A stretch of DNA of 64,000 nt from a virus. Lineage: Duplodnaviria; Heunggongvirae; Uroviricota; Caudoviricetes. The stretch lies in the IMG/VR virus record IMGVR_UViG_3300045988_010208; one strand, written 5' to 3'. A program made the translations under genes and the position numbers. The notes below the pieces were generated by a model, which was not told the origin of the DNA, ran no database searches, and saw only the letters and a list, made by a program, of their open reading frames with translations. Below are positions 1 to 64,000 of this stretch, piece by piece (within the stretch, counting starts at the first letter, position 1; every line of letters begins with the position of its first letter).

Positions 1-2
1 GA

Positions 3-5797
<5,795 letters not shown>

Positions 5798-5799
5798 TA

Positions 5800-6966
5800 A
5801 TGGCAGTAGGTGAAATTCAAATTAGTGCCTTGCCTCAAGCAGCCTTACCAATTGACCTTAGTGATATCTTCCATCTTAAGCAGGGTATTGAGGATAAGAG
5901 ATGCACTCTTGAGCAATTACTTGCTCCACACTCAAGCCTAAGAAATAACCCTCACGGTGTTACTAAAACACAAATTGGTTTAGATAACGTTATCAATGCT
6001 CTTCAGTTAGTTGCTGCAAATAACTTATCAGATGTTACTAATGTCACTGAGGCAAGGGCAAATCTACAGATTATGTCTTCAGAAGAGGTTAATAGCCTTG
6101 TCCAACAGCATATTAATGATAAGAGTAATCCACACAATACAACTAAAGCACAGGTTGGTTTAAGTAATGTTCAGAACTGGACAACATCCAACCTTTATAA
6201 TGAAGATGCAGATAAGTACGCTACAGCAAGAGCAGTAAATAACTTGTACAAGGCTGTTCAGGCTTCTTATCCAGTAGGTACTATCCATCTCTCTATGAAT
6301 CCTGCAAACCCTTCTACATATTTAATTTGTGGAGGTACTTGGGAGTTAGTTTCAAGAGGAAGAGCACTTGTAGGTTATGATAGTGCTTCTAGGCCAGTTG
6401 GTAGTAACTTTGGCTCAAGTAGTATTAGTTTATCTAGTAACAACCTACCATCACATAGCCATTCAATCTATCTAACTGGTGGTGGGCATACTCATGGTGC
6501 TACTATTACTATTGATGGCTTTGATTACGGCAATAAGAGCACAAACAGTTTCGATTATGGAACAAAGACCACTAATAGCACTGGTGCTCACACCCACTCA
6601 GTGAGTGGTTCAACAAATACCACAGGTAATCACACACATACTGTAGGTGGTCGTTACGGAGGTGACTCTATTGGTGGTAAACAACGTGTTCAGGTCTCAG
6701 GGACTGCTCAGGTTTCCAGTGTAGCTGGTGACCACTCACACACTATTAGCGGTTCAACAAATACCACAGGCAATCACCAACACACTGTTGCAATTGGTGC
6801 TCACACGCATACTGTTGCAATTGGTGCTCATACCCATAAAGGCACAGTAACTTTGCAGTCATCTGAGCATACTCACTCAGGTACTACAGGCACTACAGGT
6901 GCTGGTCAAGCATTTAGCGTTGAACAACCATCCTTTGTGGTTTATGTATGGCAAAGAACCGCTTAA
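5800..6966 (+). CDS. tail fiber protein with His-rich HxH repeat tip domain
   Basis: 388 aa; C-terminal region carries repeated GAHTHSVSG / GNHTHTVGG / AIGAHTHTV motifs like the metal-coordinating HxH repeats of T4-type fiber tips; C-terminal ~140 aa paralogous to that of the next gene. Confidence 0.6.
   Translation: MAVGEIQISALPQAALPIDLSDIFHLKQGIEDKRCTLEQLLAPHSSLRNNPHGVTKTQIGLDNVINALQLVAANNLSDVTNVTEARANLQIMSSEEVNSLVQQHINDKSNPHNTTKAQVGLSNVQNWTTSNLYNEDADKYATARAVNNLYKAVQASYPVGTIHLSMNPANPSTYLICGGTWELVSRGRALVGYDSASRPVGSNFGSSSISLSSNNLPSHSHSIYLTGGGHTHGATITIDGFDYGNKSTNSFDYGTKTTNSTGAHTHSVSGSTNTTGNHTHTVGGRYGGDSIGGKQRVQVSGTAQVSSVAGDHSHTISGSTNTTGNHQHTVAIGAHTHTVAIGAHTHKGTVTLQSSEHTHSGTTGTTGAGQAFSVEQPSFVVYVWQRTA
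6550..6960 (+). repeat. paralogous tail-fiber tip segment (copy 1)
   Basis: DNA and protein similarity to 9010-9365, e.g. shared GGTGCTCACACCCACTCAGTGAGTGGTTC and GGTGGTCGTTA.GG.GGTGACTCTAT.GGTGGTAAACAACGTGTTCAGGT. Confidence 0.8.
6784..6837 (+). repeat. 27-bp tandem duplication inside fiber tip coding sequence
   Basis: ACTGTTGCAATTGGTGCTCACACGCAT followed immediately by ACTGTTGCAATTGGTGCTCATACCCAT (encodes TVAIGAHTH twice). Confidence 0.8.
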
Positions 6967-7017
6967 AAAATTCTTTTACAGGGGGCTGTATAGCCCTCTT
7001 TCTAGAGGACAAAAATA

Positions 7018-9369
7018 ATGGCAGATTACAAGTTGAGTGAATTAAACTCAATCGATACAATCCGTTCAGATGACCTTCTTCATGTCAGGGTTAAAAAGAG
7101 ACCTGAAATGCTGGGTGATGAAGACCGTCGAATGACCTATCAAGATTTCTTAGCATCTTTTAAGCTTGAAAGATTTGTTCAGATTGCTGGTAGCACTATG
7201 ACGGGTGACTTAGGGATTGTTAAGTTACTTTATGGTGGTAAGGCAGTCTTTGACCCTACAGGCTCTTCTGAGATTAATATTGGGGATGTTTTAAAGACTT
7301 TTAAAATTAACGCAAATGGTCTTAAACTAACTATTGCAGATGCTTCGAGGTCAGCAACTGTTTATCATACTCTGAATAAACCAAGTCCTAATGAACTTGG
7401 GATGAGAACTAATGAAGAGAATGATGCAAGATATGCAAAACTGGCTAACTCGAATACGTTTAAAGCCAAGCAAACTATTACATCGAATGGTGAGATTTTA
7501 ACGCTAGTCACCCCTGCGGAGGCGAGTTCAGCGTACTGTGCCCTTGTAGGTAGAGACGCGAGTAATGAAAAGAATTGGGCTATTGGGAACCTAATTAGAG
7601 GCAGCTTTGATGTTCAAATCAAGAGTAGACAAGGTTCCATCCTCACTCTAGGTACAACTGTAACGATTAATAAGACCCTTGCTGTTGTTGGTCAGGTCAA
7701 ACCTTCTGACTTCTCTAACTTAGATGCTAGATACTTTACTCAGACAGTTGCTAATCAGAGATTTGCACAGTTAGCTGGCAATAACACATTTAGTGGTTCT
7801 AATATTTTCACTAATAATTTTGTTATTAAGAAGAATGCTAATGCTATTACTATTCAAAATGTAGATACAACTACGGCTTTGTATATCCAAGCAAGAAAAT
7901 CAGATGGAGCTAATAAGTGGTACATTGGCAATGACGGTGATGAGAGTATTGTAAACATCTATAACTATTTAGCAAAAACACAAATCTCACTAGGCAACAC
8001 CATTACTATGAGCAAAACAGTCCAAATTGGTGGTCAAGTTCAACCTTCTGATTGGACTAACATTGACTCTAGATATATTCCGGCAGCAACATTAAGTACA
8101 ATTGCAAGAACTAATGCACAAAATACTTTTAATGGTGTACAGAAAGTTGTTACTGATGCTGAAGCCCTAATTGTGAAAAACTATACTCAGAACAGACCAT
8201 TGTATATCCGTGGTGTGGACACTGCTAATGTGTCAAGGTGGTGGGTAGGTGTTGGTGGGGCAGATACTAATGATGTAACACTAAATAACAGTTTTTCTGG
8301 CACTCAGTTAGTTTTAGGTAACTCATCTGCAAGTATCAATAAGACATTAACCCTAGCAGGGCAGATTCAACCCTCAGATTTCTCTAACTTAGATGCCAGA
8401 TACTTTACTCAATCAGCAGCTAATCAGGAATTTATGTATGCAGGTTCCACAGGTACTGGTAGTGAAGTAGGTGATAGTGATGGCATTGCTTGGAATGCTA
8501 AAACTGGTCTGTATAATGTTACAGGTTATGGTGGAGGCTCAACACAACTTGTTTTCCAAATGTATCAGGGTGCAAGCTCTACTCCCTCTGCTCAATTAAA
8601 ATTCAACTACAGGAATGGGGGTTTTTGGTATAGGTCATCAAGGGATGGTTTTGGTTTTGAAGAGGACTTCACACAAATTTATACAGAGAAGTATAAACCA
8701 ACTCCTTCAGCTATTGGTGCATACACTAAAGCAGAGACTGACCAGAAGATTGCAGAAGCGATTAGTGACTCTACAGACCTGAATAAAATCTATCCAGTAG
8801 GGATTGTGACATGGTTTAACAGTAATGTTAACCCTAATACAGCACTCCCTGGGTTAACTTGGACGTATCTGAACAATGGTGTTGGTAGAACTATTAGAAT
8901 TGCAGCAGCAAACGGTTCAGATGTTGCTACAACTGGTGGTTCAGATTCTGTAACGTTATCTGTTGGTAACTTACCTTCACACACTCATAGCTTCTCTGCG
9001 ACTACTTCATCATTTGACTATGGTACTAAAACCACTAACACTACTGGTGCTCACACCCACTCAGTGAGTGGTTCTACTAACAACACTGGTGCTCATACAC
9101 ATACAGTTGGTGGTCGTTATGGTGGTGACTCTATCGGTGGTAAACAACGTGTTCAGGTATCTGGTACAGAACAGGTATCTAGCTCTGCTGGTGCTCACGC
9201 TCACACTGTATCTGGTACTGCTGCCTCTAACGGAAACCATGCTCACACTGTTGGTATTGGTGCTCACAGTCATACAGTTAGTGGTAACACTGGTGGTACA
9301 GGTTCTGGTTCAGCATTTAGTGTAACTAACCAGTTCTATAAGCTGATGGCTTGGGTAAGAACTGCTTAA
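7018..9369 (+). CDS. long tail fiber protein (receptor-binding) with internal repeats and HxH tip domain
   Basis: 783 aa; three internal ~40-aa repeats (..GQVKPSDFSNLDARYFTQ..); C-terminus LPSHTHSFS..GAHTHSVSG..GNHAHTVGIGAHSHTVSG paralogous to 5800-6966. Confidence 0.65.
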   Translation: MADYKLSELNSIDTIRSDDLLHVRVKKRPEMLGDEDRRMTYQDFLASFKLERFVQIAGSTMTGDLGIVKLLYGGKAVFDPTGSSEINIGDVLKTFKINANGLKLTIADASRSATVYHTLNKPSPNELGMRTNEENDARYAKLANSNTFKAKQTITSNGEILTLVTPAEASSAYCALVGRDASNEKNWAIGNLIRGSFDVQIKSRQGSILTLGTTVTINKTLAVVGQVKPSDFSNLDARYFTQTVANQRFAQLAGNNTFSGSNIFTNNFVIKKNANAITIQNVDTTTALYIQARKSDGANKWYIGNDGDESIVNIYNYLAKTQISLGNTITMSKTVQIGGQVQPSDWTNIDSRYIPAATLSTIARTNAQNTFNGVQKVVTDAEALIVKNYTQNRPLYIRGVDTANVSRWWVGVGGADTNDVTLNNSFSGTQLVLGNSSASINKTLTLAGQIQPSDFSNLDARYFTQSAANQEFMYAGSTGTGSEVGDSDGIAWNAKTGLYNVTGYGGGSTQLVFQMYQGASSTPSAQLKFNYRNGGFWYRSSRDGFGFEEDFTQIYTEKYKPTPSAIGAYTKAETDQKIAEAISDSTDLNKIYPVGIVTWFNSNVNPNTALPGLTWTYLNNGVGRTIRIAAANGSDVATTGGSDSVTLSVGNLPSHTHSFSATTSSFDYGTKTTNTTGAHTHSVSGSTNNTGAHTHTVGGRYGGDSIGGKQRVQVSGTEQVSSSAGAHAHTVSGTAASNGNHAHTVGIGAHSHTVSGNTGGTGSGSAFSVTNQFYKLMAWVRTA
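9010..9365 (+). repeat. paralogous tail-fiber tip segment (copy 2)
   Basis: See 6550-6960; about 85% identical stretches at nucleotide level. Confidence 0.8.
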
Positions 9370-9448
9370 TCCCTTATTGACTGATTGTTAAGATGGTGTT
9401 AATATTCTTTATGGGTATTCTCACCATCTTGGCTGATGAGGTGATTAA

Positions 9449-9643
9449 ATGCCTACAATCCTAGCAATTCTTCTAAAAAATCTAGGTAGTTTCTTCTGGA
9501 AACTCATTTTATCCCTTCTAAGTGAATACATGATTGAGAAAGTGTTCTTTAAGCTTGCAAGATACCTTGCGAGTAAAACAGACACACCTATTGATGATGA
9601 GTTCGTAGATAACTTAGAAAAAGCTTTTAAGGGGGAGAAATAA
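9449..9643 (+). CDS. small hydrophobic protein
   Basis: 64-aa ORF with hydrophobic N-terminal half, directly after the tail fiber gene. Confidence 0.3.
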   Translation: MPTILAILLKNLGSFFWKLILSLLSEYMIEKVFFKLARYLASKTDTPIDDEFVDNLEKAFKGEK

Positions 9644-10015
9644 ATGAAGTGGCTAGAGGAAGCTTTTAAAAATAATATTGGTGCAATTGTAGTTGGTATT
9701 TTTAGTGTTATTGGGATGTATACCACCATGCAAGTTTCGGATGGTAAACAAGAAGTGTCTATCACAACAAAGTTACAGCAGTTAGATAATTATTCCAAAA
9801 GTAATTATTCAGCTATTCGTGATTTACAGTCTGATATGAGGCTGCTTCAGCTAGGGATGGAGAACCAGAAAGTCCAGTTAGAGAATGTTAAGGGTGAGAA
9901 CGCAAAACTTACTAAGACTCTTGATAAATTCTCTGATAGTGTGAACAATCTGGCTCAATCAGTATCAGCCCTCCAAGCTATTACTGAAAAGAACACAAAG
10001 AATACTGAAAAGTAA
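9644..10015 (+). CDS. membrane-anchored coiled-coil protein
   Basis: 123 aa; one N-terminal hydrophobic helix (IGAIVVGIFSVIGMY) then heptad-like Q/L/N-rich region; followed by an intrinsic terminator. Confidence 0.4.
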   Translation: MKWLEEAFKNNIGAIVVGIFSVIGMYTTMQVSDGKQEVSITTKLQQLDNYSKSNYSAIRDLQSDMRLLQLGMENQKVQLENVKGENAKLTKTLDKFSDSVNNLAQSVSALQAITEKNTKNTEK

Positions 10016-10021
10016 AGTTTA

Positions 10022-10055
10022 AGGCTCCTTTTTACGGGAGCCTTTTTTGTTTTAT
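10022..10055. terminator. intrinsic terminator between convergent genes
   Basis: Hairpin GGCTCC-TTTTTAC-GGGAGCC followed by TTTTTTGTTTTATTT; sits between the 3' ends of 9644-10015 (+) and thyA (-). Confidence 0.7.
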
Positions 10056-10951
10056 TTACCTACTGACAAAGGTGCTTCAATCTTTCCTGCATGTTGGTAA
10101 TTGTAAATGCCACCAATAAAATCACTTGCAGTGAGATGTTTTAAGTCACTTAAAGTGTTAAGTGGGATACCAATCTCAAAAGTTGGTGCATGGAACTCTT
10201 CATTGTTCATCAGTTCATAAACCTGCTTCATATGATTCTGATAAATCTGAGTATCTCCAAAGACACCTATCAAGTACCGTGGAGTGTATCCAGTCATCTT
10301 ACAAAGAACTTCCAGAATAAAACCATAAGATGCAATATTAAACGGGAGTCCTAAAAAGGTGTCTACTGAACGCTGATACCATTGTAAGTCAACTTCACCC
10401 TCGTTAGTGATATAAATCTGAAACAGAACATGACAAGGTGCTAAAGCCATCGAGTTGGATGCAATATCTGCTGCATTCCAAGCATTAACAAGCATGTAGC
10501 GGTCTGTAATATCACCCTTCATCTTCGTTACTAAGGTCTCTAACTGGTCTACAACACAACCATTATGACCTTCAAAGTTTCTCCACTGAACCCCGTAGAT
10601 TCTCCCACCTGCGTCATCTAACCAGTCTTGTTCAGAAGAATAATTAGAGCTTAACCAGCGTTTAAAATCATCTGACCAGATAGTCCAGCGTTCTCCATCA
10701 TTTTCATCCCAAGTGCGGTAACGGAGTTCACCCAGTTTATTCTCACCATTCAGGAACCATAAAGCTTCCCCAATAACTTGCCGTGTAAACACCTGTTTAG
10801 ATGTTAAGAGCGGGAAACCAGTTCGCATATCAAAACGAAACTGAGGTGGAGCAAAAGCAGAGATAACATCTCCAGTTCGTGTAGTACGCAGTTCACCAAC
10901 GGATAAAACATGGTTCAAGATATTTTTGTAACTTGTATCTGCTTGTGACAT
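10052..10951 (-). CDS. thyA: thymidylate synthase
   Basis: 299 aa; ThyA signatures: RTGFPLLTSKQVF, EALWFLNG, active-site ALAPCHVLFQ. Confidence 0.92.
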   Translation of the reverse strand: MSQADTSYKNILNHVLSVGELRTTRTGDVISAFAPPQFRFDMRTGFPLLTSKQVFTRQVIGEALWFLNGENKLGELRYRTWDENDGERWTIWSDDFKRWLSSNYSSEQDWLDDAGGRIYGVQWRNFEGHNGCVVDQLETLVTKMKGDITDRYMLVNAWNAADIASNSMALAPCHVLFQIYITNEGEVDLQWYQRSVDTFLGLPFNIASYGFILEVLCKMTGYTPRYLIGVFGDTQIYQNHMKQVYELMNNEEFHAPTFEIGIPLNTLSDLKHLTASDFIGGIYNYQHAGKIEAPLSVGK

Positions 10952-10952
10952 A

Positions 10953-11498
10953 TCAAAAGTGTCCTTTTACTTGTGGAACATAAATTTCAAAAGTTGCTTT
11001 ACCATCCTCTGATGGTTTTGACTGTACCTTTGTAAACACACGGTTATCATACAGCTTCTCAAAGAAGTTTTCAAAAGGTAAATGCACAGTGGCCTCTTCA
11101 GTAACTTTATGGAAAACAGTATGGAACACCACACTAGCATACGGTAAAGCATTGACAAGGATACCTGCACCACCAATTACAAAGACATCTTCATCAATAG
11201 AGCTATCAAGATACTTCAAAAATGCTCCAAATGACTCTTTACTGGCTTTAGCATACATTACATCATCTTTGCCAAAGTCTATGCCTAAGTATGGTACAGA
11301 ATTTGTTAAGACGAGGTTTGCACGTTCTGGTAATGGTTTACTACCCAGAGTCTTAAAAGTCTCATTACCCATCACTACTAAATTATCTTTAGTGAGTCTC
11401 TTAAACTCTTGCATATCCTGTTTATGTCGAGGCCACGGCATACCAGTTGGAGTACCAAACTCCCCATTTTCACCACTTGCAAAGATTAATTTAATCAT
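10953..11498 (-). CDS. dihydrofolate reductase
   Basis: 181 aa; N-terminal IFASGENGEFG..MPWP....D...FK..T....VVMGNETFKTLG pattern of DHFR; adjacent to thyA as in T4 (frd-td). Confidence 0.85.
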   Translation of the reverse strand: MIKLIFASGENGEFGTPTGMPWPRHKQDMQEFKRLTKDNLVVMGNETFKTLGSKPLPERANLVLTNSVPYLGIDFGKDDVMYAKASKESFGAFLKYLDSSIDEDVFVIGGAGILVNALPYASVVFHTVFHKVTEEATVHLPFENFFEKLYDNRVFTKVQSKPSEDGKATFEIYVPQVKGHF

Positions 11499-11755
11499 TT
11501 TGTAAACCCTTTCTTAATGAACCAGTTGATAACATTCTTCACAGCTTTATTGCTATGGTAGATTAAGTGTGGCGTGGGTTGGTATGAACCATAAGCCCAG
11601 AATGATAACTGCTCACCACAACCAACACATGTCGTACTCTCTTCAGCTATATGACCATTAACAATCACATGAACTTCACCTTGTAAATCTGTACACCCAC
11701 AATGTGGACATCGGATAGGTGTTCCATCAGACTCATAGCAGTGTTCAATTTTCAT
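11495..11755 (-). CDS. small zinc-ribbon protein
   Basis: 86 aa with CPHCGC ... CVGCG Cys pairs. Confidence 0.45.
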   Translation of the reverse strand: MKIEHCYESDGTPIRCPHCGCTDLQGEVHVIVNGHIAEESTTCVGCGEQLSFWAYGSYQPTPHLIYHSNKAVKNVINWFIKKGFTK

Positions 11756-12271
11756 CTATTTAACCTCAAAAACTGGCTCAAGAACCAATATAAAGTCTAC
11801 ACAATCATCTTCTTCATCCAGAATACCGTCAAAGTTCTTAGGTACAAAGTCGAAGAGGTTCATAGAATATCGGTCAGAAGTAACCCTGATAGTGTTCCCT
11901 ATATTCTCTACAGTTAATATTGTACGGCTTTCTGTTACCTCACTTAGAAGATTACTCACAAAGTCATCTAAGAAGTGTTTCATCAGTGACTTGAAGCCTT
12001 TAGGGTAATCTGTACCAGAGTATGTTTCAATCTGAGGCACAAGCTTAACATTTATACTAGTCTTTGTTAAGAATGTGCTAGAGAACATGCTATCAGGTAA
12101 CTTACAAACAGTCTTTCCAGTACCTTCATGTTCAATCTCAACAAAACCAGCTTCGTCGCCACATGTGACTATTTTAAAAGATGCTTCATTCTCATACTGT
12201 GAAGCCATAAACTTTTTAAGCATCTCTTTAAGGAAATCTGCATGAGCATCTTGTAAGTAGACATCAATCAT
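11756..12271 (-). CDS. hypothetical protein
   Basis: 171-aa ORF abutting neighbours on the minus strand. Confidence 0.4.
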   Translation of the reverse strand: MIDVYLQDAHADFLKEMLKKFMASQYENEASFKIVTCGDEAGFVEIEHEGTGKTVCKLPDSMFSSTFLTKTSINVKLVPQIETYSGTDYPKGFKSLMKHFLDDFVSNLLSEVTESRTILTVENIGNTIRVTSDRYSMNLFDFVPKNFDGILDEEDDCVDFILVLEPVFEVK

Positions 12272-12284
12272 AGTTAATCACCTA

Positions 12285-12644
12285 TTATGGGAACAGACAC
12301 TTAATGTCATCGTTTTTGAAAACAAAACTTGTGTAGTTATGACCATCAACATCCAGCCAAACAGCCTGAACATCTACACCATCAAGATTCTGGTAAAGCT
12401 CTTTGATGAAGTGGTCTTTTACAATCTGACTGCTAGTTGTTTCCAACTTAATGTTCGAGATTGCTGAACCTACAGCCATATAACCCATGACACGTTTCTT
12501 CTCAGTATGCTTAATCTTACCATCTTTGTAAGCCATAATGAGATTGGAAAGAATCTTTACACCATAATACTTTTCAAGGTGAGTAGGTACACCATAAAAG
12601 CCTAATGCGAAGTTTTCAGAGTGGATAATGTTTTCACGTTTCAT
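12285..12644 (-). CDS. hypothetical protein
   Basis: 119-aa ORF on the minus strand. Confidence 0.4.
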   Translation of the reverse strand: MKRENIIHSENFALGFYGVPTHLEKYYGVKILSNLIMAYKDGKIKHTEKKRVMGYMAVGSAISNIKLETTSSQIVKDHFIKELYQNLDGVDVQAVWLDVDGHNYTSFVFKNDDIKCLFP

Positions 12645-12645
12645 A

Positions 12646-12975
12646 TTAATCTGCCAACCTTAAATTGAAATTAACACCAAATTTTTCACATACTTCCAAC
12701 ATATACTCAAGGGAAACATTACCAGTGAGGTGGATTATGTTGGATACACGAGCCTGAGAGATACCACAAATTTTAGCAACTTGCTCTTGAGAAAGACCTC
12801 TTGATTTAATCTCTCTCTTAAAACGATGTGCAACGAAGTCTCTCATTTCGTCTACATCCATTGGACAAATATAACTCTCCATTTCAGCCTCTCTATCAGC
12901 CTCCCAATCATCTTGTGGGGCATAAGGGTCAAAAAACTCATTCATCTTTCTTCTTCCGTTTGCGTGAAGTGTCAA
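12646..12975 (-). CDS. HTH (XRE-family-like) DNA-binding protein
   Basis: 109 aa; helix-turn-helix signature GLSQEQVAKICGISQARVSNI. Confidence 0.55.
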   Translation of the reverse strand: MTLHANGRRKMNEFFDPYAPQDDWEADREAEMESYICPMDVDEMRDFVAHRFKREIKSRGLSQEQVAKICGISQARVSNIIHLTGNVSLEYMLEVCEKFGVNFNLRLAD

Positions 12976-13150
12976 TCAATGAATCTATGTTTGTAGCCCT
13001 AACCTTTTCACGTTCATCGTTAAGATAATCATCAAGAGCCTTTTCAATCTGTGAATCATCTTGACAGATAACTGTAAAGACTGTAAAGCCGTCTGTATCG
13101 TCAATTATCTTACCATAACCGCTTCTGGGATGTAACTTTTTAAGAGCCAT
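12938..13150 (-). CDS. hypothetical protein
   Basis: 70-aa ORF with Lys-rich C-terminus; 3' end overlaps the start of 12646-12975. Confidence 0.3.
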   Translation of the reverse strand: MALKKLHPRSGYGKIIDDTDGFTVFTVICQDDSQIEKALDDYLNDEREKVRATNIDSLIDTSRKRKKKDE

Positions 13151-13151
13151 A

Positions 13152-13535
13152 TCAAATACCTGTGCAGCTTCTGTTTTCTAAGAAATATTCAACACCGTAC
13201 ATAGCTTTTTGCATCAAATCTTCTTTAAACTGGATACGATGGTTGAGCATAGCCTGTACATCAATATCATCATGGTGCTTTTCTTTAATATTTGCAGATT
13301 GCAGGAAATACTCTGCAAGAACACGATATTGATAGTCAGTTACCTTATCAGTCATCTCTGTTAAAGACTCTTCAGAGATTGGTTTAAGTAGCTCACCATT
13401 CGCTAGAGCAACCCCTTTAACAATCTGGCAAGTGTCTTCTGGAACACCTGATAAATCCACATTTGGAAGTTCTGTTGCACTGACTGGTAAATTCATTGCC
13501 ATAACCATTGCAGCAGCTAATAAAATCTTTTTCAT
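13152..13535 (-). CDS. secreted/periplasmic protein
   Basis: 127 aa; N-terminus MKKILLAAAMVMAMNLPVSA|TE is a classical Sec signal peptide with AxA-like cleavage site. Confidence 0.5.
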   Translation of the reverse strand: MKKILLAAAMVMAMNLPVSATELPNVDLSGVPEDTCQIVKGVALANGELLKPISEESLTEMTDKVTDYQYRVLAEYFLQSANIKEKHHDDIDVQAMLNHRIQFKEDLMQKAMYGVEYFLENRSCTGI

Positions 13536-13715
13536 AATGACCTCAAAGTTATATTAAATTTTGTATTACATTGAGTATAAAAATAAGCTATAACACCTGA
13601 CTTGTCAACAGATTTTATAGCTTATTTGGCAGATTTTTTATAAGGCTACTGCCATCCTTCCATACATTACCTAACCAAGCCGAACATCACACAACCAGAC
13701 CGAGCCGCACCCCGC

Positions 13716-13794
13716 CTTATTAAAAGACCCTCTTTAAAGGCCTTTTAAAAAGGTGAGTCTCATTTTAATGTAGTTGAGACTAACTACCCACACC
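13716..13794. repeat. intergenic repeat module A, copy 1
   Basis: ~79 bp CTTATTAAAAGACCCTCTTTAAAGGCCTTTTAAAAAGGTGAGTCTCATTTTAATGTAGTTGAGACTAACTACCCACACC; about 90% identical to 15230-15308; contains inverted repeat GTCTCA..TGAGAC. Confidence 0.8.
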
Positions 13795-13845
13795 TTACCT
13801 CACCTGACCTGACCTGACCCTACCTAACATTACCGTGCCGCACCT

Positions 13846-13921
13846 CACTTAAAAACCTTCTTAGAAGACTCTTAAGTGATGTAATCGAATTTTAATGTAG
13901 CTCCGATTAACTACCCATACC
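13846..13921. repeat. intergenic repeat module B, copy 1
   Basis: CACTTAAAAACCTTCTTAGAAGACTCTTAAGTGATG... with inverted repeat CACTTAA/TTAAGTG; recurs at 15360-15395. Confidence 0.7.
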
Positions 13922-13965
13922 TGACCAAACCTTGCCAAACCTTACCTCACCCAACTACACCGAAC

Positions 13966-14002
13966 CTTATTAAAAGACCCTCTTAAAGACCTTTTAAAAA
14001 GG
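13966..14002. repeat. intergenic repeat module A, partial copy
   Basis: CTTATTAAAAGACCCTCTTAAAGACCTTTTAAAAAGG, first half of module A, fused to a terminator hairpin. Confidence 0.7.
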
Positions 14003-14018
14003 AGCCTCCGAAGAGGCT
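13990..14018 (-). terminator. intrinsic terminator (minus strand) after 14030-14470
   Basis: Minus-strand RNA: hairpin AGCCUC-UUCG-GAGGCU followed by UUUUUAAAA. Confidence 0.6.
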
Positions 14019-14029
14019 GCCTAGTCAAC

Positions 14030-14470
14030 TTAGAAAGGTTTTCTACGTTGCTTGTTAATGTTAGCTTTCATAGCAGCTAAATGGTTTTGCTGTTCAATTA
14101 GTCGTGAACGTTCTTGATGGCTAAGTGCCATAGTGTTCACATTCTCAATTGCTTGAGTGGCTTGCTTTAAAGCTCGACCAATCTTACCAGACATTTTACG
14201 TTTTGCAATAGTTGCTTGATGCTTAGGTTCAACCACACGATAACCAACACCCATTGAAGCAACCAGATAAATCTTCTCTTCTTTAAGAAGCTTCTCAATA
14301 AACTTCTCAAGTCGGTTTAGACGTGTAAGCGCATAAGCCTTCATTTCATCTTCGTACTTAACAATGTCACCTTGATAAGTTGGCTTCACAATACCTAAGA
14401 AGGTGTCCATCTCAGAATGTGATACAGTGTCACCGTAACTAAACTTTGCTGCTAATGCTTTCGTATTCAT
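14030..14470 (-). CDS. hypothetical protein
   Basis: 146-aa ORF; basic C-terminus. Confidence 0.4.
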   Translation of the reverse strand: MNTKALAAKFSYGDTVSHSEMDTFLGIVKPTYQGDIVKYEDEMKAYALTRLNRLEKFIEKLLKEEKIYLVASMGVGYRVVEPKHQATIAKRKMSGKIGRALKQATQAIENVNTMALSHQERSRLIEQQNHLAAMKANINKQRRKPF

Positions 14471-14472
14471 AA

Positions 14473-15078
<606 letters not shown>

Positions 15079-15229
15079 TTAGTTGATTGTTAAGTTGTTT
15101 GTAAAGAACCCTCAACAGAAGACTCTTTAGAAACTTGGTAGATTTTTAACGTGGCTACTACCATCCACCCATACCAGACCAGACCAGACCAAGCCAAGCC
15201 CAACACTACCGAACCGGACACGACCAGAC

Positions 15230-15308
15230 CTTATTAAAAGACCCTGTTTAAAGACCTTTTAAAAAGGTAAGTCTCATTTTAATGTAGCTGAGACTAACTA
15301 CCCACACC
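15230..15308. repeat. intergenic repeat module A, copy 2
   Basis: Near-identical copy of 13716-13794 in a different intergenic region. Confidence 0.8.
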
Positions 15309-15359
15309 AAACCATAGCATACATCGCATTACCGGACAGAACCATACTTTACCAAACAT

Positions 15360-15395
15360 CACTTAAAAACCCTCTTAGAAGACTCTTAAGTGATG
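15360..15395. repeat. intergenic repeat module B, copy 2 (partial)
   Basis: CACTTAAAAACCCTCTTAGAAGACTCTTAAGTGATG. Confidence 0.7.
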
Positions 15396-15461
15396 CTGGT
15401 GAGTACCCGTTGGTTTATGCTGCTCAGTATACTCACCAAATTTTCTATGTCAACAACTTTT

Positions 15462-15608
15462 TATATAAAAGTCCTGATAGCTATATGTGTTACAAAACAG
15501 AAGATTGTGAACAAGACACCCATTGCAAAGGATGTGTTCAAAAGTTTACTTGTTATGTAAGACAATACAAAGACAACTAATGCAAACAGAATGATTGTGC
15601 TTAACATA
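15462..15608 (-). CDS. possible small hydrophobic (two-helix) membrane peptide, about 48 aa
   Basis: Not in the ORF track (<60 aa). My translation: MLSTIILFALVVFVLSYITSKLLNTSFAMGVLFTIFCFVTHIAIRTFI; starts a few nt after the ligase stop. No strong RBS; coordinates approximate. Confidence 0.25.
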
Positions 15609-15610
15609 GT

Positions 15611-16750
15611 TTACTCATAATCCCTAATAACTAGCCCAACAGGAAACTGTAAAGAACCCTTACGAGTCATCTTCTGGAACTGTACTGTTAAAGGTTTCCC
15701 GATAAACTCTTCAGGGTGCTCAGCAAGATACTGTTTCTTCTCATGAGTAGTCTTCCATGAAACATCTACAAAGACGTTAGGGAGAGTCTCTACAACGAAC
15801 TTACCATGACCACGTTTATCGGTCTTGACACCAGTCACTTTAAACTCTTCAGTGTGCATCTTCTTGTGCTTAATCAAGAAGTATGAACGGTGACCACACT
15901 CGTAGAAAGATTCTTCAGAGATTGAGCGGTACATTGCACCTTCAAACTTAGCTTCAACCCACTTATCATGAGCTTCATCAAACTCTTCCCAAGAGTTAAC
16001 ACGACGAGACTTAACAGGGACAACTCTACAGCCGTCTCTAAAGTCATTCAATGGTGAAGTCTCAATAATATCTCTACGCTCAGGCCAAGTCTTAGTGCTG
16101 TCACAGATATCATACCAGTAAAACTTGAGTAAATGTCGGTCAGGATTGTCTTCATTTTTAATCATGGAGACAATATCTTCTAAATCCAACCCATGAGCAT
16201 AGATTTCACCATCAAATTCATCAACGTCTTTATGGAGCCTCAACATTGCCATAATGTCAGGTATTAGTTCAGTAGGAATTTTATAAATAGTGTTCTCACG
16301 AGAATATGCTGTAAATACACTGCCAATACTTAAGTGTCTTGAAATTCTACAACGTACACCATCCAGTTTTGGTTGAGCGTCAGCAGGGAACTTCAGATAC
16401 TTTGCATGGCTAACCTTTGCAGCATCATGAGCAAGCTGTACACCTACCTTCTCAGTATTCTGTGCAGACTCTTTTGTGTAAGCATAACCTTTACGGTCAA
16501 CTTGCTTTTTATACTTAGCAGCAACTTCAAAGAGAGCTTGCTGTTCAGCGTTACGCTCATTCTTTTTACCGATGTTTTTAGGTTCTGCTGTGTACTCTTC
16601 AAACATCATCTTGCCATTTTCTTTACCGTAGGTTGTGATAACTTTATCACCTACAGCAACACATGACCAGACGTTAAAGGAGCCATCTTTATTTTGTTTG
16701 TACAGAATTGTCATTTTATTCCTCTGAGTGATACCAAGTATTGCAAGCAT
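15611..16750 (-). CDS. ATP-dependent DNA ligase
   Basis: 379-aa ORF with adenylation motif I KxDG (PKLDGVRC). True start is probably the internal Met of ..NKMTILYKQ.., which has an AGAGGA-type RBS and would remove the overlap with 16716-16907. Confidence 0.6.
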   Translation of the reverse strand: MLAILGITQRNKMTILYKQNKDGSFNVWSCVAVGDKVITTYGKENGKMMFEEYTAEPKNIGKKNERNAEQQALFEVAAKYKKQVDRKGYAYTKESAQNTEKVGVQLAHDAAKVSHAKYLKFPADAQPKLDGVRCRISRHLSIGSVFTAYSRENTIYKIPTELIPDIMAMLRLHKDVDEFDGEIYAHGLDLEDIVSMIKNEDNPDRHLLKFYWYDICDSTKTWPERRDIIETSPLNDFRDGCRVVPVKSRRVNSWEEFDEAHDKWVEAKFEGAMYRSISEESFYECGHRSYFLIKHKKMHTEEFKVTGVKTDKRGHGKFVVETLPNVFVDVSWKTTHEKKQYLAEHPEEFIGKPLTVQFQKMTRKGSLQFPVGLVIRDYE

Positions 16751-16907
16751 TACATGCGTAAAGCTCTAAGTCATTTTTATCCGGTTTATGAAAACAATTT
16801 GCTCCGCAGTGGCAACGGAATGGCTTTCCACCAACTGTTAGGGTGAATGATTGAATCTTCCCATCAGGAGTTCGTACAGCATTTTTGTGCTTGTCTTCTT
16901 TGTTCAT
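16716..16907 (-). CDS. small zinc-ribbon protein
   Basis: 63 aa; CHCGANC ... CNACN cysteine pairs. Confidence 0.4.
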   Translation of the reverse strand: MNKEDKHKNAVRTPDGKIQSFTLTVGGKPFRCHCGANCFHKPDKNDLELYACNACNTWYHSEE

Positions 16908-17209
16908 TTTCTCTTACCACCAATCTCTACGTCGATAACTTGAACATCGCCAGCAACATCAAACTTATGAATGATGCTTTCCACAGTGTAAGTCCAACCA
17001 TCAATGCGAACCAACTCGCCTTCTCGTGGGACGATTGGATTACGTTGAGCTACGGTTGTGGTGGAGTGAACAACATCATAACGATAGGTATAGTTTACTA
17101 ATACTTCCATCGTGAAAACCTCACTCAATAACCGTGGTATGTGATTGACCATTTTTTCCATAGCTATAAGATGTTGTTGTTTGAGAGTTTGGACATCTGA
17201 CAACAACAA
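16904..17209 (-). CDS. hypothetical protein
   Basis: 101-aa ORF, start overlapping neighbour stop. Confidence 0.35.
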   Translation of the reverse strand: MLLSDVQTLKQQHLIAMEKMVNHIPRLLSEVFTMEVLVNYTYRYDVVHSTTTVAQRNPIVPREGELVRIDGWTYTVESIIHKFDVAGDVQVIDVEIGGKRK

Positions 17210-17357
17210 TATCCCTACTTATAGCATCACCATGTAACTTGTATACTCTGCAATCTTGCATTTCTGGTGGGAGGCTGTAAGAAGCATTTTTATCTTCATA
17301 AGAAGGGTTGCAGCCAGATAGAAAAATAACACCAAGCGCAATTACTGCTTTCCACAT
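17121..17357 (-). CDS. small lipoprotein (mature about 60 aa)
   Basis: ORF-track ORF 17121-17381 trimmed to internal Met with AGGAGA RBS; signal peptide MWKAVIALGVIFLSGC with lipobox L-S-G-C. Confidence 0.5.
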   Translation of the reverse strand: MWKAVIALGVIFLSGCNPSYEDKNASYSLPPEMQDCRVYKLHGDAISRDIVVVRCPNSQTTTSYSYGKNGQSHTTVIE

Positions 17358-17370
17358 AACACTTCTCCTA

Positions 17371-17616
17371 TTACTGTTCACGATGTTCTACTTCTCTGTA
17401 TGTTCGTCGATAGTTTATAATAAGCTGTGCTAACTCGTTGCTTTTAACATCTGAACGTAGCAGTTGCCAGTCAAAACCTTTACCGACTCTTCCATACAAA
17501 CTAAATAATTTTACTTTGCGTTTCATTTTGGTGTCCCCCCAATACTCAGAGGTCAATACTAATACGTTCGCCCTTAAGGACTCCTGTGCGGTCTCTTGCA
17601 ATCTTACCGTCAACAA
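17371..17616 (-). CDS. hypothetical protein
   Basis: 81-aa ORF in the minus-strand block. Confidence 0.3.
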   Translation of the reverse strand: MLTVRLQETAQESLRANVLVLTSEYWGDTKMKRKVKLFSLYGRVGKGFDWQLLRSDVKSNELAQLIINYRRTYREVEHREQ

Positions 17617-17773
17617 TAAGGATGTGTGCAGTCCTTAAAGAGTCATGATTAAAACCTTTTACGAACTTGCTAGGCATGACTACAATGGACATCTCCTGAA
17701 TTAACTCTGGAGTGTAGCAGTTATCATGAAGTTGCTGAATAACGTCTGCAAGTGTCATTTTTGATGTCTCCAA
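17546..17773 (-). CDS. hypothetical protein
   Basis: 75-aa ORF; overlaps the downstream ORF in another frame. Confidence 0.3.
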   Translation of the reverse strand: METSKMTLADVIQQLHDNCYTPELIQEMSIVVMPSKFVKGFNHDSLRTAHILIVDGKIARDRTGVLKGERISIDL

Positions 17774-17964
17774 TATTCAATATCTACAAGCTCTTGTGCA
17801 ATGCTTTTCAGATTACCTTTCAAGAAAACCTTCTCAGAACCTGAAAGAGATGAATTGTCAATTAACCTGTTCATTCTCTCAAACAACTTCTGCTTACGAT
17901 TTTTGATAGTCTCCTTTGAAGCACCTTTCATCATCGCTGCATGGGTTCTTCCACGATGGCTCAT
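17755..17964 (-). CDS. hypothetical protein
   Basis: 69-aa ORF, basic N-terminus. Confidence 0.3.
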   Translation of the reverse strand: MSHRGRTHAAMMKGASKETIKNRKQKLFERMNRLIDNSSLSGSEKVFLKGNLKSIAQELVDIEYWRHQK

Positions 17965-18015
17965 AAGCCCTCCTATATAAGATATAGTATAAGGTACTCT
18001 TCCATGAGCACCTTG

Positions 18016-18531
18016 TCAACTTAGTTTTGCAAACTCTCCGTGGAGTTTAATAGCAGCTTCACAGTAAGCTTTATGGGCTTCTTCTTCTGTTGTGTATGTC
18101 CCTATATGTATAGTCTTGCCATTATGGTTAATCTGGGCTATCCACTTACCAGACTTACTTCTACTTGTGCCTTTTAAGTTTTTTGATGTTCTAGGTTGTC
18201 TCCTATTAGACATGTTCTGTTCTTTTGTGGCCTCTCTTAGATTGTCCCAAGCGTTATTCAAACCATCTCCATCTTTGTGGTCAATGTGTTTATCAGGCCA
18301 CTTGCCTGTCATCCAGAACCAAGCAATTCGGTGATTGCCTGTCCTGTATCCTAAAATCTGTGTGTGCATATACACACCAGACCTTGTGCGCTTAATTGCT
18401 CCGGCTGGGCTTCCAATAACCACCCTACTACTGTGTGGAGGTCTGCCAATCCATGTTAAGACCCCTGTTTCGGGGTCATAATCTAACCAAGATTTTAACT
18501 GTTCATGTGTGAATCCACAATCTCTCATCAA
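18016..18531 (-). CDS. HNH homing endonuclease with AP2-like DNA-binding domain
   Basis: 171 aa; HNH motif HIDHKDGDGLNNAWDNLREATKEQN; C-terminal SGKWIAQINHNGKTIHIGTYTTEEEAHKAY resembles AP2 domain; start overlaps the DNA polymerase stop; paralogue of 28096-28620. Confidence 0.8.
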   Translation of the reverse strand: MMRDCGFTHEQLKSWLDYDPETGVLTWIGRPPHSSRVVIGSPAGAIKRTRSGVYMHTQILGYRTGNHRIAWFWMTGKWPDKHIDHKDGDGLNNAWDNLREATKEQNMSNRRQPRTSKNLKGTSRSKSGKWIAQINHNGKTIHIGTYTTEEEAHKAYCEAAIKLHGEFAKLS

Positions 18532-21257
18532 TGCACCTCATACCAGCTCTTACCAACCTTACCTGTGCCAGTTACAAGCGTCTCACTCTTCAAACCTAAA
18601 TTCTTAGATGCCTGACCATACATCCAGTCAGTTATGGCTTTAACTTCTTGAGTCATACTTTCTGGGCATTCCCAACTGTTTTCATCGTGGTATGCCAGCA
18701 AAAGCCTAGCACCGATTGCTGGTTTTCGTCCATTTAATTTTGTCAATCCTTCTTCACATGCTCTTCTACAAGCAAGGTTAATTGCCTCATTTTGAATCTG
18801 AGCCTCTGAACCCATGAGCAAATAATTCAATAACTTATGTGGAGATTTACACCACAACCAAGCTCCAGCAACCTTTACAAAACCCCCTTTAGAGATTGCA
18901 GCAGTCTTACCAAACACCTCTTCAAGTGCCTTTTTAGTTGCTTTGTAGTCAGCTTCCAAGTCATCTAGCAGCTTCTTAATTTTAGGCAAACGAATAAAGT
19001 AAGTCTGTTTAGTCAGCGCACCTTCCTGAGTAGTTGCAGCTTTAATCGTCTTAGCAAACTTCTCATCACCTGCACCGAACAGCAGTGCATAGATACCATT
19101 CTTAGCTTTCTTACGACCTTTGCTAATCTCATGAAGAAGATTCTCATCCTGAGTAGCTCGACAAGTCAAGATGTCCTGCTCATCATTCAAGCTAAAGTAA
19201 ATGCTATTCAGTGTATGCGCATCAGTCCCTGAATAGACAACGTACAGGTCATTCTCAGAGTCATAGCGAAGGTACTTATCAATTTCTGGGTTGAGGTACT
19301 CATCAAAGTGTTTGCAGTAATAGCGTCCATCTTCTTGACGAATAAACTCAATCTCTTCTTTACCTTGCGTTACCGCTTTGGTGAAGTCTTTATCACCCAT
19401 AAAGTTACAAAGCAGAACTAGCTGGGCTGAGTTCATATCTACAGAGACAACGTTAGTACCTTCCTCACAAATCCACACTGCCCTCATTGGTTCCCCATAG
19501 ACAGCAGCCCCAGACGGTACGTTTACAATACCATATTGTGTCATACGTCCAGTTGAAGTACCAAACACCATTGCACCAGCACTAAGGCGACCATCAGGAC
19601 GAATCTGGTTCAACCAACCTTTTTCATCATCCTTTGAGTTCTCAATAGTTCTGCGTCGGTGCATCAAAGTATAGTACTTAGCAATCTTCTGTCCAAGCTC
19701 ACCTTCAATCGTATCATAGGATGATTCGGTAAGTTTTGGTGAAGTACGGATTAAGCAAGGCTCAAGCAAATCTGTGTATTTCTTCACAGACCAGTTATGC
19801 TCAATGTACTGGACACCTTCATGTTCAACATAACTCAAACCACACCGCTCAACCATTTCCTGCCACTTAGGATGTTTTGTAATCATCTTTTTATTGTCTT
19901 TGAAACGACAAACTTTGACAGGACGACCATCTGAGTCTTTCTTGTAGTTCCAGTCATCTGGAATCCAACCAACTGATTTCAAGTAGTCTTTAACAACTGC
20001 TACCTGAGTCATACGAGAAACTTCAAACTCAATTGGTGTATACGGTGCATCAATCAAACCTGTGTAGCGACTTGACTCAAGTTCAAAGTGGTTAACAACG
20101 TGACTGTTATAGTACTTCACAGTTTTAACTGTTTTTACTGGCTTCCAGTCTTTGCATTTCTTACCAATCTTTGCGTTCAACTCATTGCAAATTGCACGAG
20201 CATCCTTCATTGCTACAAAGCCTTCCTTGTACTCTTCACCAGTTACAGTGTTGGTTGGTGTATAGCAATTTCTCTTTTCAATGTTAAAAATCTTTGTAGT
20301 TGGCTTACCAAATGGCTTGATTTCATATGTTTGCATCTCACCATTACGTACCTGCTGACGATACTTTGTCTTAGGGTACTTGGTAATTCTTTTCAGTCCA
20401 TCTGCATGACCAAATGTTTCAACATACTCATTCCAAGCTTTTGCAAACTCTTCTCCAGTGACTTTACCTTTGGTCTTAATAGTTGGAGGAAGATGTGGTT
20501 CAACCTCTGAAGCAAGCTCATTAGTCAACTTGTCAAGTTCCTTTACATGGAACTCCATAAGCTCTTTATCAGCTTTCCAACCATTAATAGCTTGTTGACT
20601 CATCCAGAAAGATGTTTCTTTAGCTCGCATGTAGGTTTCATAAGTGTCTATACCACACTTCTTAAGCTTGAGATACTCATTATCAAGTGCCCGTTTAGTT
20701 TTGGCGTTAATACGGATATCTTCTACAACACGAGTGAAGATTTCTGCATTCCACACACCCCAATGTTCAATCTCTGGTTTACGGACACCAACACGAGCAC
20801 CCCATGCAGCCAAGCCATGAGCACCTTTATAACCCTTTGGAGTTGGTCTATCCATCCACTGAACACGAGACTGGATAAGAGAGTCCTGAAAGAAATTACT
20901 CCACGGTTTACACTTTGGATTATCAAAGTTCCATAAATCAGGTGCAATGTGATTGAAAACCCACCAGTCATAACCGAGACCATTATGGATGCAAAGACGT
21001 TTTGCCTTTAACGCAAATTCAACACCTTCACGTAAACCACCTTTGATGTACTTAGTGTACTTGTGACCGAGGATAGGCTCATCTGTAAAGACCCATACAG
21101 GTGGCTCTTCATCGTCAGATTTATAGTCTGCGAAAGCCATTACGTGAACTTTAGTGAACTCAAGGAGTAAACCATCAGTTTCTGTATCACCAACCAAGTG
21201 TAAGTTTTTAAAATCTACGTTTTCCATTTTTACTCCCTCTAAAATCATTAACCTCAT
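18528..21257 (-). CDS. DNA polymerase, family A, with 3'-5' exonuclease domain
   Basis: 909 aa; exo motif VGDTETDG; Pol A motif B RKKAKNGIYALLFGAG; motif C LAYHDENSWE. Confidence 0.9.
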   Translation of the reverse strand: MRLMILEGVKMENVDFKNLHLVGDTETDGLLLEFTKVHVMAFADYKSDDEEPPVWVFTDEPILGHKYTKYIKGGLREGVEFALKAKRLCIHNGLGYDWWVFNHIAPDLWNFDNPKCKPWSNFFQDSLIQSRVQWMDRPTPKGYKGAHGLAAWGARVGVRKPEIEHWGVWNAEIFTRVVEDIRINAKTKRALDNEYLKLKKCGIDTYETYMRAKETSFWMSQQAINGWKADKELMEFHVKELDKLTNELASEVEPHLPPTIKTKGKVTGEEFAKAWNEYVETFGHADGLKRITKYPKTKYRQQVRNGEMQTYEIKPFGKPTTKIFNIEKRNCYTPTNTVTGEEYKEGFVAMKDARAICNELNAKIGKKCKDWKPVKTVKTVKYYNSHVVNHFELESSRYTGLIDAPYTPIEFEVSRMTQVAVVKDYLKSVGWIPDDWNYKKDSDGRPVKVCRFKDNKKMITKHPKWQEMVERCGLSYVEHEGVQYIEHNWSVKKYTDLLEPCLIRTSPKLTESSYDTIEGELGQKIAKYYTLMHRRRTIENSKDDEKGWLNQIRPDGRLSAGAMVFGTSTGRMTQYGIVNVPSGAAVYGEPMRAVWICEEGTNVVSVDMNSAQLVLLCNFMGDKDFTKAVTQGKEEIEFIRQEDGRYYCKHFDEYLNPEIDKYLRYDSENDLYVVYSGTDAHTLNSIYFSLNDEQDILTCRATQDENLLHEISKGRKKAKNGIYALLFGAGDEKFAKTIKAATTQEGALTKQTYFIRLPKIKKLLDDLEADYKATKKALEEVFGKTAAISKGGFVKVAGAWLWCKSPHKLLNYLLMGSEAQIQNEAINLACRRACEEGLTKLNGRKPAIGARLLLAYHDENSWECPESMTQEVKAITDWMYGQASKNLGLKSETLVTGTGKVGKSWYEVH

Positions 21258-21423
21258 ACATTACTGCAAAAAATTATAAAAAGCAAGTTGACAATGCACT
21301 TGACAAGGTGTTAATCTTTGCGAAGTGGGTTTTTACTTAAAAGGTTACTTAACAGTTTAACTATACAGATACTTTAAAACTCTTAAAAGATTATTTAATA
21401 GCTTTTAAAAAGCTTTAAAGTAT

Positions 21424-21440
21424 AACGTATAGAATACGTT
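21424..21440. promoter_or_regulatory. palindromic candidate operator in divergent intergenic region
   Basis: AACGTAT-AGA-ATACGTT inverted repeat in the 227-bp AT-rich region between DNA polymerase (-) and 21485 (+). Confidence 0.3.
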
Positions 21441-21484
21441 AAGATAAAAGATTAAAACTTAATAGTTACTTAAAAGAGGCTTAC

Positions 21485-21907
21485 ATGCAGAAAATGTTTG
21501 TTCACCCAGACATAGCTGACTTTGTTAGAGCTTTGCAGAAGTTGGAAGAACTTGACATTGCTGCTCAACGGGAATATGTTCACCATCACAGGAGAATGGT
21601 TGATATACAACATGAAATAGAGTTATCTGAAAACTATGAAGATGACTTAAAATGCTCTGTATTTGAGCATATGAAAGATGTTGCTACAGCGAGACGTAAA
21701 GCTAAAGACACAGTTGCTTTACTAGATTCTCTTAAAAAGAGGTTGCAAAGTGGTACAGACCTGTGTAATCTAGCGTCACTGATTAACGATGTTGAAACTT
21801 CTTGGGATAGGCACTATTATCCACGTTCTGAAAAGACACTTGACTTTTCTTCATCAGAAAACTTAAAATGTTCTAGAAAGAAGCTTAACCAACTGAGAGA
21901 GAAATAA
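21485..21907 (+). CDS. hypothetical protein
   Basis: 140-aa ORF, first gene of the plus-strand block. Confidence 0.4.
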   Translation: MQKMFVHPDIADFVRALQKLEELDIAAQREYVHHHRRMVDIQHEIELSENYEDDLKCSVFEHMKDVATARRKAKDTVALLDSLKKRLQSGTDLCNLASLINDVETSWDRHYYPRSEKTLDFSSSENLKCSRKKLNQLREK

Positions 21908-21908
21908 T

Positions 21909-22709
21909 ATGAATATCGATGTAGAAAAGATGCTTGAAGAAAAAGGTATTGACGAAGCGTTCTTAATCAATGCCGTAGAAAGCATGGCTATGATTCTTCG
22001 TGGCAACAACTACACAGAACAGTTTATGCCTGCAAGTTATAACTTGCCTGAAGACAAGTCTGATAACGGTGCTTTTGCAGAACAGGTCAACATGATGCTT
22101 TGCGACAAAACACTCGCTTTAGCATCTATCGTTGTAGGTGTTGATGCTCTTGCAGAGTTCATTTTTTATGAGATGCAGAAAAATGACTATATTGCCATGA
22201 CCACTGAAGAAAAAGACTTGCTACTACTCGCAGGTAATGATGAACTAATTGACCTGTTAATTTCATCAACAAGTGCTGTTATGGCTGCTCTTGAGAAGCG
22301 TATGGAAGAGAAACTTTCACGATATGAAAAACTTGATTGGGGCGTAGAAGAACTAAACCCACGAATCAAGGAGATTATCCAGCAAACTAAAGAGTCTTTG
22401 GAAGAAGCTGTTGAAAATGACTCTGTAGCTGATATAGAACCACTTCAGGTGAAAGTTGCACTGATGATTCCAGCTATCTCTACGATGATGAATATCGTTG
22501 CACTAATCCAGCTTTCACAGATGATGGGTGTGAGTATTGAGTTCATTGAGGAGATGACTGGCGGTGTCAGTATGCAAGCAATCAATGATGTTTTGGTGAA
22601 CATTGGTGCTTCAATCATTGAAGAGAAACTGCGCATTAACTTCGGTGATGATTTTGTGAAGCAAATCTCAGCTATGGCTGAAAAAGAGTCTGCTGAGCAA
22701 CTGCACTAA
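21909..22709 (+). CDS. hypothetical acidic protein
   Basis: 266-aa ORF; followed by a terminator-like hairpin. Confidence 0.4.
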   Translation: MNIDVEKMLEEKGIDEAFLINAVESMAMILRGNNYTEQFMPASYNLPEDKSDNGAFAEQVNMMLCDKTLALASIVVGVDALAEFIFYEMQKNDYIAMTTEEKDLLLLAGNDELIDLLISSTSAVMAALEKRMEEKLSRYEKLDWGVEELNPRIKEIIQQTKESLEEAVENDSVADIEPLQVKVALMIPAISTMMNIVALIQLSQMMGVSIEFIEEMTGGVSMQAINDVLVNIGASIIEEKLRINFGDDFVKQISAMAEKESAEQLH

Positions 22710-22727
22710 GCCTTTATAAATCTTACA

Positions 22728-22753
22728 AGCCTCCTTAGTTGGGGGCTTTTTAG
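22728..22753 (+). terminator. intrinsic terminator
   Basis: AGCCUCC-UUAGUU-GGGGGCU hairpin (one G-U pair) followed by UUUUU. Confidence 0.55.
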
Positions 22754-22770
22754 TAATTAATGGAGATAAA

Positions 22771-23514
22771 ATGAGTAAAATCATCGCATTTACTGGAAAG
22801 GCACGTTCTGGAAAAGACACCTCATGTTCTATTGTGAAGAACATCTTAGAAGATGAGTACGGCTACAATGTTGAAGTAATGGCCTTTGCAGACAACCTTA
22901 AACTATCTGCATCAAAGATATTTGACTTGACTTGGAATGACCTGTACGGTGAAACTAAAGAGACTCCACAGGTTTTTGACTTATCATATCCTGAACTGAT
23001 GTCAAAAGTTACGGAAGCTATGGAGTTCACCTTCAGAGATGAACGTTACCATATGGACTTCAAGCTTATGTCAGAGTTAACCGGACGACTAATCATGGAG
23101 CTTAAGAAGGTTGCTAAACCGACTCTATTGACACGTCTGGGGTTTAGCAAAAAGTATAAATTCTCATCAAGACAAATTCAACAGATTTGGGGTACTGAAG
23201 TTGTCCGTAAAGTAATGGGCGACAAGTTCTGGTCTAAAGACCTTGAAAAAAGAATGGTTATATTCCATGAAATGTGCTCACTTAGAAATCAATATGGTTT
23301 TGTCTTAATCAGTGATTTAAGATTTGACTCTGAAGCTGAATGGCTGAGTAGATTTGCACACCAAACTATTGAAGTAAAAAGAGACAATGTGGACAAAGTT
23401 TCATCACATGTTTCAGAAAATGGGATTTCTACAAAATATGAGCGTGACATTATTCATAATAATGGTACTCTTGCAGACCTTGAGAACAAGCTAAGAGCCA
23501 TCATTAAAGTTTAA
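22771..23514 (+). CDS. deoxynucleoside monophosphate kinase
   Basis: 247 aa; N-terminal P-loop IIAFTGKARSGKDT matches the T4 gp1 dNMP kinase N-terminus pattern. Confidence 0.7.
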   Translation: MSKIIAFTGKARSGKDTSCSIVKNILEDEYGYNVEVMAFADNLKLSASKIFDLTWNDLYGETKETPQVFDLSYPELMSKVTEAMEFTFRDERYHMDFKLMSELTGRLIMELKKVAKPTLLTRLGFSKKYKFSSRQIQQIWGTEVVRKVMGDKFWSKDLEKRMVIFHEMCSLRNQYGFVLISDLRFDSEAEWLSRFAHQTIEVKRDNVDKVSSHVSENGISTKYERDIIHNNGTLADLENKLRAIIKV

Positions 23515-23522
23515 AAGAGAGA

Positions 23523-23723
23523 ATGAAGATGAGAGTAAAAGACAATTTTAAAGTTATTGACCACCGTTTAGTGGAACTCTCATCTCTTTCCAATGAGGTA
23601 ATGATTGAACGTCTTAAGAGAGTTGAATCACGAAGGAAAGAGATTGCAGATGAAATTCATGAACTGGACAAGATTGAAAATGGATTAAAAGCAGAACTAC
23701 AACGAAGAGGTGCTAATGTCTAA
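23523..23723 (+). CDS. small coiled-coil protein
   Basis: 66-aa ORF, charged and helical. Confidence 0.35.
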   Translation: MKMRVKDNFKVIDHRLVELSSLSNEVMIERLKRVESRRKEIADEIHELDKIENGLKAELQRRGANV

Positions 23724-25701
23724 AGGTCGTAAATTGAAAGAGGCTGGTCAGTTTATTGGTCATTGTGCATGTCCACGTTGTGGTTCATCAGATGCTGGTT
23801 CAATCTATCATCATGACGATGATTCTTATTCGATGACTTGCTTTAGCTGTAACAAAGGTTTCCCAGAGTGGGATTTTGATAAAGGGCAAATCGTGAGCAC
23901 TTATTCTACTGGTTCAGACAATAAAAACCGTACTTTCCGTGGAATGGATTTAGTCGATGTAAAAGAAAACCTTGAAGCAATGGACTTGAAAGACAGGAAG
24001 ATTCCTGCAAAAGTTCTTGAGCGTTTGGGTATTAAGGTTGACATTGACAGTGATGGTGAAATTGATGCGCATTTCTATCCAACTTACAAACGTAATGAAG
24101 ATGGTAAGCTAGAGCACGTCGGTTACCGTGTACGTCATCGTTATCCAGAAGACCATCCAAAAGAGCACCTACGCGGTAAGCTAAAAGACTTCTCAGGTGG
24201 TGTTGGAGACATTAAAGGTGAACTGGCAATGTTCGGTTCATGGATTGCTCCAGAAGGTGGTAACCGTCTATTCATCTGGGAAGGTGAGATGGAATGTGCG
24301 ACAGCAATCTATATGACTTCTCTTGCGATTAAGGACAAATCTCGTCGTAAGAATTACTGTCACGTATCTGTTCCATCAGGTGCAAACATTAAGTCTATCA
24401 AAGACAACTATCAGTACATCACATCATTTGACGAGATTTACTTGTGCTTTGATAACGATGAAGCAGGTGCTAAAGCTACTAAAGAGGCTGCTGGCATCCT
24501 CCCTATCGAAAAGGTTCGTTTGTTCCAGTATCCAGAGGGTGTAAAAGACCTTAACGAATGGTGGACAAAGTTCTATAAAGAGAAAGATACAGTTCTGGAA
24601 GGATTTAAGCAGCGTATCTACAATGCACCCCGTTACTGCCCTGCTGGTATCAAGAACTTCGCAGATGGTTTTGAGGCAATGAAGAATCGTGGTCAGATTC
24701 CATTGATTCCTTTCCCAGAATCTTTCGGAGATTTGAACAGACTGACTTATGGTGGTTATGGTCTAGGTGAGATTACAACTCTGGCAGCACCATCTTCAGT
24801 GGGTAAATCAGCATACACTCGTGAAATGATTTACACTGCTTGGAAAGATACCGATTACAATATTGGTGTAATTCCTGTAGAGGATACCTATGAAGAGTTG
24901 ATGGAGATGCTCTGTGCAATCCACCTGAGCAAGCAGATTTCTGAGATTCCTTATGACGAACGTGATTGGGATGAATTGAAGGAAGCACATGCAGAACTGT
25001 CTAAAGGTCGTCGTATCCACATCGTTGACCATCAAGGGGCAATTGACCAAGATAACTTGCTGGAATTTGTTGACTATCTTGTTAACAGTTTAGACTGTAA
25101 GATTATTATTCTTGACCCTATTACGTTGGCTCTGTCACGTTCAGATACGGATGAAGAGGAAGTTTTGTCTGAGCTATTGCGTCGTTGCAAACGCTACCAG
25201 TATGCACAGGTGAACGTCTGTCACGTTCGTAAGAGTGCAGGTGGTCAGAAGGCTAACTCTGAAGGTGGAGATATCTCTGAAGAGGATATTAAAGGTTCTG
25301 GTGCGTATTTCCAGATTTCTATGAACAACATCCTGTTAATGCGTAACAAAGTTGACCCAGACCCTGTTAAGAAAAACTTGACAAAAATCAAGCTAACTAA
25401 ATGTCGTCGTCACGGTAAGTCAACGGGTATTGCTGGTCATACTTGGTACAATCCAGATACAGGACGCCTCATCAAAGCATCTGGTTGCGGAGTTGACATT
25501 GATGGTGCAGCAGAAAATATTCGCCAACAGTTTGGTATTGGTGAAGCTGAAGACCATTACGATGACTCTTTGCCACATTATGAGGATGAAGTATTTGACC
25601 GTGAGACTGGTGAAGTCTATACTGAAGAGCAGCGCCAAAGCTCAACGATTCCACCTGTATTAAGTGAGGATGCAGATGACTGCCCATTCGAAACTGAGTG
25701 A
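23710..25701 (+). CDS. bifunctional DNA primase-helicase (T7 gp4-like)
   Basis: 663 aa; N-terminal zinc finger CPRCGSSD...CFSCNKG; central TOPRIM-like region; C-terminal DnaB-type Walker A LAAPSSVGKSAY. Confidence 0.85.
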   Translation: MLMSKGRKLKEAGQFIGHCACPRCGSSDAGSIYHHDDDSYSMTCFSCNKGFPEWDFDKGQIVSTYSTGSDNKNRTFRGMDLVDVKENLEAMDLKDRKIPAKVLERLGIKVDIDSDGEIDAHFYPTYKRNEDGKLEHVGYRVRHRYPEDHPKEHLRGKLKDFSGGVGDIKGELAMFGSWIAPEGGNRLFIWEGEMECATAIYMTSLAIKDKSRRKNYCHVSVPSGANIKSIKDNYQYITSFDEIYLCFDNDEAGAKATKEAAGILPIEKVRLFQYPEGVKDLNEWWTKFYKEKDTVLEGFKQRIYNAPRYCPAGIKNFADGFEAMKNRGQIPLIPFPESFGDLNRLTYGGYGLGEITTLAAPSSVGKSAYTREMIYTAWKDTDYNIGVIPVEDTYEELMEMLCAIHLSKQISEIPYDERDWDELKEAHAELSKGRRIHIVDHQGAIDQDNLLEFVDYLVNSLDCKIIILDPITLALSRSDTDEEEVLSELLRRCKRYQYAQVNVCHVRKSAGGQKANSEGGDISEEDIKGSGAYFQISMNNILLMRNKVDPDPVKKNLTKIKLTKCRRHGKSTGIAGHTWYNPDTGRLIKASGCGVDIDGAAENIRQQFGIGEAEDHYDDSLPHYEDEVFDRETGEVYTEEQRQSSTIPPVLSEDADDCPFETE

Positions 25702-25953
25702 TAGTTATAAAAGAGAGGGGTTCACACCCTTCTTTGAAGAAAAAAGTTTAAATAAATTTCAGGAAGAGTGTTTGACAAAGATTGATAGGTTCTATAGAAT
25801 GCTCCTTATGAAATGCGATGGGGAAGTTGAGATAAAAGAAGATTTCCACCAAAGCATGATTACAGTCATCATTGCGCTGCCTCAGCATAATATTAGCTGG
25901 CTGTTTATAATTAAAGAAAATGTGTTTGAATATCAAGTATATCGGAGAATATC

Positions 25954-26103
25954 ATGAAACACTCTAAAGCATTTGAAAAAGTTTTTGGGGATTCCTTAAA
26001 AGCCACTGCTGGAAAACCAGCAAAATACTATGAAGAGAAACGTGTAAGAACTGGAAAAACTGCACGTAAAGCAGCTTCTAAAGATAAGCACAACTTCCAG
26101 TAA
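25954..26103 (+). CDS. possible small basic protein (49 aa)
   Basis: Not in ORF track; ATG preceded by GGAGAA RBS; my translation MKHSKAFEKVFGDSLKATAGKPAKYYEEKRVRTGKTARKAASKDKHNFQ. Confidence 0.3.
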   Translation: MKHSKAFEKVFGDSLKATAGKPAKYYEEKRVRTGKTARKAASKDKHNFQ

Positions 26104-26110
26104 TTAGTAT

Positions 26111-26139
26111 TTGACAATAGAGTATCAACAAATTAGAAT
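26111..26139 (+). promoter_or_regulatory. sigma70-type promoter upstream of SSB-like gene
   Basis: TTGACA -17 nt- TAGAAT about 35 nt upstream of the 26176 start. Confidence 0.6.
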
Positions 26140-26175
26140 TGGTACTCTTCATAAATTGAGATAGAGGTTTAAATA

Positions 26176-27033
26176 ATGTCTAAAGTTGTTAAAATGAAAG
26201 CTCCGGTAGAGAAGTACAACGGTACTGAACGTCAAACTCTGCGTTACCTGCTGAAAGATGTCTGGTTTTATTACCTGAACACTTCACCACGTCCGGGGAA
26301 AGGTAAGTCTATTGATAAAAAATTCCCAGGAAAAGATTGTAACTACAGCGTATCAATTCTGGCAGAGGACGGTAACAAACTGTTTAAAGAGTTTACTAAG
26401 TCTAAGAAAAATCCAGAAGGCTGGGATAAAGTTACTACTGAAGCAGTTGATGCAGATGACTTCGAAGAGAAGTTTGGTTGTAAACCACCTTTTGAAGCAG
26501 ATACTTACTACATCTTGAAAGTAAGTCGTGCAGCAGCTTATAAAGATGGTGCTGTATGGACAGCTAAACAGTCATTCCCTGTAATGCTGATTGAAGAAGT
26601 AAATGGTAAGCGTGTAGCTGTTAAGCAGCCGATGAAGAAAATCAAAGCTCAAGCATCTGATAAACATGAAGATGACAAGAACTATGACGTAATTCATCCA
26701 GATATCGCAGTTGGTAACGGTTCTTTTGGTAGTGTGATTCTTTCTACTCACTTCTACACTTTTGAGAACAATGTTCTGACAAAACCTATTCAGGAACAGT
26801 TTATCATTGATACTCTTGTACCTTACACTGGTGGCAACGGTGCTAACGGTGAGCCTGAACTGGATGAAGATGAACTGGCTATGCTTGGTCTTGATGGTGT
26901 TGAAGATAACGGTGAAATCACTGAAGAAGACGCAACAGACCATAAATCTTCGAATGCTTCTGATGATGGTGATGATGAAGATTTGCCAGACCCAGATGAC
27001 GAAGAAGATGAAGACTTCGATACAGAAGACTAA
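26176..27033 (+). CDS. putative single-stranded DNA-binding protein with acidic C-terminal tail
   Basis: 285 aa; strongly acidic C-terminus DDGDDEDLPDPDDEEDEDFDTED; located in replication module with own promoter and terminator. Confidence 0.5.
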   Translation: MSKVVKMKAPVEKYNGTERQTLRYLLKDVWFYYLNTSPRPGKGKSIDKKFPGKDCNYSVSILAEDGNKLFKEFTKSKKNPEGWDKVTTEAVDADDFEEKFGCKPPFEADTYYILKVSRAAAYKDGAVWTAKQSFPVMLIEEVNGKRVAVKQPMKKIKAQASDKHEDDKNYDVIHPDIAVGNGSFGSVILSTHFYTFENNVLTKPIQEQFIIDTLVPYTGGNGANGEPELDEDELAMLGLDGVEDNGEITEEDATDHKSSNASDDGDDEDLPDPDDEEDEDFDTED

Positions 27034-27051
27034 TCTCTAAAAGTTACTTTA

Positions 27052-27079
27052 AAGCCCTGTACTTAGTATGGGGCTTTTT
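27052..27079 (+). terminator. intrinsic terminator
   Basis: AAGCCC...GGGGCTTTTT hairpin with T-tract after the SSB-like gene. Confidence 0.5.
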
Positions 27080-27095
27080 CATATGGAGAGCCATA

Positions 27096-28142
27096 ATGGA
27101 GAAGTACACATTAACAAAACTTCCCGATTCAGTTACACATGTTTTTATTGACTCTGACAGCATTGCCTATAAAGGTGCTTGTGTAGTTGAGAAAGCAAAA
27201 TATAAATATGTCAATAAACTCACAGCAGAAGAATCTGATTCGTTTGATAATGCAAAAGATGCTGCAAGATGGTTAGCAGACCAGAGAATCCTTGTGGAAG
27301 AGCTTGGTCTGACATTTGATGAAGATGAATGGGAAAGACAGACTTGGAAAGAAGCTAAGAGTGAAAAAGAAGCTATCATGGCTACTCAACAGGTGCTTCA
27401 GGAATGGCTTAAGGTTGTTGGTAAAAAAAGAACTTGGGTAGGTTATTTAACAGAGAAAGGTGTGCATAAACATAAAGACATTAAAGGTCTTGAGCACCAA
27501 TATCAAGGTAACCGTAAAGATGCTGTCACACCAACACACTTAGTTGCTTGTCGTGAATATCTTCTGTCAAGACCAGAGTTCAAATTGATTCTTGATGGAT
27601 TTGAAGCTGACTCTATCGTTATTGCTAAAGCTGAAAAGATGGGTAAAAAGGCTGCCTTAATGAGTATTGATAAAGACCTTCGCCAAGCTGAAGGGACTTA
27701 CTGCATTGATATGACCTATGAAAAGTCACCTTTGATTTTCATTGCTGACAACAACGTAGGTGAAATTTGGGATTGCCCAATAAAATCGACACCAAAAGCT
27801 AAGAAGACAGTTGGGGTAGGTTTTAAATTTCTTTGCTATCAAGCCGTGGCTGGTGATAATGCGGATAATTATTTTGGCTTAAAAGGTGTTGGCAAGGTTA
27901 CTATAATGAAAGCCCTTGAGGGTAAAACCACTTACAAAGAGTGTCTTGATGCAATTTATGAGCTTTATGCTAAGAAAGAGTCATACACTTATGTCTCGTG
28001 GGATGGTCAAACAATTACCAGAACACCTTTAGAGTTAATGCAGCAACACTTTTTCTTAGCTTATCAGGAAAGAAACAAGAAAGACGATTTCACTTTTGAT
28101 AAGTATGGGTGGACACCAAATGTTAACTCAACAAACTCTTAA
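27096..28142 (+). CDS. putative 5'-3' exonuclease / flap endonuclease
   Basis: 348 aa; N-terminal acidic FIDSDSIAYKG and H3TH-like GLKGVGKVTIMKALEG; position in replication module. Confidence 0.5.
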   Translation: MEKYTLTKLPDSVTHVFIDSDSIAYKGACVVEKAKYKYVNKLTAEESDSFDNAKDAARWLADQRILVEELGLTFDEDEWERQTWKEAKSEKEAIMATQQVLQEWLKVVGKKRTWVGYLTEKGVHKHKDIKGLEHQYQGNRKDAVTPTHLVACREYLLSRPEFKLILDGFEADSIVIAKAEKMGKKAALMSIDKDLRQAEGTYCIDMTYEKSPLIFIADNNVGEIWDCPIKSTPKAKKTVGVGFKFLCYQAVAGDNADNYFGLKGVGKVTIMKALEGKTTYKECLDAIYELYAKKESYTYVSWDGQTITRTPLELMQQHFFLAYQERNKKDDFTFDKYGWTPNVNSTNS

Positions 28143-28620
28143 AGAATACCTGCACTATGACCCCGAAACAGGGGTCTTTACTTGGTTAGTTGGTAGAAAA
28201 GGTAAGGCCAAAGCTGGCTCAGTAGCAGGTCTTAAACATCATAGTGGTTATATCTATATAAAACTCTTCGGAAAAAGATATGCAGCACACAGACTGGCAT
28301 TCTTGTATATGAAAGGATACCTCCCAAAATTTGTTGACCACAAGAATGGTATCAGGCACGACAACTGGTTCGACAATTTGAGAGAGTGTAGCAGGTCAGA
28401 CAACAACTGCAATGCAGTCAAAAGAAAAGATAATAAGTCTGGTGTGAAGGGTGTATATTACCACAAGCAAAGAGGTAGATGGGCTGCACAAGTCAAGCAT
28501 AATAAAGTATGCTACCATCTAGGTTTATTTGACTCTATCACTGAGGCTGAATCAGTTGTCAAAAAGAAAAGAGAAGAACTCCATAGAGAGTTTACAAATC
28601 ACGGAGAAGCTCATGAATGA
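28096..28620 (+). CDS. HNH homing endonuclease with AP2-like domain
   Basis: 174 aa; VDHKNGIRHDNWFDNLRECSRSDN HNH motif; paralogue of 18016-18531 (shared YDPETGV..TW and GKW/RWAAQV motifs). Confidence 0.8.
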   Translation: MISMGGHQMLTQQTLKEYLHYDPETGVFTWLVGRKGKAKAGSVAGLKHHSGYIYIKLFGKRYAAHRLAFLYMKGYLPKFVDHKNGIRHDNWFDNLRECSRSDNNCNAVKRKDNKSGVKGVYYHKQRGRWAAQVKHNKVCYHLGLFDSITEAESVVKKKREELHREFTNHGEAHE

Positions 28621-29117
28621 TTAAAGTTAAAGGTTTTGGGAGTTGCCCCACTTATGGTCACTGGATTTCACTATGTGGTGAAGTTGACCCAGCAAAGCAC
28701 TTTGGTTTTGTCTACCTAGTGTACTGCAAAAAGACTGGACAGTACTATTTGGGTAAGAAACAGCTTAACAGTGTGACCAAAAGAAAAGTTGCTGGGAAGA
28801 CTCGGAAGAAGGTAGTCACTAAGGAAAGTGATTGGATGACTTACGAGACTTCTTCTGAGTATATTAAAAAAGATATTGAGAGCTTTGGAAAAGAATTTTT
28901 TGACTTTTACATTATCCAAACCTACTACACAAAAGGTGGTCTAGTTTATGGTGAAGCAAACCTTCAACATAAGTTCGATGTAATGACAAAAAGGATTGAC
29001 TCGAAGCTCAGACTCTTCTACAATGCCAATATTGCAGCAATTAAGTTTATTACTAAAGAAACTTATGAAGATGCTGAAAAAAGAATCCATAAGGTAATGA
29101 AAGCAAATTGTGCTTGA
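28617..29117 (+). CDS. putative GIY-YIG homing endonuclease
   Basis: 166 aa; N-terminal GFVYLVYCKKTGQYYLGKK fits the GIY-(x10)-YIG spacing; directly follows the HNH gene. Confidence 0.5.
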   Translation: MIKVKGFGSCPTYGHWISLCGEVDPAKHFGFVYLVYCKKTGQYYLGKKQLNSVTKRKVAGKTRKKVVTKESDWMTYETSSEYIKKDIESFGKEFFDFYIIQTYYTKGGLVYGEANLQHKFDVMTKRIDSKLRLFYNANIAAIKFITKETYEDAEKRIHKVMKANCA

Positions 29118-29123
29118 TAACTA

Positions 29124-29387
29124 TTGAGAGAGAATAAAATGTTTAACAAAAGTAAAGCTGTGAGTCATGTAGCAAAAGTTGACAGCAAGATTGAAGAACT
29201 TGAGCGCATTCTTGCAAATGCTAGAGAGTCAATAATTAAAGAAGTTGAAGCTGTTGAATCTCAAATGCAGCACCTAATGCTGAAACGTCAAGAACTACGT
29301 GAGCATCTAGAATATATTGAAACACGAGAGCTAAAGGTTAACAAATATTTTAAGGAGTCCGAATGTTTAACTCAAGAGAATCAGTAA
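29124..29387 (+). CDS. hypothetical coiled-coil protein
   Basis: 87-aa ORF. Confidence 0.3.
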   Translation: MRENKMFNKSKAVSHVAKVDSKIEELERILANARESIIKEVEAVESQMQHLMLKRQELREHLEYIETRELKVNKYFKESECLTQENQ

Positions 29388-30118
29388 AAAACTGGAACCT
29401 TCGTTGTGGAAACACTCAAAAGCAACCTTACAGTGATGAGTATTGGGAATCTTTAAAATCTCAATCTCTGTGTATGCTTGAAGAAGCAAAAGAGCTTGTA
29501 AAAGCAATTGAAGAGAAAGACCCCATTGAGACACTGGATGCTCAGGCGGATTTGCAATATGTTCTTGACGGATTGATTTATCTGTCACAACATGACCATA
29601 ACGGTGCTATGAAAGCTGTTTGCCATAATAATGACCTGAAGTACACAGATGACTACGAAGAAGCTTTAAAACGTCTTGCAGACATTGAAAAGCGTACTGG
29701 TCAAGAGTGTATTATCAGAATGTCAGTAGTTGATGGTAAAGAGTGGTATGCGATTGTTCGTGCAGCCGATGGGAAGATTATGAAGCAATCAAATCTCCCT
29801 AAAGTACAGCTTGGTGAATACATTGTAGAGCTTGAAAGCCAAGAACTTTTTGTGGTAGTATCTGAGACATGCGTTATCTGCAAAGGTATTGTAGGTAGCT
29901 TAAAGGATTTGGGTGTAGATGGTTTTGTAGAAGTTAATCCAATTACCTCTAAAGCAGATAAAGACTTCTGTAAAGAGAACGGACTATGGATTGCAGATAT
30001 TGTCTACTATGATGGTGAGCAGTTCCATGTAACCTCATACCCGAAACTGAATTATGATGCTAATAACCTGAAGTGCTGGTTAAAAGGGGTTGGTTATAAT
30101 GGATTCACAGAACATTAA
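29363..30118 (+). CDS. hypothetical protein (weak MazG-like pyrophosphohydrolase resemblance)
   Basis: 251 aa; LEEAKELVKAIEE...DAQADLQYVLDGL loosely resembles the EExxE...D motif of all-alpha NTP pyrophosphatases; not verified. Confidence 0.3.
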   Translation: MFNSRESVKNWNLRCGNTQKQPYSDEYWESLKSQSLCMLEEAKELVKAIEEKDPIETLDAQADLQYVLDGLIYLSQHDHNGAMKAVCHNNDLKYTDDYEEALKRLADIEKRTGQECIIRMSVVDGKEWYAIVRAADGKIMKQSNLPKVQLGEYIVELESQELFVVVSETCVICKGIVGSLKDLGVDGFVEVNPITSKADKDFCKENGLWIADIVYYDGEQFHVTSYPKLNYDANNLKCWLKGVGYNGFTEH

Positions 30119-30422
30119 TAAAGAGTGTGTGGCTCAGAAGAGCCACTTCTCAAACTACAATATTTCTATGACGGTGTTTATGTATGACCCGTTACTTGAG
30201 AAGTATGGTGAGACTCCAGATACACTTCTGGACAATGAACAAGTTTTAAAAGCAGTCCTGTACAAATACGGGATTGATATTGAGAAAGAGTATTCCTTTG
30301 AAATCTGCCAACACAGGAATACTTTCGGTAAAGTTGTGATGGCTCCACTCTTTATGGGTGTAGAAAGGACTGACTATGGTTGGTTGTATCTAAAAAGAAA
30401 CTTGGAGAAATACCGTGTCTAA
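30090..30422 (+). CDS. hypothetical protein
   Basis: 110-aa ORF. Confidence 0.35.
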   Translation: MVIMDSQNINKECVAQKSHFSNYNISMTVFMYDPLLEKYGETPDTLLDNEQVLKAVLYKYGIDIEKEYSFEICQHRNTFGKVVMAPLFMGVERTDYGWLYLKRNLEKYRV

Positions 30423-30750
30423 AGCAAAAAAGCTATCTTATGATGACATTATCTCAGGTGCTAAATTAGGTGTTGATAGTATCGGACAAGATGTTAAGCA
30501 CGGGGACACAGTTATGTACTGTGATGACCGAAGAGGCAGAAGTGCAATCTTGTTTGGAAGAATTGTTTGCAAGATACGAGGTAATTACGTTGTTGCAGAC
30601 ATGGATGAGAGCACTGCACAAGAACTTGAAGCAATTATGAATGGCAATACACCATCGTGGTTCCTAAATTGTATGCACACTTCTTCAGTCACAAAAGTAA
30701 GTGATAAGTTTTACGATATGTGGCAGAATGAGCAAATTTTCAAGATTTAA
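30415..30750 (+). CDS. hypothetical protein
   Basis: 111-aa ORF followed by a strong terminator. Confidence 0.35.
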   Translation: MSKAKKLSYDDIISGAKLGVDSIGQDVKHGDTVMYCDDRRGRSAILFGRIVCKIRGNYVVADMDESTAQELEAIMNGNTPSWFLNCMHTSSVTKVSDKFYDMWQNEQIFKI

Positions 30751-30765
30751 ACTATGGAGCCTCTT

Positions 30766-30790
30766 CGGAGGCTCTTTTCATCTGTAGGAT
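30766..30790 (+). terminator. intrinsic terminator
   Basis: GAGCCUC-UUCG-GAGGCUC tetraloop hairpin followed by UUUU; just upstream of nrdA. Confidence 0.7.
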
Positions 30791-30796
30791 TCAAAA

Positions 30797-33031
30797 ATGA
30801 TTAAGACAATTAAAAAATCAAACGGTACAGTAGTAAGCTTTGACCCAGAAAGACTGAACAAGTGGGCATCATGGGCAGATAAGCGTGGAATTATCTGGTC
30901 AGAAGTCACTATGGAAGCTATGAAACGTGTCTATGAAGGATGCACTACAAAAGAGATGCACCAAGCCATGATTGATGTTTGTGTTGATAAACAAACTCAA
31001 GAGTACTCAGACATGGCTGGACGGCTACTTTTGGGTATTATCTACAAAGAAGCTTTTGGAGGCTTTACTAAGGTTCCTACACTGATTACCTTCGTTAAAA
31101 ATATGGAGAGAGCAGGACTTTGGGAGAAGATGGACTATTCACAGGAAGAGCTTGAATACCTGCAAGGTTACATCGTACACTCAAAAGATATCTCTTACGG
31201 TTATGCAGTCTTGAAACAGTTCAGAGACAAGTACGGTATCCGTGATATTAAAACTGGAAGACTTTTTGAGTCACCACAGTTTATGTTTATGGGTATGGCT
31301 ATGAAAGCCTTTGAGAAGCAACCAAAGCACCGTAGACTGCAAGATGTTATCAAGCTGTACACTTACCTGTCTGACCTGAAGATTAATGCTCCTACACCTT
31401 ATTTAAACGGTTTAAGAGCCACCAAGTCAGGCTATGCGTCATGCTGTTTGATTAAGGCAAATGATACTGCTGAGTCTCTCGGTATTGCTGCAAAGGTTGC
31501 TTATGATATGACCACAAAGCAAGCTGGTATTGGTATGCTGATGGAGACACGTACTATTGGTGATGGTATCCGTCAAAATACGATTGAGCACATGGGTAAG
31601 CTACCTTATTACAAGCTTGTACGTTCATCTGTAGAGGCAAACAAACAGAAGAGCCGTGGTGGTTCAGCTAATAACTTCTACACTGCTCTAGACCCGCAGA
31701 TTGAAGATTTACTGCGTTTGAAGCACCCTACAACGGTTCCTTCTAAACGTATTAATGAGATGGACTACTCATTCGGCACAAATGATTATTTCTGGCAGTG
31801 TGTTCAGTATGATACAGATTGGTTGCTATTCTCTTACAAAGATGCACCAAAACTCTATGACATGTTCTACACAGCATCTGCTGATGAGTTTGCTATGGCA
31901 GTTGGTCACGCAGTACATTCAGGAGTTAAGCACAGACGAGTAAAGGCTCGTGAAATTGCTAAGCTGTTTATTCAGCAGCGTTATGCTACAGGTCGTGTGT
32001 ATCCATTCTTCACTAACAATGCAAACACACATACACCATTTAAAGAGCCTTTGAAGATGTCAAATCTTTGTATGGAAATTGTGTTGCCAGTGTATGGTTT
32101 TGAGAAAGAGACAGACCTTTACAGAGACGATGCTGTGAAAGAGGATGGTGAGGTGGCTCTTTGCTTCCTAGCTAGTTTGGTTGCAGGGAGAATTTCAGAA
32201 GATGAATACGCTGACGTTGCTTATTATGCTCTTGCAATGGTTGACTCCGTTATTGACCTTATGGATTATCCGTATCCGTCGATGCGTAACCATGTTCAGA
32301 AGCGTCGTTCTGTTGGGATTGGCCTTACAAATGTGGCTCATTACCTTGCGAAGAACTACGTGAACTACTCTTCACGAGCAGGTAAAACGAAACTTCATGA
32401 ACTTGCAGAGATGCACTCTTACTATCTGCATGAAGCCTCTCTGAGACTTGCTAAAGAGCGTGGTGTTCCAGAGTACATGAAGTTCACTAAGTATCCTGAA
32501 GGCTGGGTTCCTCCAAAGACAGCTAACAAGAAGATTGATGAAAAGCATGATGCAAAACTACGATATGATTGGGATGACTTAGCACAACGTATCAAAGAAA
32601 ATGGTGGAATCCGAAACTCTGTATTAGAAGCTTACATGCCTAATGAGAGTTCTTCACTAGCAACTAATACGACAAACGGCTTGTACCCAATTCGTGACTT
32701 TATTTTAACTAAAAAGTCTGCAACTGGTAACGTGCTGTTTATTGTTCCAGATTATGAAGAGTTGAAGTATGTCTATGAGATTGCTTGGGATATTGGCACA
32801 TTTGATATGATTGATTGTTATGCAATTGTTCAAAAGTTCACTGGTCAAGCTATCTCTTCAGATTTCTATGTTGACTATGCAAAGTCTAAGAAGGTATCAT
32901 TGGCTCAAGCTTTGAAGTACATGATTTATGCCAACTCGGTAGGTATGAAAACCATGTACTACCTTAACAGTCGCATTGGTGTAGGTAAGTCTGCACTGCA
33001 AGATGCTTATTGCGAGGGTTGTGGTGTTTAG
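30797..33031 (+). CDS. nrdA: ribonucleoside-diphosphate reductase (class I) large subunit
   Basis: 744 aa; catalytic NLCMEI motif; C-terminal CEGCGV redox cysteine pair. Confidence 0.92.
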   Translation: MIKTIKKSNGTVVSFDPERLNKWASWADKRGIIWSEVTMEAMKRVYEGCTTKEMHQAMIDVCVDKQTQEYSDMAGRLLLGIIYKEAFGGFTKVPTLITFVKNMERAGLWEKMDYSQEELEYLQGYIVHSKDISYGYAVLKQFRDKYGIRDIKTGRLFESPQFMFMGMAMKAFEKQPKHRRLQDVIKLYTYLSDLKINAPTPYLNGLRATKSGYASCCLIKANDTAESLGIAAKVAYDMTTKQAGIGMLMETRTIGDGIRQNTIEHMGKLPYYKLVRSSVEANKQKSRGGSANNFYTALDPQIEDLLRLKHPTTVPSKRINEMDYSFGTNDYFWQCVQYDTDWLLFSYKDAPKLYDMFYTASADEFAMAVGHAVHSGVKHRRVKAREIAKLFIQQRYATGRVYPFFTNNANTHTPFKEPLKMSNLCMEIVLPVYGFEKETDLYRDDAVKEDGEVALCFLASLVAGRISEDEYADVAYYALAMVDSVIDLMDYPYPSMRNHVQKRRSVGIGLTNVAHYLAKNYVNYSSRAGKTKLHELAEMHSYYLHEASLRLAKERGVPEYMKFTKYPEGWVPPKTANKKIDEKHDAKLRYDWDDLAQRIKENGGIRNSVLEAYMPNESSSLATNTTNGLYPIRDFILTKKSATGNVLFIVPDYEELKYVYEIAWDIGTFDMIDCYAIVQKFTGQAISSDFYVDYAKSKKVSLAQALKYMIYANSVGMKTMYYLNSRIGVGKSALQDAYCEGCGV

Positions 33032-33086
33032 TTTTAACAACTATGAGGGTCGTAAAAGACCCTCTAAAAATAACTTTGGAGAGACC

Positions 33087-33344
33087 ATGAAAGACTTAAT
33101 AGAAAAACATGAGCGACCTATATACTTGCTCCACAAGCCTCGGAAAACGATGTACTATGTAAGTAGCACAGGCATGATGATAAAACAAAAGGATGACTCA
33201 TGGGTTGCTGGTATCTCTTACATCTCTACAGCAGATGGTAAAATCTATGCAAGACCTTATGAGATGTTTAACAAAGAAAATTGGGAAGTTTTAGACAGAA
33301 AACAAGCCTCAGAAATGATAAAGAAAGGAGAAATCACGCTATGA
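33087..33344 (+). CDS. hypothetical protein between nrdA and nrdB
   Basis: ORF-track ORF 33003-33344 trimmed to internal ATG (MKDLIEKHERP..) with GGAGAG RBS, since the longer form overlaps nrdA. Confidence 0.35.
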   Translation: MKDLIEKHERPIYLLHKPRKTMYYVSSTGMMIKQKDDSWVAGISYISTADGKIYARPYEMFNKENWEVLDRKQASEMIKKGEITL

Positions 33345-34414
33345 TTAACCAGCACCCAATCTTTTTAGGTGGTGAGAGAAAAACTTTTGACTCACTTAAT
33401 AAACACTACCCAAAAATCTTTGAACTTTATAAACAACAAAAAGCACAAGACTGGTCAGAAGATGAGTTTCCTTTTGAACAATCACGTCTTGATTTTGAGA
33501 GTGTGCCAGCATCAATGTCAGGTGTAATGCTTGAGATTCTGAAGTGGCAGTGGGAAGCAGATACTCAAGTTGCTAAGAGCTTGGCATTTGCCTTTGCACC
33601 ATTTATCTCTGATGACATCTATGCAACTGCAATTATGAAGCAGTCTGAGATTGAAAACCTTCATGCTCTTACTTACTCAGAGATTGTAAGGCAATGTATT
33701 AAAAACCCTGAAACAATCTTAGATGAGATTAACCAGAATGTTGCTGTGCAAGACCGATTAAAAACTGTGAATCGTGTTCTTGAAGAATTACTGGATGAAG
33801 GTATAAACTATCGTCTGAGTTATGTGCGTGATTCACTTCTGGACAAAGACCCTTTACACTTCCATAAAGTGATTCTGAAAGGGCTGTTTGCAGTGACTGC
33901 ACTTGAAGGTATATCTTTTATGGCATCCTTTGCATGTACCTTTGCACTTGATGCTCAAGATAAATTTCAGGGTATTGCTCAAGCTGTCCAGAAAATTATG
34001 CTTGACGAAATCCTTCACACTAAAATTGATATTGAAGTTTTAAAAGAAACTTTAAGAGATGATGAGTGGCAGAAAGCTTTTCAACAAATCCTTCCAGAGA
34101 TTAAAGTAATCTTAGATGAAGTAGTTGAAAGTGAAGAGAAATGGTCGTATTATATCTTCTCCGAAGGACGTGCTGTAGTTGGCTTAAATACAAAGCTTCT
34201 TCATGAGTGGGTTTACTATAATGCTGCCCCACTGTATGATATGTTTGGCATTCCCAGAGATTTTGTAGCTCCTAAAGAACCACCTTTGAAGTACATGATT
34301 AAGAAGATGGAAATTGATAAAGAGCAGAATGCTAATCAGGAGCAACAGAACGGTGCGTACCTATTGAATACTGTTGTAGATGATTTGAGTAGTGGATTTT
34401 TAGAGGTTCCTTAA
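33341..34414 (+). CDS. nrdB: ribonucleoside-diphosphate reductase (class I) small subunit
   Basis: ORF 33281-34414 trimmed to ATG at 33341 (AAGGAG RBS, ATGA overlap with upstream stop); ferritin-like iron-ligand motifs (LEGISFMASF, DEILHT). Confidence 0.88.
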   Translation: MINQHPIFLGGERKTFDSLNKHYPKIFELYKQQKAQDWSEDEFPFEQSRLDFESVPASMSGVMLEILKWQWEADTQVAKSLAFAFAPFISDDIYATAIMKQSEIENLHALTYSEIVRQCIKNPETILDEINQNVAVQDRLKTVNRVLEELLDEGINYRLSYVRDSLLDKDPLHFHKVILKGLFAVTALEGISFMASFACTFALDAQDKFQGIAQAVQKIMLDEILHTKIDIEVLKETLRDDEWQKAFQQILPEIKVILDEVVESEEKWSYYIFSEGRAVVGLNTKLLHEWVYYNAAPLYDMFGIPRDFVAPKEPPLKYMIKKMEIDKEQNANQEQQNGAYLLNTVVDDLSSGFLEVP

Positions 34415-34656
34415 TGACTTATGTAATTTACTCCAAAACTGGATGCCCTCAGTGTGAGACTGCAAAGAATTTTGCAAAAGCTCGTGGTATTGACCATGTT
34501 GTGAGGATGTTAGGGCAGGATTATGAGCTATCAGAACTAATGGATATTGCACAGATGCCAGTTCGTCAGATGCCATTCATCATGAAAACTGATGGACAAA
34601 ACCTAAAACCTGTTGGGACGCTACAGAATTTTATGACAGAGGTGAATAATGCTTAA
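34414..34656 (+). CDS. glutaredoxin/NrdH-like redoxin
   Basis: 80 aa; N-terminal VIYSKTGCPQCETAK CxxC active site; immediately after nrdB. Confidence 0.7.
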   Translation: MTYVIYSKTGCPQCETAKNFAKARGIDHVVRMLGQDYELSELMDIAQMPVRQMPFIMKTDGQNLKPVGTLQNFMTEVNNA

Positions 34657-34855
34657 ACGCATTTGGGAAGGTTTGGTTGTTGATGCACCAGCTATTGTGA
34701 TTGGTATGCTTATTGTTAACCTATTTACTGACTTTGAACAAGGTTCATTGTTTGGAGCCATGTTACTATGGGTTATCTTCGAAATATTAGAGATACAGTT
34801 AGGTATCACTGAAAAACTAAGAGAACTCTTTGCGAAGTTTTCTAAAAAGATTTAA
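34649..34855 (+). CDS. small membrane protein
   Basis: 68-aa hydrophobic ORF. Confidence 0.35.
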   Translation: MLKRIWEGLVVDAPAIVIGMLIVNLFTDFEQGSLFGAMLLWVIFEILEIQLGITEKLRELFAKFSKKI

Positions 34856-34861
34856 AATGAA

Positions 34862-34885
34862 AGGGTCTCTTCGGAGACCTTTTTA
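34862..34885 (+). terminator. intrinsic terminator
   Basis: GGUCUC-UUCG-GAGACC hairpin followed by UUUUU. Confidence 0.7.
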
Positions 34886-34903
34886 GCATGTAAAGGGGCA
34901 ATA

Positions 34904-37048
34904 ATGAACAAAGTACAGATTATTAAAAAGAATGGCTCACTCGAAGAACCTGATATCAAAAAAGTTTTAGCAGCAGTCACAAAGTCAGCTAATAGGGTTG
35001 GGTATAAAGAACTCCCACCAGATGTTACCCAAGCTCTTGAGTCAGCATTTATGAGGATTCTGGTAAAATCCACTAAGCAGAATAATTTGCTAATTTCTGT
35101 AAATGATATTCACAGTATTGTTGAGGGTGCTTTGGCAGAAGTCAATCACGAGATTTATGAATCTTACTCAACATATAGAAATTACCGTAAAGAAGTTGCT
35201 CAAAATTGGGATGAACTCTACCAGAAGACCAGAGATACACTCTTCTTAGGTGACAGAGAGAATGCTAACTTTGACAGCAGTTTAATTTCTACAAAAGGTT
35301 CAATTATTCGTGGTTACCTGACTAAAGAAATCTTTAAACAGTACCATTTAACACCAGAGGAACTTGAAGCCATTGAAAAAGGGTTTATCTATATCCATGA
35401 TTTAAGAGACCTAATTTTTGGTGGTATCAACTGTTGCCTGTTTGACATTGGTAAAGTACTGAAAGGTGGCTTTGAAATGTCTGGCATTGAATATTGTGAA
35501 CCAAAGTCTGTGCTATCAGCCTTACAGGTTATTGGTGATGTAGTTCTTTCAGCAACTGCACAGCAATTTGGTGGCTTTACTTTAGCAGAGATTGATAAGG
35601 TACTTGTACCGTATGCTAAGAAGTCTCTACATTACCATGCTGAAAAAGCAGCGTCTTACGGTATTCCTAAAGAACATTACCACAATTATGTCATGGAGCA
35701 GCTACAGATTGAATTAACTCAAGGTTTTCAGTCTCTTGAAATGAAGCTCAATACTGTACCTTGCAGCCGTGGGGATTTTGCATTCACAACTTTGACATTC
35801 GGGTTACTTGACTCAGATATGTCCAATGAAGATAACCGACTGCAATACATGATTGCAAGTACTCTCCTAGATGTTCGTATGAATGGACAAGGTAAGAGCA
35901 AGAAGCCTGTTGTATTCCCTAAACTGGTTTATATTTATGACCAGAAGAGACACGATGAGAATATCTGTCAAGGCCACCTGTACAGTAAAGCTATTGAGTG
36001 TTGCTCTAAAGCAATGTATCCAGATTTCTTAAGTGTATCTGGTCATGGTGCTGTAGCAGAGGCTTTTGAGCGTTCTGGCAAGGTAATTTCACCGATGGGT
36101 TGCCGAGCGTTCTTATCACCATATCTTAACGATAATGGGGAAGAGTTCTATGTTGGTCGTGCTAACATTGGTGCTGTATCTTTGAACTTACCAATGATTT
36201 ACCAGTATTCTAAAGAGAATGGCTTAGATTTCTGGAAAGAGCTTGATAAGTACCTAGAAATGATTCGCAGCTTCCACAAGAAACGTTACGAAATGATTGC
36301 TAATATGCCAGCAAGTTCTAACCCTCTTGCATTCACACAAGGTGGTCTGTATAAAGGAACTAAGAAGCCTACTGACAGGGTTGGTTGGGATATTGTGAAG
36401 TCTTTCACAGCTTCTTTTGGGGTTACTGCGCTTGATGAGCTGTCTGTTCTTGCTGAAGGTAAACGACTTCATGAAGTTGGAAGCTGTAGTTTTGCATACG
36501 ATGTGCTGGAATATATCAACATGAAGACTGAAGAGTTTAAAAATGAAGATGGCTTCTTATATGCAGTCTATGGCACTCCAGCAGAATCACTTTGTGGAAC
36601 TCAGCTAAAACAGTTCAGAGATATGTTTGGAGTTATCAAGGGTGTTTCTGATAAGGAATACTTTACAAACAGTTTCCATATGAATGTTGCAGCAGACATC
36701 TCACCATTTGAGAAGCAGGACTTAGAAGAGCCATTCTTCCATATCTGTAGAGGCGGCAGAATCCAGTATGTAAGAGTAGCTAACCCAGAAAACTTAACAG
36801 CACTTAAAAGTTGTATTACAAGAGGGATGTTGAAAGGTTTCTATCAGGGACTTAACTTTGACTTAGCAATCTGTGAACATTGTGGTAACAGACCAAAGGC
36901 TGATGTTGAAGAATGTGAGGTTTGTCATTCACACGATATCTCTGTGATTAACAGGGTGTGCGGGTACTTGTCATTCACAAAAATTAAAGGTCAGTCTCGA
37001 ATGAATGACGCTAAGATGGCAGAAATTAAGGATAGGGTTTCTATGTAA
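34904..37048 (+). CDS. nrdD: anaerobic ribonucleoside-triphosphate reductase (class III)
   Basis: 714 aa; C-terminal zinc ribbon CEHCG...CEVC and glycyl-radical motif RVCGYL. Confidence 0.9.
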   Translation: MNKVQIIKKNGSLEEPDIKKVLAAVTKSANRVGYKELPPDVTQALESAFMRILVKSTKQNNLLISVNDIHSIVEGALAEVNHEIYESYSTYRNYRKEVAQNWDELYQKTRDTLFLGDRENANFDSSLISTKGSIIRGYLTKEIFKQYHLTPEELEAIEKGFIYIHDLRDLIFGGINCCLFDIGKVLKGGFEMSGIEYCEPKSVLSALQVIGDVVLSATAQQFGGFTLAEIDKVLVPYAKKSLHYHAEKAASYGIPKEHYHNYVMEQLQIELTQGFQSLEMKLNTVPCSRGDFAFTTLTFGLLDSDMSNEDNRLQYMIASTLLDVRMNGQGKSKKPVVFPKLVYIYDQKRHDENICQGHLYSKAIECCSKAMYPDFLSVSGHGAVAEAFERSGKVISPMGCRAFLSPYLNDNGEEFYVGRANIGAVSLNLPMIYQYSKENGLDFWKELDKYLEMIRSFHKKRYEMIANMPASSNPLAFTQGGLYKGTKKPTDRVGWDIVKSFTASFGVTALDELSVLAEGKRLHEVGSCSFAYDVLEYINMKTEEFKNEDGFLYAVYGTPAESLCGTQLKQFRDMFGVIKGVSDKEYFTNSFHMNVAADISPFEKQDLEEPFFHICRGGRIQYVRVANPENLTALKSCITRGMLKGFYQGLNFDLAICEHCGNRPKADVEECEVCHSHDISVINRVCGYLSFTKIKGQSRMNDAKMAEIKDRVSM

Positions 37049-37055
37049 CATCGAA

Positions 37056-37613
37056 ATGAATTACGAACTAATATATAATGCAATTATTAAGAAGGCACAT
37101 TCTGAAAGGGGTGTGCCTCTTACATACTACAAATGTCAAGGTAAGGGGTATGAAAGACACCATATCGTACCAGTATGTCTAGGTGGCGATAAAATTAGTG
37201 GAGATAATATTGCTTTACTTACACCTAGAGAACACTATATAGCTCATAAATTACTGGTTAAGATGTATCCAAACAATCATAAGTTATGGTTTGCATGGAA
37301 CAGGTTAGCTCATGATGGTTTAGATAGGAAAATATCATCCAGAGACTATGAAAAGGTAAGGGCTTTAAACTCGAAAGCTTTATCTATTGTGAATAAAGGC
37401 AGGGTTTTCACTGAAGAGCATCGAAGACGATTAGGAGAATCCCAAATAGGCAATACAAAGTCAAAAGGTTGTAAAAGGTCTATAGAAACAAGGAAGAAGA
37501 TGTCAGAAGCCGGAAAAAAGCCAAAGAAAAAGAAAACTTGCCCTCATTGTGGCATGACTGGTGGTGCTGGTAACATGACTCGATATCATTTTGACAATTG
37601 TAAGAAAAAATAA
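37056..37613 (+). CDS. HNH homing endonuclease
   Basis: ORF 37005-37613 trimmed to first ATG after the nrdD stop; HNH motif HHIVPVCLGGDKISGDNIALLTPREH; C-terminal CPHCG zinc finger. Confidence 0.7.
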   Translation: MNYELIYNAIIKKAHSERGVPLTYYKCQGKGYERHHIVPVCLGGDKISGDNIALLTPREHYIAHKLLVKMYPNNHKLWFAWNRLAHDGLDRKISSRDYEKVRALNSKALSIVNKGRVFTEEHRRRLGESQIGNTKSKGCKRSIETRKKMSEAGKKPKKKKTCPHCGMTGGAGNMTRYHFDNCKKK

Positions 37614-37777
37614 CCTTATGTAAAACTTGACAAGGTGGTGTGGGTCTTGATAGGCTTACATCACCTTTTTTATTGGATGTTAGATATGGCAGAGAGTATT
37701 ATTGGGTTGTTCATAGGTTCTGTCTTACTAGGGTTCTTTTTAGGACTCTCTTATTGTGAATTGAGAGATAAGTTAAA

Positions 37778-37978
37778 ATGTTTAAAATATCAAAAACGTT
37801 GATATACATACTCCACATTCTAATCTTCTTCTTTGGGGTTAGTGTTATGGTATGGGGTTTTTCAGACCCACAATGGAGTTTATCATATCATGGACAAATG
37901 GATTTATGGTCATGCTTCAAACCATTTTTAGGGTTAGCTATAGCATTCAGTGCATTACCAACTAGGGTGAAATTATGA
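37778..37978 (+). CDS. small membrane protein
   Basis: 66 aa with hydrophobic N-terminus ILHILIFFFGVSVMVWG. Confidence 0.35.
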   Translation: MFKISKTLIYILHILIFFFGVSVMVWGFSDPQWSLSYHGQMDLWSCFKPFLGLAIAFSALPTRVKL

Positions 37979-38370
37979 TTAAGTTGAACCAAAAACAGTT
38001 AGAGTGGGTTAAAGACTACGCCTCAGAGTGCGGCTCTTGCGAAAAGAATCACGTAAAATACTCAACATTCCATACAGTCTTCACATTGTACATCAGCGAC
38101 AACGTTCTAAGCGATTCCGTAGAAGATAGTGTAGCATTACCTAATGAATTACTTGATAAACTAGCTGTAGTCTCTGGAACTTGGTCTGAAGAAGATGGTC
38201 ACAAACTATCTGACGATGTTGTCTTCTACACCCTTGAAAACATCATGAATCCAGAGTACATTATGCTAATGACTTGCGCACAAGATTGTGTACCATTACA
38301 AAACTTTATTAAAGAGCACTGTGAAGAGTTTATTACTAAACAGGTTCCTTGTCAGGTGGTGTTTGAATGA
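37975..38370 (+). CDS. hypothetical protein
   Basis: 131-aa ORF, overlapping start. Confidence 0.35.
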   Translation: MIKLNQKQLEWVKDYASECGSCEKNHVKYSTFHTVFTLYISDNVLSDSVEDSVALPNELLDKLAVVSGTWSEEDGHKLSDDVVFYTLENIMNPEYIMLMTCAQDCVPLQNFIKEHCEEFITKQVPCQVVFE

Positions 38371-38666
38371 GTAAAACAATTCGAAGAAAAGGTTTAAAGA
38401 ACGTTCATGGGCTTTATGAGTGGAGAAATGAGGTACGTAACAGAGAAAACGCTTCAGATGTCTACTTCCATTCTGATATGATGTCCAGAAAAGGTGGCTC
38501 TTATGACTTTACAAGCCAACCTTGTAGAGAGATTAAGAAGGCTACTAAACGTCTTACAAGAACACAAATAAGGCAGCTTTCTAAGACATCTTTCTTAGAT
38601 GAAGACTTTGACATTGATAGTAAGTCCCCAAAGAAAGCTGCTAAGAACACTTATATGTATTGGTGA
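38367..38666 (+). CDS. hypothetical protein
   Basis: 99-aa ORF. Confidence 0.35.
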   Translation: MSKTIRRKGLKNVHGLYEWRNEVRNRENASDVYFHSDMMSRKGGSYDFTSQPCREIKKATKRLTRTQIRQLSKTSFLDEDFDIDSKSPKKAAKNTYMYW

Positions 38667-38675
38667 GGTAACTAG

Positions 38676-39161
38676 ATGAATTACATGGAGATTAGACCAT
38701 TTGATACAGCTAATGGTGAAGGGGTTCGTGTAAGCCTCTTCGTAGCTGGTTGTAAGCATCACTGTGAAGGCTGCTTTAACAGGGAGTCTTGGAAGTTTAA
38801 TGCTGGTAAAGAGTTCACTTATGCAAACCTCTATGGAATCATCCAGTTAATGGGTGACGATGCTGTCAGTGGGTTGTCAATACTTGGTGGAGAACCTCTG
38901 GATGATAGAAATATTCAAGAGGTTACCAACATATGCAAACGTATTAAAACTGTTTATCCAGAGAAGTCTATATGGTTATGGACGGGTTTTCAACTACACG
39001 AAAAAATTCACCTAGATGTGATGAAATATGTTGACGTGGTGATTGATGGTAAGTATGATTCATCTAAACCAACAGTTAAACCGTATCGTGGTTCTGATAA
39101 CCAAAACCTCTGGAGAAAAGAGTATGGGTGGCAAGGCGATTGTCAGTGGAGAGCCGAGTAA
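38676..39161 (+). CDS. nrdG: anaerobic ribonucleotide reductase activating protein (radical SAM)
   Basis: 161 aa; radical-SAM cluster motif CKHHCEGCFN (Cx3Cx2C). Confidence 0.85.
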   Translation: MNYMEIRPFDTANGEGVRVSLFVAGCKHHCEGCFNRESWKFNAGKEFTYANLYGIIQLMGDDAVSGLSILGGEPLDDRNIQEVTNICKRIKTVYPEKSIWLWTGFQLHEKIHLDVMKYVDVVIDGKYDSSKPTVKPYRGSDNQNLWRKEYGWQGDCQWRAE

Positions 39162-39227
39162 GTCTCGTCGTAAAGTAGGTTATCGGTAAAGGCCACTTTA
39201 CAATGCTCTACAGAACAAACTTAGCCG

Positions 39228-39545
39228 TTGGTGTCACTGAAGAAGAACTTAAAACATTTTGTGAAAAGATTGAGAGAGAGATACGAAATGGGAATCTGGA
39301 ATAGTTTTAAAGCAAAAGTAAAAGCAGCACTAGCTTCATTAGGTATGCTCACTGGGGTTGATGTGACTCATCTTATGCAGAACTTTAAGATGGATGAGAA
39401 GCTGGCTAATGAGATTATGAAAAGTATCTATGTAGGCCGTGGTAAAGGTGGTAAGAAACAAGCCCACCGTCCGTCTGGTGCAGCAGCTATTAAACGAGCA
39501 GCTAAGAAAGCTCGTAACCGTAAACGTAATAAGAAGGCTAAATAA
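39228..39545 (+). CDS. small basic protein
   Basis: 105-aa ORF; C-terminal tail KRAAKKARNRKRNKKAK; real start may be the internal MGIWNSF Met. Confidence 0.35.
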   Translation: MVSLKKNLKHFVKRLRERYEMGIWNSFKAKVKAALASLGMLTGVDVTHLMQNFKMDEKLANEIMKSIYVGRGKGGKKQAHRPSGAAAIKRAAKKARNRKRNKKAK

Positions 39546-39547
39546 TC

Positions 39548-39868
39548 ATGAGCAAAGTTTATAACACTCGCAAATTACAGATTTTCGTACTGTGTCAGTT
39601 TATGGCTAAAGAATACAATTTCTACTATTGTGGTACAGGTTTCATTAGCGACGATGATGGCTCATACCTCCCATTCAAAGAAGCTGTAAAGCTCTTTAAT
39701 GGAGAGGAAAGCTCTAAGAAAGATATTGAAAAGGTTAAGCTAACCTACAGCAAGAAAGATAAGAAGATTATCTGCCTAGATAACTTTGTAAAAGTTACTG
39801 GAGAAGCAAAAGAGTTTATGGATGAGAGTGAGATTTCATTCACAAGCATCTTGAAAGTAGCTCAGTAA
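39548..39868 (+). CDS. hypothetical protein
   Basis: 106-aa ORF followed by a terminator. Confidence 0.35.
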   Translation: MSKVYNTRKLQIFVLCQFMAKEYNFYYCGTGFISDDDGSYLPFKEAVKLFNGEESSKKDIEKVKLTYSKKDKKIICLDNFVKVTGEAKEFMDESEISFTSILKVAQ

Positions 39869-39881
39869 ACAGATACTATAA

Positions 39882-39906
39882 GGGAACTGTAAAGGTTCCC
39901 TTTTTT
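39882..39906 (+). terminator. intrinsic terminator
   Basis: GGGAAC-UGUAAAG-GUUCCC hairpin followed by UUUUUUAUUUU. Confidence 0.7.
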
Positions 39907-39920
39907 ATTTTGGAGATAAA

Positions 39921-40436
39921 ATGTATCTGTCAAACCTGAAACGTTCGGCTGCAATGTCAGTTCTAAGACTCAGCTTTGAGGAACGTCAAGAGTTCATTGA
40001 CTCCCACCAATACGACCCTTCTAACTCGAATCACATGGTTCTTTGGAATCGTGATAACTTCCGTGAAAGAGCACTTGTCCGTTATTACCCACACTACACA
40101 ATAGATAACCTGTATGAATGGTGCGTTGTGAAGAACACTATTGCAACACTGAACAATCTTTGCAGGTATACAGGTAAGCAAGCATTTACATTAGGCCACC
40201 ACAAACCTGTTACAAAGGGTGGTGAGCATCACTGCGCAAACTGGTTTATCCAGACTAAACTTGATAACCAGAAGCAAGGGGATAATCTTCTAAGCACACC
40301 TAAGATGACCTATGAAGAGCAAGAGAAATATATCAAAAATAATATGCCAGATGTGCTTGACAACAACTATACAGATTTGGCAATATCTCTCCTGTTGAAG
40401 TTCGAGACAGTTTATAGGGCAACTTACAATGGCTAA
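39921..40436 (+). CDS. putative HNH endonuclease
   Basis: 171 aa; GHHKPVTKGGEHHCANWFIQTKLDNQKQG resembles an HNH core. Confidence 0.45.
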   Translation: MYLSNLKRSAAMSVLRLSFEERQEFIDSHQYDPSNSNHMVLWNRDNFRERALVRYYPHYTIDNLYEWCVVKNTIATLNNLCRYTGKQAFTLGHHKPVTKGGEHHCANWFIQTKLDNQKQGDNLLSTPKMTYEEQEKYIKNNMPDVLDNNYTDLAISLLLKFETVYRATYNG

Positions 40437-40707
40437 AGAGAAGTGGGAGATTTTACCATTAGTCAGTGAAGGTGGTAATGGTTGTGAAATGTACATGATA
40501 CGTGGTCATGTTCCAGAACCAATTGCACTTGAGATGGTAAACAACTTTACAGATGGTTCTTACAAAGACTTAGGAGAGCCAACTATAAAGCAGCAATGGG
40601 TAAAGCCTGTACCAGACAGCACAGGTAACTGTAGTGTACTTTATCACGTTGTAGACCCTGCAAAATGCAAATCTGCAATGGCAGTAACAAACGTAACTTT
40701 TGATTGA
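40429..40707 (+). CDS. hypothetical protein
   Basis: 92-aa ORF. Confidence 0.35.
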   Translation: MAKEKWEILPLVSEGGNGCEMYMIRGHVPEPIALEMVNNFTDGSYKDLGEPTIKQQWVKPVPDSTGNCSVLYHVVDPAKCKSAMAVTNVTFD

Positions 40708-41600
40708 GAGAGAAAACTATGAAAACTGTTATTGAAGCCGTCGTCACCGCACAAGAGAAATTCTTCCACACAGAAAAATTTAATATCATTCAATTCCCAT
40801 CTGGAGAAATTGGTGGAAACTTCTCTGAAGATTTTGTTAAGTTTACTGAGCGTAATGCTGGTAAGATTGACAATGTTATACTTACTGTACAGGGATATGA
40901 CAAAGATACACTGTTTGCATTAGCTTTGGCTAAGGATGCCGTTGACAGTCTTGTTCCCCAGAAATCAGCGATGAAAACCGTTGTTTTCGGGTTCTTACCA
41001 AATGCTCGATATGACCGCCACATGTTCAAAGGTGATGCAGCAGCACTGAAAGTCTTTGCCAACCTAGTTAATGCAATGGGCTTTGATGCAGTATGTGCTC
41101 TTGACCCTCACAGCAATGTTGCAGAAAACTTATTTAAGTGCTTTCAGAGCATGAAGCAAAAAGATGTGGCAGTACACTTTGCAAGTGACCCACGCATTGA
41201 TTTCTTGGTAGCCCCAGATGCAGGTGCAGCTAAGAAGACTGAAGATGCCGCTAAAGAGGTGGATAAACCATATATCACAATGGCTAAGGTGCGAAACCTT
41301 AAGACTGGAGAAATCACTGGTATGCGAATCCTTGACGATGTTGATTTGACCGATAAAACTGTCATGATTCTTGATGATATCTGTGATGGTGGTCGAACAT
41401 TCGTAGAGGCAGCTAAACACCTACGTGAAGCAGGTGCAAAACGTGTGGAACTCTATGTAACTCATGGTATTTTCTCTAAAGGTGTTGAAAACTTACTTGA
41501 CAATGGTATTGACCATATCTACACTACAAACACTTTAGGTGAAGCTAAAGACCGTGGCTTAACACATTACGGCCAAGTTACTGTAGCAACCATTGATTGA
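40704..41600 (+). CDS. PRPP synthetase-family protein (ribose-phosphate pyrophosphokinase or ADP-ribose pyrophosphokinase homologue)
   Basis: 298 aa; type I phosphoribosyltransferase-fold PRPP-binding loop VMILDDICDGGRTF; directly upstream of the NAMPT-like gene. Confidence 0.75.
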   Translation: MREKTMKTVIEAVVTAQEKFFHTEKFNIIQFPSGEIGGNFSEDFVKFTERNAGKIDNVILTVQGYDKDTLFALALAKDAVDSLVPQKSAMKTVVFGFLPNARYDRHMFKGDAAALKVFANLVNAMGFDAVCALDPHSNVAENLFKCFQSMKQKDVAVHFASDPRIDFLVAPDAGAAKKTEDAAKEVDKPYITMAKVRNLKTGEITGMRILDDVDLTDKTVMILDDICDGGRTFVEAAKHLREAGAKRVELYVTHGIFSKGVENLLDNGIDHIYTTNTLGEAKDRGLTHYGQVTVATID

Positions 41601-41608
41601 AACTTTAT

Positions 41609-41630
41609 AGGGGCTTGAAAGCCCCATTTT
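41609..41630 (+). terminator. weak terminator-like hairpin / attenuator
   Basis: GGGGC-UUGAAA-GCCCC hairpin followed by AUUUU; weak T-tract. Confidence 0.35.
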
Positions 41631-41645
41631 GAGAGAGATTAAAAG

Positions 41646-43427
41646 ATGACTAAATCACTTTATGCAGTACCAGCAGGTTTAAACGCAGATGCTTACAAAT
41701 CTGGTCATGTTTACCAGTATCCTAGTGCAACAGAGTACTTGATGTTCAACCTGACACCACGTAGCGACAAATGGTTTAACAGCCCTTTAGCAATTGATGG
41801 TGTAGTGGCTTTTGGTATTCAACGTTTTGTTAAAGATTACTTGATAGACCACTGGAACGCCACTTTCTTTGAACGTGATAAAAAAGAAGCAATTGACGAA
41901 ATCTTAGAAGTCATGAATGGTGTTCTGGGTAAAGATGCTATCGGTCGAGAGCATTGGGAAGCACTTCACGACTTAGGTTATCTGCCAGTTGAAGTATACG
42001 CTGTAGAAGAAGGCACAGTTGTCCCGATGCGTGTCCCAATGATTGTCTTCCAGAACACTGTTTCAGGTTTCCATTGGGTAGCAGGTTATCTGGAAGATGC
42101 TTTCTCTGCTGAGATTTGGAAGGCTTGCACCATTGCAACTATCGCATTGCACTACAAACGTATCTGTAAGAAGTGGGCTGACCTTACTTGCGACAACGAC
42201 TTACATTTACCTTATCAGTGCCATGACTTTGCTATGCGTGGTATGTCCGGCTTTACTGATGACGCATTTAACGCTGTAGGCCACTTAACCAGCTTTAAAG
42301 GAACTGATAGCTTCCCTGCTGTATACACGGCTAAACGCATCTATGGACAGTCTTACCCAATCTGTGATATTGGTAGCTCTGTACCAGCCACTGAACACTC
42401 TGTAATGTGTGCAAACATTGCTTGGGGAGGTGGTAATGAACTGATTGAAGAAGAAAGACGCTTTAAAGGTGAGTTACAAACCTTCCGTCGTTTCTTAACA
42501 GAAACTTACCCAACTGGTATTGCAAGTATTGTTTCAGATACTTATAACTTCTGGAGAACTGTGTCAGAAATCTTACCAGCACTCCGTAAAGAAATTATGG
42601 AACGTGATGGCAAACTGGTAATTCGTCCTGACTCTGGAGACCCTGTACATATTGTCACAGGTTATAAAGCAATCCACTTAGAGTGTGCTAAGAAGGCTTA
42701 TTATGAGCACCTAAGCAAGCTGGAAGCCAGTGACACAATGTTGAATGCTGTTCTGAACATGAAGCTTGAAAACATCAGCTATGGTATTGCTGGATGGCTA
42801 CTGTCAGAAGGCTACGAAATGGTTGTTGACAGAGAAGACTTTGAAGCTGCTGATACAGTGATGTTGAAAAATGCTTATATGGTTGGTTCTGCAAACGTTG
42901 TAACACGCCCTGTAGCTGAGATTGATGGAGCTATTAAGACACTGTACAACATCTTTGGGGGAACTATTAACTCTAAAGGGTTTAAGGTACTGGATGAGCA
43001 CATCGGCCTTATCTATGGTGACTCTATCACGCTGGAACGTGCAAACGAAATCCTGAAGCGTCTGTATGAAATGGGTTTTGCAAGCTCTAACGTAGTGTTT
43101 GGTGTAGGTTCTTACACTTACCAGTACATGACTCGTGACACCTTTGCATTTGCTGTCAAAGCAACTCTTGCAAGCATTGGTGGTAAAGAGATTATGCTTG
43201 CAAAAGACCCTAAAACAGATAGTGGTGTTAAGAAATCTGCCTTTGGTGGTGTAGCACCTATGTGGGATGGGGATAAGCTGAAAGCTGTAGATGGCTATGG
43301 ATTCCAGAGTTTTGCAGATGCACTTGACCACCCAGCTTGTGCTTTACGTTTAGTCTTTAGCGACTCTGAGCAGTTCGGTTACACAACTCTTGGTGATATT
43401 CGAAATAATATTGACAAGCAGCTTTAA
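41646..43427 (+). CDS. nadV: nicotinamide phosphoribosyltransferase-family protein (NAMPT/NadV-like)
   Basis: 593 aa; size and position match phage NadV-type genes paired with a Prs homologue; family call is by recognition, no motif verified. Confidence 0.7.
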   Translation: MTKSLYAVPAGLNADAYKSGHVYQYPSATEYLMFNLTPRSDKWFNSPLAIDGVVAFGIQRFVKDYLIDHWNATFFERDKKEAIDEILEVMNGVLGKDAIGREHWEALHDLGYLPVEVYAVEEGTVVPMRVPMIVFQNTVSGFHWVAGYLEDAFSAEIWKACTIATIALHYKRICKKWADLTCDNDLHLPYQCHDFAMRGMSGFTDDAFNAVGHLTSFKGTDSFPAVYTAKRIYGQSYPICDIGSSVPATEHSVMCANIAWGGGNELIEEERRFKGELQTFRRFLTETYPTGIASIVSDTYNFWRTVSEILPALRKEIMERDGKLVIRPDSGDPVHIVTGYKAIHLECAKKAYYEHLSKLEASDTMLNAVLNMKLENISYGIAGWLLSEGYEMVVDREDFEAADTVMLKNAYMVGSANVVTRPVAEIDGAIKTLYNIFGGTINSKGFKVLDEHIGLIYGDSITLERANEILKRLYEMGFASSNVVFGVGSYTYQYMTRDTFAFAVKATLASIGGKEIMLAKDPKTDSGVKKSAFGGVAPMWDGDKLKAVDGYGFQSFADALDHPACALRLVFSDSEQFGYTTLGDIRNNIDKQL

Positions 43428-43440
43428 AAGTATATGATAA

Positions 43441-43464
43441 GAGGCTCCTACGGGAGCCTTTTTA
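43441..43464 (+). terminator. intrinsic terminator
   Basis: GGCUCC-UACG-GGAGCC hairpin followed by UUUUU; ends the two-gene NAD-salvage unit. Confidence 0.7.
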
Positions 43465-43480
43465 ATTTCTGGAGAAAGAT

Positions 43481-43786
43481 ATGAAAATCAAAGAGATGAA
43501 CATTAACGTTGTCCTAGAAGAACGTTGGGAAAACATTAAGAAACCTGAAGATGGTAAAAAGTTCCTTAACAAAATTTTAGTAGCAGCTAAAGAAGAACTG
43601 ACTGGCAAGATTGCAGCAGCAATCACAATAAAAGTCTGTGTAAAAGGTCTTCCACAACATCACCAATTTGCACTTGACGAGTTTAAAGAAAGCTTCTACA
43701 ATCCAAACAAACAGATACTTGAAAGTAACTTTGCAGTGTCTACAAGTATCGTCCATGACAGAAGCTTTATCCTTTACAAAACATGA
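43481..43786 (+). CDS. hypothetical protein
   Basis: 101-aa ORF. Confidence 0.4.
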   Translation: MKIKEMNINVVLEERWENIKKPEDGKKFLNKILVAAKEELTGKIAAAITIKVCVKGLPQHHQFALDEFKESFYNPNKQILESNFAVSTSIVHDRSFILYKT

Positions 43787-43796
43787 GAGGTGAGTC

Positions 43797-43973
43797 ATGC
43801 AAGCATATTGGATAGAAATTTTACTGTCACTTGGTAGTGTAGCAGTATTTGTTTACCTTCTTTGCAAGTACTATGCAGAGCACAAGAAGTGTGACTACTG
43901 TAACGGAGAAGGGTACACAAGAGCAGGCTGTTGCCCTATGTGTGGTGGTTCTGGTAAAATGTTTAATAAGTAA
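43797..43973 (+). CDS. possible small membrane-anchored Cys-rich (zinc-finger) protein, 58 aa
   Basis: Not in ORF track; GAGGTGA RBS; my translation MQAYWIEILLSLGSVAVFVYLLCKYYAEHKKCDYCNGEGYTRAGCCPMCGGSGKMFNK (CxxCxGxG + CxxCxGxG). Confidence 0.4.
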   Translation: MQAYWIEILLSLGSVAVFVYLLCKYYAEHKKCDYCNGEGYTRAGCCPMCGGSGKMFNK

Positions 43974-44001
43974 TTTAACAGTAAACTAAGAGGAAAGTAT
44001 T

Positions 44002-46368
44002 ATGCGCATGGTAAATGACCACGCAGAAGTGATTAAGAGTTCAACTTCTTTGGAGACATCTCAAGCACAGATTACAATGACACCTGAAATGTTCAGCCTT
44101 CTGAGTTCTGGTGTATACACATTCAAAGAAAGGGCAGTGATTCGTGAACTGTCATGTAATGCAGTAGATGCTCAGAAAGAAGCTGGAAAAGAGAACATCC
44201 CATTCCATGTGCATTTACCTACTCGATTTGAGCCTTACTTTGAAGTCCGTGACTTTGGAACTGGTTTAACCCATGACAAAGTAATGAGTTTGTACCTGAA
44301 CTACGGGGCTTCTACGAAGAATGACTCTAATGATTACATTGGTGCAATGGGTATCGGCTCAAAATCACCATTTGCAATTGCTCAGTCATTCACAGTGTCT
44401 AGCTATGTTGATGGTGTTGTTAATAAGTACTCTGTTTACCTTGAGAATGGTATCCCTCAAGTAACTAAGCTTACTACTAACCCAACAAATGAACCTAATG
44501 GCTTAGCTGTACGTGTGGCAGTTGCTGACCACCGTATTTCAAAGTTCTTTGAAGAGGCTGGTCACGTATACTCATACTTTGCTGTAAAACCAGAAAGTAA
44601 CATTGTATATGATGATGTGTTAGCAGATATGAACGTCATTGCTCGTGAAGAAGGTGTTTATGATGCCATGATTCATAAGCAAAGCTGGCGTTCTAGTGGT
44701 AACAGGACAGAGTTTAATGTGGTGATGGGTAATATTGCCTATCCAGTGAACATGGAAGCATTACTTGGTGATGATTTCTTCAAAGTCTTGCCAGAGTTTT
44801 TCCGTAGGAGCGTAGACCTTGTAAACATTTACATGCCTATTGGTTCAGTCGCTATTGCAGCTTCTCGTGAAGCATTGCAGATGAATGATACGACAAAAAA
44901 TGTTATCATTGAGGCTACTAAAAAGATAACTGAAGCAATTACAAAGGATGTTATCAAGAAAGTTAATAGCCAACCTACACTCATGGATGCTGCACAGGCT
45001 TATGCAGAGTTACGTTTGAACTCACGAGAAATGTTTAATGCTGTGTGTCCAAAGCTAGAGTGGGGAGGTGTTAAGCTTGATTCTCTGGAAGAAGAATTGC
45101 TAAACATTCGTCGTGGGATTATCTACGCAGAAGACGGCTCAGTCATTTATGAACGTGACGGTAAAGGTAATATCAAGGTTGATAGGAACGGGAACAATAT
45201 CCCTAAAGTGGATTATCTTTATAATCCAGTTGCTTATGTCAAGTTCAACTCTTTAGAGAGTAAGATTCGTGCAACAGCACTTTCCTACACTCAAGAGGCA
45301 AGTATGTTCAATATCTTTGGTGCAATGCGTAAAAGCCAAATTGAACAGTTTTTGTTCGTGATAAATGACCGTCGTAATAAAAATGGCACTGAGAAGACTG
45401 TAGGCCGCAATCAGATTCTGCGTGGTGCATGTCGAGATTACGCCAATGAGTCAAATCTGTTTCACAGATACAATGGTATTGTGTTTGTATTCTCGACTGA
45501 AAAAGAGTTAGATGATTTAATCAACCTGCATAAACTTGATAAAAGTTTGTTAAAGATTGTGAAAATGTCTGATAAGGAGCACCATTACCAGCGTAAAGAA
45601 GCTGTCAGGGGTGTTGTAAAACTCTGGAAAGCAGTTCCGGCAGAAGGTGTAGCCTCCTACAAAGAGGTGTCAGAAGACTTAGACACAATTGAAGAACCTC
45701 AGCTTTACATTAAGGCAGTTGGTGACACAGTTGATGGCGAATGTTTTTGCTCATCTCCAGAAGATGTAGCTAAGTCAGTTGCTAATGTTATAGGGAAGAC
45801 AGTCTATGTTTTCCGAAAAGCAAATTGGAAAAAGATACCAGAAGACTGGATTGAAGTAGATGAGAAGCTCTTGAACGACAGCTTAACTGATGTTCATTGG
45901 ATTAATCATAACAGGTATATGACACGCATCTACATGAATGGTGTTCTTGACCTTACAAGCAGTTGGATTATTGCCAGAAACTTTACATTCAATAACAGGA
46001 AGATTTCTCGTGGCTATTGCTATTCACGAGATACTAGCAAAACTATCTTCCTAGAAGGTAATGAAGAGGCTGTAGAGGCTATGTTCGGTAAAATCCAGTA
46101 TGTTGCTGCACCGTTTGCATACACTTACACTATTAGTAGATTGCAAACTTTGAAAGAATGCCTTGACAATGATACAAAACTGTACAAGAAAATTAAGAAA
46201 GCTGGTGACCGCATGGTCATTAAGGTGACAAACTACCTTTCAAAAAGAAAACAAGAGAACTTCTTGCTTTCTCATTTAGATTGGAATAAAGTGTCACCCA
46301 TCGAAGTGAGTAAGTTCTTAGGCTTTGATGTGAAGTGTGTTCCAGAAGGGACTACAATTTACGATTAA
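44002..46368 (+). CDS. rIIA: rIIA-like protein with N-terminal GHKL-type ATPase motifs
   Basis: 788 aa; N-terminal RELSCNAVDAQ, RDFGTGL and GAMGIGSKSPF boxes as in T4 rIIA / GHKL ATPases. Confidence 0.65.
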   Translation: MRMVNDHAEVIKSSTSLETSQAQITMTPEMFSLLSSGVYTFKERAVIRELSCNAVDAQKEAGKENIPFHVHLPTRFEPYFEVRDFGTGLTHDKVMSLYLNYGASTKNDSNDYIGAMGIGSKSPFAIAQSFTVSSYVDGVVNKYSVYLENGIPQVTKLTTNPTNEPNGLAVRVAVADHRISKFFEEAGHVYSYFAVKPESNIVYDDVLADMNVIAREEGVYDAMIHKQSWRSSGNRTEFNVVMGNIAYPVNMEALLGDDFFKVLPEFFRRSVDLVNIYMPIGSVAIAASREALQMNDTTKNVIIEATKKITEAITKDVIKKVNSQPTLMDAAQAYAELRLNSREMFNAVCPKLEWGGVKLDSLEEELLNIRRGIIYAEDGSVIYERDGKGNIKVDRNGNNIPKVDYLYNPVAYVKFNSLESKIRATALSYTQEASMFNIFGAMRKSQIEQFLFVINDRRNKNGTEKTVGRNQILRGACRDYANESNLFHRYNGIVFVFSTEKELDDLINLHKLDKSLLKIVKMSDKEHHYQRKEAVRGVVKLWKAVPAEGVASYKEVSEDLDTIEEPQLYIKAVGDTVDGECFCSSPEDVAKSVANVIGKTVYVFRKANWKKIPEDWIEVDEKLLNDSLTDVHWINHNRYMTRIYMNGVLDLTSSWIIARNFTFNNRKISRGYCYSRDTSKTIFLEGNEEAVEAMFGKIQYVAAPFAYTYTISRLQTLKECLDNDTKLYKKIKKAGDRMVIKVTNYLSKRKQENFLLSHLDWNKVSPIEVSKFLGFDVKCVPEGTTIYD

Positions 46369-46373
46369 AGTGT

Positions 46374-46403
46374 TTGACAAGGGGCTTCAAAGCCCCTTAG
46401 AAT
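46374..46403 (+). promoter_or_regulatory. promoter-like element with hairpin in spacer
   Basis: TTGACA, then GGGGCTT-CAA-AGCCCC hairpin, then TAGAAT at 18-nt spacing; about 45 nt upstream of 46448. Confidence 0.4.
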
Positions 46404-46447
46404 AGCCTTACAAAATGGTTTATTAACTAACAAGAGAGAGTAATAAG

Positions 46448-47557
46448 ATGACTACTAAAACTAAAGCACAGATTGACGCAGAAATTTACAAACTGGTTAA
46501 AGAAGGTAAGCTGACTAAAACAGCTATTGCACAGAAATTTAATACTTCAACCCGTTCAGTTGGTCGTGCTGTAGAGCGTCATGAAGCAACCTTAAAAGGT
46601 AATAAGAAGGCGACTTCTACACCAGCTACGAAGACTTTGAAACAAGTTGCTAAGACTTTTAAAAAGAAATCTGGCAAACAAGTTGAAAAGGTCGTTAAAG
46701 ATGCTGTACAGAAAGCTCCAGTAAATAAACTGCATGAAGCTATGCAGAAAGATGACAAAATTGAGTACATGATTACTGGTGACTCTGTAATTATGACTTA
46801 CGGTTCAGAGTCTGAAATTGTTGAATCTACTCATCCGAACTATCAAGAGATTGTAGTTCATGTTGTGAAAGGTGAGTTCAAGAAAGCCTTTGAACTGATG
46901 AACATTCGTAAGTCTATCGAAAACTTCACTCAGGGTGCTATCACAATCAAAGGTGACAAGTTATTCTACGGTGCTGTTGAGATGCGCTCTACTCTGGTTG
47001 ACCGTATTCTTCACATGATGAAGACTGGAGATAAAGGTTTTGAACGCCTTGTGATGTTCTTCGAAAAACTGATGGAAAACCCATCTAAAGACTCTGTAGA
47101 ACAACTTTGGGGCTTTGTATCTCACCTTGATGTTGAAATTGATGAAGAAGGCTACATCATTGGTTGGAAGAAAGTCTCTACTCGTGAAGGTAAGCTGGTT
47201 GACTCCCACACCTACAGAGTACCTAATGATTTGGGTAACATTGTAGAGATGCCACGTTGGATGGTTGATAATAACCGTAACGTAACTTGCTCTCAAGGTC
47301 TTCATGTTGGTGCTTGGGATTATGTTCGTTGCTTCTCAGGTGATACAATCCTGAAGGTTCGTGTCCATCCACGAGATGTTGTATCTGTTCCAACTGATTA
47401 CAATGATATGAAGATGCGCTCGTCTCGTTATGAAGTTGCAGCAATCGTTGATAGTCAACGTAAAGTGCTGAAAGCATGGGATGGCAAGACTGACGCTTTA
47501 CATGTCATCGTCGGTACTGCTGGAGAACTTATCTCCCAACGTAAACGTGAAATCTAA
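46448..47557 (+). CDS. rIIB: putative rIIB-like protein
   Basis: 369-aa ORF immediately downstream of the rIIA-like gene; N-terminal HTH-like segment; call rests on synteny. Confidence 0.4.
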   Translation: MTTKTKAQIDAEIYKLVKEGKLTKTAIAQKFNTSTRSVGRAVERHEATLKGNKKATSTPATKTLKQVAKTFKKKSGKQVEKVVKDAVQKAPVNKLHEAMQKDDKIEYMITGDSVIMTYGSESEIVESTHPNYQEIVVHVVKGEFKKAFELMNIRKSIENFTQGAITIKGDKLFYGAVEMRSTLVDRILHMMKTGDKGFERLVMFFEKLMENPSKDSVEQLWGFVSHLDVEIDEEGYIIGWKKVSTREGKLVDSHTYRVPNDLGNIVEMPRWMVDNNRNVTCSQGLHVGAWDYVRCFSGDTILKVRVHPRDVVSVPTDYNDMKMRSSRYEVAAIVDSQRKVLKAWDGKTDALHVIVGTAGELISQRKREI

Positions 47558-47572
47558 TAAGTAATTTCTTAA

Positions 47573-47596
47573 AAGGCTGCTTCGGCGGCCTTTTTT
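47573..47596 (+). terminator. intrinsic terminator
   Basis: GGCUGC-UUCG-GCGGCC hairpin followed by UUUUUUAUUU. Confidence 0.65.
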
Positions 47597-47657
47597 ATTT
47601 GTATTTTGTGCAGAGTGCTGTATAATTGTTGTCACGATAAACTAAACAGGAGAACCA

Positions 47658-48206
47658 ATGAAGAAATTGATTCTAGGTTTGTGCTTAATGTTTACAGCAC
47701 ACTTATCTTATGCAGTTGACTGCCCAGAGCTATCAATTAGCCAAAAAGTAAACATGTTAAAAGCTTACCAGTATGGTGAGAATAACATGGGTAAAGGTTG
47801 GGGTATCACTCTAGCTGCTATAGCCTTACAAGAGTCAGAGTTAGGTCTGAAGGTAGAGAATAAAAAGACGCATGATTATGGTATTTTCCAGAATCACTTG
47901 AAGACTGTTGTAAAGCGTAACAAAATCAGTCCTAATGTGGCTAAAAAGAAACTCTTAAAAGACTTTGACTATGCTGCGAAGGAAACGCACAAAGAGCTTG
48001 AGTTTTGGACAAAGGTACATGGTCAGCCAAAGTCAAAGAAGACTTTACAAAAAGTTTTAGCATCATATAATGCTGGGTATTCGTACAGAATCCCTAAAGC
48101 TAAGAAATATTCTCAAGATGTTTATAACAATATGAAAGTAATTGCTCAATGTGAATTTGCAACAAACATTTCTAAGGTAGACCATGAAAAAATTAAGAAA
48201 GTCTGA
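47658..48206 (+). CDS. secreted lytic transglycosylase (SLT domain)
   Basis: 182 aa; signal peptide MKKLILGLCLMFTAHLSYA; SLT motifs LQESELG (catalytic E-S), YGIFQ, SYNAGYSY. Confidence 0.6.
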   Translation: MKKLILGLCLMFTAHLSYAVDCPELSISQKVNMLKAYQYGENNMGKGWGITLAAIALQESELGLKVENKKTHDYGIFQNHLKTVVKRNKISPNVAKKKLLKDFDYAAKETHKELEFWTKVHGQPKSKKTLQKVLASYNAGYSYRIPKAKKYSQDVYNNMKVIAQCEFATNISKVDHEKIKKV

Positions 48207-48879
48207 TGAAGTATTGTGCCATGCTTATGACTTACATCCTCATGAGTTAGGACTTGATTCCTGTGTATGGACTCCAGAACAGTGCAGGGATTTTGAAGAC
48301 ACCGCAAGAGAAGTTGTATGTTCACTTGAAGAGTTCCACACATCAGAACCAATTGTGAACGTTGTGGACAAAGAGACTGGGCAATCAATAGGTGTAAAAC
48401 GTGATAGTTTAGTCATAATCAATAAAGACCTTATAGAAAAAGGGAATCTCATCTTAGCAGATATTGATGGTGTTCTTACAAATTTTAATCACGAAGATTG
48501 TTCAACGGAATTGACTGATGGCTCATTTTCACAGTACACTAATCTTCTTGACTCTGTAAGAGCAAAACCAACGTATGTTTTCAATATCATTGATGCAATT
48601 GCTAATCATGCTGCCGTTGGACTCTTGACAGCGAGAGGCGAATCTCAGAGAATACCCACTGAGATGTTTTTAAGGCATAACACGGAGCATGACTACATGC
48701 TTTTTATGCGTGGTTTTGGGACTAACTCTATAAGTGCAGAAAGTTTGAAAGTGAGGATGATTCAGTCTTGCATCCTGCCTTACTTTAATATAGTATGTTT
48801 TATAGAAGACACAGAGAAGAATGTGCAGAAGGTGAACAGAATCCTTCCACACATTAAAACCATGTTAGTTAAACATTGA
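48184..48879 (+). CDS. putative HAD-superfamily phosphatase
   Basis: 231 aa; HAD motif I ILADIDGVLT, motif II-like GLLTARGE, motif IV-like FIEDTEKN. Confidence 0.4.
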   Translation: MKKLRKSDEVLCHAYDLHPHELGLDSCVWTPEQCRDFEDTAREVVCSLEEFHTSEPIVNVVDKETGQSIGVKRDSLVIINKDLIEKGNLILADIDGVLTNFNHEDCSTELTDGSFSQYTNLLDSVRAKPTYVFNIIDAIANHAAVGLLTARGESQRIPTEMFLRHNTEHDYMLFMRGFGTNSISAESLKVRMIQSCILPYFNIVCFIEDTEKNVQKVNRILPHIKTMLVKH

Positions 48880-48889
48880 GAGAAAACTT

Positions 48890-49354
48890 ATGAACAATAT
48901 CATTACGGTAGCACTGGACGATACGGTAAACAAATCTGCAATAGTTCGTAAAATGATTCAAGGTAACTTTGAAGGTAAAATTTTTCGTGCTGTTAATGTA
49001 AAAGCTGATGGCAGCATTCGTGAATATCGTGCATTATTGAATGTTAAAAAACACGTAAAAGGTGCTGGTTCAACGACTGCACACAAAGAAAACCTGATGA
49101 CTATCTATGATATGGGTAAGGCTTCAGAGTTAGGTGCTGAAGGTATCGTTAAAGAAGGTGCTCCGTATCGCTCTTTCAATCTGGAAACTACTCTTATGCT
49201 TTCCTTTACAAGTGGTTCTAAAACAATCACTTATCTCTTTACTGATGCTGCAACGGTATCTGCTATCAAGGATAGCACTGTCAAAGCTGGGGTAGCTGCT
49301 GCTGCAAAAGCTTCTTCGATGGCTGCAAATGTCCTTGCTAAAGTCCTCGGTTAA
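48890..49354 (+). CDS. hypothetical protein
   Basis: 154-aa ORF with Ala-rich C-terminus; followed by a terminator. Confidence 0.4.
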   Translation: MNNIITVALDDTVNKSAIVRKMIQGNFEGKIFRAVNVKADGSIREYRALLNVKKHVKGAGSTTAHKENLMTIYDMGKASELGAEGIVKEGAPYRSFNLETTLMLSFTSGSKTITYLFTDAATVSAIKDSTVKAGVAAAAKASSMAANVLAKVLG

Positions 49355-49365
49355 GGTTAAGATAC

Positions 49366-49388
49366 AGGCTCCTTCGGGAGCCTTTTTC
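49366..49388 (+). terminator. intrinsic terminator
   Basis: GGCUCC-UUCG-GGAGCC hairpin followed by UUUUU. Confidence 0.7.
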
Positions 49389-49406
49389 ATTTCAGGAGAT
49401 TGTTAA

Positions 49407-49754
49407 ATGACATTTAAAGAGTTCTGTCAAGCCACTTTCATAATTGTTTTCTTAGTTGGGGCAGGTGTCTGGGGAGGATACTCTTACAGAGACTATCAAG
49501 TTGCTGAAACTGAGCTAAACAACCAAAAGCTCATAAGTGTTGCTAAAGATGCTTATCAGGAAGGATTAGTCACACTGAGCACCAATTACAAAAATGATTT
49601 GAAAGATGTGCTTGCTAAGAATAAGCATACAAAAGAGGTACTAACATATGAAAAAACTAAGCCAGAGTTTTATAATGTTTGTGTTACTGATAACTATGTC
49701 AGGGTGTTCAACGAACAAAGTGAGCAGTACATTCAAAAACTCCCAAGTAAGTGA
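49407..49754 (+). CDS. candidate i-spanin (inner-membrane anchored periplasmic protein)
   Basis: 115 aa; N-terminal TM helix FIIVFLVGAGVWGGY then charged helical region; 3' end overlapped out of frame by a lipoprotein ORF. Confidence 0.4.
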   Translation: MTFKEFCQATFIIVFLVGAGVWGGYSYRDYQVAETELNNQKLISVAKDAYQEGLVTLSTNYKNDLKDVLAKNKHTKEVLTYEKTKPEFYNVCVTDNYVRVFNEQSEQYIQKLPSK

Positions 49755-49917
49755 GAGTGATAAGTACACTCAAGAAGAATCACGGTACATCATCAAAGGC
49801 AACACAGGCAGTGATGTAGCAGCAGCCCTTGAGTTCTATCGTGATGGATTTTACCAGTGCACAATCAAAGCTAATAACCTTATTGATATGATTTTATTAG
49901 GGAATAAGCAGCAATGA
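49648..49917 (+). CDS. candidate o-spanin (outer-membrane lipoprotein)
   Basis: 89 aa; signal peptide MKKLSQSFIMFVLLITMSGC with lipobox-like MSGC; starts inside 49407-49754 in another frame. Confidence 0.4.
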   Translation: MKKLSQSFIMFVLLITMSGCSTNKVSSTFKNSQVSESDKYTQEESRYIIKGNTGSDVAAALEFYRDGFYQCTIKANNLIDMILLGNKQQ

Positions 49918-50183
49918 CAGAGAATCAAGATACTTTCTATGTAGAAGGTTACTTACTGTTACCACGACCAAAAGAAACTTATATGCGAATTGATTTCTCA
50001 CCAACCATCATGGATAATGTGATGTGCCATCTCTTTATGCAAGGTGTCACAGCACAACTTAAGCATGTTGGCAAAGAGTGCAAAATAAAGGTTGACACTC
50101 ATCCAGAAATCAAAGAGAATCACTACACATGGTTCTTACCAGACTCTAAAGAAATCTTAGCAGTTCTTAAAACGAGGAAGTAA
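49914..50183 (+). CDS. hypothetical protein
   Basis: 89-aa ORF. Confidence 0.35.
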   Translation: MTENQDTFYVEGYLLLPRPKETYMRIDFSPTIMDNVMCHLFMQGVTAQLKHVGKECKIKVDTHPEIKENHYTWFLPDSKEILAVLKTRK

Positions 50184-50185
50184 CT

Positions 50186-50512
50186 ATGCAGATTAATGGA
50201 AGAGATTTTGTAGCTGTTTACTACGAGAAAGGTAAAGAAGTTGGCGTAGCACAAGTATCTTATGGCAATGGTAAGTGGCTATATGGAACAATCGCAGTAG
50301 TAGGCACAAGAAGTGATACAAAAACCTTTAAAGATTGTGTTGACCTTCTTGAAGAATCCATCCAGAATCATTGGTGTCTGATATGGATGACTGACAATGA
50401 AGTGATAGAACGTTTCAAAAAGATTGATATCAACATTGACAGTATTGAGCATGTTGATTTATATGAACTAACTGAGAAGGTAAACTATGAAAGTAATACT
50501 AGCCAGAGATAA
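50186..50512 (+). CDS. hypothetical protein
   Basis: 108-aa ORF. Confidence 0.35.
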   Translation: MQINGRDFVAVYYEKGKEVGVAQVSYGNGKWLYGTIAVVGTRSDTKTFKDCVDLLEESIQNHWCLIWMTDNEVIERFKKIDINIDSIEHVDLYELTEKVNYESNTSQR

Positions 50513-50714
50513 AAAGACACGGAAAATTATCCGGTCAGCAGTATCCATTGGAAGAAATGAAGTGATTCCTTTTACAGCAAATGATGTGATAATCTACAGG
50601 AAAAAATTAACATTCAGTTATTGCTTACGTGGCTTTATCTCCCAGCCATTGGAAGACTTTAAAAGTCGTTGTGGTAAAGGTATCATCATTCAAGAGGCAA
50701 TTATCAATGGCTGA
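50487..50714 (+). CDS. hypothetical protein
   Basis: 75-aa ORF. Confidence 0.3.
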   Translation: MKVILARDKKTRKIIRSAVSIGRNEVIPFTANDVIIYRKKLTFSYCLRGFISQPLEDFKSRCGKGIIIQEAIING

Positions 50715-50907
50715 CTTCTGCAAAGACTGTTCCATCGAAATGTTCGGACGTGATACAGGTGACTTAAAAGGTCTCATCACTGAAGATGACTTTAAAGCTG
50801 GCTATGCAATGCCAGTAATCTGTGAAGGTTGTGGGTGTATCTGGGTAGACCACGAAGGGCAACGTGTAAAACCTTCAGAAGATAAAGAATCTTGGGAGAG
50901 ATGTTAA
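50707..50907 (+). CDS. small Cys-rich protein
   Basis: ORF 50629-50907 trimmed to internal ATG overlapping the upstream stop; CKDC...CEGCGC cysteine clusters. Confidence 0.35.
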   Translation: MADFCKDCSIEMFGRDTGDLKGLITEDDFKAGYAMPVICEGCGCIWVDHEGQRVKPSEDKESWERC

Positions 50908-51693
50908 ATGGGTATTGTAAAAATTATCAATGGCGATATCTTTGACGCATTTGATAAAGGTAAGTTTGACATCATTGGTCATGGTTGCAACTGTATGAAT
51001 TTCATGGGTGCAGGTATTGCAGCAACTATTTCTAAGCGTTATCCAAAAGTGTATGATACTGATACAGAAGTTTACCTGTTTGCAGGTGGCATTCGTCACA
51101 AACCCTGTGAAAATTTACTAGGCAATTTCTCTGTAGCACGTTTAAAACAAGGTCGTATAGCTAACCTTTACACCCAACTTCATACTGGTAAAGATGCCCG
51201 ATACAGTGCTTTAGAGTCATCTTTGAAACAGCTTAACAGATACTGTGAAGTTAACCAGTTGAAGAAAGTTGGCCTGCCTATGATTGGTGCAGGTATCGGT
51301 GGACTTGACCCTCAAGCTGTCACAGTTATCATCAATCAGGTGATGAAGAGCGTAGATGTTTACCTGTATGTCTACGAGGCAGAGATGTACAACAAGTTAC
51401 ACTCAGGTTGGAAGAACTACTGTGAACCAGAATACTTTGCGGGTGTAGTAGTGTTCACAGACAACACAGTTACCCTCTTCAGACGAAGAAAAGGTAAGAT
51501 ACATCAAAGTAACCCTCCGGTTGAAAAGATGTCTCTAAGTAACGCTCTAGTTACCCACCTGTCGAAGAGCAATCACAGAATTGCAGTAACATTTGGCAGT
51601 GATGCAGATACATATATCTATGCAAGAACTGATGAGGATGTTGAGGAAATTTTCTCTTCACCAGAAGTTACCTTCTTAGACGCAAAGAACTAA
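50908..51693 (+). CDS. macro-domain-like protein (putative ADP-ribose binding/processing)
   Basis: 261 aa; N-terminal IINGDIF...IIGHGCNCMNFMGAGIAATISKRYP pattern typical of macro/Appr-1-p-type domains; C-terminal 100 aa unassigned. Confidence 0.5.
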   Translation: MGIVKIINGDIFDAFDKGKFDIIGHGCNCMNFMGAGIAATISKRYPKVYDTDTEVYLFAGGIRHKPCENLLGNFSVARLKQGRIANLYTQLHTGKDARYSALESSLKQLNRYCEVNQLKKVGLPMIGAGIGGLDPQAVTVIINQVMKSVDVYLYVYEAEMYNKLHSGWKNYCEPEYFAGVVVFTDNTVTLFRRRKGKIHQSNPPVEKMSLSNALVTHLSKSNHRIAVTFGSDADTYIYARTDEDVEEIFSSPEVTFLDAKN

Positions 51694-51724
51694 GAAACTC
51701 TGTAGAATATTCACAATAGATTAA

Positions 51725-51768
51725 GCCTTTCTTATCTGGTAAATTTTTCAGGTAAGGAGGGCTTTTTT
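51725..51768 (+). terminator. terminator-like hairpin
   Basis: GCCUUUCUU ... AAGGAGGGC stem (two G-U pairs, long loop) followed by UUUUUU. Confidence 0.4.
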
Positions 51769-51775
51769 ATTTCAG

Positions 51776-51945
51776 AATTGTGCAGGTAGAGTTCTGTAGA
51801 GAAATCTGTAGAGAGAATTTTGAACTCCAAAGGGAAAATCCATTTTCAAGTTGTGCAGGTAATCTCCAAAGAGCTTTTTCATTTTCAAAACGTGCAGAGA
51901 AAAATCAGGTCGGGCAAGAAAAATCATTTTAGAATTGTGCAGGTA
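51776..51945 (+). promoter_or_regulatory. four spaced copies of motif AAAATC-ATTTTCA-RAATTGTGCAGGTA
   Basis: Copies near 51776-51788, 51849-51861, 51889-51900 (degenerate) and 51933-51945, in an ORF-free 420-bp region between the macro-domain gene and the small-gene array. Confidence 0.5.
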
Positions 51946-52121
51946 GGTGGGTGTAGGTGGGGATGTCACCATTTCTCACAAGGCTACCACATCCGAAAAG
52001 AAAAGTCAACAGAAAAATTTGTAGCGGATTGAAAAATAATTCTTGATTTGTGTTCTGTTTTGTGGTATTCGCGCGCACCCGTTTCATTGCATTTTTGCCA
52101 AAAATATTTTTAAAATTTTTC

Positions 52122-52180
52122 TTGACTATTCGAACGGGGTTATCTAGTATTTGCATCAACGGGGAGGAAATGACTTCCCC
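52122..52180 (+). promoter_or_regulatory. type-1 promoter-stem-loop cassette (copy 1)
   Basis: TTGACT -17 nt- TAGTAT, then hairpin GGGGAGG-AAATGA-CTTCCCC at the predicted transcript 5' end, then conserved leader to ATG 52214; AT-rich UP-like tract upstream. Confidence 0.65.
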
Positions 52181-52213
52181 ACTAAATAAACCCTTAAACT
52201 AGGAGATTCTAAA

Positions 52214-52597
52214 ATGGCATATCGTGCACCTAAATTCATCAATAAAGACAATTTCCGCAATGCACTGGAAAAATCACTTGATGAGAATTTTACAGGTCAG
52301 GTTATTGTTGTACACGCATTCAATTTTAAATATGACGTAAATGGTAACAGGATTAACCATTACACGGCAACCATGTTAGACGGTACTCTGTCAAGTGAAA
52401 AAGCCGTACTGAATGCACTTGCTGGACGTGGTAAAAACCTGATAAAATGCAATAAGAGACGTTATCAGGGCGGCGCATATGGTTACGATGATGCTGTTTA
52501 TCATCTTGAGAATATGGGCTATTCAGTGGAAAAAGCTGGAGTGTCTCAAATAATCGGTAGTGATGGTTATGTAACAATCTTCAAAATTAACGAATAA
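52214..52597 (+). CDS. hypothetical early protein
   Basis: 127-aa ORF with AGGAG RBS, preceded by a type-1 cassette. Confidence 0.5.
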   Translation: MAYRAPKFINKDNFRNALEKSLDENFTGQVIVVHAFNFKYDVNGNRINHYTATMLDGTLSSEKAVLNALAGRGKNLIKCNKRRYQGGAYGYDDAVYHLENMGYSVEKAGVSQIIGSDGYVTIFKINE

Positions 52598-52602
52598 AGT
52601 AC

Positions 52603-52638
52603 TTTACAAGGGGCTTATAGTTCGATAAAGTAAGCCCC
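52603..52638 (+). promoter_or_regulatory. type-2 stem-loop cassette (copy 1)
   Basis: TTTACA then hairpin GGGGCTTA-N13-TAAGCCCC, then conserved leader AGATAAAGAGCTTTACCACTAAATCCTAAA. Confidence 0.55.
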
Positions 52639-52683
52639 AGATAAAGAGCTTTACCACTAAATCCTAAATTGGAGAACTTAAAA

Positions 52684-52941
52684 ATGGCTATTATCAAAAA
52701 CGTTGTAATTCCTGCAAAAACTCGTGATGACGCTCGCGTTATGGCTAAAAAGTTATGCGGGAAAGTGGTTGACAACGGAAAACAATCTAATGTAAGGTGG
52801 GGCGTGAAGGCTGATAAACATTTAACCTTAAAACGCAGTTCAAATAACCTTTTTAAAGGTGTAAAAACACTCGGTAAAGTGAACGTATTCACTAAACAAG
52901 GTTACAAAATGCACTTATCATTAACTGGCAATTTAACCTGA
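52684..52941 (+). CDS. hypothetical early protein
   Basis: ORF-track start at 52669 is a TTG codon; ATG at 52684 (MAIIKNVV..) has a GGAG RBS at correct spacing; 85 aa. Confidence 0.5.
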   Translation: MAIIKNVVIPAKTRDDARVMAKKLCGKVVDNGKQSNVRWGVKADKHLTLKRSSNNLFKGVKTLGKVNVFTKQGYKMHLSLTGNLT

Positions 52942-52949
52942 TAAAGTAC

Positions 52950-52985
52950 TTTACAAGGGGCTTAAAAGTTGATATCTTAAGCCCC
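52950..52985 (+). promoter_or_regulatory. type-2 stem-loop cassette (copy 2)
   Basis: TTTACA + hairpin GGGGCTTAA-N11-TTAAGCCCC + conserved leader up to ATG 53030. Confidence 0.55.
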
Positions 52986-53029
52986 AGATAAAGAGCTTTA
53001 CCACTAAATCCTAAACTGGAGATTCAAAA

Positions 53030-53542
53030 ATGAAAACTGTAGACGCTACCTTTGAAGTTGTAAAAGAAAAATTCACCGTTATCTATGAAGCGGTAAATTG
53101 CTACGAAGCAAGCCATAATCTTGATAATTGGAAGTTTACAGATGACCATCAAGGCGGCGTGACTATTAAAAACCCTAACTGTCAGCGTAACGATTTTAAA
53201 TATGCAATCCCTTTAAATTATAGCCTTAAACAACTTTCTAGTGACTATGCAAAACAAGGCCGGGAAAACCCATCAAAACAGGCTTACATCAGCTTACAGA
53301 AAGAACTAGAAAGAGATTTAGAAGCTTCAGAATACAACCTTGCCGCGAAAGTTATCGATGCAAATGGTCAAACAATTTTAGACAGTTTTTATCTAGGATA
53401 TGCCTTTGATTGGTGCTATAGTGACGGTGATGATTTAGAGGATAGACTAAAAGAAGAGGTGAGTAATTCAGACGCAGAAACTGAAGTATTAGAACGTTTG
53501 GAATCATTAAAAGACTCAGTGATGAATATCTTTAAGAACTAA
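53030..53542 (+). CDS. hypothetical early protein (acidic)
   Basis: 170-aa ORF after a type-2 cassette. Confidence 0.5.
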   Translation: MKTVDATFEVVKEKFTVIYEAVNCYEASHNLDNWKFTDDHQGGVTIKNPNCQRNDFKYAIPLNYSLKQLSSDYAKQGRENPSKQAYISLQKELERDLEASEYNLAAKVIDANGQTILDSFYLGYAFDWCYSDGDDLEDRLKEEVSNSDAETEVLERLESLKDSVMNIFKN

Positions 53543-53551
53543 ATAGATTTC

Positions 53552-53586
53552 TTTACACGGGGTTATCAAGCTGATAAGATAGCCCC
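53552..53586 (+). promoter_or_regulatory. type-2 stem-loop cassette (copy 3, stem with compensatory change)
   Basis: TTTACA + hairpin GGGGTTATC-N10-GATAGCCCC (U-G replaces C-G of other copies) + leader to ATG 53631. Confidence 0.55.
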
Positions 53587-53630
53587 AGATAAAGAGCTTT
53601 ACTAACAACCTTAAACTAGGAGATTCTAAA

Positions 53631-53927
53631 ATGAAATTATCAAATAAAGTCCGTGAAAATCTAAGCAAGTTACTTAACAAAATTGATTTTATTGAGACAT
53701 CAAGGAATAGTCATGATGTTATGGAATGGTTACACGGAAAAATAAAAGGCCGTCGTGTAGTGATTTGCTTATGGAATAGTTGCAGGGAGTATAAAAAACC
53801 TGTATTGCAGGTCAATATTTATGATGATACTTTTAAAAGCCCTGTAAAGTCTAAAAGCGATTTATTAGAATCTTATGAGATAACTGTAAGTGGCAAAGTA
53901 TCACGTAAAGAGGAAACACCATGTTAA
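53631..53927 (+). CDS. hypothetical early protein
   Basis: 98-aa ORF after a type-2 cassette. Confidence 0.5.
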   Translation: MKLSNKVRENLSKLLNKIDFIETSRNSHDVMEWLHGKIKGRRVVICLWNSCREYKKPVLQVNIYDDTFKSPVKSKSDLLESYEITVSGKVSRKEETPC

Positions 53928-54253
53928 TGACTGGCATCACTGCAATCATTGCCATTCTCGCGCTTTATAAGGCATATAAAGCCTATAATCTAGCAAATAA
54001 GGCAATCACACAGCAGGTTAGCAATAACCTTGTAGAAAGCTTTCTAGGGCGCCTCAGTGATGAGCAAATAAAGCGGCTAGAGATGAGCTTCAGATATAAA
54101 GCGAAAACCTATCAGATAAGTGACATCTTCAAAGATGATTTTCAGTTAGTCGATGATTATAATTCACTGATAAATGCTTTAAATATCAGTGACTTGAAAG
54201 ACTATTACGCTGTAATTGTCCAAGAATTGAGCAAACGAAAACAAAGTGTTTGA
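53921..54253 (+). CDS. hypothetical early membrane protein
   Basis: 110 aa; N-terminal hydrophobic helix MLMTGITAIIAILALY; ATG overlaps upstream stop. Confidence 0.45.
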   Translation: MLMTGITAIIAILALYKAYKAYNLANKAITQQVSNNLVESFLGRLSDEQIKRLEMSFRYKAKTYQISDIFKDDFQLVDDYNSLINALNISDLKDYYAVIVQELSKRKQSV

Positions 54254-54309
54254 CACTGGTTTTTAGATAGATTAAATTACACATCAACGGGGAGGGAATG
54301 ACCTTCCCC
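54250..54309 (+). promoter_or_regulatory. type-1 promoter-stem-loop cassette (copy 2)
   Basis: TTGACA -17 nt- TAAATT, then hairpin GGGGAGGG-AATGA-CCTTCCCC, then leader to ATG 54345. Confidence 0.65.
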
Positions 54310-54344
54310 ACTAAGTAAAGTCCTTAAACTAGGAGATTCTAAAA

Positions 54345-54548
54345 ATGGCTATTATTAACGGCTTACACATTGAAGCTACACACATCAAAGATATTAAAGT
54401 TGGTGATGTAGTTCTCTTTCACGGCGTAGAAAAAACCGTCACGGCGAAAGATATCAAAGAGGATTCTTTCATGGGTAGGACTCTTTTCGGTGATTCTTAT
54501 TGCTTAGGTTACCTTGCAGTTTTAAAAGTTGTCAAAATTAACAAATAA
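54345..54548 (+). CDS. hypothetical early protein
   Basis: 67-aa ORF, AGGAG RBS. Confidence 0.5.
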   Translation: MAIINGLHIEATHIKDIKVGDVVLFHGVEKTVTAKDIKEDSFMGRTLFGDSYCLGYLAVLKVVKINK

Positions 54549-54553
54549 AGTAC

Positions 54554-54589
54554 TTTACAAGGGGCTTAAAAGTTGTTACCTTAAGCCCC
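54554..54589 (+). promoter_or_regulatory. type-2 stem-loop cassette (copy 4)
   Basis: TTTACA + hairpin GGGGCTTAA-N11-TTAAGCCCC + leader to ATG 54635. Confidence 0.55.
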
Positions 54590-54634
54590 AGATAAAGAGC
54601 TTTACCACTAAATCCTAAACTGGAGATTCAAAAA

Positions 54635-55177
54635 ATGAAATGCTTTCACGGTACTACTCAAGAAAACTTTATCAACCTGATTAATAATGGTGATAAGCCA
54701 TCAGGTGCATGGAATTGTTCGGATATGGATGGCAATTTTTACGTATACCCAGAAAATAAAATTTATGGTGACGATGAGGAAGAGATAGTATCCGAAGGTA
54801 TTCAACAGGCGTTAGGAAATGCCACTATCACGGCAGCTTTCCAGATGAAAACCCAAAACATTGTTATCTTGGAACTTGATATTCCAGAGGATGAATTAAA
54901 TGATGATTATTCTTGTGATAATATGTCTGGCGTAGCAAGTTTTACAGAATACTTCGATTTAAATTGGATTAAAAAGGTTTACGTAACCGAGTTTAATGCG
55001 ATGTTTTCGCCTTTTTGTCTTCCTTCATTGGATAACCCGAATTTAAACTATCTTGATGAGTCTCTGGAACTTCTTGCTAAAAGCGTTCAACAGTCGGACA
55101 GTATTCAGGTTTTTTGTGACATCATGGATACACTGGCAGGAAACATCGCAGAAGAGGATTTAAAGAGCTTTTTTTAA
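54635..55177 (+). CDS. hypothetical early protein (acidic)
   Basis: 180-aa ORF after a type-2 cassette. Confidence 0.5.
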   Translation: MKCFHGTTQENFINLINNGDKPSGAWNCSDMDGNFYVYPENKIYGDDEEEIVSEGIQQALGNATITAAFQMKTQNIVILELDIPEDELNDDYSCDNMSGVASFTEYFDLNWIKKVYVTEFNAMFSPFCLPSLDNPNLNYLDESLELLAKSVQQSDSIQVFCDIMDTLAGNIAEEDLKSFF

Positions 55178-55243
55178 AAACCTATGTAATCACCTTATAA
55201 ACACTAATCAGCCCCTTGTAGGGGCTTTTAGAGGACTTAAATC

Positions 55244-55477
55244 ATGCTTACAACCGTTTATCTCATCCTCTCAATTTGTAATGGTCATTCATGCGATTTT
55301 AAAGGGCTTGAAGAGTTTACAGGAAGTAAAGAAAATGCCATTCAGGTGTGCCAGATAGCAAGACAAGACTACCCCGCCAGTGACGACATTCAATGCTACT
55401 TTAAAACAGAAGATGACGACGGAATCTATTTCGACAGTGTTGATGGTCAATATGAAATTATCATTGAAAAAGACTAG
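55244..55477 (+). CDS. hypothetical early protein
   Basis: 77-aa ORF; upstream hairpin-like AGCCCCTTGTAGGGGCT. Confidence 0.45.
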   Translation: MLTTVYLILSICNGHSCDFKGLEEFTGSKENAIQVCQIARQDYPASDDIQCYFKTEDDDGIYFDSVDGQYEIIIEKD

Positions 55478-55534
55478 ACAAGCCTGATAAAAGTCTGTAA
55501 ATTGTCAATCAACGGGGAGGGAATGACCTTCCCC
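55475..55534 (+). promoter_or_regulatory. type-1 promoter-stem-loop cassette (copy 3)
   Basis: TAGACA (overlapping the stop of 55244-55477) -17 nt- TAAATT, then hairpin GGGGAGGG-AATGA-CCTTCCCC, leader to ATG 55569. Confidence 0.6.
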
Positions 55535-55568
55535 ACTACATAAAACCCTTAAACTAGGAGATTCAAAA

Positions 55569-55910
55569 ATGGCTTATGTAACCGTAATTACCGATAAAGC
55601 TGACTCATCTTGGTCAACTCAAGTAAGTGATAAGATGACACCTATGCAGTGCCTAAAATACTTTGAGCAATGGAATAAAGGCGAGGATGTAAGCCCCTTC
55701 CAAGTGATGCAGATTATCCATACAGATAACGAAGGGAAGAAAACAACTCTGAATAGTGAGTACTACGCAAGCCGTTTTGAAACGAGAAGTAAAACAATGA
55801 AGCTCTTACGTGAATCCGGTTATCCTCATATTGCCGCTCTAATCTGGGATGACCTGTTAAAAAGTCAGCGTATCAGCTATGTAAAACCTGAAAAAATATT
55901 CATCAGTTAA
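55569..55910 (+). CDS. hypothetical early protein
   Basis: 113-aa ORF after a type-1 cassette. Confidence 0.5.
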   Translation: MAYVTVITDKADSSWSTQVSDKMTPMQCLKYFEQWNKGEDVSPFQVMQIIHTDNEGKKTTLNSEYYASRFETRSKTMKLLRESGYPHIAALIWDDLLKSQRISYVKPEKIFIS

Positions 55911-56039
55911 TCAATAACTTATAAAAAACTTTTAAAAAAGTGTTGACAATACCTCTTGACATTGGTAACTTTGTTCGAGGGGGTTTATCTAAAAGGGATT
56001 CACTTAAAAGATTCTTTATAGATAAGCTTAAAAAATTGC

Positions 56040-56095
56040 TTGCAATCAGCTATCAAAACAAGTAAATTACTAATCAACGGGAGGGATAACCTCCC
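56040..56095 (+). promoter_or_regulatory. type-1 promoter-stem-loop cassette (copy 4, shortened stem)
   Basis: TTGCAA -17 nt- TAAATT, then hairpin GGGAGG-GATAA-CCTCCC (one base pair lost from both arms), leader to ATG 56130; extra TTGACA motifs at 55940-55980. Confidence 0.6.
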
Positions 56096-56129
56096 CACTA
56101 AATAAAATCCTTAAACTAGGAGAGTCAAA

Positions 56130-56660
56130 ATGAACAAGTTTAAAGCTATCAACTACATTCGTTCAAATGCTGTAATGTCTAAGCCTGTTAAAGACACATA
56201 TGAGTTCCGTTGTAATGGGGTACACTTTGCAACCATCACCAAATCAGAAAACGGGGCTTATTATGTACATCGTCGTAATGTTGCAACCGTTGTAGTCTCT
56301 CACTTTATGCAATCTGTAGCGGAACTATTGCCGTTATTCTTAGAAATTTATCTAGATGAGTGTAAAAACGTTCGTAACCACGTTAAAAACCTTTTAAACG
56401 GTTATAAAATGGCTTATGAACGTTCTATCAAGTCCTTAAACAAGTTCTATAAAGCCCCTGTAAATACTGTTTCAATGGCCTACAGTGTAAGCGGTGAGTT
56501 GGTTAGCCTCTTCGAAGTGGAAGAAATCGAACTCTATGACTCACGTCCTAGCGGTTACTCTAAGACTCTAGGAGAAGGTTTAACCTTCAATATCAAGAAC
56601 TTAGAAAAAACTTTAAAAGATATTGAAAAAGATATTGACGAAACAATCAAAAGTCTGTAA
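56130..56660 (+). CDS. hypothetical early protein
   Basis: 176-aa ORF; its last codons overlap the next cassette promoter. Confidence 0.5.
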   Translation: MNKFKAINYIRSNAVMSKPVKDTYEFRCNGVHFATITKSENGAYYVHRRNVATVVVSHFMQSVAELLPLFLEIYLDECKNVRNHVKNLLNGYKMAYERSIKSLNKFYKAPVNTVSMAYSVSGELVSLFEVEEIELYDSRPSGYSKTLGEGLTFNIKNLEKTLKDIEKDIDETIKSL

Positions 56661-56694
56661 ATTGTCAATCAACGGGGAGGGAATGACCTTCCCC
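56635..56694 (+). promoter_or_regulatory. type-1 promoter-stem-loop cassette (copy 5)
   Basis: TTGACG -17 nt- TAAATT (overlapping stop of 56130-56660), then hairpin GGGGAGGG-AATGA-CCTTCCCC, leader to ATG 56740. Confidence 0.6.
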
Positions 56695-56739
56695 ACTAAA
56701 TAAAACCATTAATCAACTTCCTAAACTGGAGATTCTAAA

Positions 56740-56988
56740 ATGGCTACTATCCGCGCAACTGTTAACGAATTTGGCTTCTACTCTCTGGACGTTAAATTTG
56801 ACCTTGTAGGTACTGATAACGCCTTTGAAATGGTGAAAGGCCTTATCAGCCAGACCATCAGTGACTACAACCCCTCTGATGAATTCTGGAAAGAAACAAA
56901 ACAGGAAGCTCTCAAAGAGGGTTATACATACCACTACTGGGGTGAAAAAATTGTCTCCCTGTACTACGACAAAGAAGGCACTAACTAA
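56740..56988 (+). CDS. hypothetical early protein
   Basis: 82-aa ORF, last gene of the plus-strand array. Confidence 0.5.
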   Translation: MATIRATVNEFGFYSLDVKFDLVGTDNAFEMVKGLISQTISDYNPSDEFWKETKQEALKEGYTYHYWGEKIVSLYYDKEGTN

Positions 56989-57025
56989 ACGCCGCAACGG
57001 GGCTAAATAGCCCCAGATACCTTAA

Positions 57026-57051
57026 CAGCCCCGTTTAAGGGGCTTTTTTAC
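57026..57051 (+). terminator. intrinsic terminator ending the plus-strand array
   Basis: AGCCCC-GUUUAA-GGGGCU hairpin followed by UUUUUU; preceded by a cassette-like GGGGCT-AAAT-AGCCCC remnant (56999-57014). Confidence 0.65.
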
Positions 57052-58703
57052 GTCTATCAAATTCCTTTCCAGAATCTTAAAACCCACCTAACAAGTCAGA
57101 ACTTTACCACTGATTCGATAGAATCTATCCCAGACCTTAAAAAATAATAACTCTATAGTCTACTCTATAGCATTTTATCAAATCAACTTAAATATAAGCC
57201 CATAACCCGAAAGGGAAGGGCAACCCCTTAAACGCTCTATAAAGCTCTATAACAGCCTTATCAACCTAACTTAAGCAATCATATTAACCCACTCTAAAAA
57301 GCCCTTCCTAGAGCTTCCCAGAGCCTTAAAAGAATCTTATAAGGGTGTAAGCTTTATCATCTCGTTAGTATTCTTGTGAATATCTAAAAAGGACTTGTTA
57401 GTGTCTTAAAAGTATGTTATAGGGGCTTAAAAGTTACGTAAAAGTAGCTTAAAAGTTACGTAAATGCTAGCCCCCTTAACATTTTCTTAACAATTTCTTA
57501 ACAAACCCTACATAGTTATGCTTTTAAGGCACTTGTTAGCCCCTTGTTAAATCTCTGTTAAGACCACGTAAAAGCCTTGTAAGAGTCTTTGACATAGCCT
57601 TTAAAGCTCCTGTAAAGCCCTATAAAGAGGTGTCTGTATAGTTGGGGTGTAACTACTAGGAAGAGACTTAAAAGGGGCTATACAGAGCTTTTAAGAGGGC
57701 TATTTAGAGAATCACTAAGAGGAGAAGGGAACGATAAGAAAGAAGAGTTGTGTTTGTAAACAACCACTGTGACCATGTTAATAGCTTGTTAAAAAGATTA
57801 AACACTTGTTAGAAACTTGTTAATTATCTTAACAAAATAACTCTTTAAAATTAACTTGTTAGCTCTTGTTAGTCATCTGTTAAGATTCTGTAAAGCCTAT
57901 TCAGCACTTGTTAGGAAACTGTTACAGCCTTGTTAGTTCTGTTAAGAAACTGTTAAGACCTTTGAAGAGTTGTTAAGAAGATGTGAGAACTGTTAAGAGA
58001 TTGTTAAGGATATTTTAAAATTTTGCAAAGTACTTGTAAGGGAGCTGTTAAGGGCTACCAAGCAGATATACATCTTCTACAGATATTTTTGAGTTCCTTC
58101 AAAGACCCTAAAAAATGACTTGATAGTCCTATTTTATAAAAATTTTAAGATTTTGAATAATTACCTATACAGTCTTTTAAAAATACAGGTAGAAACAGGC
58201 TTATAAGATACCTTGTTAATACCGTGTTAGACCTTGTGAGATAAGGTCTGTAAAGATATTCCTGTTAAGTTTGTTAAAACAGTCTATATAGAGGTTTAGT
58301 AATACCTAGTGAACACCTATAGAGGGTATCATAGCTGACATAATGGGTTACTGTTAAGTAACACAGATAACCTAGAGATTAAGAGGTGTATAGGAGCTTC
58401 TAAGAGGGTGTAGAGGGATGATTAAGGTGATTGTATAGGTTGTTAAGAAGGCTTGTTAGAAGAGTGTTTAGAAGGCTTGTTAGAGGGCTAGTTAGAAGGG
58501 TTATACAGAGGGGCTATTAAGACCACTAGATAGTTACTAAGATACTATATAGTACTATATAACTATATAGAGAGTAAGATTAAGAAGGTTGTTAAGAAGG
58601 GTAGATATTTTATTCACATATGATGGTGACCCAGAGGTTGGGACAACCAATAAAATTTTATAAAAATTAAAAAGCCCCCAATTAAGGAGGCTCTTAAGAT
58701 ATT
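57052..58703. repeat. ORF-free region dense in short degenerate direct repeats
   Basis: About 1.65 kb with no ORF of 60 aa or more on either strand; roughly 35 copies of YTGTTARR (CTTGTTAG, CTGTTAAG, TTGTTAAG), many CTATAKAG-type copies, a 17-bp direct repeat CTTAAAAGTTACGTAAA x2 near 57428-57465, TATATAG clusters near 58540-58570. Confidence 0.8.
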
Positions 58704-59309
58704 TTAAATCAGTGTTTCCAGAACTGTTTTTAATGATGACTTGGTTGTCTGATAAAAATGAGTGAATCCATTGTTGTTATCAAATATCTGCATCATAACA
58801 GCATCTCCCTTGATTGGGTACACTCGGATATCATAGTGAAACCCATTAAAGACAGCAGAACCGTTACAGAACACACTAAAATCATCCACTGAGATATACT
58901 CTTCATGCCCTGTGATTTTTATACAGACACCTTTGCTCGGTCTCTTAGGGTTGATATCTTCCATCACAGACATATTCTGTCCACCAAGAGATACCATAGT
59001 GACCACTTTACGGTTCTTCTGTTTAAAGTACATTTTAACTTTCTGTAAAGTGTCTTCATAGAACGGATAAGACTTCTCTACAAAGACTCCTTCTAATGGC
59101 TCTTTACCATTTTCAACTTCTCTGTTATGCTGTACTGCAAAGATAATTTGTTCGAACCAGTCAAGATTTTCTTCGGAGAGTGCTTCTCGAATATCACTCC
59201 AGTCAAGGACTAGGTAGTTACCTTCAACTTCTTTTAAGTTATCTTTTTCCATAGCTATCACACCATTATCGTAAAACTTGGTAATCTGGTACTGCAAACT
59301 TGTTGTCAT
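58704..59309 (-). CDS. hypothetical protein
   Basis: 201-aa ORF, first gene of the minus-strand block; start may be the internal Met to avoid overlap. Confidence 0.4.
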   Translation of the reverse strand: MTTSLQYQITKFYDNGVIAMEKDNLKEVEGNYLVLDWSDIREALSEENLDWFEQIIFAVQHNREVENGKEPLEGVFVEKSYPFYEDTLQKVKMYFKQKNRKVVTMVSLGGQNMSVMEDINPKRPSKGVCIKITGHEEYISVDDFSVFCNGSAVFNGFHYDIRVYPIKGDAVMMQIFDNNNGFTHFYQTTKSSLKTVLETLI

Positions 59310-59730
59310 TGTTTTTAATGAGGTCTTCTTCTGTTACTAAGAATGTAAGACCACACAAGTGTGTATATCGGCTATCATACTCAAATATTTTAAGTAAGTA
59401 TTTACCATCATGATAGACAGATTCTACTACACCTTTTGCAACAATCTTCCCAGTCTTGAAGTCTTTAAGACGGTATACATTACCAACTTTAGGGACTGTT
59501 TTCACTTCAGGTTCTTTTAGCTTCTCACCAGCTTCTACATCACCTAGTAAGTGAGAACTTTCAAACGCTACATATTGCATATAAGCTTCTGAGCATTCCC
59601 AGATAAAACAGTGTACAAGAACCTTAGCAGCATGTCTTGAGCAATTCAGTTTATCACAAATCTCTTTGTACATGTCATCTTTAGTTGAGTTGTCAAGCAT
59701 TGCTTTTTGAACGACTTCTTTAATTTTCAT
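59266..59730 (-). CDS. hypothetical protein
   Basis: 154-aa ORF. Confidence 0.4.
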   Translation of the reverse strand: MKIKEVVQKAMLDNSTKDDMYKEICDKLNCSRHAAKVLVHCFIWECSEAYMQYVAFESSHLLGDVEAGEKLKEPEVKTVPKVGNVYRLKDFKTGKIVAKGVVESVYHDGKYLLKIFEYDSRYTHLCGLTFLVTEEDLIKNNDNKFAVPDYQVLR

Positions 59731-59783
59731 TTCGCTACCTTCTAAGTTTCTACAAAGGGGCTATCAAGTAACCCCTCAAGTTA

Positions 59784-60008
59784 TTACTCAGACTTTTCAG
59801 TCTTCTTTTCAGATTTCTTACTAGTCTTCTTCTCAGCTTTCTGCTCAGGCTCCTTCTCAGAAGTTGCCTTGATAACCATATCAAGAAGCTCTGATAAGTC
59901 ACTCTTCAGCAGAGTAACAGGCTGCTCGTTGTAGAAGTTTTTGTCAAGATAAACTTTGAACTCTTCAATAGAAGGGAATCCAAAAATTGGTACAGGTGTC
60001 TTAATCAT
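59784..60008 (-). CDS. hypothetical protein with Lys/Glu-rich C-terminal tail
   Basis: 74-aa ORF; C-terminus KAEKKTSKKSEKKTEKSE. Confidence 0.35.
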   Translation of the reverse strand: MIKTPVPIFGFPSIEEFKVYLDKNFYNEQPVTLLKSDLSELLDMVIKATSEKEPEQKAEKKTSKKSEKKTEKSE

Positions 60009-60084
60009 TACTTAGTTTCTCCATAGGCATCTTTTAAGATTGCCTTGTTAATCATTTCAGCGATTGCAAAACGAACACATACAG

Positions 60085-60588
60085 CTATAATTGTAGGTTG
60101 CATTCTTTACTTACCTCTTCAAGTTTAACCTCAGAGTCCTTAAGTCGTTTCTTATGAACTCTGAATCTCATTAGTGAGGTGATGATACCAACTAAAGGGA
60201 CAGCATACAAGTACCAAACATCATATACCTTTGCAGTAATCTGTGTAATGGTCAAGTCTTGAGCTATGTAACTAATTGCTGATACGGCTAGTAATGTTGC
60301 TAAGAAGAAAACCAGTATCATAGCAATACTCAGACAACCTCTGGCATGGTATTCATGCTTAATGCACTTATTCTTTTCGTCAACAACCCTGTTGTAGTCA
60401 TTTGTAAAGTCTCTGTAGAAAGCTTTCAAGTATTCTTGAGTGTAGCCTTCAAAGCAACCTGTGCCATACCAATAATCACCACCAAAGTGTGCTATGATAC
60501 CGGTATCTCCATTTGGTTTCGTCACTCTTAAAGAAGTGTGATGGCGAGTATCCTGAAAATCTATCTTGTATCTTTCTTCGTAAATCAT
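60085..60588 (-). CDS. hypothetical membrane protein
   Basis: 167 aa; hydrophobic segments LSIAMILVFFLATLLAVSAISYI and AVPLVGIITSLM. Confidence 0.4.
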   Translation of the reverse strand: MIYEERYKIDFQDTRHHTSLRVTKPNGDTGIIAHFGGDYWYGTGCFEGYTQEYLKAFYRDFTNDYNRVVDEKNKCIKHEYHARGCLSIAMILVFFLATLLAVSAISYIAQDLTITQITAKVYDVWYLYAVPLVGIITSLMRFRVHKKRLKDSEVKLEEVSKECNLQL

Positions 60589-60803
60589 TTTTCAACCCCT
60601 CTCAATCGTTTGTTCCATTCAAGGTCAACAAGTCTTTGCAGGACTTTCCCTCTAGGTGTTACACCTTTTAAATCTGCATCATAGCAACGGTAAAAGTCAC
60701 CTTCAGCGTGTTTACCATAGCATTTTCTGATATTCTGGCTTCTACGATACTGTTCTAACAGGGAAAGTTTGTAGTAATCTTCAACTGTAGTTAACTTTTT
60801 CAT
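60585..60803 (-). CDS. hypothetical protein
   Basis: 72-aa ORF, overlapping start/stop with neighbours. Confidence 0.35.
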   Translation of the reverse strand: MKKLTTVEDYYKLSLLEQYRRSQNIRKCYGKHAEGDFYRCYDADLKGVTPRGKVLQRLVDLEWNKRLRGVEK

Positions 60804-61345
60804 TCTTTCACCATAGCATTTCTGAACTGGCGTTGTGTTTCTCTTGTAATTTCGTTTGGAGTAAACCCTGCTTTTAGCATATCTCTGAAAAGAGCTTCTA
60901 AGTGGTTCCTCTCAATGATGTAAATGGCATTCTGAATAGCTGTTTTACGCTCCTTCAAGTCACTGCTAATCTCTTCACACTTACTGGTAAGCTCTGTATC
61001 AACTCTCTTAAAGGGTGGTATAATATGTGTATGACCACCTTTAGCAGCATCCATGAAAAATTTAAAAGATTCTTCAGAGTCCTTTAAAGCAATTCCTATA
61101 AAGTTTTTGTAAGCACCTGTGAAAGATAAGGAATCAATCTCAGCAGTTGAGTATACAGTCCCTGCACACAGTCTTGCAGAAGTACTAAATGTGTGGTTTG
61201 GTGTTGTGTCAAAGTCTAAGTTCTTCAGTGGTCGGAAATAAACTGTACCATTTTGTGAGATGTGTGTTACAACAGCCTCAACACTCTTTGAGGGGTTCTG
61301 CTTAACATACAAAATAATTTTATCGTGCTCTTTCACTTTAGCCAT
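60800..61345 (-). CDS. hypothetical protein
   Basis: 181-aa ORF. Confidence 0.4.
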   Translation of the reverse strand: MAKVKEHDKIILYVKQNPSKSVEAVVTHISQNGTVYFRPLKNLDFDTTPNHTFSTSARLCAGTVYSTAEIDSLSFTGAYKNFIGIALKDSEESFKFFMDAAKGGHTHIIPPFKRVDTELTSKCEEISSDLKERKTAIQNAIYIIERNHLEALFRDMLKAGFTPNEITRETQRQFRNAMVKE

Positions 61346-61417
61346 ATCTACTCTCCAGAAACTAAAAAGGGAACTACCTCTCGATAGCTCCCATCATAAT
61401 CAGTTTTGTATAATCGG

Positions 61418-61999
61418 TCAAGAGTATTTTTTAGGCAGTAATGCACTGCGCTTGTTACTCTCTTCACTCAATAGTGCAATGAAATCATCACTTTTACCTT
61501 TCCACGGGCTAAATGAAGGGATATGCTCACGGATAGCCTCAATCACTGTTTTAAGTGCTGTGTTCTTCATCCACCAATCAGGGTCTGCTGATGCTACCAC
61601 GTAGTACCCACCGTCATCAGTTAAAATTGGCTCTGAAATACATGGTGAAATCAAAGTGGTGATAATTGAACCATTGTTCATGTAGTATGTGCGCTTCATA
61701 ACCTTTTCAAGAAGCTTGTGAAGGTCACCAAACAGTGTTACAAGTTCTTTGTGGTCGATGTCTTTTTCGAGGCTTGCTCGGTACTTCAATAGTGCAGCAT
61801 CAACCTCTCTGTCATTAAACTTGAAATATTGCACTTCTTCCACAAGGCAAACACTGATATTGTTAACGTTCATAGTCAACTTGCAAACTTTTACAGGAGA
61901 ATTGATGTTTGGTTGAAAAAGTGCTACACACCCTTCAATATTTCCAAAGTGTTGGACTAGTGTTACTTGTGGAATGATATCCTGTTGCTCTTCGGACAT
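61418..61999 (-). CDS. hypothetical protein
   Basis: 193-aa ORF. Confidence 0.4.
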   Translation of the reverse strand: MSEEQQDIIPQVTLVQHFGNIEGCVALFQPNINSPVKVCKLTMNVNNISVCLVEEVQYFKFNDREVDAALLKYRASLEKDIDHKELVTLFGDLHKLLEKVMKRTYYMNNGSIITTLISPCISEPILTDDGGYYVVASADPDWWMKNTALKTVIEAIREHIPSFSPWKGKSDDFIALLSEESNKRSALLPKKYS

Positions 62000-62343
62000 T
62001 ACAGTTTCCTCATTAAATACTTTTTAAGTTGTGTGTTAGGTTTCTCAAAAACTTCTATAGAAGATATCTTGACAGATTCACCACGCATACCAGTATGTTT
62101 GAATATGTAATACTCTAGCATCCCTATGTACTTTGCTGGTAAATCATATTTGACATACACCGTCACAGAATCTTCAAATTCGACAACCTTTGTACCATCT
62201 TTGTAGTTAAACTCTTTAGGATGATTGTAGTTATCTATGTCATACATTAAAAAGAGTCTTTTACGTTGTAAGTCAAGCTTATTTGTTAAAGACTCTTTGA
62301 TATCTGAGAAGTTTTTGTAAACTGTTACATGGAGCTTACTCAT
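61999..62343 (-). CDS. hypothetical protein
   Basis: 114-aa ORF, abutting neighbours. Confidence 0.4.
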   Translation of the reverse strand: MSKLHVTVYKNFSDIKESLTNKLDLQRKRLFLMYDIDNYNHPKEFNYKDGTKVVEFEDSVTVYVKYDLPAKYIGMLEYYIFKHTGMRGESVKISSIEVFEKPNTQLKKYLMRKL

Positions 62344-62629
62344 CGTTAAACTCTCTGACGAAGAAATAGTTGACTTTGTTATTACCTACCATAAGGTCAA
62401 AGCAGGTATTTTCAAAAGGCTTATTGTAGGCATCGTATGAAACATATGGGTCAGCTACTTGCTTAGTGCTTAACTTCTTACTTGATGGGTTTAAGAGGCC
62501 ACCATACAGCTTCTTGATAGCCTCTTCTACAACAGACCAGATAATTTCGTCAGTAATTTCTTCGTACAGGTCAAGTTCACGCTCTAGTGAGAAGTCACAA
62601 ATAGGGAAAACAACCTGTACTTTACTCAT
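62336..62629 (-). CDS. hypothetical protein
   Basis: 97-aa ORF. Confidence 0.4.
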   Translation of the reverse strand: MSKVQVVFPICDFSLERELDLYEEITDEIIWSVVEEAIKKLYGGLLNPSSKKLSTKQVADPYVSYDAYNKPFENTCFDLMVGNNKVNYFFVREFNDE

Positions 62630-63024
62630 TAACGAATAACCTGTGAGACTTGAATTGCTTCAGTTACTGACAAGTCACCTACTTTCTCTTCTTTGATAAA
62701 AGTGAAGGTGAGTTCAACAGGTTCTTGCTCTTCTTGCTCAACTGGAACACCATTAAGCTCATCAAAGATTGATTGAGTTGTCCAGTCTTCTCCACCATCT
62801 GGATAATGGATTGCGTAAAGTGGAAACTCTAAATTATACCAAGCAAAAACAGGGCAACCATCTGCATCATCTCGACATCTGTGGAGATATGTGTTTGTAC
62901 CTTCAAAATGCAAATGAAGATTACCATTCTTCTCAAAGAGAAGAGCATCTTGCAGGTCTAGTTCCTCATTTTCGCTGTAACGGCTGACATCAACTTTAAC
63001 GTGAATATGACTGTTATTATTCAT
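62629..63024 (-). CDS. hypothetical acidic protein
   Basis: 131-aa ORF. Confidence 0.4.
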   Translation of the reverse strand: MNNNSHIHVKVDVSRYSENEELDLQDALLFEKNGNLHLHFEGTNTYLHRCRDDADGCPVFAWYNLEFPLYAIHYPDGGEDWTTQSIFDELNGVPVEQEEQEPVELTFTFIKEEKVGDLSVTEAIQVSQVIR

Positions 63025-63415
63025 AAAAACCTCTCTCTGCTTGTTCGATTTTTGCTCTTAGAACTTCACACCGTTCGATGTGATATCTGGCCTCATTCTC
63101 ATGTGTTGCCAAAGTCCTTTCAAGAACTGTTTTATAGTAACTTGCAAGCTGCTCTCTTGTCAAGGGGTGTTCTGAAATAATATCAAGGCCACTTTCCCCT
63201 AGAGTATTAAACTGCCCGTGTTCATTTACATGGTAAGTTTCAAACTTGAACAGACCGTTGTTAGCAGACTCAATAGGCGACAGTTCAGCTAACTCAACAG
63301 TGAACATTGTGTGTACCCTATCACCAACTGTAACGATGTTACTCCCAATGATTCTCACCATTGAGCCATTGCGAGTGTACTTAAAAGTCCCAACGTCATC
63401 AGCCCAAAGTTTCAT
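63017..63415 (-). CDS. hypothetical protein
   Basis: 132-aa ORF. Confidence 0.4.
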   Translation of the reverse strand: MKLWADDVGTFKYTRNGSMVRIIGSNIVTVGDRVHTMFTVELAELSPIESANNGLFKFETYHVNEHGQFNTLGESGLDIISEHPLTREQLASYYKTVLERTLATHENEARYHIERCEVLRAKIEQAERGFYE

Positions 63416-63427
63416 AGTTTTCTCCTT

Positions 63428-63458
63428 AGAAAATAAAAAAGGCTCCCGAAGGAGCCTA
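63428..63458 (-). terminator. intrinsic terminator (minus strand) after the endolysin gene
   Basis: Minus-strand RNA: GGCUCC-UUCG-GGAGCC hairpin followed by UUUUUUAUUUU. Confidence 0.65.
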
Positions 63459-63466
63459 TGAAGATA

Positions 63467-63931
63467 TTACTTTGGGTATACACTGTCAAGATAAATGTCA
63501 GCTTCCATTCTACGTCTGTTTTTCAGGCCGTTTGAAGTGACCTTCTTACCTTTGACTGTAACCTTGTTCCACCATTGCATAGCTTCTGCACAACCGACCT
63601 TATTACCAGCATTGTGGCGCTTGATAAATGTGGAATCCTGCATAGCTGTGATGCCAATGTTGTATGTTTCACTTACAAGTGCGTCAAACTCGTTCTGAGA
63701 AGTTGGAACCTTGACGGCTTTATTCACTGCTGCAACGAACTTTTCAACATCTTCGAGAAGATACTGTTCAGCTTGTTCAGCGGTAATCTTCATACCCATC
63801 TTAACAGGTTTACCAGAAATACGGATTGTCCCGTACCCAATTGTAGGGATTCCAGCAGAATCTTCGTAAGCCTCTAGCTTAAGACCTTCAAAGAACTTAA
63901 TAGCTTCTAAACCTTTTCTTGAGAGTTGCAT
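63467..63931 (-). CDS. endolysin, phage lysozyme (GH24, P22 gp19 / T4 e-like)
   Basis: 154 aa; LEAIKFFEGLKLEAYEDSAGIPTIGYGT matches the catalytic Glu/Asp region and GYGH-type motif of lambdoid/P22 lysozymes. Confidence 0.85.
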   Translation of the reverse strand: MQLSRKGLEAIKFFEGLKLEAYEDSAGIPTIGYGTIRISGKPVKMGMKITAEQAEQYLLEDVEKFVAAVNKAVKVPTSQNEFDALVSETYNIGITAMQDSTFIKRHNAGNKVGCAEAMQWWNKVTVKGKKVTSNGLKNRRRMEADIYLDSVYPK

Positions 63932-64000
63932 TATGCCTCCCCTGCTGGGTTAACAGTAACTGTTGCTGCATTAGATGTTACAGAGCCACCTGCACCAGTA

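What the first reader, a model, noticed from the sequence alone, without database searches (positions are those of the whole stretch)
52100..57051. Array of 11 small orphan genes, each behind a conserved promoter / 5' stem-loop / leader cassette (PeSL-like modular early region)
Seen: eleven co-directional ORFs (67-180 aa, no recognisable domains) are each preceded by one of two cassette types. Type 1 (5 copies): a sigma70-like promoter with 17-nt spacer, then a hairpin GGGGAGGG-AATGA-CCTTCCCC about 10 nt after the -10, then a near-identical leader (ACTAAATAAAACCCTTAAACTAGGAGATTCTAAAATG). Type 2 (4 copies): TTTACA directly followed by hairpin GGGGCTTAA-N11-13-TTAAGCCCC and leader AGATAAAGAGCTTTACCACTAAATCCTAAACTGGAGATTCAAAAATG. 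The stems vary between copies in compensating ways (one base pair lost from both arms in copy 56079-56095; C-G replaced by U-G in copy 53559-53586), which argues for a selected RNA structure. The hairpins lack a U-tract, so they are not classical terminators. Established knowledge: similar promoter-early-stem-loop cassettes flank shuffled early genes in T4-type phages. Inference: this is a plastic early/host-takeover locus and a good place to look for new anti-defence or host-shutoff proteins.
Basis: partly seen in the sequence, partly recalled or inferred. Interest (0 to 1): 0.8.

Follow-up and report, generated by a model that had tools for sequence, protein, structure and literature searches.

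The report
Promoter-hairpin gene cassettes in Felix O1-like phage
A Felix O1-type phage carries a run of small unknown genes, most with its own near-identical promoter, RNA hairpin and ribosome-site unit, and related phages gain, lose and swap genes at these units, as described for "PeSL" cassettes in T4-type phages.

Summary
The window is a Felix O1-like phage (Ounavirinae). The array corresponds to Felix O1 genes 14-23, between terminators t13 and t23. Nine of the eleven ORFs follow a cassette (5 T1, 4 T2).

Correction: T2 is also a sigma70-type promoter. TTTACA is its -35 and a TAnnnT -10 lies 17-18 nt downstream, inside the hairpin (113 of 114 distinct copies). The T2 hairpin therefore lies upstream of its own predicted start, as in T4-type PeSLs. 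Only T1 places the hairpin at the mRNA 5' end, 10 nt after the -10 in 125 of 128 copies.

T2 stems covary strongly (82 distinct copies, four genera), and U.G pairs make the structure + strand-specific. The T2 flanks add a lower helix of about 11 bp.

Related genomes differ by whole cassette-plus-gene units, and crossovers map inside cassettes.

The Felix O1 genome paper lists the cassette cores only as "direct repeats".

Verdict: a PeSL-like modular region, a new member of a known kind. RNA-level roles (5' stabiliser, attenuator or processing site) are inferred. One ORF (180 aa) has a weakly supported ADP-ribosyltransferase-like fold.

The parts
51723..51764 (+). Rho-independent terminator (Felix O1 't13') that closes the upstream unit and marks the left edge of the array
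   Evidence: 17-pair stem plus T-run. The sequence matches t13 in Table 2 of PMC3185647.
52122..52213 (+). T1 cassette 1. -35 TTGACT 52122-52127; 17-nt spacer; -10 TAGTAT 52145-52150; hairpin 52161-52180; leader and SD; ATG at 52214
   Evidence: E 1.4e-20
52214..52597 (+). ORF fam8, 127 aa, PHROG 4495, unknown function
52595..52683 (+). T2 cassette 1. A/T tract; -35 TTTACA 52603-52608; hairpin 52610-52638 containing -10 TAAAGT 52626-52631; lower-helix arms 52595-52606 and 52642-52653; leader and SD; ATG at 52684
   Evidence: E 7e-25
52684..52941 (+). ORF fam12, 85 aa, pI 10.6, PHROG 5089
52942..53029 (+). T2 cassette 2. TTTACA 52950-52955; hairpin 52957-52985; -10 TATCTT 52973-52978
   Evidence: E 5e-27
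53030..53542 (+). ORF fam10, 170 aa, acidic (pI 4.55), PHROG 4190
53544..53630 (+). T2 cassette 3. TTTACA 53552-53557; hairpin 53559-53586 (TTATC/GATAG variant with U.G at pair 5); -10 TAAGAT 53575-53580. Chimeric: it carries the T1-type SD (CTAGGAG)
53631..54253 (+). ORFs fam13 (98 aa, 53631-53927) and fam9 (110 aa, 53921-54253, N-terminal hydrophobic helix). They overlap by 7 nt and have no cassette between them. The stop TGA of fam9 lies inside the next -35
54250..54344 (+). T1 cassette 2. TTGACA 54250-54255; -10 TAAATT 54273-54278; hairpin 54289-54309. This is the site of the T1-to-T1 deletion relative to phage garuso
   Evidence: E 3e-27
54345..54548 (+). ORF fam1, 67 aa. It has 82-105 aa paralogues in related phages
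54546..54634 (+). T2 cassette 4. TTTACA 54554-54559; hairpin 54561-54589; -10 TACCTT 54577-54582
   Evidence: E 4e-26
54635..55177 (+). ORF fam4, 180 aa, pI 4.05. Candidate ADP-ribosyltransferase-like fold (nearly invariant H5; invariant Y36/Y38 and E80)
55210..55226 (+). Hairpin AGCCCC-TTGTA-GGGGCT followed by TTT. It is a weak terminator-like element, not a T1 or T2 cassette, and precedes ORF fam5
   Evidence: Annotated 'terminator' in phage Tribble.
55244..55477 (+). ORF fam5, 77 aa, acidic. Its stop TAG lies inside the next -35 (TAGACA)
55475..55568 (+). T1 cassette 3. TAGACA 55475-55480; -10 TAAATT 55498-55503; hairpin 55514-55534
   Evidence: E 1e-25
55569..55910 (+). ORF fam2, 113 aa
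55943..56039 (+). Conserved noncoding unit. Promoter TTGACA 55943-55948 / TAACTT 55966-55971, with the hairpin CCTCTTGACA...TGTTCGAGGGG around the -10, then a second stem-loop. Possible small RNA or structured leader
   Evidence: No Rfam match.
56040..56129 (+). T1 cassette 4. TTGCAA 56040-56045; -10 TAAATT 56063-56068; short hairpin 56079-56095 (6 bp)
   Evidence: E 9e-20
56130..56660 (+). ORF fam3, 176 aa. Its last codons encode the next promoter, and its stop TAA lies inside that promoter's -10
56635..56739 (+). T1 cassette 5. TTGACG 56635-56640; -10 TAAATT 56658-56663; hairpin 56674-56694. Chimeric: a longer leader with the T2-type SD (CTGGAG)
   Evidence: E 1e-21
56740..56988 (+). ORF fam6, 82 aa
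56999..57050 (+). Solo cassette remnant CAAC-GGGGCT-AAAT-AGCCCC-AGATACC (56999-57014) with no gene behind it, then the Rho-independent terminator t23 (57027-57044 plus T-run). This is the right edge of the array
   Evidence: t23 is listed in PMC3185647.
46374..46403 (+). Isolated PeSL-type promoter outside the array, between the 788-aa and 369-aa ORFs (probably rIIA and rIIB). TTGACA 46374-46379; hairpin GGGGCTT-CAA-AAGCCCC 46381-46397 filling the spacer; -10 TAGAAT 46398-46403

Best explanation
What it is (shown from sequence). The region is a hyperplastic block of a Felix O1-like phage, built from self-contained expression cassettes. Each cassette holds:
- a host sigma70-type promoter (A/T-rich upstream tract, -35, 17-nt spacer, -10);
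- a G/C-clamped stem-loop;
- an A/U-rich leader;
- a strong GGAG Shine-Dalgarno 7-10 nt before the ATG.
There are two layouts.

T1 (inferred role). The stem-loop starts 10 nt after the -10, so it should form 2-3 nt from the 5' end of the mRNA. There it most likely protects the message from 5'-end-dependent decay, as the ompA and T7 phi10 leaders do.

T2 (inferred role). The stem-loop lies between the -35 and +1 and contains the -10. It is therefore absent from RNA started at that promoter and present only in RNA reading through from upstream. In that RNA it tops a two-tier helix of about 20 bp. This most likely attenuates read-through or forms a 3' barrier or processing site. Either way it would insulate neighbouring units, the role proposed for T4-type PeSL stem-loops.

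DNA level (shown by comparison). The 85-110-bp near-identical cassettes act as portable homology. Recombination between them deletes, inserts and reassorts gene units, and each gene keeps its own promoter and ribosome site. This generates the gene-content diversity seen across Ounavirinae.
For: Identity and bounds.
- 258 Felix O1-like records match the region, and none is collinear over 80% or more of it.
- The array lies between Felix O1 terminators t13 and t23.

Promoters.
- The T1 and T2 hexamers are found by the consensus scan.
- In T2, TTTACA is invariant. The only invariant loop positions are the T, A and T of TAnnnT.
- 113 of 114 distinct T2 copies keep TAnnnT at 17 or 18 nt.
- Felix O1 and VpaE1 reboot from naked DNA in E. 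coli cell-free extract (PMC10933291).

RNA structure.
- T2 upper stem: 98.8% of cells are paired and 3 pairs are compensated; 0 of 500 shuffles reach this; slid controls give 58% or less.
- With 82 distinct copies from four genera, 5 pairs show double-sided changes, including G-C to U-A at pair 3 in Kolesnikvirus.
- Pair 5 is U.G in about half of the copies, so the structure is + strand-specific.
- The lower helix is 95.6% paired, and one pair covaries (GC 56, UA 13).
- T1: the hairpin starts exactly 10 nt after the -10 in 125 of 128 copies.
- 58 distinct T1 variants, including unrelated stem families, all fold at the same place. MFE is -16 to -22 kcal/mol, z about -2.2.

Modularity.
- Gene-family maps differ by whole cassette-plus-gene units.
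- 35 of 51 homology breakpoints fall in cassettes, which make up 20% of the region.
- The window lacks exactly one T1-to-T1 unit relative to garuso. LF82P3 lacks a T2-to-T2 block. Both crossovers lie inside cassettes.
- The same gene sits behind T1 or T2 in different genomes. Hairpin type and SD type occur in all four combinations.

Spread and precedent.
- T2 occurs in 289 phage records and T1 in 246, all Ounavirinae apart from a few records with inconsistent organism names (e.g. the 147-kb 'Staphylococcus phage SA1' record).
- The published PeSL definition matches (PMC2839356). RB49 PeSLs read directly show the same layout.
Against: - No transcript 5' or 3' ends are known for any Felix O1-like phage. 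Start sites, and so '5'-terminal', are predicted from promoter geometry only.
- The hairpins lack U-tracts, so attenuation is not predicted by classical terminator rules.
- T1 stems vary mostly by G-C to G.U changes and by indels, which is weak covariation.
- The lower T2 helix rests on a single covarying pair. Part of its complementarity follows from each flank being a palindrome (TAAAG..CTTTA).
- Breakpoint enrichment equals enrichment for intergenic DNA (21% noncoding). Selection against gene disruption alone would give some of it.
- The copies are related, so the shuffle controls overstate significance.
- RT-PCR timing in Felix O1 is mixed between early and middle.
Confidence: 0.7

Rival explanations
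1. The T2 element is chiefly an RNase III-type processing site, like those between T7 early genes. The two-tier helix in polycistronic read-through RNA would be cut in the 3' side of its internal loop. That leaves the upstream mRNA with a protective 3' hairpin. It also gives the downstream mRNA the same 5' end (AGAUAAAG...) as transcripts started at the embedded promoter.
For: - The geometry fits: a lower helix of 11 bp with a 1x1 mismatch, a 3x3 internal loop, a 9-10 bp upper stem and a 9-14 nt loop.
- The predicted promoter start coincides with the 3' side of the internal loop.
- There is no U-tract, so the element is not a classical terminator.
- T7 early RNase III sites have a similar two-stem shape (own knowledge).
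Against: - The lower helix has only one covarying pair.
- It is absent from the second Kolesnikvirus hairpin type (GGGGTTA.../...TAACCCC followed by GTCGAAAC).
- It is absent from T1.
- No cleavage data exist.
- A helix of about 20 bp interrupted twice is near the lower limit for E. coli RNase III (own knowledge).
Confidence: 0.3
2. The hairpins and the conserved leader are binding sites for a phage-encoded RNA-binding regulator. Candidates are an antiterminator of the lambda N/nut kind, or a translational repressor or endonuclease of the T4 RegA/RegB kind. Such a factor would switch the whole set of early genes on or off together.
For: - The same leader and SD context (CC[U]-UAAACU-[A]GGAG) is shared by both cassette types, with linked indels that keep a small SD-proximal hairpin.
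- T1 hairpins sit just downstream of promoters, as nut sites do.
- Some T1 loops are GNRA-like (GAAA in the Mooglevirus locus).
Against: - T1 loop sequences vary freely (AATGA, GATGA, CGATAA, GAAA, AAGCAA) and whole stems are replaced. This argues against sequence-specific recognition.
- No boxA-like motif is present in any cassette (read directly).
- No candidate regulator has been identified.
- The array has a promoter before almost every gene and only weak terminators, so antitermination is not needed.
Confidence: 0.1
3. These are ordinary intergenic promoters and leftover hairpins, copied along with gene duplications. The cassettes have no function of their own in RNA biology or in recombination.
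For: - Some genes in the array are paralogues (fam1 occurs twice in most genomes).
- Record annotators called the elements only 'DR' direct repeats (wV8) or 'terminator' (KhF2, KhF3). The Felix O1 paper likewise lists them only as direct repeats.
Against: - The genes between cassettes are mostly unrelated, yet the cassettes are 80-100% identical.
- Stems covary across four genera.
- Hairpin position is fixed to the nucleotide.
- Deletions have their junctions in cassette homology.
- Cassette parts reassort independently of the downstream gene.
Confidence: 0.07
4. The palindromes act at the DNA level and the RNA fold is incidental. They could be cruciforms, recombination hot spots, nuclease or homing sites, or replication or packaging signals.
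For: - Recombination junctions map to the cassettes.
- In RB49 one crossover was mapped to a PeSL loop (PMC2839356).
Against: - U.G (T.G) pairs occur in about half of T2 copies, and G.U pairs in T1 stems. On the other strand these would be C.A mismatches, so the selected pairing is strand-specific.
- All cassettes have one orientation, co-directional with the genes.
Confidence: 0.05

Closest known systems
PeSL (promoter-early stem-loop) cassettes of T4-type phages RB49/phi1, PST and nt-1 (Arbiol et al. 2010, PMC2839356; Comeau et al. 2014, PMC4122927)
   Same: - A sigma70-like promoter with an A/T-rich upstream tract.
- A G-run/C-run stem-loop between the -35 and -10, or overlapping the -10. 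Here this applies to T2, the 46374 promoter and the Kolesnikvirus promoters.
- The SD and ATG sit at the 3' end of the cassette.
- Cassettes lie in front of small genes of unknown function in a hyperplastic region.
- Indels between related genomes have junctions in the cassettes.
- Some shared sequence strings: AAAAAGT(T/G)N-TT(G/T)ACA, CCCATCGAAAC, AACTAGGAGA(A/T)TCAA.
   Different: - The host lineage is Ounavirinae, not Straboviridae.
- T1 places the stem-loop 10 nt downstream of the -10, inside the transcript. The PeSL papers do not describe that layout.
- T2 has an additional lower helix formed by its flanks.
- Promoter, terminator and mini-circle activities were shown experimentally for PeSLs and have not been tested here.
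- Sequence similarity to RB49 PeSLs is borderline (best E 9e-5, for one Kolesnikvirus cassette). Homology versus convergence on host signals is unresolved.
5'-terminal stabilising stem-loops of bacterial and phage mRNAs (ompA 5' UTR; T7 phi10 leader as used in pET vectors). Own knowledge, not checked in papers here.
   Same: T1 has a stable hairpin (-12 to -17 kcal/mol) predicted within 2-3 nt of the 5' end. It is followed by an unstructured A/U-rich leader and a strong SD.
   Different: - The promoter is host sigma70-type, not T7.
- The 5' end is predicted, not mapped.
- The stabilising effect is untested.
- The element is repeated in front of many genes and also serves as recombination homology.
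RNase III processing sites between T7 early genes (R0.3 to R1.3). Own knowledge.
   Same: Intergenic position in an early, co-directional gene block. A two-stem helix with an internal loop and no U-tract.
   Different: - The helix is shorter and more interrupted.
- It overlaps a promoter.
- Cleavage has not been tested.
- T7 early genes share upstream promoters rather than having one promoter each.
Intrinsic (Rho-independent) terminators
   Same: A G/C-rich stem-loop directly after a stop codon. KhF2 and KhF3 records annotate T1 as 'terminator'.
   Different: No U-tract. The downstream 8 nt are A-rich (ACUAAAUA, AGAUAAAG), and the scan does not call them. Genuine terminators with T-runs flank the array (t13, t23).
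Integron gene cassettes (the analogy drawn by the PeSL authors)
   Same: Small promoter-served ORF units that are gained, lost and reordered at conserved boundary repeats.
   Different: No integrase and no attC-type site. Exchange is presumably by general homologous recombination. Each unit carries its own promoter.

Membership tests
T4-type PeSL cassette | sigma70-like -35/-10 promoter with an A/T-rich tract upstream | tested here: met
   - T1: TTGACA-like hexamer, 17 nt, TAAATT or TAGTAT.
- T2: TTTACA, 17-18 nt, TAnnnT in 113 of 114 distinct copies, preceded by (A/T)AAAGT.
This is sequence evidence only; promoter activity was not measured.
T4-type PeSL cassette | Stem-loop with G-run/C-run arms placed between the -35 and -10, or overlapping the -10 | tested here: met
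   - Met for T2: the 5' arm is in the spacer, the -10 is in the loop and 3' arm, and the CCCC forms the discriminator.
- Met for the promoter at 46374 and for the Kolesnikvirus promoters.
- Not met for T1, whose hairpin starts 10 nt after the -10.
- The layout of RB49 PeSLs was read directly for comparison.
T4-type PeSL cassette | The 3' end of the cassette carries the Shine-Dalgarno and the start codon of the downstream gene | tested here: met
   GGAG lies 7-10 nt before the ATG in all 115 distinct leaders.
T4-type PeSL cassette | Clustered in a hyperplastic region in front of small genes of unknown function | tested here: met
   - Nine cassettes lie within 4.9 kb, and none elsewhere in the 64-kb window or in Felix O1 13-45 kb.
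- No Pfam domains.
- All PHROG matches are 'unknown function'.
T4-type PeSL cassette | Insertions, deletions and replacements between related genomes have their junctions in the cassettes | tested here: met
   - 35 of 51 breakpoints fall in cassettes.
- T1-to-T1 and T2-to-T2 deletions have crossovers inside the cassettes.
- Cassette type is swapped in front of the same gene.
Caveat: cassettes make up nearly all of the intergenic DNA.
T4-type PeSL cassette | Demonstrated promoter and terminator activity, and formation of mini-circles by recombination between cassettes | not testable with these tools
   Needs reporter fusions and inverse PCR on infected cells, as done in PMC2839356.
T4-type PeSL cassette | Sequence homology to the RB49/phi1 PeSL consensus | tested here: inconclusive
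   A profile of 16 RB49 PeSLs was searched.
- Best hits are Kolesnikvirus cassettes, at E 9e-5 and 0.0035.
- Felix-type T1 scores E of about 0.1-5.
- There are 36 weak hits in 204 kb of Ounavirinae against 2 in 609 kb of unrelated contigs.
Convergence on host signals is not excluded.
Intrinsic terminator | G/C-rich hairpin followed directly by a U-tract | tested here: not met
   None of the nine cassette hairpins is called. The downstream sequence is A-rich.
5'-terminal stabilising stem-loop (ompA / T7 phi10 type) | Stable hairpin no more than about 4 nt from the mRNA 5' end | tested here: inconclusive
   The geometry fits if transcription starts 7-8 nt after the -10. There are 3 unpaired nt in 53 of 58 variants. 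No 5'-end data exist.
5'-terminal stabilising stem-loop (ompA / T7 phi10 type) | Removing the hairpin shortens mRNA half-life in an RNase E- or RppH-dependent way | not testable with these tools
   Needs half-life measurements with stem mutants.
RNase III processing site (T7 early type) | About two helical turns of mostly paired RNA with an internal loop | tested here: met
   T2 in read-through RNA has 11 + 9-10 bp separated by a 3x3 loop. Pairing is 93-97% over 27-82 distinct copies. Support for the lower helix is modest.
RNase III processing site (T7 early type) | Cleavage by RNase III in vivo or in vitro | not testable with these tools
   Needs an rnc host comparison or an in vitro assay.
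lambda-type nut site | boxA motif (CGCTCTTA-like) next to a boxB hairpin with a conserved GNRNA-type loop | tested here: not met
   No boxA-like string appears in any of the 94 cassette sequences. Loops are not conserved.
ADP-ribosyltransferase fold (for the 180-aa ORF, 54635-55177) | ART beta-sandwich core | tested here: inconclusive
   - The AF2 model is weak (pLDDT 58, pTM 0.54).
- The Foldseek list is also ART-rich, but every hit has E >= 0.07.
ADP-ribosyltransferase fold (for the 180-aa ORF, 54635-55177) | Conserved catalytic residues (H-Y-E or R-S-E) | tested here: inconclusive
   H5 (in FHGT) is nearly invariant, and Y36/Y38 (FYVY) and E80 (ILELD) are invariant in 15 homologues. All lie on predicted strands. 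Their equivalence to the catalytic triad was not verified by superposition.
ADP-ribosyltransferase fold (for the 180-aa ORF, 54635-55177) | Match to a curated ART sequence family | tested here: not met
   There is no ART family among the Pfam matches, even at E <= 5, for any of 15 members.

The most novel reading that the evidence does not exclude
The T2 cassette is a dual-entry module. A promoter and an RNA processing site (RNase III-type or phage-encoded) are superimposed, so that primary transcripts and processed read-through transcripts acquire the same 5' end and leader. The upstream message is left with a protective 3' hairpin. Each shuffled gene would then be expressed at a set level wherever it lands. 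In addition, these cassettes and the T4-type PeSLs would belong to one cross-family pool of mobile regulatory cassettes, exchanged between unrelated enterobacterial phages.
Probability: 0.2. Interest if true: 0.7.

Novelty: new member of a known kind. Interest (0 to 1): 0.5.

Why it matters
- **Felix O1 transcription.** The Felix O1 genome paper states that how transcription proceeds and is timed in this phage is unknown, and it found no promoters in this region. These cassettes supply nine concrete candidate host-type promoters in a 5-kb block, plus further ones nearby. They also give a testable model for how each small gene is expressed.
- **Generality of PeSLs.** Composite promoter/stem-loop cassettes that drive modular gene shuffling are not confined to T4-type phages. 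They occur more than 1,300 times in about 290 sequenced Ounavirinae, a group widely used for Salmonella and E. coli typing, biocontrol and therapy.
- **Practical use.** Cassette boundaries mark natural, permissive insertion and deletion points for phage engineering.
- **Gene discovery.** The variable genes between cassettes are candidates for host-interaction functions. One is a possible ADP-ribosyltransferase, close to a macro-domain gene.

Tried and rejected
- **Rfam** (7.8 kb, E <= 1) gave only two sub-threshold chance matches.
- **Pfam** on 10 ORFs, and on 15 homologues of the 180-aa ORF, gave nothing above threshold. PHROGs gave only 'unknown function' families.
- **Classical terminator reading of the hairpins:** rejected, because there is no U-tract.
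- **An alternative promoter upstream of the T2 hairpin** (TAAAGT as the -10), which would make T2 a 5' hairpin like T1: rejected. No conserved -35 exists at the right distance, because that sequence is the variable end of different upstream genes (read).
- **lambda nut-like reading:** no boxA, and the loops are not conserved.
- **MAFFT alignment of natural T2 sequences** put a gap inside the 3' arm and broke the pairing register. I replaced it with flank-anchored constructs.
- **IMG/VR scan with a 15-mer**: contigs with single hits lacked the full cassette and were chance matches.
- **Literature:** no transcriptome or 5'-end data for Felix O1-like phages. The wV8 paper does not mention repeats or promoters. 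No paper links PeSLs to Felix O1-like phages.
- **Homology of the cassettes to RB49 PeSLs** was tested and left open.
- **Position of the terminal repeats** relative to the array was not resolved.

Full report
**Where the window comes from.** The 5-kb region matches 258 phage records, almost all Felix O1-like (Felixounavirus and other Ounavirinae). No record aligns collinearly over 80% or more of it, so the locus is mosaic. It corresponds to Felix O1 genes 14-23. On the left it is bounded by the terminator that the Felix O1 genome paper calls t13 (window 51723-51764). On the right it is bounded by t23 (57027-57050). That paper lists the cores of both cassette types only as unexplained 'direct repeats' between genes 15/16, 19/20, 18/19 and 20/21. 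It reports no promoters here and says that transcription and its timing in this phage are not understood.

**Checking the observation.** Eleven co-directional ORFs lie at 52214-56988. Profiles built only from cassette copies of related phages recover exactly five T1 copies (E <= 9e-20) and four T2 copies (E <= 4e-21) in the window. They find nothing comparable elsewhere in the 64 kb or in the part of the Felix O1 genome the window does not cover. Shuffled sequence gives no matches. So nine of the eleven ORFs follow a cassette.
- The ORF at 53921 overlaps its upstream neighbour by 7 nt and has no cassette.
- The ORF at 55244 follows a different, weak terminator-like hairpin (55210-55226).
- None of the ten ORFs scanned has a Pfam domain, and all ten fall in PHROG families of unknown function; the eleventh (56740-56988) was not scanned.

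**T1 anatomy.** Each T1 has a TTGACA-like -35, a 17-nt spacer and a -10 (TAAATT or TAGTAT). Across all loci the hairpin starts exactly 10 nt after the -10 in 125 of 128 copies. If transcription starts at the usual 7-8 nt after the -10, the RNA begins AAC-GGGGAGGG..., with 3 unpaired nucleotides in 53 of 58 distinct variants. All 58 variants fold into a 4-8 bp hairpin at that position. They include unrelated stem families (GGGGAGG/CCTCCCC, GGGGC-AAGCAA-GCCCC, GGGA/TCCC). So the presence and position of the hairpin are conserved, not its sequence. The stems contain G.U pairs, which work only on the + strand. The upstream genes are packed against these promoters. Stop codons lie inside the -35 (54251-54253 and 55475-55477) or inside the -10 (56658-56660).

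**T2 anatomy: the main correction.** In fact TTTACA is a -35. Seventeen nucleotides later there is a TAnnnT hexamer inside the hairpin loop and 3' arm (TAAAGT, TATCTT, TAAGAT, TACCTT). In the natural alignment, the only invariant positions between the stem arms are exactly that T, A and T. Of 114 distinct T2 sequences from 57 loci, 113 keep TAnnnT at 17 or 18 nt. The predicted start is therefore the A directly after the CCCC. The T2 hairpin is not part of its own transcript and appears only in RNA that reads through from upstream. [quoted passage not shown]

**RNA structure of T2.** MAFFT misplaced a gap in the 3' arm. I therefore defined the arms only by distance from the invariant flanks.
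- In 19 distinct copies, the 9-bp upper stem is 98.8% paired with three fully compensated pairs. None of 500 shuffles reaches this, and sliding the partner by one column drops pairing to 58% or less.
- Adding IMG/VR contigs and two Kolesnikvirus phages gives 82 distinct copies from four genera. Five pairs then show double-sided changes. These include G-C to U-A at pair 3, which is invariant elsewhere.
- Pair 5 is U.G in about half of the copies. That would be a C.A mismatch on the other strand, so the selected structure is on the + strand, most simply in RNA.
- Folding the read-through RNA showed that the conserved flanks also pair (upstream TAAAGTACTTTA with downstream TAAAGAGCTTTA). This gives a lower helix of 11 bp with a 1x1 mismatch, separated from the upper stem by a 3x3 internal loop.
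- The lower helix is 95.6% paired and has one covarying pair (GC 56, UA 13, GU 3). I rate it probable, not proven. Each flank is itself a palindrome, and there are few independent changes.

**Modularity.** A gene-family map of the window and ten related loci from three genera shows that genomes differ by whole cassette-plus-gene units.
- Of 51 homology breakpoints inside the array, 35 fall within 10 nt of a cassette, and cassettes occupy 20% of the region. The caveat is that cassettes make up nearly all the noncoding DNA (21%).
- Two deletions carry a clear signature. Relative to phage garuso, the window lacks exactly one T1-to-T1 unit (a 90-aa paralogue, a T2 cassette and a 134-aa gene). The window matches garuso's upstream copy up to the cassette and its downstream copy from the ATG onward.
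- LF82P3 lacks the block between T2 cassette 1 and T2 cassette 4 of the window. It switches partner between the hairpin and the ATG.
- The same downstream gene sits behind different cassettes in different genomes. For example fam8 follows T1 in the window but T2 in SP2, LF110P1, LF82P3, fBSPA4, garuso and PC79-13.
- For T1, loop type and SD type occur in all four combinations, which indicates exchange within cassettes.

**Distribution.** T2 occurs in 289 phage records, about 4.7 copies each, and T1 in 246. The records cover Felixounavirus, Mooglevirus, Suspvirus and, for T2, Kolesnikvirus. Existing records label the elements 'DR' or 'terminator'. I found no paper that interprets them as promoter cassettes or links PeSLs to Felix O1-like phages. 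The search covers open-access literature only.

**Expression evidence from the literature.**
- Felix O1 end-point RT-PCR puts ORFs 16, 20, 21 and 22 at maximum 5 min after infection, and ORFs 14, 17, 19 and 23 at 25 min. The block is early to middle, not uniformly early.
- Felix O1 and VpaE1 produce phage from purified DNA in E. coli cell-free extract. Host RNA polymerase alone can therefore start the program.
- No 5'-end or RNA-seq data were found.

**Most likely mechanism.**
- Shown from sequence: every cassette has a complete sigma70-type promoter, a conserved + strand hairpin at a fixed position, and a strong ribosome site.
- Shown from comparison: the cassettes are where gene units are exchanged.
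- Inferred: the T1 hairpin is a 5'-terminal stabiliser, like those of the ompA and T7 phi10 leaders.
- Inferred: the T2 hairpin, and any cassette hairpin met by read-through RNA, attenuates transcription or forms a 3' barrier. That would insulate neighbouring units, as proposed and partly shown for PeSL stem-loops.
- Live alternative for T2 (about 0.3, and not exclusive): the two-tier helix is an RNase III-type processing site, like those between T7 early genes. Cleavage in the 3' side of the internal loop would give the same 5' end as the embedded promoter.
- Less likely: a regulator-binding site, a DNA-level function, or no function at all. The reasons are in the rivals section.

**Comparison with PeSLs using real sequence.** I read the RB49 hyperplastic region directly. 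A typical RB49 PeSL is AAAAAGTTG-TTGACA-GGGGATCACCGATCCCC-TATAAT-ACACCCATACCGAAACGAA...AGGAGAATCAAA-ATG. Other RB49 PeSLs have the -10 inside the loop (GGGGGTAG-TAATAT-ACCCCC). The architecture is the same as T2, as the isolated promoter at 46374-46403, and as the Kolesnikvirus promoters. Some strings are shared: CCCATCGAAAC in Kolesnikvirus, and AACTAGGAGA(A/T)TCAA in Felix-type leaders. A profile of 16 RB49 PeSLs hits two Kolesnikvirus cassettes (E 9e-5 and 0.0035). It gives 36 weak hits in 204 kb of Ounavirinae against 2 in 609 kb of unrelated viral contigs. That control is imperfect, because those contigs come from viruses of other hosts. Common descent or transfer versus convergence on E. 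coli signals stays open.

- three further acidic proteins (pI 4.05-4.55);
- one very basic protein (pI 10.6);
- one protein with an N-terminal hydrophobic helix.

**Verdict.** This is a new member of a known kind, in a different phage subfamily. It has one layout (T1) and one structural feature (the T2 lower helix) not described for PeSLs. Interest is moderate. It is a clean, testable model for early-gene expression and gene shuffling in a widely used phage group, but it is not a new principle.

Noticed in passing
[not shown]
   Followed up: partly
window 50908-51693: A 261-aa macro-domain protein lies immediately upstream of the array. It is annotated 'phosphatase' in Felix O1 and 'macro domain' in Silverhawkium. 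A macro domain next to a possible ADP-ribosyltransferase suggests an ADP-ribosylation writer/eraser pair.
   Followed up: no
window 55911-56129: A 220-nt noncoding stretch is nearly invariant across genera. It holds a strong promoter (TTGACA 55943 / TAACTT 55966) with a hairpin around its -10 (consensus CCCCTTGACA...TGTTCGAGGGG; CCTCTTGACA in the window). A second conserved stem-loop (UUUAUCUAAAAGGGAUU...GAUUCUUUAUAGAUAAG) follows, directly upstream of the next T1 promoter. It may be a small RNA or a structured leader. Rfam has no match, and there is too little variation for covariation analysis.
   Followed up: partly
window 46374-46403: An isolated promoter lies between the 788-aa and 369-aa ORFs (probably rIIA and rIIB). 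The hairpin GGGGCTT-CAA-AAGCCCC fills the spacer between TTGACA and TAGAAT. This is the canonical RB49-type PeSL layout, outside the array.
   Followed up: partly
window 51765-52100: Four copies of a (G/A)TTGTGCAGGTA-like motif (about 51779, 51852, 51889, 51936) lie in the 350-nt noncoding stretch between terminator t13 and the first T1 promoter. They are conserved in relatives. They could be regulator sites or iterons.
   Followed up: no
window 57051-58700: About 1.7 kb of noncoding DNA follows terminator t23. It is full of short repeats (CTTAAAAG, GTTACGTAAAAG, CTCTATA) and separates the array from the opposite-strand genes. Related records annotate repeat regions here. It may hold the terminal repeat, a packaging signal or an origin.
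   Followed up: no
window 56999-57014: A solo cassette remnant, CAAC-GGGGCT-AAAT-AGCCCC-AGATACC, has T1-type upstream context and T2-type downstream context and no gene behind it. It is conserved in Felix O1, fBSPA4 and garuso. It is probably the scar of a cassette-mediated deletion.
   Followed up: partly
all cassette leaders, e.g. window 52190-52206 and 53006-53020: The two SD variants differ by two linked single-base indels: CC[T]-TAAACT-[A]GGAG. Counts are 202 copies with neither, 132 with both, 4 with only the A and 0 with only the T. Together they add one U-A pair to a small hairpin that covers the first two Gs of the SD. The sites are only 7 nt apart, so simple linkage could explain the pattern.
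   Followed up: partly
L132 3547-9990 and L133 746-7500 (Kolesnikvirus phages): The Erwinia and Cronobacter phage arrays use the same design with diverged parts. The stems are GGTG.../...CACC, the SD is AAAGGAA or ACAGGAA instead of GGAG, and the leader is CCCC-(A/G)TCGAAACAA. That leader resembles the RB49 PeSL leader CCCATCGAAACGAA.
   Followed up: partly
window 54345-54548; L008 2731-3003 and 3595-3798: fam1 is present as two paralogues (90 aa and 67 aa) in most relatives, flanking a 134-aa gene. The window keeps only the 67-aa copy. The shared first codons (MAIING...) extend the T1 homology used in the deletion.
   Followed up: partly
hit H14 (GU169904.1): A 147-kb record named 'Staphylococcus phage SA1' carries this Felix O1-like region at 92% identity. 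The record is probably chimeric or contaminated.
   Followed up: no

Follow-up and report, generated by a model that had tools for sequence, protein, structure and literature searches.

The window analyzed was a stretch of 64,000 nucleotides that its sequence assigns to the genome of a Felixounavirus (Felix O1-like myophage). Within it, two gene blocks converged on a noncoding region at 57052–58703. The plus-strand block ended with a gene at 56740–56988 (82 aa, PHROG 4559, function unknown), followed by an intrinsic terminator at 57027–57051 (plus strand; hairpin 57027–57044, 6-bp stem with 5 GC pairs, then a T run). The minus-strand block ended with a gene at 58704–59309 (201 aa, PHROG 4330, function unknown, no Pfam match), followed by an intrinsic terminator at 58670–58695 (minus strand; hairpin running from 58695 to 58670, 10-bp stem with 5 GC pairs). 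The coordinates, the convergent flanks, and the lack of ORFs of 60 aa or more given in an earlier note on this DNA were all correct, the longest ORF within the region being 33 aa. The region comprised a left noncoding flank of 418 bp (57052–57469), a 590-bp segment homologous to the direct terminal repeat (DTR) of related phages, collapsed to one copy in the assembly (57470–58059), and a right noncoding flank of 644 bp between the DTR end at 58059 and the gene at 58704. In the virion, the left flank would be unique DNA just internal to the right-hand DTR copy.

The predicted convergent terminators shut the whole 1.65 kb off from transcription. It is highly improbable that the region encodes a noncoding RNA or small proteins. 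Short "hypothetical proteins" are annotated here in some GenBank records, but the four ORFs of 31–33 aa in the window were intact in only 1, 2, 5, and 12 of 25 related genomes, so that none was conserved, and the longest ORF of the region anywhere in those genomes was at most 53 aa. Sigma-70-like promoter sites were at chance level (10 vs. 8.6 ± 3.1 expected), and the terminators bracketing the region face inward. There was no Rfam match; a search with a permissive E-value returned only two sub-threshold matches (E = 0.15 and 0.27), far under the gathering scores, which fell on the minus-strand terminator and the beginning of the adjacent gene, outside the repeat arrays.

The region was saturated with short repeats far above chance, as previously stated, but exact copies of YTGTTARR numbered 23 (19 on the plus strand and 4 on the minus strand) and not approximately 35. 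The TGTTA core was found 37 times (30 plus, 7 minus), compared with approximately 6 expected. The other repeats reported earlier were all recovered: CTATAKAG at 6 distinct sites, the 17-mer CTTAAAAGTTACGTAAA twice (57426 and 57448), and the TATATAG cluster at 58543–58571. The octamer CT-N4-AG is a better definition of the repeat unit. It was present in 64 copies in 1652 bp, compared with 11.3 ± 3.1 (maximum 21) in first-order Markov simulations and approximately 15 expected for this length from the rest of the window. The spacing variants CT-N3-AG (3 sites) and CT-N5-AG (4 sites) were not enriched in the region and were rarer per kilobase than elsewhere in the window. Octamers were three to five times more frequent than expected in all three sub-regions, with 16 in the left flank (vs. 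3.8 expected; chiefly of the xAAAG or TATAG types), 28 in the DTR, and 18 in the right flank. Two other unit-rich bins of the window (59501–60000 and 1–500) were unrelated, consisting of ORF-covered, coding-looking sequence.

The octamers were regularly spaced over short distances. Of the 63 gaps between neighbors, 25 were 10–12 bp long (simulated 5.0 ± 2.1) and 11 were 21–23 bp long (simulated 3.2 ± 1.7), and pairwise distances showed maxima at approximately 11, 22, 33, and 43 bp. Over the whole region, Fourier analysis at a period of 10.5 gave a power of 6.3, below the null 95th percentile of 6.8; phasing was local only.

Several sub-arrays could be distinguished. Tandem 22-bp units of the GGGGCTTAAAAGTTACGTAAAA type (57405–57464) adjoined the left DTR boundary, each with one palindrome TTACGTAA (57434 and 57456), and relatives carried approximately 1 to 8 copies. 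Just within the left DTR end were three 11-bp CTTAACAxTTT units (57475–57504, minus strand; 2 to 5 copies in relatives), which are TGTTAAG units inverted. The DTR core (57711–57773) was purine-rich and unit-free, and it was variable and indel-prone in relatives. It was followed by a dense plus-strand array of the TGTTA(A/G) type (57774–58052), with 16 TGTTA cores, that extended to the right DTR boundary. The arrays of the right flank (58284–58620) included 12-bp TTGTTAGAAGGC units (58440–58499) with indels in relatives, the CTATATAG cluster at 58543–58571, and further TGTTA units. In the literature, we found these repeats described for no Felix O1-like phage; the paper on the Felix O1 genome lists other repeats and does not comment on the space between genes 23 and 24. 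The lattice of short phased repeats is apparently previously undescribed.

The region matched 257 phage records, nearly all from Felixounavirus, and 176 of them covered at least 80% of it. It was present in 23 of 23 related loci, with an identity of 0.75–0.94 per 200-nt segment (median approximately 0.88), similar to that of the coding flanks; accessory genes nearby were gained or lost between the same loci. The most conserved noncoding stretch was 58060–58300 (93–98% identical to the window in bins of 50 nt, 24 aligned relatives), which adjoins the left virion end internally and contains an AT-rich block at 58130–58165. The segment 57948–58030, within the TGTTA array, was the only part still matching Erwinia phages at the DNA level. 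Full-length genomes carried 56 to 70 units, and at 36 of 63 sites the CT..AG frame was kept in 90% or more of the genomes. Conservation was slightly higher in units than in spacers (0.888 vs. 0.838). Array copy number varied among relatives and the DTR boundaries were constant: both cut sites were invariant in 25 members of the genus, conserved in Suspvirus and Mooglevirus, and recognizable in Kolesnikvirus.

These data bear on whether the repeats might have arisen as a side effect of slippage during replication and of unequal recombination within a noncoding spacer, with only the cut sites being functional, which we regard as improbable. The copy number of the 22-bp, 11-bp, and 12-bp units is polymorphic in close relatives, unit subtypes are locally homogenized, and T7 tolerates insertions at most positions near its genome ends, all of which favor slippage. 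Against it are the retention of the 1.65 kb in all 23 loci, across four genera with compact genomes, an identity equal to that of the coding flanks (93–98% at 58050–58300), and the maintained CT..AG frame.

The location of the termini is already known for close relatives, and from their mapped ends we placed those of the window phage by homology. Ro111lw has a 613-bp DTR determined with PhageTerm (PMC6454146); its record carries the identical 613 bp at both ends, and these map to 57470 and 58059 in the window with exact boundary sequences. Pr103Blw has a 581-bp DTR, also determined with PhageTerm (PMC8303462), and its GenBank record (MW481326.1) annotates a "short direct terminal repeat region" at 1–581 and 87841–88421 that aligns end to end with 57470–58059. 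Both homologues thus carry their repeat at each end, as genomes with a T7-type DTR do. In Citrobacter phage HP1 (Mooglevirus), whose record has one end here, a repeat_region at 1–570 (570 bp) shares the DTR boundaries. The records of vB_EcoM_H12, NBEco004, and NBEco005 (Felixounavirus) each have one end at the DTR, and that of Erwinia phage Hena2 starts at the homologous point. All 25-mers of the DTR were unique in the window, so the assembly holds one internal copy. By this homology, the region is very probably the concatemer junction of a Felix O1-like genome, made up of a DTR of approximately 590 bp with its flanks and containing the start and end of the genome. Of the three alternatives offered in the earlier note, a packaging or terminal region is the one borne out, the physical termini of close relatives mapping within it.

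The DTRs of Felixounavirus and other Ounavirinae (UAB_Phi87, 608 bp; Ro111lw, 613 bp; Pr103Blw, 581 bp; HP1, 570 bp) are homologous in DNA to that of the window. Relatives share the same layout: plus-strand block, terminator, flank of approximately 420–460 bp, DTR, flank of approximately 630–640 bp, terminator, and minus-strand block. The window differs in its DTR length of 590 bp, in the copy numbers of the 22-bp, 11-bp, and 12-bp units, and in the collapse of the DTR to one internal copy.

The left cut falls between TACGTAAATGCTA and GCCCCCTTAACA, and the right cut falls between CTGTTAAGGGCTACC and AAGCAGATATAC. Across the 30 nt on the outer side and the 45 nt on the inner side of each boundary, the window was identical or nearly so to Ro111lw and Pr103Blw; the boundary sequences of Ro111lw were identical to those of the window, and those of Pr103Blw and HP1 were near-identical. 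HP1, whose record begins at the left cut, matched on the inner side of both boundaries but on the outer side of the right boundary only. An inverted G-N-TAGCCC..TTAACA motif was common to both boundaries. A weak hairpin (GGGGCT / AGCCCC, z = −2.3) spanned the left cut, and none was found at the right cut.

The ends of UAB_Phi87 were mapped by Bal31 digestion and run-off sequencing, which gave Bal31-sensitive SpeI fragments of 4322 and 2819 bp and a 608-bp DTR (PMC4837284). In the same study, its large terminase clusters with DTR-generating terminases; the large terminase (TerL) of the window phage lies outside the window. From the published fragments and DTR, we predicted a SpeI interval of 6533 bp. 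The sole fitting interval in JN225449 was 13014–19582 (6568 bp), which brackets the homologous region. By this re-analysis of the published Bal31 and SpeI data, the ends of UAB_Phi87 are in the same place as the junction in the window, and its mapping agrees with PhageTerm for Ro111lw and Pr103Blw on unique, nonpermuted ends. One datum was discordant: as deposited, the UAB_Phi87 record starts and ends at a different place, within the tRNA cluster, and its two ends overlap by 542 bp. Termini at that cluster were considered on this ground and rejected, since the record ends predict terminal SpeI fragments of 1134 and 16247 bp and not 4322 and 2819 bp, and the ends annotated or derived with PhageTerm in four other records contradict them too. 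We ascribe the overlap to the linearization of the record.

The suggestion that the adjacent early-gene cluster marks the genome end that enters the cell first found no support. Both gene blocks are transcribed toward the termini and stop at terminators, so that neither end has genes reading inward.

The closest analogue is the T7 junction with its arrays of CTAAAG-type repeats; the likeness is one of analogy and not of membership, and no T7-like phage was among the DNA similarity matches to the region. In T7, as we verified in its sequence, the terminal repeat is 160 bp long and contains three (C/A)(C/A)TAAAG units, with 11 more directly adjacent to it; the arrays beside the repeat reportedly received the names SRL and SRR from Dunn and Studier in 1983. 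In both phages, a short, exact, nonpermuted DTR lies in noncoding DNA, with arrays of degenerate 7–8-bp units spaced 11–13 bp within and directly beside it. Boundaries matter more than individual units in both; in T7, positions 142 and 162 are essential and most other genome-end loci are dispensable. The two differ in the unit itself (CT-N4-AG here, with no CT-N4-AG in the first 400 bp of T7) and in scale (approximately 64 units per 1.65 kb here vs. approximately 20 per roughly 0.5 kb in T7). The T7 promoters phiOL, phiOR, and A0 are located just beside the repeat, whereas here the region is insulated by terminators. T7 is a podovirus with a known small terminase (TerS, gp18), whereas the window phage is a myovirus and no TerS has been identified in Felix O1-like phages.

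A replication origin at or within the region, the phased repeats acting as iterons and the AT-rich block at 58130–58165 acting as the unwinding element, is unlikely. The resemblance to iteron-type origins (lambda ori, P1 oriR, plasmid iterons) lies in the direct repeats, the roughly helical spacing, and the noncoding AT-rich context. The repeats are dense and locally phased, the AT-rich stretch at 58100–58200 is highly conserved, one DnaA-box-like sequence, TTATTCACA, was found at 58610, and the cumulative GC skew has its maximum here. T7 also has secondary origins close to its ends. However, iterons are typically 17–22 bp long, few, and beside an initiator gene, whereas here there are 64 degenerate 8-bp units, and the flanking genes match no family of known function, so that no initiator was recognized. 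The IHF consensus was absent from the region and the DnaA-box-like match was just one. The switch in GC skew coincides with the switch in gene orientation and is therefore not independent evidence for an origin. The property mapped to the homologous DNA in relatives is that of genome termini.

That the region is an array of binding sites, the third alternative of the earlier note, is plausible. The octamers might bind a phage or host protein with a role other than packaging (end protection after injection, anchoring, silencing, or decoy), the DTR merely falling within the array, and we give this about the same low probability as an origin. The excess of units in all three sub-regions, and not just beside the cuts, favors such a role, as does the difference in unit variant between sub-arrays: the left flank of Hena2 has 14 TTCTA[AC] units at 10–12-bp spacing. 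Differing variants suggest selection for repetition and phasing and not for one sequence. On the other hand, no candidate protein was found among the flanking and near-TerL genes with PHROG and Pfam, and the units were densest at the DTR edges, with opposite orientations at the left and right edges; density and orientation fit a role linked to the cuts.

A role of the octamers in packaging can be outlined for the concatemer junction. In T7-type phages with a short DTR, successive genomes in replicating concatemers are separated by one DTR copy. The terminase would have to cut at two conserved boundaries, and the repeat would have to be duplicated for the DTR to stand at both ends of every packaged genome. 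The 64 octamers, locally about one helical turn apart, may form a redundant protein-binding or DNA-shaping lattice that recruits and positions the packaging machinery (TerL with a substitute for the small subunit, or an accessory protein), and the inverted motif at each boundary could be the actual cut signal. In its most specific form, which we advance only tentatively, CT-N4-AG would be a conserved, helically phased lattice for a packaging-initiation factor (a TerS substitute, TerL, or an accessory protein) that wraps approximately 1.6 kb, with the inverted motifs setting the cuts 590 bp apart and the sub-arrays evolving in concert; concerted evolution would explain the different unit in one flank of the Erwinia relatives. 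No TerS was identified in Felix O1 (PMC3185647). With PHROG and Pfam, the four flanking genes and four UAB_Phi87 genes near TerL and the tRNA cluster matched only families of unknown function, none of them DNA-binding or TerS families.

Felix O1-like phages are widely used in diagnostics and biocontrol. For their packaging signal, the octamer lattice and the invariant motifs at the boundaries are concrete, testable candidates, and they show engineers which parts of the junction to spare. Like most Felixounavirus records, this assembly was opened arbitrarily with the DTR collapsed; placing the ends at 57470 and 58059, by homology, would correct the orientation of the genome and increase its size by 590 bp. 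In at least one public record, that of UAB_Phi87, the deposited ends conflict with the phage's own published end-mapping.

The region at 57052-58703 is, on the evidence of its homologues, a terminal-repeat junction with fixed boundaries, and its arrays keep their type but vary in copy number. Felixounavirus (Felix O1-like myophages) accounted for almost all of the 257 phage records matched in a similarity search with the region. At least 80% of the region was covered in 176 of the 257, mostly at 80-95% identity, and it was left without annotation in nearly all matching records. One record among the Felixounavirus matches bears the label 'Staphylococcus', probably through mislabelling or a mix-up at submission. 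A more distant search added Suspvirus and Mooglevirus (73-78% identity), and Erwinia Kolesnikvirus phages matched over 83 bp, within the TGTTAAG array.

The direct terminal repeat (DTR) of phage Ro111lw is 613 bp by PhageTerm (PMC6454146), and the two ends of its record are the same over 613 bp; this repeat begins at the base aligned with window position 57470 (GCCCCCTTAACATTTTC...) and finishes at the one aligned with 58059 (...GCTGTTAAGGGCTACC). Used alone as query, 57470-58059 aligned over its full length with Pr103Blw positions 1-581, which together with 87841-88421 are annotated in GenBank as 'short direct terminal repeat region' (581 bp by PhageTerm; PMC8303462). The records of vB_EcoM_H12, NBEco004, NBEco005 and Citrobacter phage HP1 (repeat_region 1-570) each have one end at the DTR homologue. 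The Erwinia phage Hena2 record starts at the homologous nucleotide (between ...GGTTAG and CCACTTTTACATTTCGTTAACA), with a right-boundary-like AAGTAGATATAC following at approximately 438 bp. The region thus divides into a left flank (57052-57469, 418 bp), the DTR (57470-58059, 590 bp) and a right flank (58060-58703, 644 bp). The window holds a single DTR copy; therefore, the assembly was collapsed and opened elsewhere. In close relatives this DNA has already been identified: its direct homologues are the annotated DTR regions of other Ounavirinae. Of the alternatives in the earlier note, the terminal or packaging region was right, since relatives' mapped or annotated ends fall at 57470 and 58059. 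Its remark that one end enters the cell first was unsupported, as transcription of the gene blocks on either side runs towards the ends.

Termini elsewhere, in a tRNA cluster, had been the first reading: both ends of the UAB_Phi87 record (JN225449) lie in the tRNA cluster beside the terminase gene, and tRNA genes are absent from the window. This reading was overturned on four counts: the ends of Ro111lw, of the other records and of Hena2 given above, and the end-mapping data for UAB_Phi87 itself. In UAB_Phi87, SpeI fragments of 4322 and 2819 bp were reported to be lost on Bal31 digestion, and run-off sequencing gave a 608-bp DTR (PMC4837284). Given one DTR copy, the bracketing SpeI sites are expected 4322 + 2819 - 608 = 6533 bp apart. 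Among the JN225449 sites (1134, 4455, 13014, 19582, 59931 and 71356), a matching distance is found solely for 13014-19582 (6568 bp), an interval that encloses the region's homologue (14555-16139); the deposited ends would yield fragments of 1134 and 16247 bp. JN225449 (loci L006/L007) also has a 542-bp end overlap (1-542 and 87062-87603) inside the tRNA cluster, in conflict with the terminal fragments of its own paper. Because only 13014-19582 fits those fragments, the overlap appears to be a product of record linearisation at an arbitrary point.

The junction DNA is insulated from transcription. The last plus-strand ORF before it ends at 56988 (56740-56988), the last minus-strand ORF after it lies at 58704-59309, and an ORF scan of 57052-58703 found none longer than 33 aa. 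Inward-facing, intrinsic-terminator-like hairpins were found at 57027-57044 (plus strand) and 58695-58670 (minus strand); with the lack of longer ORFs, they bear out the earlier description of an ORF-free region with convergent flanks. That the region encodes a non-coding RNA or small proteins is highly improbable, given the results of the Rfam search and the promoter scan and the lack of conservation of its ORFs. The flanking segments 54600-55000 and 60800-61200 occurred in no more than 7-8 of the 23 related loci and so are accessory genes; the junction was found in all 23.

Both cuts, the left between TACGTAAATGCTA and GCCCCCTTAACA (57469/57470) and the right between CTGTTAAGGGCTACC and AAGCAGATATACATC (58059/58060), were invariant in an alignment of 25 non-redundant members of the genus (20 loci from IMG/VR, 4 from GenBank and the window itself), and the boundaries are the same in the Suspvirus phage mistaenkt and the Mooglevirus phage HP1. 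When each virion end is read from the outside in, the two are alike (5'-GCCCCCTTAACA... and 5'-GGTAGCCCTTAACAG...), a resemblance that amounts to a terminal motif in inverted orientation. Just inside the left end come three CTTAACA units, also inverted; at the right end, a long TGTTAAG array leads up to the boundary. A modest hairpin (GGGGCT/AGCCCC, z = -2.3), which includes two TTACGTAA palindromes, extends across the left cut; no equivalent was found at the right cut. These perfect palindromes (57434-57441 and 57456-57463) lie 28 and 6 nt upstream of the left cut, and the 64-kb window has just one further copy of the sequence, at 54979. Three relatives (L015, L024 and L030) have the same 24 nt inserted (ATGAGGTAGATTCTACCGAATCAAC) shortly beyond the right boundary of the DTR, 15 nt right of the point aligned with 58059.

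The saturation with short repeats was confirmed, with corrected counts. The TGTTA core occurred 30 times on the plus and 7 times on the minus strand (approximately 6 expected), exact YTGTTARR 23 times rather than the 35 or so claimed, CTATAKAG at 6 distinct sites, and the 17-bp direct repeat (CTTAAAAGTTACGTAAA) twice, as claimed. Nearly all of these motifs are covered by one simpler description, an octamer CT-N4-AG with a T/A/G-rich interior, present at 64 sites in 1652 bp (simulated Markov mean 11.3 ± 3.1, maximum 21). CT-N3-AG and CT-N5-AG were not enriched, their density per kb being below that of the rest of the window. Gaps of 10-12 bp separated 25 of the 63 neighbouring pairs (simulated, 5.0 ± 2.1) and gaps of 21-23 bp another 11; pairwise distances peaked near 11, 22, 33 and 43 bp. 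The region-wide Fourier peak, at period 10.5, was non-significant, and phasing of the units is local. The CT-N4-AG lattice and the inverted boundary motif appear to be undescribed in the literature searched. A second CT-N4-AG-rich bin (59501-60000, 16 sites) lies within ORF-covered, coding-looking sequence, including a small minus-strand ORF (59784-60008) with low-complexity CTTCTCAG-type repeats, and is unrelated to the junction arrays.

The region was present in all 23 loci, and variation was concentrated in unit copy number. The 22-bp GGGGCTTAAAAGTTACGTAAAA unit adjoining the left cut ranged from approximately 1 to 8 copies and the 11-bp CTTAACATTTT unit from 2 to 5, and the 12-bp array at 58440-58499 had indels. 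Identity per 200-nt segment was 0.75-0.94 (median approximately 0.88; 23 of 23 loci), on par with the coding flanks; identity to the window reached 93-99% at 58050-58300 and 58500-58700. Units were slightly more conserved than spacers (0.888 vs. 0.838); full-length genomes had 56-70 units (49 in a contig-truncated locus), and the CT..AG frame was held in at least 90% of genomes at 36 of 63 sites. The pre-DTR flank of Hena2 (L032; last 571 bp of the record) instead carries TTCTA[AC] 14 times, most neighbouring copies 10-12 bp apart, where Felixounavirus has xAAAG and TATAG units. This different unit at similar spacing suggests concerted evolution of sub-arrays under selection for repetition and spacing. 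Pure slippage is a very unlikely source of the repeats, as the region is retained and conserved across four genera.

An additional role as replication origin is unlikely: the usual origin hallmarks are missing, with units of only 8 bp, no initiator gene found among the flanking genes, no IHF site and one DnaA-like box, and the GC-skew maximum coincides with the gene-orientation switch. That box (TTATTCACA, 58610-58618) lies close to the minus-strand terminator, where conservation is 96%; being a single match, it could have arisen by chance.

In T7-type phages with short DTRs, one repeat copy lies between genomes in the concatemer, and the terminase cuts defined sites, the repeat being duplicated during packaging. 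At the terminal-repeat junction, the inverted boundary motif would be the cut signal, and the octamer lattice may serve the packaging machinery as a redundant platform for docking or for shaping DNA. Unlike in T7, no small terminase has been identified for Felix O1-like phages (PMC3185647), and neither the flanking genes nor those beside the large terminase gene of UAB_Phi87 had a small-terminase or DNA-binding signature. T7 is the closest mechanistic analogue, by analogy and not membership: its units are (C/A)(C/A)TAAAG rather than CT-N4-AG, the junction's 64 units over 1.65 kb differ in scale, and promoters lie beside the repeat in T7 but terminators at the junction. In T7, positions 142 and 162 are essential and most other loci at the genome ends can be dispensed with, a parallel to the junction's invariant boundaries and flexible arrays. 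In the T7 sequence, the 160-bp terminal repeat was identical at both ends, with three units inside it and 11 just to its right, approximately 13 bp apart.
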